Part shown: positions 1-30,886 of the stretch, one piece after another
How the letters are laid out: each line of letters begins with the position of its first letter
Numbering within the stretch: the first letter of the stretch is position 1
Origin: Gemmatimonadota bacterium
Lineage (GTDB): Bacteria > Gemmatimonadota > Gemmatimonadetes > Longimicrobiales > Gaopeijiaceae
Reading direction: 5' to 3'
DNA: 30,886 nucleotides
Assembly: GCA_039589315.1 (NCBI GenBank)
Contig: JBDHHQ010000052.1
Span: forward strand, 1-30,886
Notes under the pieces: generated by a model
Told to the model about the DNA's origin: nothing
What the model saw: the letters and a program-made list of their open reading frames with translations, nothing else
The model's database searches: none
Program-made: the position numbers and the translations under genes

Positions 1-5
1 AGACG

Positions 6-986
6 ATGGGCGACGTTCTCGCCTTTGCCGAACAGCGTGACGGATCCCTGCGCGGGGTCGCCAACGAAGTCGTTACAGTCGCGGCCGCCGTCGCCCGAGA
101 GCTGGGTGGATCGGTCACGGCGCTCGCCGTGGGCGCACCGGGCCTCGCGGCCGAAGCCGGCAGCCTGGGGGCCTTCGGTGCCGAGCTCGTCCGCGTGGCG
201 GAGGCGACCGAGCTCGACGGCTACAACGGAGATCAGCATGCCCCGGTGGTCGCGCAGGTCATCCGCGAAGGCGGCTTCTCCGCGGCCGTCTTTCCGGCCA
301 CCGCCCAGGGGAAGGACCTGGCTCCACGGGTGGCTGCCCTCCTCGACGTGCCGCTGGCAGCCGACGTGACCGATCTGGATGCGAGCGGCGGCGCCGTGAC
401 GGCCGTGCGTCCGGTCTACGCAGGAAAGGCGTTCGCCCGCGTGGCCTTCGCGGCCTCTCCAGCCATGGTCTCGATCCGCCCCAACGCGTTTCAGCCCGTC
501 GAACGGGCCGCGGCCGGGGCGGTGGAAGCGTTCACGCCCCAGGTGAGCTCCGCCGGCAGCCGTGTGGTGGGGTTCAGCGCCAGCGGTGGCGGCCAGATGG
601 ACGTGGCGGAAGCCTCGGTCGTCGTGTCGGGGGGGCGGGGCATGAAGGATCCCGAGAACTGGGCCCTCCTGGAGGAGCTGCGCGATGCGCTGGGGTCCGC
701 CGCCGCCCTGGGCGCTTCCCGTGCGGTGGTGGACGCAGGATGGCGTCCCCACGGTGAGCAGGTGGGGCAGACCGGCAAGACGGTGGCGCCCAAGCTGTAC
801 TTCGCGGTGGGAATCTCCGGAGCCATCCAGCACCTGGCCGGCATGCGCACGGCGGGGACCATCGTCGCCGTGAACAAGGACCCCGACGCACCGATCTTTC
901 AGGTGGCGGATTACGGCATCGTCGGCGACCTGTTCGACGTGGTGCCTCGCCTGACCGAGGAGATCCGCCGGATCACGCACGACTGA
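6..986 (+). CDS. etfA: Electron transfer flavoprotein alpha subunit (EtfA/FixB)
   Basis: 326 aa; hallmark FAD-binding motifs [58 protein letters not shown]. Confidence 0.97.
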
Positions 987-1008
987 CGCCCGCGGCCGTG
1001 CGGCCGAG

Positions 1009-1554
1009 TCACGGCGGCCCGCCCAGCAGCGGCACGGGATCCCGCTCCCGCCCCCATCTCCAGACCTCGAAGTGGAGATGTGGGGCGGTGGCGTTTCCGG
1101 ATTGGCCGCTCAGTCCCAGAACTTGCCGGTGCTCCAAGGACTGGCCCCCCTCGACGTGGATGCGGGACAGATGGGCGTACACGGTCATCAGGTTGGCACC
1201 GTGGTCCACCCAGACCACGTTGCCGTAGCCTTCCATGACCCCGGCAAACCGCACTCGACCGGGGGCCATGGCCCGGACCGCGGATCCCAGGGGAACCGAG
1301 ATGTCCACGCCGGGATGAAAGTCCGGCGAAACGCCTCTCCAGCGTAAACCGTAGGCCGACAGCAGCCGCCCTTCGACGGGCCACCGCGGAATCGTGCAGC
1401 CGCCCGAGAGCACCGCGAGTAGGACGAAGACGAGTGGGGTCCGGGGGCGAGCGCGGCCCGGGCCCGCGCCAGATGTCCCTGGGTGGGGTTGTCGTCCGAC
1501 GCCCGCGCCGGGACCGTCCAGCCGCGGGATGTCGGCGGCAATCGGGGCTCTCAC
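1009..1554 (-). CDS. M23 family metallo-endopeptidase, probable lipoprotein
   Basis: HxxxD (FHPGVD), YAHLS and HxH (PHLHFEV) M23 motifs; hydrophobic stretch with lipobox-like LSGGC. Start uncertain. Confidence 0.9.
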   Translation of the reverse strand: MRAPIAADIPRLDGPGAGVGRQPHPGTSGAGPGRARPRTPLVFVLLAVLSGGCTIPRWPVEGRLLSAYGLRWRGVSPDFHPGVDISVPLGSAVRAMAPGRVRFAGVMEGYGNVVWVDHGANLMTVYAHLSRIHVEGGQSLEHRQVLGLSGQSGNATAPHLHFEVWRWGRERDPVPLLGGPP

Positions 1555-1573
1555 TGCTCGCTGACGCCCGCGA

Positions 1574-2893
1574 TCAGAGAAGGGTGGCAGTGAACTCCGG
1601 GCGCTCGCTCCAGCCTGAGCCCGGCCTCAGGAGCAGGACCTCGACGCTCTGGCCCACCTCCACGGCCTCCACCCCGCCGGGAATCACCGCGATGCCGTCG
1701 GCCTGACCCAGGCTGCGAACCAGTCCAGAGCCCTGCGGCCCGGTCAAGGTGGCGACGATACCGTCGCCCGCGCTCGCGAGCTGGACGCGCAGGAACACCG
1801 TGAGGTCCCGGGCTCCCGTCAGTCGAGACCCCGCCCGGGCTCGCAGCACGGGAGCATGGATCCGTCGGTGCCCGGCCAGGGCCAGGAGGAACGGCCGGAC
1901 GAGCACCCAGAAGTTCACGAACGCCGACGCAGGATTCCCCGGAAGGCCGAAGACGTGGAGCGGCGGGCCCTCCTCCCGGGGAAGGAGCCCGAAGCTGAAC
2001 GGGGAGCCGGGGCGCATCTGAACGCGCCAGAAGTCGAGCTCGAAGCCGAGAACGTCGAGGACCCGCTTGAAGAGATCCGTCTCGCCCATGGATGCCCCCG
2101 CGACGGTCAGCAGGACGTCGGCCGTGGAAGACAGGGCTCTCCGGAGACCGGCTTCGACGCTGGACTCGGTGTCCGCCGCGATGCCGAGTCTGATCGCCTC
2201 TCCGCCCAGCTCCTGGATCGCTGCAGCCAGCGCGTGACTGTTGCTCTCGGGGATCGCTCGGCCGGCCAGGACCTCGTCGAAGCGGTCGAGAGGGACGAGC
2301 TCGTCGCCGTTCGAGAGGATCGCCACCGTGGCAGATCCGTGGACGGAGATCTGGCCCCGGCCCAGGGCGGCCAGCACGCCCACCTGTCCGGGTCCCAGCG
2401 TGGTACCGGGTGCGAAGACGGCGTCACCCTTCCGCATGTCCTCCCCACCGGGCCTCACGTTCCGGCCCGCGTCGCCAGCGTCCAAAACCTCGACCGAGCC
2501 CGGCGTCTGCTCGGCGTCCGTGTGCTCTACCCGGACCACGGAATCCGCGCCCGGGGGCACCGGGGCCCCAGTCATGATGCGGATGGCTTCGCCGGGGCCC
2601 AGCCGGGCGGAAGCGGCCTCTCCGGCGCGGACCTCACCCGTGACGCGGAGAACCACCGGTGCGTCCGCCCGGGCACCCTCGACGTCCGCAGCACGCACCG
2701 CGTAGCCGTCCATGGCGCTGTTGTCCCAGGGTGGCAGCGTCGCGGAAGCGGCCACGGGTCGCGCCAGAGCCGTGCCCAGAGCCCGATGCAGCGGCACCTC
2801 CCTGGGCTCCAGGGGGGACGCCCGGTCCAGAATACGGCTCCGTGCCTGGTCGACGGTGAGCCAATCGGCCGGCCGGCTCTCGAATCGGGTCAT
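1574..2893 (-). CDS. moeA: Molybdopterin molybdotransferase MoeA
   Basis: PPWDNSAMDGYAV, IRIMTGAPVPPGAD, GDEL, LPGNPASA, QGSG motifs. Start placed at ATG 2893 (MTRFESRP) because the longer ORF overlaps the upstream gene. Confidence 0.95.
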   Translation of the reverse strand: MTRFESRPADWLTVDQARSRILDRASPLEPREVPLHRALGTALARPVAASATLPPWDNSAMDGYAVRAADVEGARADAPVVLRVTGEVRAGEAASARLGPGEAIRIMTGAPVPPGADSVVRVEHTDAEQTPGSVEVLDAGDAGRNVRPGGEDMRKGDAVFAPGTTLGPGQVGVLAALGRGQISVHGSATVAILSNGDELVPLDRFDEVLAGRAIPESNSHALAAAIQELGGEAIRLGIAADTESSVEAGLRRALSSTADVLLTVAGASMGETDLFKRVLDVLGFELDFWRVQMRPGSPFSFGLLPREEGPPLHVFGLPGNPASAFVNFWVLVRPFLLALAGHRRIHAPVLRARAGSRLTGARDLTVFLRVQLASAGDGIVATLTGPQGSGLVRSLGQADGIAVIPGGVEAVEVGQSVEVLLLRPGSGWSERPEFTATLL

Positions 2894-2921
2894 GGCTGAG
2901 GTGGCCCGCTCACGTTCGAGC

Positions 2922-3623
2922 TCAGAAGTTGTACGCGATTCCGGCAGAGATGCCCCAGGCCTGGATCCACTCACTCTCCGGCGACGCCACCAGTGCCTCC
3001 CTGTTCCGGTACCCCGAGGGGATGTCCTGTTGCCAGAGCTGGAGGGTCAGCTCGGAGCGGAGCAGAATGCGGTGGCTGATGAACCATCGGCCGCCGAACC
3101 CCAGAAGTCCCGAGAAGGAGTTCCCGAAGCTGTAGCGGTCCTCGGGCTGCAGCAACTGATCCGCCGGCTGCCCGCCGGCCAACTCGAAGGTGATCCCGGC
3201 TCCCACCAGGACGTGCGGCGACAGGCGGTGCCAGGTGCGTTGGCCGACGAGCATGAACTTGATGCGCGCCTCGGCCGTCAGAAGCTGGAGGTCCGCCTCG
3301 CCTACCTTCGTGAACTCGCCTTCCGGGCCAGGGTCCAGGACGTCCCGCGACGAGTCCATGTACGTCAGGACTCCCTCGAGAGAGAAGGGACCGCCGATGG
3401 TGATCCCGTAGCGGGCGCCCGCCAGCGGTCCCGGCTTCGGTCCGATGCCGAACTGGCCGTCGGCCACGAAGAAGTTGTAGCCGGCGAAGAGCCCTGCCTC
3501 CTGGTTGGTGTCCACATGGCGGTACGGCGAGGGGATGCTCTGGGCGGCGAGGGGACCCGCGAGAGCCGAGACCAGGAGGATGGCGCCCAGCAGGGCGCGG
3601 CGGACGAGTCGAGTTGCGTGCAT
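2922..3623 (-). CDS. Outer-membrane beta-barrel protein
   Basis: Signal peptide (MHATRLVRRALLGAILLVSALAGPLAA-Q), alternating amphipathic beta strands, C-terminal ...ISAGIAYNF (BAM-type aromatic end). Start at ATG 3623. Confidence 0.8.
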   Translation of the reverse strand: MHATRLVRRALLGAILLVSALAGPLAAQSIPSPYRHVDTNQEAGLFAGYNFFVADGQFGIGPKPGPLAGARYGITIGGPFSLEGVLTYMDSSRDVLDPGPEGEFTKVGEADLQLLTAEARIKFMLVGQRTWHRLSPHVLVGAGITFELAGGQPADQLLQPEDRYSFGNSFSGLLGFGGRWFISHRILLRSELTLQLWQQDIPSGYRNREALVASPESEWIQAWGISAGIAYNF

Positions 3624-3868
3624 GGAGCCCTGAGGCCGTGATCGTCGGTTTCGATTCCGCTCGGAGGGGGTGTGCAGGTCTCCGGCTGACCGTTTAACAC
3701 CTGGGTACCTGGATCGTTTCGTCGGGGGAGCACACTGTCCGGGGCGGTGTAGAACAGCGACCGATCCGGCCGGGGAAGGGCGCGATGAAGCGGATTCTCC
3801 AATGCTCTGGGTCGGGACTGCGCGGGCTCGAGGGCAAGAGTTGGGCGTCTTCTTCCGATACCCAGGGT

Positions 3869-6070
3869 ATGACTTCACATAGTCGCATGATGCCGCGCCA
3901 ATGGCGGATCCGGGCCGCGTTCACGAGCCTGGTCGTCGTCGGGTCCATTCTCTCGAGTTGTTCGGACGGTGGTCCCACGGGCCCGAGTCCTGCGGTGTTG
4001 GAGATCGTCGCGCTCTCGGGAGGTGGGCAGGTGGCCCTGGCCGGCCAGGCCCTTCCGGAGCCCTTCGAGGTCCGGGTCCAGGACTCGGCGACGGGCAAAC
4101 CGTCCGCCGGCGTGACCGTCGATTGGACGATCGTGACCGGCGACGGCGCCTCCATGAGTCCCCCGCGCGGGGTGACGGACGCGAACGGCACGACCTCGGC
4201 CCGCCTCACGCTGGGCCCCAACCTCGGCGAGTATCGGGTCGAGGCTGCCTTCGACGGACTCACCCGTCCGCCGGCGTCCTTCGTGGCCTCCGCCATGCTC
4301 GAACCGGAGCTCGGCTCGCTCTCTCCCGATCCGGTGGCTGCAGGAGCCACGCTGGCCCTGGAAGGGTCGAACTTCAGTCCCTCGCCGGGGGACAACGTTG
4401 TCCTGTTCTCCGGTATTCGTGGGCAGGTCGTCTCCGCGACCGCGACTCGCCTCGACGTGATCGCTCCCCCGTGCCTACCTGAGCGTCAGGTGACAGTCAC
4501 CGTCCGACTCGGCAGCCTCGAGAGCAACGCTCTGGAGTTGGCGGTGCAAGGCGGCAATCGGCTCGTGGAGCTGGCACTGGGCGAGCACATCACCTTTCCC
4601 CGTGCAACCGGCTTGGATTGCGCCCGCCTGCCGGATGCGAACGGCCGGGAATACCTGGCCGTCGTCAGCACCGCGAGCCAGGTCGCGGCGGCGCAGTGGA
4701 GCTACGTCCTCACGGGTCTGGGCGACGTGGCAGCCGATCAGGCACCTGCGCTGGCTTCGGTGCCGGTGTCCCCGGTCGCGGTGGGCTCCCGGCACGGGGT
4801 GGACGATGGGGCACAGGCGGAGTGGGACCGGGCCCTCCGGCGCGCGGAGGGGCGCTTCGTGAAGGGGCCGAGGCCGGAGTCTGCCGCCGCCAGGGCGGCG
4901 GGAGCCGAGCTCGTCCCCCAGGTCGGAGAGCGCCGCGAGTTCAGCGTCCTCAACCGGGACATGGAGTACACGCAGGTCACCGCCGAGGCGGTCTTCGTCG
5001 GTGACCACGCGGCGATCTACATGGACCTGAACGCTCCGCAGCCGGGCCTGGGGCCGTCCGACCTCGCATCCCTGGCCGGGGACTTCGACGATCCGATCTT
5101 CCCCACTGCCACTGACGTCTTCGGGGACGCGTCGGACCTGGACGGGAACGGCCGCATCGCCATCCTCTTCACGCCGGTGGTGAATGAGCTGACGGCAACG
5201 GGCGCCGACGGCTTCGTGGGGGGCTTCTTCTTCGGCCTCGATCTGCTGCCGGAGCAGCCCAACAGCAACGGGGGAGAGGTCTTCTACGCCCTCGTACCGG
5301 ATCCGGGCGGTCAGTTTGGAGACCCGAGGAGCGTAGCGCTGGTCATGGACGTGATTCCCGCGATCTTGGCCCACGAGTTCCAGCACATGGTCGGCTTCGG
5401 CCAGCGGATCCTGACCCTCGGAGGAAACGAGCAGGAAGCCCTCTGGCTCAGCGAGGGGCTGGCCCAGATGGCGGAGGACGTCGTGGGCGAGGCGTTCCTG
5501 TCCCGCGGTGAGACGGCGAAGGGGGTCCAGTACCAGTCCGGCAACTGGACTCGGGCCGAGCGGTATCTCAGAGATCCCGGGGATGTCTCCCTCATCGTGA
5601 AGCAGGGGAACGGAACGCTGGCGGAGCGTGGTGGAGGCTGGCTGTTCGTCCGCTACCTCCGGGCGCAGCAGGGCTCGAACGCGATCCTGGGGGCGCTCAC
5701 GCAGACGACACGGGTCGGCGTGGCCAACGTCGTCGCGGCAACGGGACGCAGCTGGGAGGACCAGCTCCCGGAGTGGAGCGCCGCCCTCTATTTGAGCGGA
5801 ACCGGCGTGCCCGCCGATGCACGGCTCCTGTTCCCGGACCTGGACCTGCGCAGCACGATCGAGGAGGTGACCAACCCGTATCCTCTCACGCCGACCGAAT
5901 TGGGAGCCCAGGACTTCCAGGTGCTGGACCGCGTCTGGTCCTCGTCCGCCGACTACTTCCTCGTCCGGCCCCGGGCAGGTGGCTCCGTGTCTCTGGCGTT
6001 GTCCGGGTCCGAGCTGGGGGATGCGCCCGCGGAGGCTCGCTTCCGACTCACCCTCGTGCGCACGAGGTGA
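3869..6070 (+). CDS. Lipoprotein with Ig-like and IPT/TIG domains plus HEXXH zinc metallopeptidase domain (M30/hyicolysin-like)
   Basis: Lipobox ILSSC; Big_1-like TDANGTT; IPT-like LEGSNF...VLFSG; Ca-binding-like DLDGNGR; ILAHEFQHMV followed by WLSEGLA. Start may be 3869, 3887 or 3890. Confidence 0.75.
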   Translation: MTSHSRMMPRQWRIRAAFTSLVVVGSILSSCSDGGPTGPSPAVLEIVALSGGGQVALAGQALPEPFEVRVQDSATGKPSAGVTVDWTIVTGDGASMSPPRGVTDANGTTSARLTLGPNLGEYRVEAAFDGLTRPPASFVASAMLEPELGSLSPDPVAAGATLALEGSNFSPSPGDNVVLFSGIRGQVVSATATRLDVIAPPCLPERQVTVTVRLGSLESNALELAVQGGNRLVELALGEHITFPRATGLDCARLPDANGREYLAVVSTASQVAAAQWSYVLTGLGDVAADQAPALASVPVSPVAVGSRHGVDDGAQAEWDRALRRAEGRFVKGPRPESAAARAAGAELVPQVGERREFSVLNRDMEYTQVTAEAVFVGDHAAIYMDLNAPQPGLGPSDLASLAGDFDDPIFPTATDVFGDASDLDGNGRIAILFTPVVNELTATGADGFVGGFFFGLDLLPEQPNSNGGEVFYALVPDPGGQFGDPRSVALVMDVIPAILAHEFQHMVGFGQRILTLGGNEQEALWLSEGLAQMAEDVVGEAFLSRGETAKGVQYQSGNWTRAERYLRDPGDVSLIVKQGNGTLAERGGGWLFVRYLRAQQGSNAILGALTQTTRVGVANVVAATGRSWEDQLPEWSAALYLSGTGVPADARLLFPDLDLRSTIEEVTNPYPLTPTELGAQDFQVLDRVWSSSADYFLVRPRAGGSVSLALSGSELGDAPAEARFRLTLVRTR

Positions 6071-6177
6071 GCAGGCCTGGCGATCCCGGGACGGAAGGGT
6101 GAATCTTCTGGAAGAGAGGGTCGTAGTGTCAGGTACCCGAAAACAATCCCAGAGCAAGCGATAGAGCTTCTACCACC

Positions 6178-6960
6178 ATGCGTTGCCCCACTTGCGGTGA
6201 GCACCTGAGGCCCAACGAGTCCCGCTGTCCCACCTGCGGGGCGGCCGTCGCGCACCTGACCCCCACGGGGCCGGAGCTCGGGGGCGTGCTGAGGTGTCCG
6301 CGGTGCCGGTACCGGGGCGACGGGATCGCCTACTTCCGGCGACCCACCCATGTGGGCATCCTCGTGGGCGTGAGCCTCTTCACCTACGGCATCGGCGGGT
6401 TGGTGTACTGGCTGGCGCGGCGGAAGCACACGGTCTGTCCGAATTGTGGGCTGGGGTGGGAGCATGCGACGCACCAGCTGGCCTCGGGGGGTGGCGCGAG
6501 CCAGGAAAGGGCTCTCGGGAGCGCGGCGTCCCAGAGCGACGATCCTCCCCTTCCGCGGAGCGGGATCATCCGGCGCGTCCTGGGGGGGGCCTTGGCCGGC
6601 CTCGCCGTCCTGATCACCACTGTGGGGCTCGCGGAGGGCGAGCTCGCCGCCCTCGGCGTCGCCGCGGTCATCGGCGGGACCGGGTCGGCCACGTTCTACT
6701 GGGGGTGGAGGGCGCTGCAGGATCGGCGGAAGGCCATCGTCTCGGCCATTCAGCAGAAGATCCTGCGCCTCGCAGGCAAGAAGGGCGGGGCCTTGACCGT
6801 GACCGAGGTGGCCACCGAGCTGAGCCTGTCGCTGCCGGCGGCCGAGCGCGTCCTGCTCGCCATGGACGACGGCTTCCGGGTGCGGTCCGACGTCACCGAC
6901 GAGGGCCTGATCCTGTACGAGTTCCCGGAGCTCAAGCCCAGGAAGCAGCTAGGGCCCTGA
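6178..6960 (+). CDS. Zinc-ribbon membrane protein with C-terminal winged-helix-like domain
   Basis: CPTC...CPTC, CPRC...CPNC pairs; two hydrophobic hairpins; C-terminal LTVTEVATELSLSLPAAERVL...TDEGLILYEFP. Confidence 0.7.
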   Translation: MRCPTCGEHLRPNESRCPTCGAAVAHLTPTGPELGGVLRCPRCRYRGDGIAYFRRPTHVGILVGVSLFTYGIGGLVYWLARRKHTVCPNCGLGWEHATHQLASGGGASQERALGSAASQSDDPPLPRSGIIRRVLGGALAGLAVLITTVGLAEGELAALGVAAVIGGTGSATFYWGWRALQDRRKAIVSAIQQKILRLAGKKGGALTVTEVATELSLSLPAAERVLLAMDDGFRVRSDVTDEGLILYEFPELKPRKQLGP

Positions 6961-7869
6961 TCGCACACCGACCCGGCCGCGGCGCCCCGCCGGCGAGAGC
7001 CGTGTGAGGCTGAGGCTGCCGATGATGACGGCGGCGCCCAGGATCTGAAGCGGGGAGGGCGTCTCTCCCAGCCAAAGCCACGCCGTCACGAGCGCCACCA
7101 CGGGGACCAGGTTCGAATAGACCGCGGTGCGGGAGCTCCCGATCCGTTCCACGCCCCGGTACCAGGCGACGTATGCCACCGCCAGCGCCAGGAAACCGGC
7201 GTATACCACCGTTCCCCACCCGGCCAGGGAGATGTCGCCGAAGGACGTGCGCGACAGGCCCGGGACGGCCATCAGAAGCAGCCCCGGCGTGCCGATCCAG
7301 ATCGTCCAGGCCGTGACCCTCACGGCTCCGTACCGAACCACCATGCCGCGGGAGCCCACCGTGTAGGTTGCCCAGGCGAGGGCGGCCCCCACCATGAGCA
7401 AGTCGCCTCGCCACGTCTCCACGCCCAGCCCGATCGTCCCGGCGCCCCCGAGGACCACCATGACCATCCCCACGAGGGTGCCTGCCACGCCGAGCCAGGT
7501 GAGCAGGCCTGGCCGCTCGTGTCCGAGGCGGCGAGAGAGAAGCGCTGTCCACACCGGTACGGTGGCCAGGATGATGCTGGCGTTGCCCGCGAGCGTGTGG
7601 TCGATCCCGATGATGAAGAGCCACTGGTACACCACGTTCCCCAGCACACCGAGGCCAACCAGGCGCGGGATGTCCCGGCGCTCGGGCTTCCGGGTGGGGC
7701 CACGGACTCGCAGCACCACGAGAAGGGCCACGGCCGCGAGCGGGAACCGGAGGGCGTTGAAGACGAGGGGGTCCAACTCCTCGAGCCCGACCTTCACGAC
7801 CGCGAAGTTGATGCCCCAGATCAGCGCGAGGGAAAGGAGGCCCAGATCGGTCAGTCGGTCGGAGCGCAA
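6949..7869 (-). CDS. DMT/EamA family transporter
   Basis: About 10 TM helices in two EamA repeats; LIWGINF, ALRF, GDLL, NLVPVVA, WLWLGE motifs. TTG start. Confidence 0.92.
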   Translation of the reverse strand: MRSDRLTDLGLLSLALIWGINFAVVKVGLEELDPLVFNALRFPLAAVALLVVLRVRGPTRKPERRDIPRLVGLGVLGNVVYQWLFIIGIDHTLAGNASIILATVPVWTALLSRRLGHERPGLLTWLGVAGTLVGMVMVVLGGAGTIGLGVETWRGDLLMVGAALAWATYTVGSRGMVVRYGAVRVTAWTIWIGTPGLLLMAVPGLSRTSFGDISLAGWGTVVYAGFLALAVAYVAWYRGVERIGSSRTAVYSNLVPVVALVTAWLWLGETPSPLQILGAAVIIGSLSLTRLSPAGRRGRVGVRSGP

Positions 7870-7907
7870 GACAGTCGAAAAGAGGCCAGTCGAAGGGGAA
7901 AAGGTAG

Positions 7908-7936
7908 TTGTCTTTTGAGCGCCCGAGGCCTACCTT
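7908..7936 (+). promoter_or_regulatory. Putative sigma70 promoter of the TPR gene
   Basis: TTGTCT (7908-7913), 17 nt, TACCTT (7931-7936) in an AT-richer intergenic patch. Confidence 0.45.
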
Positions 7937-7971
7937 ACGTGAGCCCCCCAAAGCTACCGCATCCCGGGAAC

Positions 7972-9759
7972 ATGTCCACATCCTTCGTCGTCCGCCTCGA
8001 CGACTACCGGGGCAAGAGAAGGCAGCGCCTGCGGCAGACGCTGGCGCTCAGCCGGCCGGATCCCGAGCGTGCGAGACTCACGGATCACCTCCGGGAGATC
8101 GTCGCGCTCGTAGGGGCAGACCGGGCCGCCGTGGTATGGGTCGACGAGTACGGCCCCGCGCTGGTCCACGTGCACTGCATCGTAGACCTCTTCAGCGACG
8201 TACCCCGGATCTCGTTCCCTGCCAAGTCACTGCGAGCCGCCTGGGAGGAAGGCATTCCGGGGTTGGCCGATTTCCCGGACCTGGACCGGTCCGAGGCCAA
8301 GCTCACGCCCGACGGGCCCCGCAGCCTCACCGCCGTAGCGTTGGGGAGCGACGGCGCACGGGCGTGGTTCCTCGCGGTCGACTCCGTGTTGCCCCGGCGA
8401 GCGCTCACTGAAGAAGTCCGCGGCGAGCTGATGTTCCTGGCCGGAGAAGCCTCGTCCATCGTGCTCCACCGTGACGATTCAGGGAGCTCCCCGGGGCGCG
8501 CCTCTCCCGAGGAGTCCGGATTCGCAGGGTGGCCCGTCCTGAAGGACATCGAAGGTCGGGAGAACGATGAGGTCTTGAACCGCCGGATCGCTGCACGCTT
8601 TCTGGTTGCACGTGCCGTGCAAGGGCTTGTGGAGGATGACTTCGCGGTGCTGCCCGAATCGCTGAGTCGCCAGGTTGCGGGTGTGCGCAATGAGATCCTG
8701 ACGCTGCCGTCCAGGGATGCCGAGGTGCGACTCTGGGGGGAGGTACTCGCCGCTCTCGAGCGTCAGGAGCTCCCGGAGCTGGCCTCTGCCACCCTGGAGC
8801 TCGCGCGGCTTGTGGAGCGCCAGGACCACCTTTCCGGCGCGCTCGAGCTATGCCGCCTCGCCTTTCGTGTGGCGGGGATCGCCGGCTCGGTCACCGTGGC
8901 CATGGATGCAGCGCGCTTCCATGGCCGCGTCTTTCGTCGCCTGGCCCGCTGGGACGAGGCGACGCGGTGGTACGGCTACGCCAGGGAGATCGCCCGTTGT
9001 GCCGGGGACGCCGGCCGGGAGTCGGTGATCCTGGACGGGTTGGCCAGCACCTACCGCGATCGTGGCAACCTGCCTGGCGCCAGAGAGCTGCTGCACGAGG
9101 CCCTGGCCCTCGGTCGCTTGGCCGGAGACCGCTACGCCGAAGGCAGCGCCCACCACAGCCTCGCCGTGATCGAGAAGATGTCGGGTCGCCTGGACCGGGC
9201 GATCTCCCATGGCTGGAGCGCCGTGCGGACCCATGGGGAGGGCGAGCCGTGGCTGGCCGCCTTGACGGACCTGGCCGGCGTCTTCGTGGAGGTGGGCGAG
9301 CTCAAGGCCGCCGAGGACGCGTACACGATCGTCATGGGCTCCTCGGGTAGCTACATCTACCGGACGTACGCCCTCGACGCGCTCGCCTACGTGGCGGCGC
9401 TGTCGGGGAACCGGCAGGAGTTCGAGCGACGGGCCGCCCGGGCCGACGCGGCGGGCTGGACGGAGGCGGCGCCTGCCATCAGGGCCGAGTTCTCCTACTT
9501 CCGCGGTAAGAGTTGGGAGGCCCTGGGAAACCTGGCCGACGCGGCAGACTGGTACGAGCGGGCCCTCGCCCTGGCGGATGGGCACGGGTTGAACAAGATC
9601 TACTTCGACGCCGAGGCGGCCCTCGGCAGACTAGAAGGTGGGTCCTCGGACGCCGGCGAGGGCAGCCCTGCGGCCGAGGACGCCGTCCCGGAGGTCATGG
9701 ACGGGATCCGCGAGGAGCTCACGGCCATGCGGGCGGCCCTGACCGAGCTCGTGGGGTAG
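7972..9759 (+). CDS. TPR protein with N-terminal GAF-like domain
   Basis: 595 aa from ATG 7972. N-terminal about 170 aa with GAF-like pattern (VGADRAAVVW...RSLTAVALG...FLAVDS...LMFLAGEAS); C-terminal TPR-like repeats (LDGLASTYRDRGNLPGARELLHEAL; YFRGKSWEALGNLADAADWYERAL). Confidence 0.75.
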   Translation: MSTSFVVRLDDYRGKRRQRLRQTLALSRPDPERARLTDHLREIVALVGADRAAVVWVDEYGPALVHVHCIVDLFSDVPRISFPAKSLRAAWEEGIPGLADFPDLDRSEAKLTPDGPRSLTAVALGSDGARAWFLAVDSVLPRRALTEEVRGELMFLAGEASSIVLHRDDSGSSPGRASPEESGFAGWPVLKDIEGRENDEVLNRRIAARFLVARAVQGLVEDDFAVLPESLSRQVAGVRNEILTLPSRDAEVRLWGEVLAALERQELPELASATLELARLVERQDHLSGALELCRLAFRVAGIAGSVTVAMDAARFHGRVFRRLARWDEATRWYGYAREIARCAGDAGRESVILDGLASTYRDRGNLPGARELLHEALALGRLAGDRYAEGSAHHSLAVIEKMSGRLDRAISHGWSAVRTHGEGEPWLAALTDLAGVFVEVGELKAAEDAYTIVMGSSGSYIYRTYALDALAYVAALSGNRQEFERRAARADAAGWTEAAPAIRAEFSYFRGKSWEALGNLADAADWYERALALADGHGLNKIYFDAEAALGRLEGGSSDAGEGSPAAEDAVPEVMDGIREELTAMRAALTELVG

Positions 9760-9882
9760 GCGCCGTGCTGGCGCCCTTCCACCATGAGCTCGTAGCGGTT
9801 TGGCTGGTGGCGTCGCCGCGAGCGGCCGCTGGGCCGGCGCGACCGCTGGACCGCTGTACCGCCTCGGTTATGCTGCCCTACG

Positions 9883-10056
9883 CTAGTTGCCGGAGCCGGG
9901 CGAGTGGTTCTGTGAGCCAGGCGAGTGGTTCTGTGAGCCAGGCGAATGACAGAGCGGATCGCTGGAATCACAGGGACCCGTGACAGAGCTGCACCCAGCC
10001 ATGCCGAGTCCCAGCATCAATGCCGCGGCGGCGAGAAGGAGACGTGCCCGTCGCAT
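9883..10056 (-). CDS. 57-aa secreted/lipoprotein precursor with three C-terminal HSPGS(Q/G)N repeats
   Basis: MRRARLLLAAAALMLGLGMAGC-SSVTGPCDSSDPLC-HSPGSQN-HSPGSQN-HSPGSGN*. GAGGGG RBS shortly before the ATG at 10056; basic-hydrophobic-lipobox signal. Confidence 0.8.
   Translation of the reverse strand: MRRARLLLAAAALMLGLGMAGCSSVTGPCDSSDPLCHSPGSQNHSPGSQNHSPGSGN
9886..9948 (-). repeat. 3 x 21-bp in-frame tandem repeat
   Basis: Minus strand: CATTCGCCTGGCTCACAGAAC / CACTCGCCTGGCTCACAGAAC / CACTCGCCCGGCTCCGGCAAC; copies 1 and 2 are 20/21 identical. Confidence 0.95.
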
Positions 10057-10195
10057 TGAGACCCCTCGTGTTGGTGTGAGCGTCGCTGGGGGACACCAAT
10101 AGCGTCGACCATTCCCCCTACATTTGTGAATGTCGGCCGGGCCGTGTGTGCCTGTGCAATCATTTATGGGCCAGGGTATATCTTTTTCGAAGGTC

Positions 10196-11002
10196 ATGAC
10201 CCTTATCGCTACGTTTTGCCGCGACGCCCCGGTCGCTGATCGCCTCGTCGAGGCTCTGAGACCCTGGCACGAGGTGGCCGAGGGGGGCTCTTGGCACGGG
10301 TTCCGCCGTATGGTGAGAGAGCGGCCCGCATCCGTGGCGGTGGTGGACGTGGACGCGGTCGGCCGCCTGCCGTCCGGGCGCGACGCGTTGGGGGAGATTC
10401 GCTCCTCGTACCCGCGGCTGGGGCTGGTGCTGCTCGTGCGCCAGACCCGCGACGCGGTGGCGTTGTTCGATCTCGGTCGGGTTGGAGTGCGGAACCTGGT
10501 CTTCATCAACGTGGACGGCCTGGAGCACCAGATCGTGCGGGCCGTGGCGCGGGCCGGCGAGAACGGGGCGACCGCCGTGGTGACGCGCACGCTGAGCGCA
10601 CACCTGTCGCGGCGGGAGCTCTTGACGGTGCATCGCGCGATGGACAGCGTGCACCGACGGTGGGACGCCGACGCGTTCGCGGAATCGGTGGATCTGAGCC
10701 GCCCGTTCCTGTCGGAGGTCCTCAAGGCCCGAGGACTTCCGTCAGTCGGCCACCTCCTTCTCTGGACCCGCCTGCTCCACGCAGGCCTCTGGCTCTCGGA
10801 GCCCGGCAGGACCGGGGAGAGCGTGTCTCGACAGCTGGAGTACTCCAGCGGCGCCGCCTTTCGGCGTGCGCTGAAGCACTACACCGGCGCCACCCCCACA
10901 CAGGTCGTGGAGCGGGGCGGGCTCGACTTCGTGCTGTCTTGTTTCTTGAGGGCTTGCCGTCTCGGGCCGCGGGGGGAACGGGCCTCGCTCACCGTGGCGT
11001 GA
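10196..11002 (+). CDS. AraC-family transcriptional regulator with receiver-like N-terminal domain
   Basis: C-terminal AraC signature (ESVSRQLEYSSGAAFRRALKHYTGATPTQV); N-terminal beta/alpha REC-like fold (VAVVDV...LVLLV). Start at ATG 10196. Confidence 0.85.
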   Translation: MTLIATFCRDAPVADRLVEALRPWHEVAEGGSWHGFRRMVRERPASVAVVDVDAVGRLPSGRDALGEIRSSYPRLGLVLLVRQTRDAVALFDLGRVGVRNLVFINVDGLEHQIVRAVARAGENGATAVVTRTLSAHLSRRELLTVHRAMDSVHRRWDADAFAESVDLSRPFLSEVLKARGLPSVGHLLLWTRLLHAGLWLSEPGRTGESVSRQLEYSSGAAFRRALKHYTGATPTQVVERGGLDFVLSCFLRACRLGPRGERASLTVA

Positions 11003-12749
11003 CGGGGTCGGCCGTGGAGCGCCGGAACTCCGCCAGGCGGATACCGATCCGGTCCTCCAGGTTCTTGGCGCGCCAGGTGGACGGCACGTCATTGGCGAGG
11101 ATGCTGAAGGCGATCCGCTCGCCCGAAGCGGATCGGACGACTCCCGAGAGGGCCGACACCCGGGCGATCGTGCCCGTCTTGGCTCTGAGGTTTCCTGCCG
11201 CGGAGCTGCGGTACATGCGAGGCAGCTCACGGCGGTTCCCGGCCTCCGGCAGCGTCTCCCAGAAGGGGTCCCAGAGCTCCGAATCGGCCATGTAGGCGAG
11301 CACCTCGACGAACAGGCTGGCGCTCGCACGGTTCTCCGCCGAGAGGCCCGAACCGTCGACCTGCTCGAAGACCCCGGTGTGGGTGCGGACGGCGTTGGCC
11401 AGGAATCGGCGCGTGGCTTCGACTCCTCCCTCGAAGGACGCGTCGCCCACGACCGTCGCGCCCAGGACCCGCAGAACGGACTCGGCATAGAGGTTGTGGC
11501 TCTGCTTGTTCACCACCTCCAGGATCCGGCTCAACGGAGGCGAGCGGTGCTCCGCCAGGACCCGGGGTGCGGTCCTAGACTCAAAACCCGGGCCCCAGAC
11601 GGCTCGGTCCACGAGGACCGAGTCATCGGGATCGCCCGCGCTCCGGACCCCGCCGTTAACTCGGATGCCCTCCTCCTCCAGCACCTGGCGAAAGATGGTG
11701 GCCGCGTAGTGGGGAGGATCCGACACGGTGATCTCCCGCCACACGTCGCGGCTGCCGAGTGAAATCTCACCGACGACCCGGATCGGCTCTCCGTGAGACT
11801 CCCGGACGATCGCCAGGCGGCGCGAACGATCGGGGACGGAAGCCACCGTGCGAGCCGCGTTGTCGATGAGCACTCCGGCGCCCGCGGGGAGGGTCTGGAT
11901 CCGCGGAGGCGCGCCTACCCAGCCCGCGGCCTCCACCCTCAGCGCGATCATGTTCTCGTTGAAGGAGAGCGCGGACACGGGAGCGGCGAACCACTCGCTC
12001 AGATCGGTGGGGTCCCAGGTGGCTTCGACGGCCGGCCCCCGGAAGTAGGTGCCGTCGCCGACCAGATCGCCGGCGATCCTTTCGATGCCGGCTTCTCGCA
12101 GCTGCGCTGCCAGGGACCGAAACACGTCGGTCTCACTCGGATAGAAGCGGTCCGAAAGAGCCGGGTCCCCGGTTCCGTAGAGAACGAGGTCGCCCTGGAG
12201 GACACCGGCCTCGGTGGGGCCGTCCGCCAGCACGTAGGTCGGGTAGCGGAAGTCGGGGCCCAGGTAGTGGAGGGCCGCGGCCGTGGTGACGAGCTTGACG
12301 TTCGAGGCGGGCGTCAGTGCTTCATGGGCGTCTCGCGCATACAGTGTGTCTCCCCGGTCGAGGGAGATGGCGAGAACGCTCCACCGCGCTCTGCTCCACC
12401 GAGCCCCTCTCAGCACAGCGTCGATGGACCTGCGCAGCGCGTCCACCTCGGGGTCGGGAGCGGCGAGCCCGGCGGTCAGCGCCACGGCCGGGGCGTCGGT
12501 CGGAGCGGCCTCTTCGCGACCTCGCGCCGGAGAGGCCAGCGCAGCGTCGGGCGCCCCGACCCCGGCTCGGGGGAAACGAGGACGAGGGGTCACGGTGACC
12601 GGCTCCGGCCCTGCCACGGTTTCGGAAGCGTCGCCTTGCGACGCGGCAGGGATCGCTGCCAGGACCACGCCTACCGAAAGAACGCTGACCGCCGTCCCGA
12701 AGACGACGCCGCGGCGCCGTGGCCGGGCAACGGCAGGCGTGCCCGTCAT
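10989..12749 (-). CDS. dacB: D-Ala-D-Ala carboxypeptidase/endopeptidase PBP4 (peptidase S13)
   Basis: PASNVK (SxxK), KQSHN (SxN), AKTGT (KTG), DGSGLS. ATG 12749 overlaps the upstream TGA (ATGA coupling). Confidence 0.95.
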   Translation of the reverse strand: MTGTPAVARPRRRGVVFGTAVSVLSVGVVLAAIPAASQGDASETVAGPEPVTVTPRPRFPRAGVGAPDAALASPARGREEAAPTDAPAVALTAGLAAPDPEVDALRRSIDAVLRGARWSRARWSVLAISLDRGDTLYARDAHEALTPASNVKLVTTAAALHYLGPDFRYPTYVLADGPTEAGVLQGDLVLYGTGDPALSDRFYPSETDVFRSLAAQLREAGIERIAGDLVGDGTYFRGPAVEATWDPTDLSEWFAAPVSALSFNENMIALRVEAAGWVGAPPRIQTLPAGAGVLIDNAARTVASVPDRSRRLAIVRESHGEPIRVVGEISLGSRDVWREITVSDPPHYAATIFRQVLEEEGIRVNGGVRSAGDPDDSVLVDRAVWGPGFESRTAPRVLAEHRSPPLSRILEVVNKQSHNLYAESVLRVLGATVVGDASFEGGVEATRRFLANAVRTHTGVFEQVDGSGLSAENRASASLFVEVLAYMADSELWDPFWETLPEAGNRRELPRMYRSSAAGNLRAKTGTIARVSALSGVVRSASGERIAFSILANDVPSTWRAKNLEDRIGIRLAEFRRSTADPVTPR

Positions 12750-14296
12750 CCGGCCGCCGAGACGGAAGAGGCCCACGCCGCGCCGAGCCCGGCCAGGGGG
12801 TCCTGGCCGGGGAGGGGCAGAATCACACCCGGGTTCAGAATGCCCTCGGGGTCGAGGGCGGACTTCACGCGGCGGAATGCCTCGACCGCGGGGGCGCCCC
12901 AGATGCGGTCCAGCAGGGGTGCGCGCAGCCGCCCGTCGCCGTGCTCACCCGTCAGCGTCCCGCCCAGGCGGGCCACCAGGTCGGTGGTGGCGTCCAGCAC
13001 GTGCCGGACGCGCATCGGCCAGTCCGGATCTCCGGCCGGCACGAGCGGGTTCACGTGGACGTTGCCGTCGCCCGCGTGGCCGAAGATGACCGCGTCCATC
13101 TCCGCCGACGCCAGAATGGCCTCCACGCCGCGAACGTAGTCCGTGAGCCGGTCCGGTGGCACGACCGAGTCTTCGATGAACTGTGCCGAGCGGAGTCCGC
13201 GCTCGGCCGCGGCAGCGACCGCCGGGCTGGCGCCGTGACGCAATGCCCAGAGCGCTGCCTGACCGGCCCCGTCTCGGGCGGCGAAGAACTCCGCGCCGAG
13301 CTCACGTGCCAGGGCGAGGAGCGCATCCAGCCCGTGGGCGGTCTGCTCCGGGGTTCCCTCCAGCTCGACCAGGAGCAGTGCCCGGGCGCTCCCCGGTAGG
13401 GGCGATCCGCTCTCATGGCTGCGCGTGAGCTCGATGAAACGACGGCCGAAGAACTCACACGCCGCGGCCTTCAAGGCCGCGGCACGTCGACAGACCGCCG
13501 CCACGTGCTCCAGCTCCCTGACGCCCAGCAACGCCACGGCCCGGTCCGGGGGTAGGAGCGCGAGGCGGAGGTTCGCCTCGGTGACGATCGCCAGGGTGCC
13601 TTCGCTGCCGATCACCAGCTGGCGAGAGTCTGCCTGCGGGAGGAAGCGGTCCAGGGCATACCCCGACGAGTTCTTGCGGACCCGGGGCCACCCTGCCCGG
13701 AGCGCAGGCCACCCCGCCGACAGCGACCGGTGCAAGCCGTCGAAGGGGCTCGGGAGGGGGGCCTCGCCACCGACCTCGACGACCTGGCCGTCGGAGAGTA
13801 CCACCGAGCATCCTTCCACCCAGTCGCGTACCGCACCGTAGCCGAATGTCCGGGCTCCGGCCGCATTGTTGGCGACGACCCCGCCGACCGTGCAGCGGTG
13901 GGCGCTCGAAGGTCGGGGTGGGAAGAACAGCCCGAGCTTCCGGGCGGCTTCGTCGACGCGCGCGAGGATCACGCCGGCTCCGACCCGCACGGTCCTGGTC
14001 TCCGGGTCCACCGGTCCCAGCCCATCGAAGTGACGCGTCAGATCCACCGCGACGCCGTGCCCGACGTTCCCGCCCGGCATGCCAGTTCCCGCGCCTCGGG
14101 ACACGAGCGGCACACCCGATTCGTGAGACCAGGTCGTCAGGAGCGAAACGTCCGCCGCACTCCGGGGGACCGCGACCGCTCGGGGACGAAGGGCAATGGG
14201 TCCGGCAGCGGTGGAGAAGGCGCGCCGGGCAGCCGGGTCCGTGCGAAAGGCACCGACAAAGGCCGAGGGCGGACGGAGACCGGCGCCGGAGGGCAT
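12746..14296 (-). CDS. FAD-binding oxidoreductase (GlcD/D-2-hydroxyacid dehydrogenase family)
   Basis: RGAGTGMPGG, CTVGGVVANNAAG, GSEGTLAIVTE, GHAGDGNVH, TGEHGDG, DPEGILNPG. Start at ATG 14296. Confidence 0.9.
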   Translation of the reverse strand: MPSGAGLRPPSAFVGAFRTDPAARRAFSTAAGPIALRPRAVAVPRSAADVSLLTTWSHESGVPLVSRGAGTGMPGGNVGHGVAVDLTRHFDGLGPVDPETRTVRVGAGVILARVDEAARKLGLFFPPRPSSAHRCTVGGVVANNAAGARTFGYGAVRDWVEGCSVVLSDGQVVEVGGEAPLPSPFDGLHRSLSAGWPALRAGWPRVRKNSSGYALDRFLPQADSRQLVIGSEGTLAIVTEANLRLALLPPDRAVALLGVRELEHVAAVCRRAAALKAAACEFFGRRFIELTRSHESGSPLPGSARALLLVELEGTPEQTAHGLDALLALARELGAEFFAARDGAGQAALWALRHGASPAVAAAAERGLRSAQFIEDSVVPPDRLTDYVRGVEAILASAEMDAVIFGHAGDGNVHVNPLVPAGDPDWPMRVRHVLDATTDLVARLGGTLTGEHGDGRLRAPLLDRIWGAPAVEAFRRVKSALDPEGILNPGVILPLPGQDPLAGLGAAWASSVSAAG

Positions 14297-14331
14297 GGGC
14301 TCAGGGAAAGCCGGGGCTCCAGCCGCCCGCG

Positions 14332-14799
14332 CTAGGCCTGGGCGATCTCCGATGGCGGGGAGGGCGTACCGCAGTCGGAGCAATAGCCCAGGAGCTCGAG
14401 GCGGTAGCCGGTGACGCTGAAGCCCGCCGCGTCTCGACGCATGCGCGTGAGCGGGCCGTCCGGCAATGTGCCCGGTAGGTCGATGACCCGGTCGCAGCGG
14501 AGGCAGCGTGCGTGATGGTGCGGATCCGTGCGCCCGTCGTACCGGGCGGAGCCGTCGCCGTAGGTCAGCTTGGCGGCCAAGCCACAACCGACCAGGGTCT
14601 CGAGGCTCTTGTACACTGTGGCCAAGGAGATGCCGGGCACTTCGCCCCGCACGGCCAGGAAGACTTCGTCCGCGGTGGGATGGGACGTGGTATCGGTGAG
14701 AAAGCGATACACGGCCGCACGCTGCTCCGTGAAGCGCTGCCCGTTGGCCTCCAGGGCCTGGCGCAGGATCTGGTCGCTCGATATGTGCTTTTCTGCCAT
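14332..14799 (-). CDS. Fur-family regulator, PerR-like
   Basis: RFTEQR, HPTADEV, ISLATVYKSL, RYD...HHHARCLRC...VID, GYCSDC. Asp in VID matches the PerR-type ligand position. Start at 14799 (or 14820). Confidence 0.9.
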   Translation of the reverse strand: MAEKHISSDQILRQALEANGQRFTEQRAAVYRFLTDTTSHPTADEVFLAVRGEVPGISLATVYKSLETLVGCGLAAKLTYGDGSARYDGRTDPHHHARCLRCDRVIDLPGTLPDGPLTRMRRDAAGFSVTGYRLELLGYCSDCGTPSPPSEIAQA

Positions 14800-14867
14800 C
14801 TTCCGTGGGTCCACGTCCATCAGTGGGGCGCGGACACGCCGCTCTGGGGTGCAGTTGAACACCGGAA

Positions 14868-14913
14868 AACCTAAGCGAGCTTTCGCCGAAGTGTCAACAA
14901 CGATTCTCATTAG
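14868..14913 (-). promoter_or_regulatory. Sigma70 promoter of the fur/perR gene with adjacent Fur-box-like operator
   Basis: Minus strand TTGACA (14897-14892), 18 nt, TAGGTT (14873-14868). Immediately upstream is AATGAGAATCGTT (14911-14899), 11/13 match to the Fur core AATGATAATCATT. Confidence 0.7.
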
Positions 14914-14931
14914 AAAGAGGACGGGGGAGTG

Positions 14932-15525
14932 ATGGCCGAGGCAGGAGGGTCGCCGCGGTCCGGCGAACCCATTCTCACGCTGGAGCCTCTCCTCGACGTC
15001 GTCAGGGAGACGGTCGAAGCCGTGGGGTGGACCCTCTCCGGCGTACAGAAGACCACCAGCTACGAGTACGAGGGCCGGTGGGCCGGGGAGACGACCCGAA
15101 GCGCCTACCTCTTCTTCCATCCCGGCGACAGCGTGCGGGCGAATATCGAGCTGGACACCCTGAGCCTCGACGTCTTCCTGGACGAGACCCGCAAGGGCAT
15201 GGCCGGCAACCTCGCTCTCGTGATCGAGGGGCCCAGCCTCGAGGCGCTCGGCACGGTGGCGCGAGGCCTCGAGCGCCTCGCCGAGGTGGCTCGTGACTCG
15301 GTGCCGGCGGGTTTGAGGTCGCCCATCTCGGCACGGGCGAGCCTGGGAGACCCCAACCGTTCGGTGGGCGCAGCGCAGTGTGTCTTCCGGTTCAAGGTCC
15401 GCATACCCAAGACGGCCATGGACGCAGGCCCTCGGGCCGTGGCCGCGGTCGTGCGGTCATCGCTGGCCGCCTACGGGGATGCCCTCGTCCATCCCGTCAT
15501 GGCGGAGCTCGGCCCGGGGGAGTAG
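14932..15525 (+). CDS. Hypothetical protein
   Basis: About 197 aa with host-like codon usage, GGGGAG RBS, fills the gap divergent from fur; no family recognised. Confidence 0.7.
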   Translation: MAEAGGSPRSGEPILTLEPLLDVVRETVEAVGWTLSGVQKTTSYEYEGRWAGETTRSAYLFFHPGDSVRANIELDTLSLDVFLDETRKGMAGNLALVIEGPSLEALGTVARGLERLAEVARDSVPAGLRSPISARASLGDPNRSVGAAQCVFRFKVRIPKTAMDAGPRAVAAVVRSSLAAYGDALVHPVMAELGPGE

Positions 15526-15588
15526 CGGGCCGGACTCGCGGAGGTCTCTCACACGACTCGGCGACGCAGCTCGCTGGGCCGGGATCGC

Positions 15589-15618
15589 TTGCCGGCCGAA
15601 GGCGCCCTCCCTTACTCT
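15589..15618 (+). promoter_or_regulatory. Putative sigma70 promoter of acs
   Basis: TTGCCG (15589-15594), 18 nt, TACTCT (15613-15618). Confidence 0.45.
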
Positions 15619-15689
15619 GACCGCCGACTCGGAGCGGGATGCCGGCAGGCTCCCGCGTTGATCCACGAACCGCGAATCTGGGAGAGGGC

Positions 15690-17648
<1,959 letters not shown>

Positions 17649-17657
17649 GGAGCCAAC

Positions 17658-18041
17658 ATGCACGACGTTCTCCGCGCCCGTCTCCTCCGGAAGATCGAAT
17701 CCCTGCCGGAGGACCAGATCTACCAGGTGCTCGACTACATCGAGTTCCTGGAGTCGAAGTACACCCCGGACATGACCGAGGAGGCCTCCGGGCTGCAGCG
17801 GTTCGCGGAACGCCTGGAGGACCGTCTGCGGCGAAGGACGGTGAGCCCGGCCAATATCCGCGAGGCGTTCCAGCTCATCGCGGCGGCGGACCGGGCCCTC
17901 TCCTCCGTGTCCCAGGCGGGAAAGCAGATCATGAGCGATCTCGGCGTGATCGAGGGGGAGGAGGCCCGAAAGGAACCCTCCGAACGGGAGGGGGATCGTC
18001 GGCCCCACGGCCCCGCGGGGGAGGGGGAATCCCAGGGTTGA
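17658..18041 (+). CDS. Small helical hypothetical protein
   Basis: GAGGAG RBS, 9 nt after the acs stop; N-terminus IESLPEDQIYQVLDYIEFLESKY resembles DUF2281-type helical hairpins. Confidence 0.75.
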   Translation: MHDVLRARLLRKIESLPEDQIYQVLDYIEFLESKYTPDMTEEASGLQRFAERLEDRLRRRTVSPANIREAFQLIAAADRALSSVSQAGKQIMSDLGVIEGEEARKEPSEREGDRRPHGPAGEGESQG

Positions 18042-18067
18042 CACCCCTCCGTGGGCTCGGATAAGAT
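18038..18067 (+). promoter_or_regulatory. Sigma70 promoter of guaB
   Basis: TTGACA (18038-18043), 18 nt, TAAGAT (18062-18067), overlapping the upstream stop codon. Confidence 0.7.
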
Positions 18068-18160
18068 GGCCCATGGAAAGACCGCTTACGCCCGTGACCC
18101 GACGCTCGAACGCGTTGGGTGGCGGGCGTCTTGCATAGATCCCGACTGACGAGAGAGACC

Positions 18161-19639
18161 ATGAGCCAGCCGGCCGGCCGGCGGAACGCCATCATCGGCG
18201 AAGCCCTCACCTTCGACGATGTCCTGCTCGTGCCCGGACATTCGACCGTCCACCCCAAGGACACGGACGTCCAATCGTTCCTCACGCCGAGCATCCCGCT
18301 CCAGATCCCGCTGCTCACCGCGGCCATGGACACGGTCACCGAATCCCGCATGGCGATCGCCATGGCCAGGGAGGGGGGGATGGGGATCATCCACAAGAAT
18401 CTGACCATCGACCAGCAGGCCCAGGAGGTGGACCGGGTCAAGCGTTCCGAGAGCGGCATGATCCTCGATCCCATCACGCTGGGGCCGGACCGCACCCTGC
18501 GGGACGCCCACGTGCTGATGGCTCGCTTCTCGATCAGCGGCGTCCCCATCGTGGAGGAGGATGGGACGCTGGTGGGTATCGTCACCAATCGGGACCTCCA
18601 GTTCGAGGCGGATCTCGACCAATCCCTCCAGGCGGTCATGACGTCCAAGAGCCTGGTGACGGCGCCGGAAGGCACGACGCTCCAACAGGCGGAGCGCATT
18701 CTCCACGAGCACCGCATCGAGAAGCTCCCGGTCGTGGACGGGGGCGGTCGGCTCCGGGGCCTCATCACGGTCAAGGACATCTTCAAACGGCGTCAGCATC
18801 CCAGCGCCTGCAAGGACGACCACGGGCGGCTGCGGGTCGGGGCGGCGGTAGGCGCCTCGCCGGGCGATCTCGATCGGGCGCGAGCCCTGGTCGAAGCCGG
18901 CACCGACGCCCTGATCGTGGATACGTCCCACGGCCACGCGGACGGCGTGCTCAAGGCAGTGGCCCGGACCCGGGAGGCATTTCCGGACGCGCAGCTGATC
19001 GCCGGGAACATCGGCACGGCCGACGGCGCTCGGGCTCTCGCGGAACGCGGCGTCGACGCTGTGAAAGTAGGCGTAGGGCCCGGCTCCATCTGCACGACCC
19101 GCGTCGTCACCGGCGTGGGCCTGCCCCAGCTCACGGCCATCATGGACGCGGTGGACGGCGTGCGCTCGGACGTATGCGTGATCGCCGACGGTGGCATCCG
19201 CTACTCCGGCGACATCGTGAAGGCGCTGGCCGCAGGCGCGCACTCGGTCATGATGGGCTCCATGTTCGCTGGCACCGAGGAGTCGCCCGGAGAGTCCTTC
19301 CTGCTGGAGGGGCGGCGCTTCAAGACCGTGCGCGGCATGGGCTCCCTGTCGGCCATGGCCGACGGATCGGCGGACCGCTACTTCCAGGATCCGACCGAGG
19401 AGAATCAGAAGCTGGTCCCGGAAGGCGTTGAAGCCCGGGTGCCCTACAAGGGACCCATGGCCGACCAGGTGTTCCAGCTGGTCGGCGGGCTCCGGAGCGG
19501 CATGGGCCTCGTAGGAGCCGGCACGTTGAGCGAGCTTCGTGACGTGGCCCGTTTCCTCAGGGTGACGCCCGGGGGCCTCCGGGAGTCCCACCCCCACGAC
19601 GTCGTGATCACGCGAGAAGCGCCCAACTACCACCTGTGA
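18161..19639 (+). CDS. guaB: IMP dehydrogenase
   Basis: [22 protein letters not shown] pair, catalytic [29 protein letters not shown]. Confidence 0.98.
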
Positions 19640-19862
19640 GCCGGGTAGCGCCGCCCCTTCGGGCTCCGCCCTGCCCCTCCTGCGGCGGGTATCGATCCGC
19701 CTTGGCTCCGCTATCGTCGCCCGCCGATGCTGCCGATGTCAGGGGACACCCCCCGGTCGCGCCTGTTCTTGTCCTCGGGCCACACCGACCGCATAGTCGG
19801 CTGGCCACGAGGCCTGCGGCCAGCGCGCGAGTTCCAACAGCAAACCCGGCCAACGAGCCTTC

Positions 19863-20999
19863 ATGACCGTTCAGGAGCAGTCCACAAGCGCCGCCATCGA
19901 GCCCCGCCTCCTCCTCGGGCCGGGGCCCTCACCGGTGGCACGTCGGGTGCGCGAGGCCCTGGCGCAGCCCACCGTCGGCCACCTCGACCCGTCGTTCCTC
20001 GCCCTGATGGACGACGTCAACGAGCGGCTCCGTCACGTCTTCGGGACCACGAACGCGACGACCTTTCCCGTCTCGGCCACCGGGTCGGCGGGCATGGAGG
20101 CGTCACTGGCCAACATCCTGGAGCCGGGCGACGTCGCGATCGTGGGAATCTGTGGCGTCTTCGGGGCGAGGCTGGCCGAGATGGCCCGTCGCATGAGCGC
20201 GGATGTCGTGACCGTCGAGAGTGACTGGGGCCGACCCCTGGATCCACAGCGGGTGATCGACACCCTGCAGGCGAACCCGGGCGCCAGGGCCCTGGCGCTG
20301 GTCCATGCCGAGACATCGACGGGAGTGTGGCAACCCCTGGCCGAGATCGGTGCCGCCGTGCGCGAGACCGAGACACTCCTGGTAGTGGACACGGTGACCT
20401 CCCTGGGCGGCGTTCCGGTGGAGGCCGACCGGGTCGGGATCGACGTGGCCTACTCGGGAACCCAGAAGTGTCTGGGCGTCCCTCCCGGACTCGCGCCCAT
20501 CACCTTCTCGCCCAGGGCGCTGGAGCGGATCCGGACGCGGCAACGACCCTGTCAGAGCTGGTACCTGGACGTGTCGCTGATCTCGGGATACCTGGGCCGG
20601 GAGCGCCGTTACCATCACACGGCGCCCGTCAATCTGGTCTACGCCCTACGCGAGGGGCTGGTGATGATCCAGGAGGAAGGCCTGGCGGCTCGCTACGCTC
20701 GCCACCTGGAGGTCGGCCGGACGCTGCAGGCCGAGCTCGAGGCGCGCGACTTCGAGCTGTTCGCGGAGGAAGGCTACCGGCTGCCGCAGCTCACGAGCGC
20801 GCGCCTGCCGGGGGGGGTGGACGAGGCTCCGCCCAGAAAGGCGCTGCTGGAGCGATTCGGCATCGAAGTGGGAGGCGGCCTCGGTCCGGTGACCGGCAGG
20901 ATCTGGCGGATCGGCTTGATGGGAAGCGGTGCGACGCACCAGAATGTGGATCGATTCCTCGATGCCGTGGACACGCTTCGCGAGGAGGGCGGTTGGTAG
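19863..20999 (+). CDS. Alanine-glyoxylate / serine-pyruvate aminotransferase family (class V PLP)
   Basis: LLLGPGPS, VHAETSTGV, VDTVTSLGG, SGTQKCL (PLP lysine), YHHTAP, WRIGLMG. Confidence 0.93.
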   Translation: MTVQEQSTSAAIEPRLLLGPGPSPVARRVREALAQPTVGHLDPSFLALMDDVNERLRHVFGTTNATTFPVSATGSAGMEASLANILEPGDVAIVGICGVFGARLAEMARRMSADVVTVESDWGRPLDPQRVIDTLQANPGARALALVHAETSTGVWQPLAEIGAAVRETETLLVVDTVTSLGGVPVEADRVGIDVAYSGTQKCLGVPPGLAPITFSPRALERIRTRQRPCQSWYLDVSLISGYLGRERRYHHTAPVNLVYALREGLVMIQEEGLAARYARHLEVGRTLQAELEARDFELFAEEGYRLPQLTSARLPGGVDEAPPRKALLERFGIEVGGGLGPVTGRIWRIGLMGSGATHQNVDRFLDAVDTLREEGGW

Positions 21000-22405
21000 C
21001 CAGGGCCTTCGCTGTCTTGACCCTTCTAGCCGTGGCAGCGTGCACGCGGGTCGGTACTCCCGACCCGTTACCCACGCCGGATCCCGGCCCAGAAGCCCGG
21101 CCATCCGACCCGGGCGCAGCCGGCGTCGCGGGCGCACGTGCCGGTGAGCGGCCGCCCGCGGACGAAGGGATGCTGCCGGCCACTGCCGCCCCCGGCACGG
21201 GGATTCCCCGGCCCGACCCGGTAACGACGGGTCCCTGGTCAGAGCGCGTCGAGCTCCTGGACCGGCAAGCGTGGTATCAGGAGCTCTGGACGGGGCGAAG
21301 TCGGGGGAACTTCGCCCGGTACCTCGAGCGCATGGGCGCGTATGAGGACATGGTGGCCCGCGAGCTGGTGGCCCGAGACCTTCCCCCGTCGCTGCGCTAC
21401 CTACCTCTGATCGAGAGCGGGTACAACCCGACGGCGGTGAGCTGGGCCGGGGCAGTGGGGCTTTGGCAGCTCATGTCGGGGACCGCGAGGGACGCGGGGC
21501 TCACCGTGACCGCCGTGGTTGACGAGCGCCGCGACCCGTATCGTGCGACGCACGTGGCGCTGAGCTTCCTGGCCGAGTTGCACGGGCGTTTCCAGAGCTG
21601 GTCCCTGGCCTTGTCCGCGTACAACGGGGGGCCCGGGAGAGTGGCCCGCCTGGCCCGCCGCCACGCTCCAGGCCTCGAGTACGGTGATAGCGTCTACTTC
21701 GTCATCCGGCCCCACCTGCCGCGGGAGACGCGGGACTTCGTTCCCAAGCTCATGGCAGCCGTGGCCCTCGCGCGGGATCCGGCCGGTCACGGCTTTGGCG
21801 ACGTGCGGCCCGAGGCGGCGCTGAGCTGGGAAGCGGTTTCGGTGCCCGACGCCACCTCCGTCGACGTGCTCGCGTCGGCCGCCGAGGTGGATCAGGAGGT
21901 GGTGGAGCGCCTGAACCCCCAGCTGGTACGGGGATTCACGCCCGCCGGGCGCGAGACGAGGGTCCGAGTGCCCGCCGGCTCGGCCGCGACCTTCGCGGCG
22001 AACTACGCCTTGATCCCGCCGGACGAGCGCGTCACGTTCCTCGAGCACAAGGTGGTGCGGGGCGACACGTTCTGGGACATCGCGCGGGCCTACGGCGTGT
22101 CTCTCGCCGTCTTGGAGGCCGCGAACCCGCACACCTCGGCCCGGCGCCTCCAGATCGGCCAGTGGCTGGTCGTCCCCAGAGCGCCGGAGCCCGGCGAGGA
22201 GGGCCGGCCGGCGGCGGCAGCCACGCGAGTGGCCTCGGCACCGAGCAGCGGAGGCGGGAACGAAACCCACGTCGTGCGCAGGGGCGACACGCTCTGGGAC
22301 ATCGCTCGCGCCTACGGAGTCGGTGTCGGCGAGCTCCGCCGTTGGAACGGTCTGGGGGAGGGCGACGTCATCCGCCCCGGAGACCGGCTGACGGTCAGGC
22401 AGTAG
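20993..22405 (+). CDS. MltD-like lytic transglycosylase lipoprotein with two LysM domains
   Basis: TTG 20993 with GAGGAGG RBS; lipobox VAAC; SLT motifs LIESGY, AVGLWQLM, AYNGG, ETRDFVPK; two LysM repeats (HKVVRGDTFWDIARAYGV, HVVRRGDTLWDIARAYGV). Confidence 0.92.
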   Translation: MVARAFAVLTLLAVAACTRVGTPDPLPTPDPGPEARPSDPGAAGVAGARAGERPPADEGMLPATAAPGTGIPRPDPVTTGPWSERVELLDRQAWYQELWTGRSRGNFARYLERMGAYEDMVARELVARDLPPSLRYLPLIESGYNPTAVSWAGAVGLWQLMSGTARDAGLTVTAVVDERRDPYRATHVALSFLAELHGRFQSWSLALSAYNGGPGRVARLARRHAPGLEYGDSVYFVIRPHLPRETRDFVPKLMAAVALARDPAGHGFGDVRPEAALSWEAVSVPDATSVDVLASAAEVDQEVVERLNPQLVRGFTPAGRETRVRVPAGSAATFAANYALIPPDERVTFLEHKVVRGDTFWDIARAYGVSLAVLEAANPHTSARRLQIGQWLVVPRAPEPGEEGRPAAAATRVASAPSSGGGNETHVVRRGDTLWDIARAYGVGVGELRRWNGLGEGDVIRPGDRLTVRQ

Positions 22406-22533
22406 GTCACCTTCATTCACGAAGGCTGCCCCTCTGGACGCCTTCGCCGATACACTCAATAATTACATGCGTTTAGGGCTGTTACGAGCCCTGCTCTCGT
22501 GGTAGATTCATGAGGTGCTCGTGGGGGTCCGAA

Positions 22534-22552
22534 GTGAGACTTATGTGAGACT
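22534..22552 (+). repeat. Tandem direct repeat GTGAGACT x2, candidate integrase arm-type binding sites
   Basis: GTGAGACT at 22534-22541 and 22545-22552 (11-bp period), about 120 bp upstream of an integrase with an arm-binding N-terminus. Confidence 0.55.
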
Positions 22553-22592
22553 CATCTCAAAAGGTCTACCAAGACCCCCCCGGGGGGGTGAA

Positions 22593-22625
22593 GCGTGTGG
22601 GCCGCTGTGGCAGCGGCCCACACGC
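22593..22625. other. Perfect 15-bp inverted repeat (hairpin)
   Basis: GCGTGTGGGCCGCTG-TGG-CAGCGGCCCACACGC, next to the perfect palindrome A-C7-G7-T (22574-22589). Confidence 0.85.
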
Positions 22626-22670
22626 CTCTGGCTGCTCCGAAAAAATCTGAAAAAAACCCTGGAGGCAGCA

Positions 22671-23903
22671 GTGGCCCCTCCCCGCATGACCGAGCGACGA
22701 ATCGAGGACCTTCGATTCGATCCTGACGGCCCGTCGCGCCAGATCCACTTCGACAAGTCGTTTCCCGGCTTCGGCGTCCGGCTGTATCCGTCTGGGCGGA
22801 AGAGCTACGTCCTTCAGTACGGTGAGGCCCGCAGGCGCAAACTGCTGACGCTTGGCACTGTTGGTGTGCTGACGCTTTCCCAGGCTAGGACGCAGGCACG
22901 GCGACATCTCGTCGAGATTGGTGATGGAGCCGACCCGGTCGCAGCTCGCCGGGCCGAGCGCCTTCGTCGCAGGACGGCGGAGACGGTGCAGGAGCTGGCT
23001 GAGGCGTTCCTCGACGAACACGGAGACGACTGGTCCGAGAGCCACCGTCGGGACTCGGAGCGACGTGTGGCGACGAGATTGGCCTCAGCCATCGGACATA
23101 TCCGGGCAGAGGAGCTGACTCGAGCCGACGTCAACCGACTCCACGCCGAGATCACCAAGGCGGGCTCACCGACCGAGGCCAACAGAGTTCGGACTCTAAT
23201 CCATACTATCTACGAGTGGGGCTCGGAGTTCGGTTGCATACCCGAGACCCTACCCAACCCGGCCCGCCGCGCTCGCGGGTCCAAGAAGAGCCGCAACAAG
23301 GAGGAGAGCCGCACGCGCTACCTCAGAGTCGAGGAAGCCCCTGGGCTCTTGAAGGCGGCGGACGCAACCGGCGACCCAAGAGATGGCGTGCTCGTTCGTC
23401 TCTGGCTCCTCACTGGGCTTCGCAAGTCGGAGTTGCTAGGGCGTCGCTGGTCCGATCTGAATCTACAGCGTGCCACCTTAGAGATCCCCGAAACGAAGAG
23501 CCGTCGGCCGCATGAGGTACCGTTGTCGAAACGGGCCATTGGACTCTTCAAAGCACTCCCGCGCCCTGTCGATCCTAGCCTGCCGATCTTTCCCGGACCG
23601 GATCCCGCGCAACCCTTAAAGGACCTTAAGCGGCCCTGGGCCAAGATCCGCCGACTCTCGGGGCTGACTGATCTCCGCATTCATGACCTGAGACGGACTG
23701 CTGGCACATGGCTCACCCACCTCGCCGGCGTGCCCATCGCGAGCGTGTCCGCCCTGTTGAACCACAAGACGCCGGGCGCCGGTGTCACGCAGATCTACGC
23801 ACGCCCGATGGACGAGGCGCTGCGATCAGCCGTTGACGAGCTGGAGCGCATCCTGGTCCAGGTCGAGGCCAAGATGGAGCAGAAGGAGACCGCCCGTGGA
23901 TGA
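22671..23903 (+). CDS. Tyrosine recombinase/integrase with N-terminal arm DNA-binding domain (P4-like)
   Basis: GGAGG RBS, GTG 22671; N-terminal PGFGVRLYPSGRKSYVLQY; catalytic set TGLRKSE (R), TKS (K), HDLRRT (HxxR), LNHK (H), TQIY (Y). Confidence 0.95.
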   Translation: MAPPRMTERRIEDLRFDPDGPSRQIHFDKSFPGFGVRLYPSGRKSYVLQYGEARRRKLLTLGTVGVLTLSQARTQARRHLVEIGDGADPVAARRAERLRRRTAETVQELAEAFLDEHGDDWSESHRRDSERRVATRLASAIGHIRAEELTRADVNRLHAEITKAGSPTEANRVRTLIHTIYEWGSEFGCIPETLPNPARRARGSKKSRNKEESRTRYLRVEEAPGLLKAADATGDPRDGVLVRLWLLTGLRKSELLGRRWSDLNLQRATLEIPETKSRRPHEVPLSKRAIGLFKALPRPVDPSLPIFPGPDPAQPLKDLKRPWAKIRRLSGLTDLRIHDLRRTAGTWLTHLAGVPIASVSALLNHKTPGAGVTQIYARPMDEALRSAVDELERILVQVEAKMEQKETARG

Positions 23904-24813
23904 CCATCGGTGGTGGATGGACACAGAGCCGGTCCCACTGTCAGACGCGCTGGGCAAGCAGACGGTGCTGGACGGGATCAAGGTCCCCAGGGGCGCTGTA
24001 CAGCGGTTCAAACGGCTTGGGCGCGACGACAGGACCGCCCTGACCGCACCCCACCGTGCGTTCGGTCACGCGCTTTGGACTCTGGCGCGAGATGAACTCA
24101 GCGCGATACTCGAGCGCGTGGCCCCGATCGTGGCAACCATTCAGCTGTCGGATCTGAATGGTTCGTGGGGCGAGTCGGTGCTTCCACAGTACGGTCCTTT
24201 GCGCGCCGGCTGGGACGCAGTGGCCGATTGGTGGGTGCATACGATCCGGTGGCCGGGAGAGATCTGGAACGCTAAGGGACAGGACTGGGAGCGGGCACTA
24301 CCACCCTGGTTTGGACTTGGCTGCATCCGGCTCGCACACGACTTCGTCAGGAACGACCCGGACTCAGGCTTCAGCGTCGTCCGCGCAAAGGCGTTCCTGT
24401 TCGAAGAACCCGACTCGGAAGTCTGGCTGTCCGGAACGCCGGTCTCCGACGAGACTGTGCACCTCGAACTGTGTGGGGACTTCGCTCGCGACAAGGAAGA
24501 GAGCCGGGAGGAGTTCGTCCTGCGGCTGATGTCGATGGTCACGAGTGAAATCCTCACCACAGTGACGCTTCAGGCCGGCAGCAACGATGCCTGGTGGAAC
24601 CTGGCCGAGATGCCTCGTGATCCGAGGACAATGGGCTCTGGGGACGTTGGCCGTCCGCCCGAGCTAAGGGCCGTAGCTGTCAAGATTGTCGCAAGAATGT
24701 TCGGCAAAGAGGTGCCTGACGAGAGCAGGGCAGTCAAGACGGATGCCCAATTGTCACTCATGAAACGACTTACCTTCCTCCGGAATCCCGACTGGCCAAC
24801 ACCGATCCCCTGA
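23896..24813 (+). CDS. Hypothetical Trp-rich protein
   Basis: AAGGAG RBS and GTG 23896 overlapping the integrase stop; 305 aa; no family recognised. Confidence 0.7.
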   Translation: MDDHRWWMDTEPVPLSDALGKQTVLDGIKVPRGAVQRFKRLGRDDRTALTAPHRAFGHALWTLARDELSAILERVAPIVATIQLSDLNGSWGESVLPQYGPLRAGWDAVADWWVHTIRWPGEIWNAKGQDWERALPPWFGLGCIRLAHDFVRNDPDSGFSVVRAKAFLFEEPDSEVWLSGTPVSDETVHLELCGDFARDKEESREEFVLRLMSMVTSEILTTVTLQAGSNDAWWNLAEMPRDPRTMGSGDVGRPPELRAVAVKIVARMFGKEVPDESRAVKTDAQLSLMKRLTFLRNPDWPTPIP

Positions 24814-24912
24814 GGGCGGAAATCACCAGCGCAATTCCCGCCGAACCCCTCCCCCACCTTCCGGGCAACCCACGGATGACCCGTGGTGACGTACCTGAAC
24901 GAGGTGGGGATC

Positions 24913-25155
24913 ATGAGCTTCCTATTGACGGTCGAGGAAGTCGCTGACCGGCTCGGGGTCAGCAAGTACACTCTCTACAAATGGCGCAAGGACGGCTTCG
25001 GGCCGTCGTTCCTTCGCTTGCGCGGCAACGACGTTCGCTACGAGGAGAACGACCTCCGGGAGTGGATCGAGTGGCGTAAGTCTGGCTCACTCGCCGAGGA
25101 ACGGGCTCGCGGCGATCGCCTCCACGGCGCTGCCGAGTCGGGGGGCTTCCGATGA
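24913..25155 (+). CDS. HTH excisionase/AlpA-like protein
   Basis: LLTVEEVADRLGVSKYTLYKWRKDGFGPSFLRLRGNDVRY (HTH_17/AlpA-type); GAGGT RBS; ATGA-coupled to the primase. Confidence 0.9.
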   Translation: MSFLLTVEEVADRLGVSKYTLYKWRKDGFGPSFLRLRGNDVRYEENDLREWIEWRKSGSLAEERARGDRLHGAAESGGFR

Positions 25156-27881
25156 CTGCCGATTGGATAGAGGCGGAGAAGGAACGCATCCGTGATGCGA
25201 ACCCCATCGAGGATGTCGCCGAAGCTCTCGGAGCAGAGCTGAAGAAGTCCGGGCGGCAGCTCGAAGCTCGCTGTCCGCTCCCCGGGCACGACGATCAGAC
25301 CCCGTCGTTTTTCATCGACCCCGGACGAGAAGTCTTCTTCTGCCACGGCTGCGGTCGCGGCGGACACGTGTTCTCGCTCGTGCAGGAAGCTCACGGCTTC
25401 GACTTCGTGGAGGCGAAGAAGTGGCTCGCGCAACGCGCTGGGATTCCGCTCAGCGCGGAGTGGCAGAGACTGAGCGGCGAGGAGTTCGTGGCTCTAGAGG
25501 AGGAGCGTAGGGCCGAGGAAACGCGACTGGAGAAGCTCGAACGCGTTGTCGCGAAGGCTGCCGGGCAGCTCACTCCTGAGCACCGGGCGTACTTACGCCG
25601 TCGTGGCCTCACGGACGAGACCATCGCGGCGCTCAAGCTGGGGACTTGGCGAGATAGGCACGGCGCTTGTGTTCTTCTTCCGGTCTTGCGGCACGGGCGG
25701 CCCGTCGAAGTCATCGGACACTTCCCGGGCGCCAAGAAGGATGACTTCCCCCCGAAGTATCTGTTCACCAAGGACCGCGACCGCCCGACGCCTGGCCTCG
25801 AACTGGCCCAGCCCCGTCAGGAGACCATTGTGGTCGAGGGCTTCTTCGACTGGGCCGCCCTCGTCCAGGCGGGCTTCGACGCGGTCGCGCTCCTGGGTTC
25901 CGGAGCTGCTGATTCGGTAGTGGAGCGCCTCCGGCGGCCGAAGAGGGTCTACCTAATGCTCGACGGCGACGGCGCAGGCAGGGAGGCAGCGGAGACGCTG
26001 GCCCGCGAGCTGTATCCGAAGGCCGCCATCGTCGAGCTGCCCGATGGGAAAGACCCAAACGACCTGCTGGCTTACCTCGGGGCCGTGGCCTTCGAGGAGA
26101 CCATCCGCGAGCTGTTGGCCTCCGCCCGGGATCCTCTCGAGCTCGCGTGGGAACGGGCCACCACGCCTGACGACGTGAAAGAGAGGGTGGTACCCCTGCT
26201 GGCGCGGCTGGATGATCTCGAGCTCGATATGGCGCTGAACAACGCTCCCCTCAGGGACCGGGGCATCCGAAAAGAAACGCTCCGCTCCGAGATCGAGGCC
26301 GCTAGGCCCCGATCGTCCGACGGCAATGCCGAGCCCGCTGAGCCGACGCCTTCAAGCAGGGAGGAGCTATGGGAGCGTGCGAAGAGGATCCTGACCTCGG
26401 ACATACCCCTGGAGCTCTTCCGCGAATCCCTGACCCACGGTGGGTACGCCGGAGAGACCATCCCAGCCGAGATCATCAACGTCGCGATACACTCCCGGGT
26501 CTTCGACCGACCGATCAACGTCGGTGTGTTCGGCCCGTCCTCCGGTGGCAAGTCGTTCACGGTTCAGGTTGTCATGGCATATCATCCGCGCCATGCGGTT
26601 CACGAGCTAACAGCCTCGTCTGAACGCGCCCTCATCTACTCCGACTTCAAGACGGAGCACGCCTTCGTCTACATCGGCGAGGCCAGCGCCGTGGCCAAGG
26701 AGGGCGTCGGGGCTTCCATCATCCGAGAACTGGCCTGGGGCAACGGGCTCCGATACGAGACGGTCGAGAAGGATGAGATGACGGGCAAGCTAGGTCCTCG
26801 TCTCATCGAGCAGCCCGGTCCTACTGGACTAATCACAACCTCGACCACCGCGCTCGAGCCGGAGCTTTCGACGCGGATGATGAAGGTCACGATTACGGAT
26901 GACCCTGACCAGACGGCAAGAATCGTCCGCGGGGTGGTCGAAGACCTCAAGGGCGTCCATAAGGCTGTCCCCGACTACGACGAGTTCGTTGCCGCCTCGG
27001 AATACCTCGAACGCTACGGCGACCGAGAAGTCGTCGTCCCATTCGCCGATCCATTGAATGACGTGCCGTCGGAGGAAGTCCGGGTCCGAAGAGACATCCA
27101 TCAGATTGCCAGCTTCTTGCGCGTCATGGCCTACATCCACCAGGAGAACCGCGAGCGGGACGCTGAGAGCCGCATCATCGCAACCGTTGACGACTATGCG
27201 GAGACTTACCGGCTGCTGGAGCCCATCCTCGGCCAGACGCTAACAGCAGCGACCCCTGCGATTCGTGAGACAGTTACAGCCGTCGAGGGCGTCCTGAAGG
27301 ACAAGGTCGGCTCAACTTGCACCAAGATCGAGGTCGCCACAGCCCTCAGCCGGGCGCCCTCAACAGCGGGCAAACGCATCAACGACGCGATTGAAGCCGG
27401 CTTCCTGGTCAACAATGCGGGGCAAGGACAACCTGCAGAAATTGCGCTGGGAGACCCTCTGCCGATGGAGCGGAGCGTGTTGCCGACCCAAGAGGACGTG
27501 GCGGACTGGTGGGCAGAGCACGGCGACTCTAGTACTTCCTCTTCCACTACCCCCGGCGAATCCGCCGAATCGCCGAAACGCACCGCTAATCAATTGATTG
27601 ACAATGATTTAACGTTTCGACAGGGCACCGAAACGGAAACGCAAGCCCAAGACGGTGGCGATAGCGGTTCAACCGGTTTCGGCACCGTTTCGATAGGCAA
27701 CCGCAACGCTAACATGATGAAGGGCAATGACATAGATAGCCGTTTCGGCGTTTCGACGGAATCCTGGGGAGTAGAAGAGAGAGAAGTGTCACCGAACGCA
27801 GCAAACGGGATCGGCCAGGGCACTCTCGACCTGCAAAGAATGCCGCCTGCGGAAGACTCCGAGGACGCGGAACGCATTTAG
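25152..27881 (+). CDS. DnaG-type primase (CHC2 Zn finger + Toprim) fused to P-loop AAA+ (MCM-like) domain and winged helix
   Basis: CPLPGH...CHGC; VVEGFFD, LDGDGAG, GKDPND; Walker A GPSSGGKS; Walker B-like VYIGE; ELSTR; C-terminal TKIEVATALSRAPSTAGKRINDAIEAGFL. Confidence 0.88.
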   Translation: MTADWIEAEKERIRDANPIEDVAEALGAELKKSGRQLEARCPLPGHDDQTPSFFIDPGREVFFCHGCGRGGHVFSLVQEAHGFDFVEAKKWLAQRAGIPLSAEWQRLSGEEFVALEEERRAEETRLEKLERVVAKAAGQLTPEHRAYLRRRGLTDETIAALKLGTWRDRHGACVLLPVLRHGRPVEVIGHFPGAKKDDFPPKYLFTKDRDRPTPGLELAQPRQETIVVEGFFDWAALVQAGFDAVALLGSGAADSVVERLRRPKRVYLMLDGDGAGREAAETLARELYPKAAIVELPDGKDPNDLLAYLGAVAFEETIRELLASARDPLELAWERATTPDDVKERVVPLLARLDDLELDMALNNAPLRDRGIRKETLRSEIEAARPRSSDGNAEPAEPTPSSREELWERAKRILTSDIPLELFRESLTHGGYAGETIPAEIINVAIHSRVFDRPINVGVFGPSSGGKSFTVQVVMAYHPRHAVHELTASSERALIYSDFKTEHAFVYIGEASAVAKEGVGASIIRELAWGNGLRYETVEKDEMTGKLGPRLIEQPGPTGLITTSTTALEPELSTRMMKVTITDDPDQTARIVRGVVEDLKGVHKAVPDYDEFVAASEYLERYGDREVVVPFADPLNDVPSEEVRVRRDIHQIASFLRVMAYIHQENRERDAESRIIATVDDYAETYRLLEPILGQTLTAATPAIRETVTAVEGVLKDKVGSTCTKIEVATALSRAPSTAGKRINDAIEAGFLVNNAGQGQPAEIALGDPLPMERSVLPTQEDVADWWAEHGDSSTSSSTTPGESAESPKRTANQLIDNDLTFRQGTETETQAQDGGDSGSTGFGTVSIGNRNANMMKGNDIDSRFGVSTESWGVEEREVSPNAANGIGQGTLDLQRMPPAEDSEDAERI
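27540..27778. repeat. Iteron array in a large imperfect palindrome, candidate replication origin
   Basis: About ten CGAAACG/CGTTTCG-type heptamers in both orientations; outer arms 27561-27581 and 27740-27760 match 18/21 as inverted repeats; two AT-rich inserts. Confidence 0.7.
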
Positions 27882-27893
27882 TGCACGGCCGAG

Positions 27894-28148
27894 ATGGAGC
27901 CCCAACAATTGCTGCTGGCCGCGTCGGTGATCCATCGCGCCGGGGCGCTGGGGATCCGGGTCTCAGCCGATGGGCAGGATCTGATCTGCCGTCCGGCAAG
28001 CGCGCTGACGGACGAGCTGCGGGACCAGCTCCGGGTCCACAAGCCTCAGATCTTGGAGCTGCTCCGAGCCGCGAGGACGTACACCTGCAGTTCCTGCGGG
28101 CAGTTCAGATTCGACCTGCCGACGGTGTGCTATTGGTGTCGGGAGTAA
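27894..28148 (+). CDS. Small TubC_N docking-domain-like protein with C-terminal Cys4 Zn ribbon
   Basis: GIRVSADGQDLICRPASALTDELRDQLRVHKPQILELL fits the TubC_N pattern; CSSC...CYWC. Confidence 0.7.
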   Translation: MEPQQLLLAASVIHRAGALGIRVSADGQDLICRPASALTDELRDQLRVHKPQILELLRAARTYTCSSCGQFRFDLPTVCYWCRE

Positions 28149-28378
28149 TTCGGATGAAGGTGCGTGTTGGTCGACGTTCGCCCCCCCTCCGTCTGGCCCT
28201 CGGGTCTCACGCTTATCAGGCGTATCCCACAGGCCCTAAATCACGACAAGAAACGACATAACTCACTGACAGATCACGCGATCTGCCGTTGGTACCCCCC
28301 TCCCCATGTCGTGATCTGCCGTAGCCCAACGGACGGTGAACGGACAGTATGTCGCCGTACCTGACTCGAACGATCCGA

Positions 28379-29236
28379 CTAGTTCAGGTTCAGCCCAACG
28401 GCACGGGTTCCGAGCTTGCGCTTGTGGACGCTCTCCCACTGCAGGACTTCAGCGCGGGTCTGACTGGTCGGGAGAACGTGGAGGATGGAATACCGAAACG
28501 CCGCCGGATACGCCTTGTCGTGTGCGATGAGCTCCTTCAGCATCTTGTTCCCGCCGTGGCCGTTCTTAGCGTACTCAGTCCACCGCCCCCAGATGCCGCT
28601 GGCACCGTGCGCCGAGCCGACGTACTGCTCGCCGGTCGTGGTGGCCACGATCAGGTAGATGCCGGCGACTGCTGACAGGCGGGCCGCCCAATCGACTGAA
28701 CCGCCTGGATCATCCACCAAGGCCTTCAACTCCGAGTACGTGAGTTCGAACTCCAGGTAATCCCTGAAGGTTGGCAGCACCTCACCCTTCGGGCGCACCT
28801 CGACGACGGGCTTGTCGCGCAGCTTCTGGTGCCACGAGCGTGTGGCCTTGCCCCAGTCGATGATGACCCGCCCCTCGAGGCTTTCGAACCCCGGCTGCTG
28901 CTCCAGGGTGTAGAAGTGCCGGCCCCGGGCGCGCCAGTCCGCATAGGGGCAGTCAGCGAGAGCCTTAGCGGTCTCCGCTGGCTGACGTCCCAAAACGCGG
29001 TACACCCCCACTAGGCGAGCCAGCGTCCCTCCGGCCCCGACGAAGGAGACCAGGTATTCGATCCCGTCGAACACCCGACGGCGTTGCGCGCCCTGGTATG
29101 CCTCGAACCAACCGGAACGGGTGAGCTCCTGCATGTCATAGTCTGAGGATTCGTGCCGGACGAGCTTCGAGGGCACACCGGCGTCGAAGCCACAGGTCTT
29201 CAGGAGGTCTAGGAGGCCGAGTTCTTTCTTGCTCAT
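28379..29236 (-). CDS. Stand-alone GIY-YIG nuclease family protein
   Basis: AGIYLIV...EQYVGSA, GRW (Arg), conserved Glu (QWES), terminal GLNLN; about 180-aa N-terminal domain of unknown function. Confidence 0.88.
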   Translation of the reverse strand: MSKKELGLLDLLKTCGFDAGVPSKLVRHESSDYDMQELTRSGWFEAYQGAQRRRVFDGIEYLVSFVGAGGTLARLVGVYRVLGRQPAETAKALADCPYADWRARGRHFYTLEQQPGFESLEGRVIIDWGKATRSWHQKLRDKPVVEVRPKGEVLPTFRDYLEFELTYSELKALVDDPGGSVDWAARLSAVAGIYLIVATTTGEQYVGSAHGASGIWGRWTEYAKNGHGGNKMLKELIAHDKAYPAAFRYSILHVLPTSQTRAEVLQWESVHKRKLGTRAVGLNLN

Positions 29237-29281
29237 GTGACCATCCGCGTGAGTCCTTGGAAGTGCACGGCGGGGCCCGCC

Positions 29282-30886
29282 TCACGGCTCCAGCCCGAAC
29301 CGCTCCATCAGCCTAAGGTATCCGGGATGGTCGCGGATGCCGTCGTAGATCGGATCTGTCTTCACCTCCCAGGCGGACAGGTCTCCGGGGATAGCAAACC
29401 CCTCTTCGAGGTAGGCTACCGCCGAGTCGGCTTGCCCCAGGAGGGCGTGGATTTGGGCCAATCGGGTGTAGGCCCATGGTCCAAAGATCGCGTCCCGCTC
29501 TGGGGGCATCAGCTGGAGACCCCGATGTCCGGCCTCCAAGGCTTCGTTGCGCTGCCCTGCTCCTGCGTAGGCGAGCCCGAGAGCTTGAACGAGGCGGAAG
29601 TCGGCAGCGTCGGCAGCGACTCGGGCACCCATGGTGTCAATGGCGTTCCGGAAGGCGTCGGCCGCCGCGGTCTCGTCCCCCAGGCCGCGATGGGCCATGC
29701 CCAGGTAGAGGTCCCTGGGTGCCGCCCAGAAATCGTACAAGTTCACCGCCTCCGGCCATTCCTCAAGCTCGGCAAGCAACGCTGTCCAATCGCGTCGAAG
29801 GTAGGGAAGCCAGTGCCGGAAACGCGCATCCACTCCCAACGCCTCCCCCAGGTCCCCGTCGCGAGCCCAGATGGTCAGTGCACGATCTCGGCAATAGTGC
29901 ACGCTGTGCGGGGACATTTCGAGTGCCCGATCGAAGTAGGGGACAGCCTCGTCATAGCGGCGTAGATGGTGCAGAGTCCGGGCCACATCCCAGTGGGCCC
30001 CGGCCGACCGTGGATATGTCTTCAGTGCTCCCAGGCCAGAACGAAGAGCTTCCTCCCAGCGCCCGTCCCGGCGCTCGACGTACGATCTCCAACGTTCCAG
30101 GTCCCGCAAGCTTCCCGCTTGGGCCCGGGCCAAAGCGGCCAACGCCCCCTCGTAATCCCGCTCGACGCGGTACAGGAGCATCGCGTGGGCGAAGTGTGAC
30201 TCCGGGAGGTCAGGTGCCAAATCAAGGGCCTGCTCCACCGCCGCACTAGCAAGCGTCGCATGATCTGCATACTGGCTACCAAGCTGATCTTGTCGCGCGT
30301 GGATTTGGGCAAGGCGAGCCCAAGCCACGGCGAAGTCCGGGTCCAGCCGAACTGCCTCTTCCAAGAGCGGGAGCCTGGCCCGCCCCCCCTCGATCGGCAC
30401 CATCCCACGACCGGCGGTCAAGGACTCCAAGTAGACCGCATACGCCTCGGGGCTATGTGTCCACCGTTGGGCAATACGGACGCGCTCGGCCCGCTCGACG
30501 GCGACCCGAAGGTACGAGGCGACGGAATCGGTGAGAGCCGTCTGTATGTCGAACAGACTCGCGGTCGTTAGCTCTTCATCGAAGAGCCCCGCCCACAGAT
30601 GTCCTTCGTGCGAAGTGTCGATGAGCTGGACGTTGATGCGTACACGATCGCCAGCCCGCTGCACTCCGCCTTCCAGCAAGTAGCGGACGCCAAGCTCCTG
30701 CCCGATGACGCGGACGCTCTTGGGTGTCTCCCGGTACTCCTCGACAGAGGTGCGGGCGATGACCCGCATCGCGGACACTGTAGACAGTCGGCCGATGATC
30801 TCGTCGTGCAGCCCGTCGGTGAAGTATCGGTCCTCCTCGCGTCCGCTCCGGTTCGCGAAGGGCAGTGCGGCGAGGGACGGGCGATC
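29282..30886 (-). CDS. TolB-like (TolB_N/FlgO-type) + TPR protein, 5' end outside the window
   Basis: Frame open to the window edge: DRPSLAALPFANRSGREEDRYFTDGLHDEIIGRLSTVSAMRVIARTSV...LLEGGVQRAGDRVRINVQLID, then TPRs and DPIYDGIRDHPGY end. This is the C-terminal module typical of Ser/Thr kinase or cyclase fusions. Confidence 0.88.
   Translation of the reverse strand, partial: DRPSLAALPFANRSGREEDRYFTDGLHDEIIGRLSTVSAMRVIARTSVEEYRETPKSVRVIGQELGVRYLLEGGVQRAGDRVRINVQLIDTSHEGHLWAGLFDEELTTASLFDIQTALTDSVASYLRVAVERAERVRIAQRWTHSPEAYAVYLESLTAGRGMVPIEGGRARLPLLEEAVRLDPDFAVAWARLAQIHARQDQLGSQYADHATLASAAVEQALDLAPDLPESHFAHAMLLYRVERDYEGALAALARAQAGSLRDLERWRSYVERRDGRWEEALRSGLGALKTYPRSAGAHWDVARTLHHLRRYDEAVPYFDRALEMSPHSVHYCRDRALTIWARDGDLGEALGVDARFRHWLPYLRRDWTALLAELEEWPEAVNLYDFWAAPRDLYLGMAHRGLGDETAAADAFRNAIDTMGARVAADAADFRLVQALGLAYAGAGQRNEALEAGHRGLQLMPPERDAIFGPWAYTRLAQIHALLGQADSAVAYLEEGFAIPGDLSAWEVKTDPIYDGIRDHPGYLRLMERFGLEP

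Follow-up and report, generated by a model that had tools for sequence, protein, structure and literature searches.

Among the peptide receptors closest to the one described here, NprR, PlcR and AimR carry a DNA-binding domain of their own; RapF reportedly binds ComA, a case of a Rap protein acting on a transcription factor by contact, and the Rap protein of pLS20 is said to be an anti-repressor. The sex pheromones of enterococci are cut from the signal peptides of ordinary lipoproteins and, among regulators, AraC, XylS and RhaS use tandem direct-repeat operators, as does MtlR, an activator of the AraC/XylS type (described in the available part of PMC4514859). Reviews, in their accessible text, assign intracellular peptide receptors to Gram-positive bacteria (PMC10075063; PMC13220807); in the accessible text of PMC10075063, where the word lipoprotein has 0 occurrences, RRNPP systems are recognised by a propeptide of 10–100 aa secreted through Sec, a receptor of 250–500 aa with TPRs, and the direct vicinity of the two genes. 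In Rap-Phr pairs the C-terminal signal is sometimes tandemly duplicated, and in Rap3T the peptide meets D338 at its N-end and Q182 at its C-end, N226 being the conserved groove Asn which anchors its main chain (PMC11343458, in the part available).

The window, i.e., the whole stretch of 30,886 nucleotides of Gemmatimonadota DNA that was analysed, contains a cassette of three genes whose arrangement, pointed out in a first-pass annotation, is real and confirmed:

7908–7936, + strand: predicted housekeeping-type promoter of the TPR gene (-35 TTGTCT at 7908, -10 TACCTT at 7931)
7972–9759, + strand: GAF-TPR gene, 595 aa (GAF about residues 31–165, helical domain about 184–262, seven TPRs about 271–555)
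8062–8466, + strand: GAF-fold domain, with the motifs WxDEYG and GSDGxRxWF conserved
9034–9036, + strand: codon of Asp355, predicted specificity residue at TPR position 5, in the concave groove
9883–10056, - strand: propeptide gene of lipoprotein type, 57 aa, convergent to the TPR gene
9886–9948, - strand: tandem heptapeptides HSPGSQN, HSPGSQN and HSPGSGN, the predicted mature signal
9991–10056, - strand: predicted signal peptide (1–21) and lipobox C22, by sequence pattern
10129–10134, - strand: predicted weak -10 of the peptide gene (xAnnnT, first T absent)
10155–10192, - strand: predicted AraC operator, half-sites 10176–10192 and 10155–10171, 21 bp apart
10196–11002, + strand: pseudo-receiver/AraC gene, 268 aa, divergent from the peptide gene

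The TPR and propeptide genes are direct neighbours, 123 bp apart and convergent, and the relatives are arranged alike. Compared with the description in the accessible text of PMC10075063, the propeptide falls within the expected size and the TPR receptor adjoins its gene; the receptor itself is too long, being brought to 595 aa by the GAF domain, whereas those relatives of about 420–440 aa from which this domain is missing have the expected length. The host range also differs, RRNPP/RRNPPA systems belonging to Bacillota and their mobile elements and the cassette to Gemmatimonadota. With Rap-Phr the cassette shares a putatively cytoplasmic TPR receptor devoid of HTH, an adjacent small propeptide predicted to be exported and a short putative C-terminal signal; its own traits are the diderm phylum, the lipoprotein-type signal, the convergent layout, the N-terminal GAF domain, a dedicated pseudo-receiver AraC protein as third gene, and up to 8 near-identical peptide copies. 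With NprR-NprX, PlcR-PapR and AimR-AimP it shares the TPR groove and the adjacent propeptide (fold matches to NprR at Z 15.9 and PlcR at Z 13.7), whereas DNA binding is placed on the separate AraC protein.

The label RRNPP-like, given by the first-pass annotation, fits the proposed circuit logic but is not borne out by the fold, since matches to Rap proteins are no better than those to unrelated TPR proteins: the TPR model matches RapH at Z 17.7 (rmsd 4.3 over 289 residues) and the Rap of pLS20 at Z 16.6 (model 204–541), with eukaryotic LGN, at Z 19.9, above RapH, and in a profile comparison with the PDB the Rap E of 1.4e-4 is far behind that of LGN/Pins (1e-14). No RRNPP-specific Pfam was found among the 25 of 29 families covered, and no NCBIfam model scored over its cut-off. 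The cassette would thus work like an RRNPP system by logic, whether or not the two are related by descent; no description of a lipopeptide-TPR-AraC cassette was found in the main texts of the open literature.

Distribution and chromosomal setting

The GAF-TPR protein is present in 98 of the 314 genomes of the source's family, nearly always as one match, and 74 of 75 genome loci are Gemmatimonadota by name, the other being an 'uncultured bacterium'. Co-occurrence of the three genes, on which the first-pass annotation had staked its proposal, is conserved: at testable GAF-TPR loci the AraC gene lies beside the GAF-TPR gene in 121/121, and a peptide ORF was detected in 112/121 by script, with a relaxed lipobox pattern (a stricter one matched 72/121), the remaining 9 being recognised by eye. 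Small lipobox ORFs are rare, 27 in the 6.67 Mb of the genome, and since 112 of the 121 testable loci have one behind the TPR gene, the linkage exceeds chance. TPR relatives that lack the GAF domain occur throughout the class, a single genome having as many as about 20 matches; one relative is found under the NCBI name Longimicrobium terrae, a cultured species. Of 88 GAF-less loci, 76 have the peptide, 71 the AraC gene and 66 both, the AraC gene being absent from the examined DNA in 17. In another family, 4 loci have the order AraC-TPR-peptide, so that AraC is not divergent from the peptide gene.

The cassette, flanked by EamA and DacB, has a Zn-ribbon protein and a FAD oxidase as further neighbours in the window; the Zn-ribbon gene is near the cassette in 144/144 loci, while DacB adjoins it in 65/88 and EamA in 90/144, indicating a fixed chromosomal place, and the FAD oxidase lies inside the examined DNA at only 2/176 loci. 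A RiPP modifying enzyme is absent from the window neighbours; the cassette has neither a protease nor an importer of its own linked to it, and its surroundings showed no kinase. As to mobile elements, none of 23 pattern matches on viral contigs was confirmed as a cassette, plasmids gave a single partial match, covering 23%, to a Gemmatirosa record of 1.1 Mb, and PHROGs nothing but weak matches of unknown function.

The propeptide and its probable receptor

The 57-aa propeptide is composed, in this order, of a basic start, a hydrophobic stretch, MAG-C22, a C-x6-C loop and the three heptapeptides; its relatives (93 distinct) are of similar size, and the lipobox Cys, at position 20–23 in 90/90 propeptides, predicts by pattern a Sec signal of lipoprotein type. 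A period of 7 is seen in 64 of 69 repeated peptides, the copy number ranging from 1 to 8. Adjacent copies, compared as 191 pairs across the relatives, differ by 469 synonymous and 17 non-synonymous codon changes, which identifies the heptapeptide as a unit under purifying selection; between lineages it differs, with at least 50 variants and matching receptor changes. A tail beyond the last unit is present in 16 of 90 propeptides and 4 are inside a Cys-Cys loop, so that a free C-terminus is not universal.

The TPR protein, in which no signal peptide is visible and which is therefore read as cytoplasmic, matches Pfam TPR_12 at residues 353–413 (E 1e-10), a match found in 82/82 GAF-TPR relatives. 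Its predicted structure (pLDDT 86) has an alpha/beta N-domain whose modelled fold resembles GAF (3hcy, Z 13.0, model 29–175; 4zmu, Z 13.6); no DNA-binding domain was found, in agreement with the lack of an HTH noted in the first-pass annotation. Of 90 TPR genes, 87 are preceded by the promoter pattern TTGY..N16-19 TANNNT, against a mean of 2.7 and a maximum of 9 after shuffling. Conserved among the receptors are R315, R319 and R322, in the groove of TPR2, and D/E469.

That the heptapeptide is the signal unit and the TPR protein its receptor, as first proposed, is supported by selection on the single copies together with covariation with groove residues. Pro at peptide position 5 has TPR residue 355 as its top partner among 838 columns (normalised MI 0.78, the next being 0.34), a value reached by 0/500 tree-simulated traits (family-wise p 0.002); S, T or N at position 5 goes with D or E at 355 in 79 of 82 pairs. 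The rule persists in independent pairs (median p 0.016 and 0.03) and is obeyed by 8/10 and 7/8 held-out pairs, i.e., 15 of the 18 scored, the 3 exceptions all being xxPDSG peptides. Position 5 alone passes: the pairs 4-359, 6-429 and 3-466 are not significant (family-wise p 0.31–0.42), and the 2-317 pair was discarded as not significant after phylogenetic correction. More generally, 11 of the 35 top covarying columns fall on groove positions 2, 5, 6, 9, 12 and 13 of the TPR (taken from PMC1261162); in the control, AraC columns gave 0.37 per 5, with 0/20000 control sets, and signal plus linker 2/50. The contact between peptide and TPR groove is thus well supported by sequence.

The peptide, as the covariation suggests, would have its N-terminus near TPR6-7 and point its C-terminus to TPR2-3, a putative polarity equal to that of Rap3T in the available part of PMC11343458. 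The conserved groove Asn of the Rap branch has no invariant counterpart in 82 cassette receptors (N359 in 36/82; G356 is invariant), at positions whose correspondence with Rap is tentative. A parallel for a signal from a lipoprotein precursor sensed by a cytoplasmic TPR-type receptor is that of the enterococcal pheromones; in the cassette, by contrast, the signal-peptide positions show no groove covariation and the predicted signal is the mature tail.

The route of the peptide allows a second reading, that the same pair serves self-sensing, either with a peptide that never leaves the envelope of the cell that made it or with a TPR protein that binds the unexported precursor; such a circuit would report on the export of lipoproteins, proteolysis in the periplasm or leakiness of the outer membrane, or act as a timer. 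The universal lipobox, which would anchor the precursor, the outer membrane, which would keep a released peptide in, and the fixed place by DacB and EamA all agree with it, and covariation, being a sign of contact, is silent on the route; yet this reading is rather unlikely, since the many heptapeptide variants with matching receptors and the roughly 20 matches in single genomes fit kin-specific communication better than a stress gauge, and selection on every copy fits the release of several units. The lipid anchor, which holds the precursor in the envelope, also speaks against the signalling circuit as a whole; on balance, the signal is judged somewhat more apt to pass between cells than to remain within one.

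The AraC protein and the peptide promoter

The AraC protein matches HTH_18 (E 8e-9), as do 82/82 relatives. Its extent had been given from a start at 10130; this was corrected to 10196, the most likely start, because M1 is there more than 90% conserved in the alignment and 10129–10192 is occupied by the predicted peptide promoter. The N-domain, suspected from the outset to be receiver-like, has a receiver fold by structure comparison of the model, and the acidic residues Asp51 (76/82 AraC proteins) and D10 (66/82) are largely kept. The canonical Thr/Ser and Lys are absent (81–83 are mostly A, R, P and 101–108 hold no conserved Lys, with mapping by model strand order); compared with canonical REC-AraC regulators, the fold is therefore shared and the phospho-receiver signature is not.

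The proximal operator half-site reaches the -35 position and the distal one lies directly next to the start codon of AraC; the operator core is found in 55 of 59 loci, with the 21-bp lag recurring across loci, and in the -10 of the peptide gene A is kept in 53/55 and T in 55/55 loci. As in AraC/XylS regulators, an HTH_18 protein is combined with a pair of similar blocks, spaced by about two turns of the helix, directly before the -35 position; unlike them, the N-domain is a receiver fold and the presumed input is the TPR protein, not a small molecule. The tandem operator and the weak -10 indicate that AraC, as the first-pass annotation had surmised, probably activates the peptide gene. The operator matrix has a single strong copy in the source genome, no second one being found over the whole of it, and thus no candidate output beyond the peptide gene; a 16-mer operator pattern gave, in 41 genomes, one site in 17, two in 1 and none in 23. 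A consensus promoter and terminator scan of 9740–10220 returned nothing. The second-best tandem site, at the source TPR promoter (score 18.0), was rejected, being within control maxima of 21–25 and lacking in relatives, and the idea that the operator is an RNA hairpin was set aside on visual grounds, as stem mismatches favour neither strand.

It may also be supposed that the peptide binds the TPR protein and the output is another protein, AraC answering a different signal such as phosphorylation of Asp51. The conservation of this residue, the 17 GAF-less TPR loci with no AraC nearby and two further AraC paralogs in the source genome, neither with a TPR or peptide neighbour, lend it some weight; it is nevertheless quite improbable, given the AraC gene beside every testable GAF-TPR gene, its staying with the TPR gene in the 4 reordered loci, a receiver without conserved Thr/Ser or Lys, and a neighbourhood in which no kinase was seen. 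Mutual information between TPR and AraC, computed on 82 pairs (Neff 65), had no outlier exceeding the level within the proteins, itself a noisy control; from linkage, the action of the TPR protein on the neighbouring AraC is considered likely. Least credible by far is the absence of any signalling, the small ORF encoding a low-complexity lipoprotein with a structural role or the precursor of a RiPP (such precursors can carry tandem cores) in a merely syntenic trio, as the wider neighbourhood of Zn-ribbon, EamA and DacB genes also is: the peptide-groove covariation exceeds tree-simulated nulls and the AraC and signal-peptide controls, further families of the class have the trio too, also in multiple copies, and no modifying enzyme is among the neighbours.

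The proposed circuit and its meaning

The preferred reading, to which we assign a probability of about 0.6, is that a diderm phylum has a Rap-Phr-like three-gene peptide signalling circuit whose precursor is a lipoprotein and whose output is an AraC protein. The small gene would yield a lipoprotein, exported and lipid-anchored as its lipobox implies, whose tail would be cut into heptapeptides; these would re-enter the cytoplasm, probably by an oligopeptide ABC importer (the source genome has one LspA and five family-5 solute-binding proteins), and occupy the groove of a TPR protein that is probably made constitutively. The latter would control the pseudo-receiver AraC by protein contact, as the linkage suggests, and AraC, judging from the promoter anatomy, would switch on the peptide gene from the tandem operator. 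A TPR anti-activator relieved by the peptide, giving positive feedback, is slightly favoured over a negative, timer-like loop, and in the GAF-TPR family the GAF domain may be a second input.

More tentatively, at somewhat less than even odds, the cassette may belong to a class-wide, lineage-coded peptide language of Gemmatimonadota, independent of Bacillota RRNPP and based on lipid-anchored multi-copy precursors, a groove code in which 355 reads position 5, a pseudo-receiver AraC relay with positive feedback, and GAF gating by a second ligand; signals would then possibly be displayed at the surface of the cell or carried by vesicles, and some genomes would carry about 20 channels.

If true, a conserved circuit in a diderm phylum would overturn the Gram-positive-only split and pose the puzzle of how a precursor anchored by lipid could turn into a cytoplasmic signal with two membranes to cross. 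The circuit can be tested directly, its ligand being a predictable unmodified heptapeptide, its specificity residue named and its promoter mapped by prediction, and the dozens of natural receptor-peptide pairs offer orthogonal parts. Gemmatimonadota are abundant in soils and sediments, and these pairs may help to understand how this poorly cultured phylum behaves or to cultivate it.

The three genes and their linkage

The cassette is real and conserved, and the first-pass annotation had placed its three open reading frames (a TPR protein, a small exported precursor and an AraC regulator) correctly. The features of the window relevant here are the following:

7972-9759, + strand: TPR gene, 595 aa, with TPR matches from about 310 to 537
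9883-10056, - strand: small peptide gene, 57 aa, with lipoprotein-type signal, two-Cys loop and three heptapeptides
10196-11002, + strand: AraC regulator gene, 268 aa
6178-6960, + strand: double zinc-ribbon membrane protein, uncharacterised, lying 5' of the TPR gene
22515-23903, strand not given: tyrosine integrase
25152-27881, strand not given: 909-aa CHC2 zinc finger/Toprim protein, after the integrase

The last two features probably belong to an integrated mobile element (22515-27881); no tRNA gene was found in the window.

In the predicted structure of the TPR protein (pLDDT 86, pTM 0.83), an alpha/beta domain at about residues 31-165 aligns in a fold search with GAF domains at Z 13.0 and 13.6, in agreement with the GAF-like domain proposed earlier, and is accompanied by a helical stretch (184-262) and seven TPRs; GAF clusters were also matched by this N-domain in a second search. 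Other relatives also give short matches to the GAF-like part of the query, and a stand-alone 164-aa paralog of this domain (G000:C54:32461-32955, + strand) lies beside genes which, on reading their sequences, were labelled as a small membrane protein, a PspA-like coiled-coil protein and an ECF-type sigma factor. The AraC start is best placed at 10196; Met1 there is more than 90% conserved. The model of this regulator (pLDDT 91) matches receiver domains, and HTH_18 is present in 82/82 relatives; its N-domain is called a pseudo-receiver since Asp51 is mostly retained (76/82), but no conserved Thr/Ser or Lys was seen among the relatives at the places expected of a receiver.

Loci were gathered using the TPR protein alone as query, so that the neighbouring genes had no part in the selection; wherever named, the relatives are Gemmatimonadota. 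The set examined comprised 176 loci, the window among them and with some overlap between collections; 121 were testable, the end of the TPR gene being complete and followed by 700 bp or more of sequence. Linkage of the three genes, whose co-occurrence the first-pass annotation had proposed as a check, is established in these loci: the AraC gene is present in all 121, and the convergent lipobox ORF was found by script in 112 and by eye in the other nine (seven intact, one with a frameshift and one spanning a gap in the assembly). As background, 6.67 Mb of the genome contain 27 small ORFs of this kind. The GAF-TPR form occurs in 98/314 genomes of the family at a fixed chromosomal place, flanked by the zinc-ribbon gene in 144/144 loci with enough flank, by EamA in 90/144 and by DacB in 65/88; the zinc-ribbon membrane protein, more constant than EamA, could be part of the system or simply a neighbour.

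A GAF-less form of about 430 aa is spread across the class; in the non-random subset fetched (91 distinct loci, 88 complete), 76 of the complete loci carry a peptide gene, 71 an AraC gene and 66 both. Matches at E 1e-15 or better number 19 and 21 in two genomes (not all inspected) and none in two others. In G039 and G027, with about 20 family matches each, most of those inspected are accompanied by a peptide of their own with the C-terminus G-x-(I/L/M)-G-S-G-x, and several have no AraC gene. In family f3 (L014-L017, L019) the AraC gene precedes the TPR gene on the same strand, and two loci show the peptide, which is acidic and has G(F/Y)xNNN at its C-terminus.

The heptapeptide unit and the TPR groove

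Repeats occur in 69 of the 93 distinct precursors; the period is 7 in 64 of them, at 2-8 copies, and the units include HTIGSGN, YQPGPNG, HNPDAGN, YNPDPGQ and IQPGTGN; the last unit forms the C-terminus of the protein in 74/90. The unit changes between lineages and tracks the receptor tree. Between adjacent copies (191 pairs), 473 differences fall at codon position 3, 23 at position 1 and 18 at position 2, and 469 codon differences are synonymous as opposed to 17 non-synonymous; this synonymous excess shows, at the level of sequence analysis, that the small ORF is translated, every copy being held to the same amino-acid sequence.

Three loci of one lineage (L008, L112, L194) have an in-frame stop just 5' of the repeats, with TPR and AraC matches remaining; these are possibly variants deaf to their own signal or non-producing, or assembly errors. 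Many GAF-less cassettes (L043-L060, L235-L270), with clear 21-bp direct repeats in their promoters, have just one motif, enclosed in a Cys-Cys loop at the end of the peptide (C..GGSGTC, for instance), which suggests disulfide-closed signals. At L074, two tandem peptide genes lie 3' of the TPR gene, one with the motif in a Cys-Cys loop and one with it at the free C-terminus.

Covariation was scored in 83 triples for eight binary peptide traits against 838 columns (265 of them AraC), the null being the maximum over all columns for each of 500 tree-simulated traits. Pro at peptide position 5 covaries with TPR residue 355 (score 0.78, against 0.34 for the runner-up and a null maximum of 0.57; p 0.002, rising to 0.016 when all eight traits are counted), while none of the other seven traits passed this null. 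Ser, Thr or Asn at position 5 pairs with Asp/Glu at 355 in 79/82 rows, Pro with Val, Ser, Gly, Ile, Leu or Thr in 26/27, and Ala with Ala in 8/8; independent-pairs tests gave median p of 0.016 and 0.031, with a tree built without the helix of 355. In a first held-out set (69 further loci, 12 of them less than 95% identical to earlier ones) 8 of 10 scored loci fit, and two unscored ones (Thr with Asp) fit by eye; in a second set of 10 loci, two with a gap at 355, 7 of the other 8 fit, two being near-identical. All three misses are xxPDSG peptides.

In the TPR register, residue 355 is position 5, which PMC1261162 lists among the positions that contact ligand (2, 5, 6, 9, 12, 13). With the groove so defined, a definition applied after residue 355 was known, groove positions make up 11/35 of the top-five columns by multi-state MI; as controls, AraC columns standing in for peptide positions yielded 0.37 groove columns per five (11 was reached by 0/20000 sets of seven), and positions in the signal and linker of the peptide gene yielded 2/50. 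Peptide position 1 pairs with residues 510 and 473, 2 with 433 and 402, 3 with 466, 5 with 355, and 6 with 429 and 392, an order that makes spatial sense; the same polarity is described for the peptide of Rap3T in the available part of PMC11343458. R315, R319 and R322 (kept in 78, 72 and 82 of 82) and D/E469 may anchor the two ends of the peptide.

Predicted promoters and operator

AraC/XylS activators are known to bind pairs of blocks spaced by 21 bp. Upstream of the peptide gene, a core GAYCTTCGRAAAAGRYATA, abutting the AraC start codon, is found in 55/59 loci, with a similar second block 21 bp beyond it (lag 21 being best only modestly, 3.31 vs 2.71) followed by an xAnnnT box (A in 53/55, T in 55/55); 29/66 loci of the GAF-less family show direct repeats with a lag of 21, a lag at which shuffles show none. 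An AraC/XylS activator binds a pair of similar blocks upstream of -35 (PMC4514859), and AraC therefore probably activates the peptide gene, as had been suggested; it may also limit its own gene. The TPR gene is preceded by a housekeeping-type -35/-10 pair in 87/90 loci (shuffles 2.7). No further strong operator was found across the genome, the stretch between the convergent TPR and peptide genes showed no intrinsic terminator, and from the TPR stop to the peptide stop (noted at 9895-9945) nothing was seen besides the coding repeat.

A proposed circuit and its relation to known systems

We infer a circuit in which the precursor would be exported, lipidated and released by proteolytic processing, and the peptide re-imported; the returned peptide would bind in the TPR groove and free AraC from inhibition by contact with the TPR protein, and the freed AraC would exert positive feedback on the peptide gene. 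The probability of the whole is put at roughly 0.6. The genome encodes LspA and five family-5 binding proteins. Self-sensing within the cell envelope, the main alternative, is given a distinctly smaller chance. The TPR-AraC data are too shallow for covariation. An output of the TPR protein other than the AraC of the cassette is held to be improbable, and that no signalling takes place is very hard to credit.

The proposed likeness to RRNPP systems stands in part: the cassette would work like Rap-Phr, but LGN/Pins outscore Rap for the TPR protein in both sequence and fold searches, and no NCBIfam model lies above cut-off, so that it is not placed among RRNPP members. It shares three of the five RRNPP criteria of PMC10075063; the receptor lies outside the length limit because of its GAF domain, and the precursor has a lipoprotein-type signal. 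A 2026 review (PMC13220807) confines intracellular peptide receptors to Gram-positive bacteria, its available text making no mention of Gemmatimonadota. No description of the cassette was found in the literature, subscription papers and supplements being outside the scope of the search, and it is apparently undescribed in print; the present analysis contributes covariation at residue level, a test of selection on codons and a map of the promoters.
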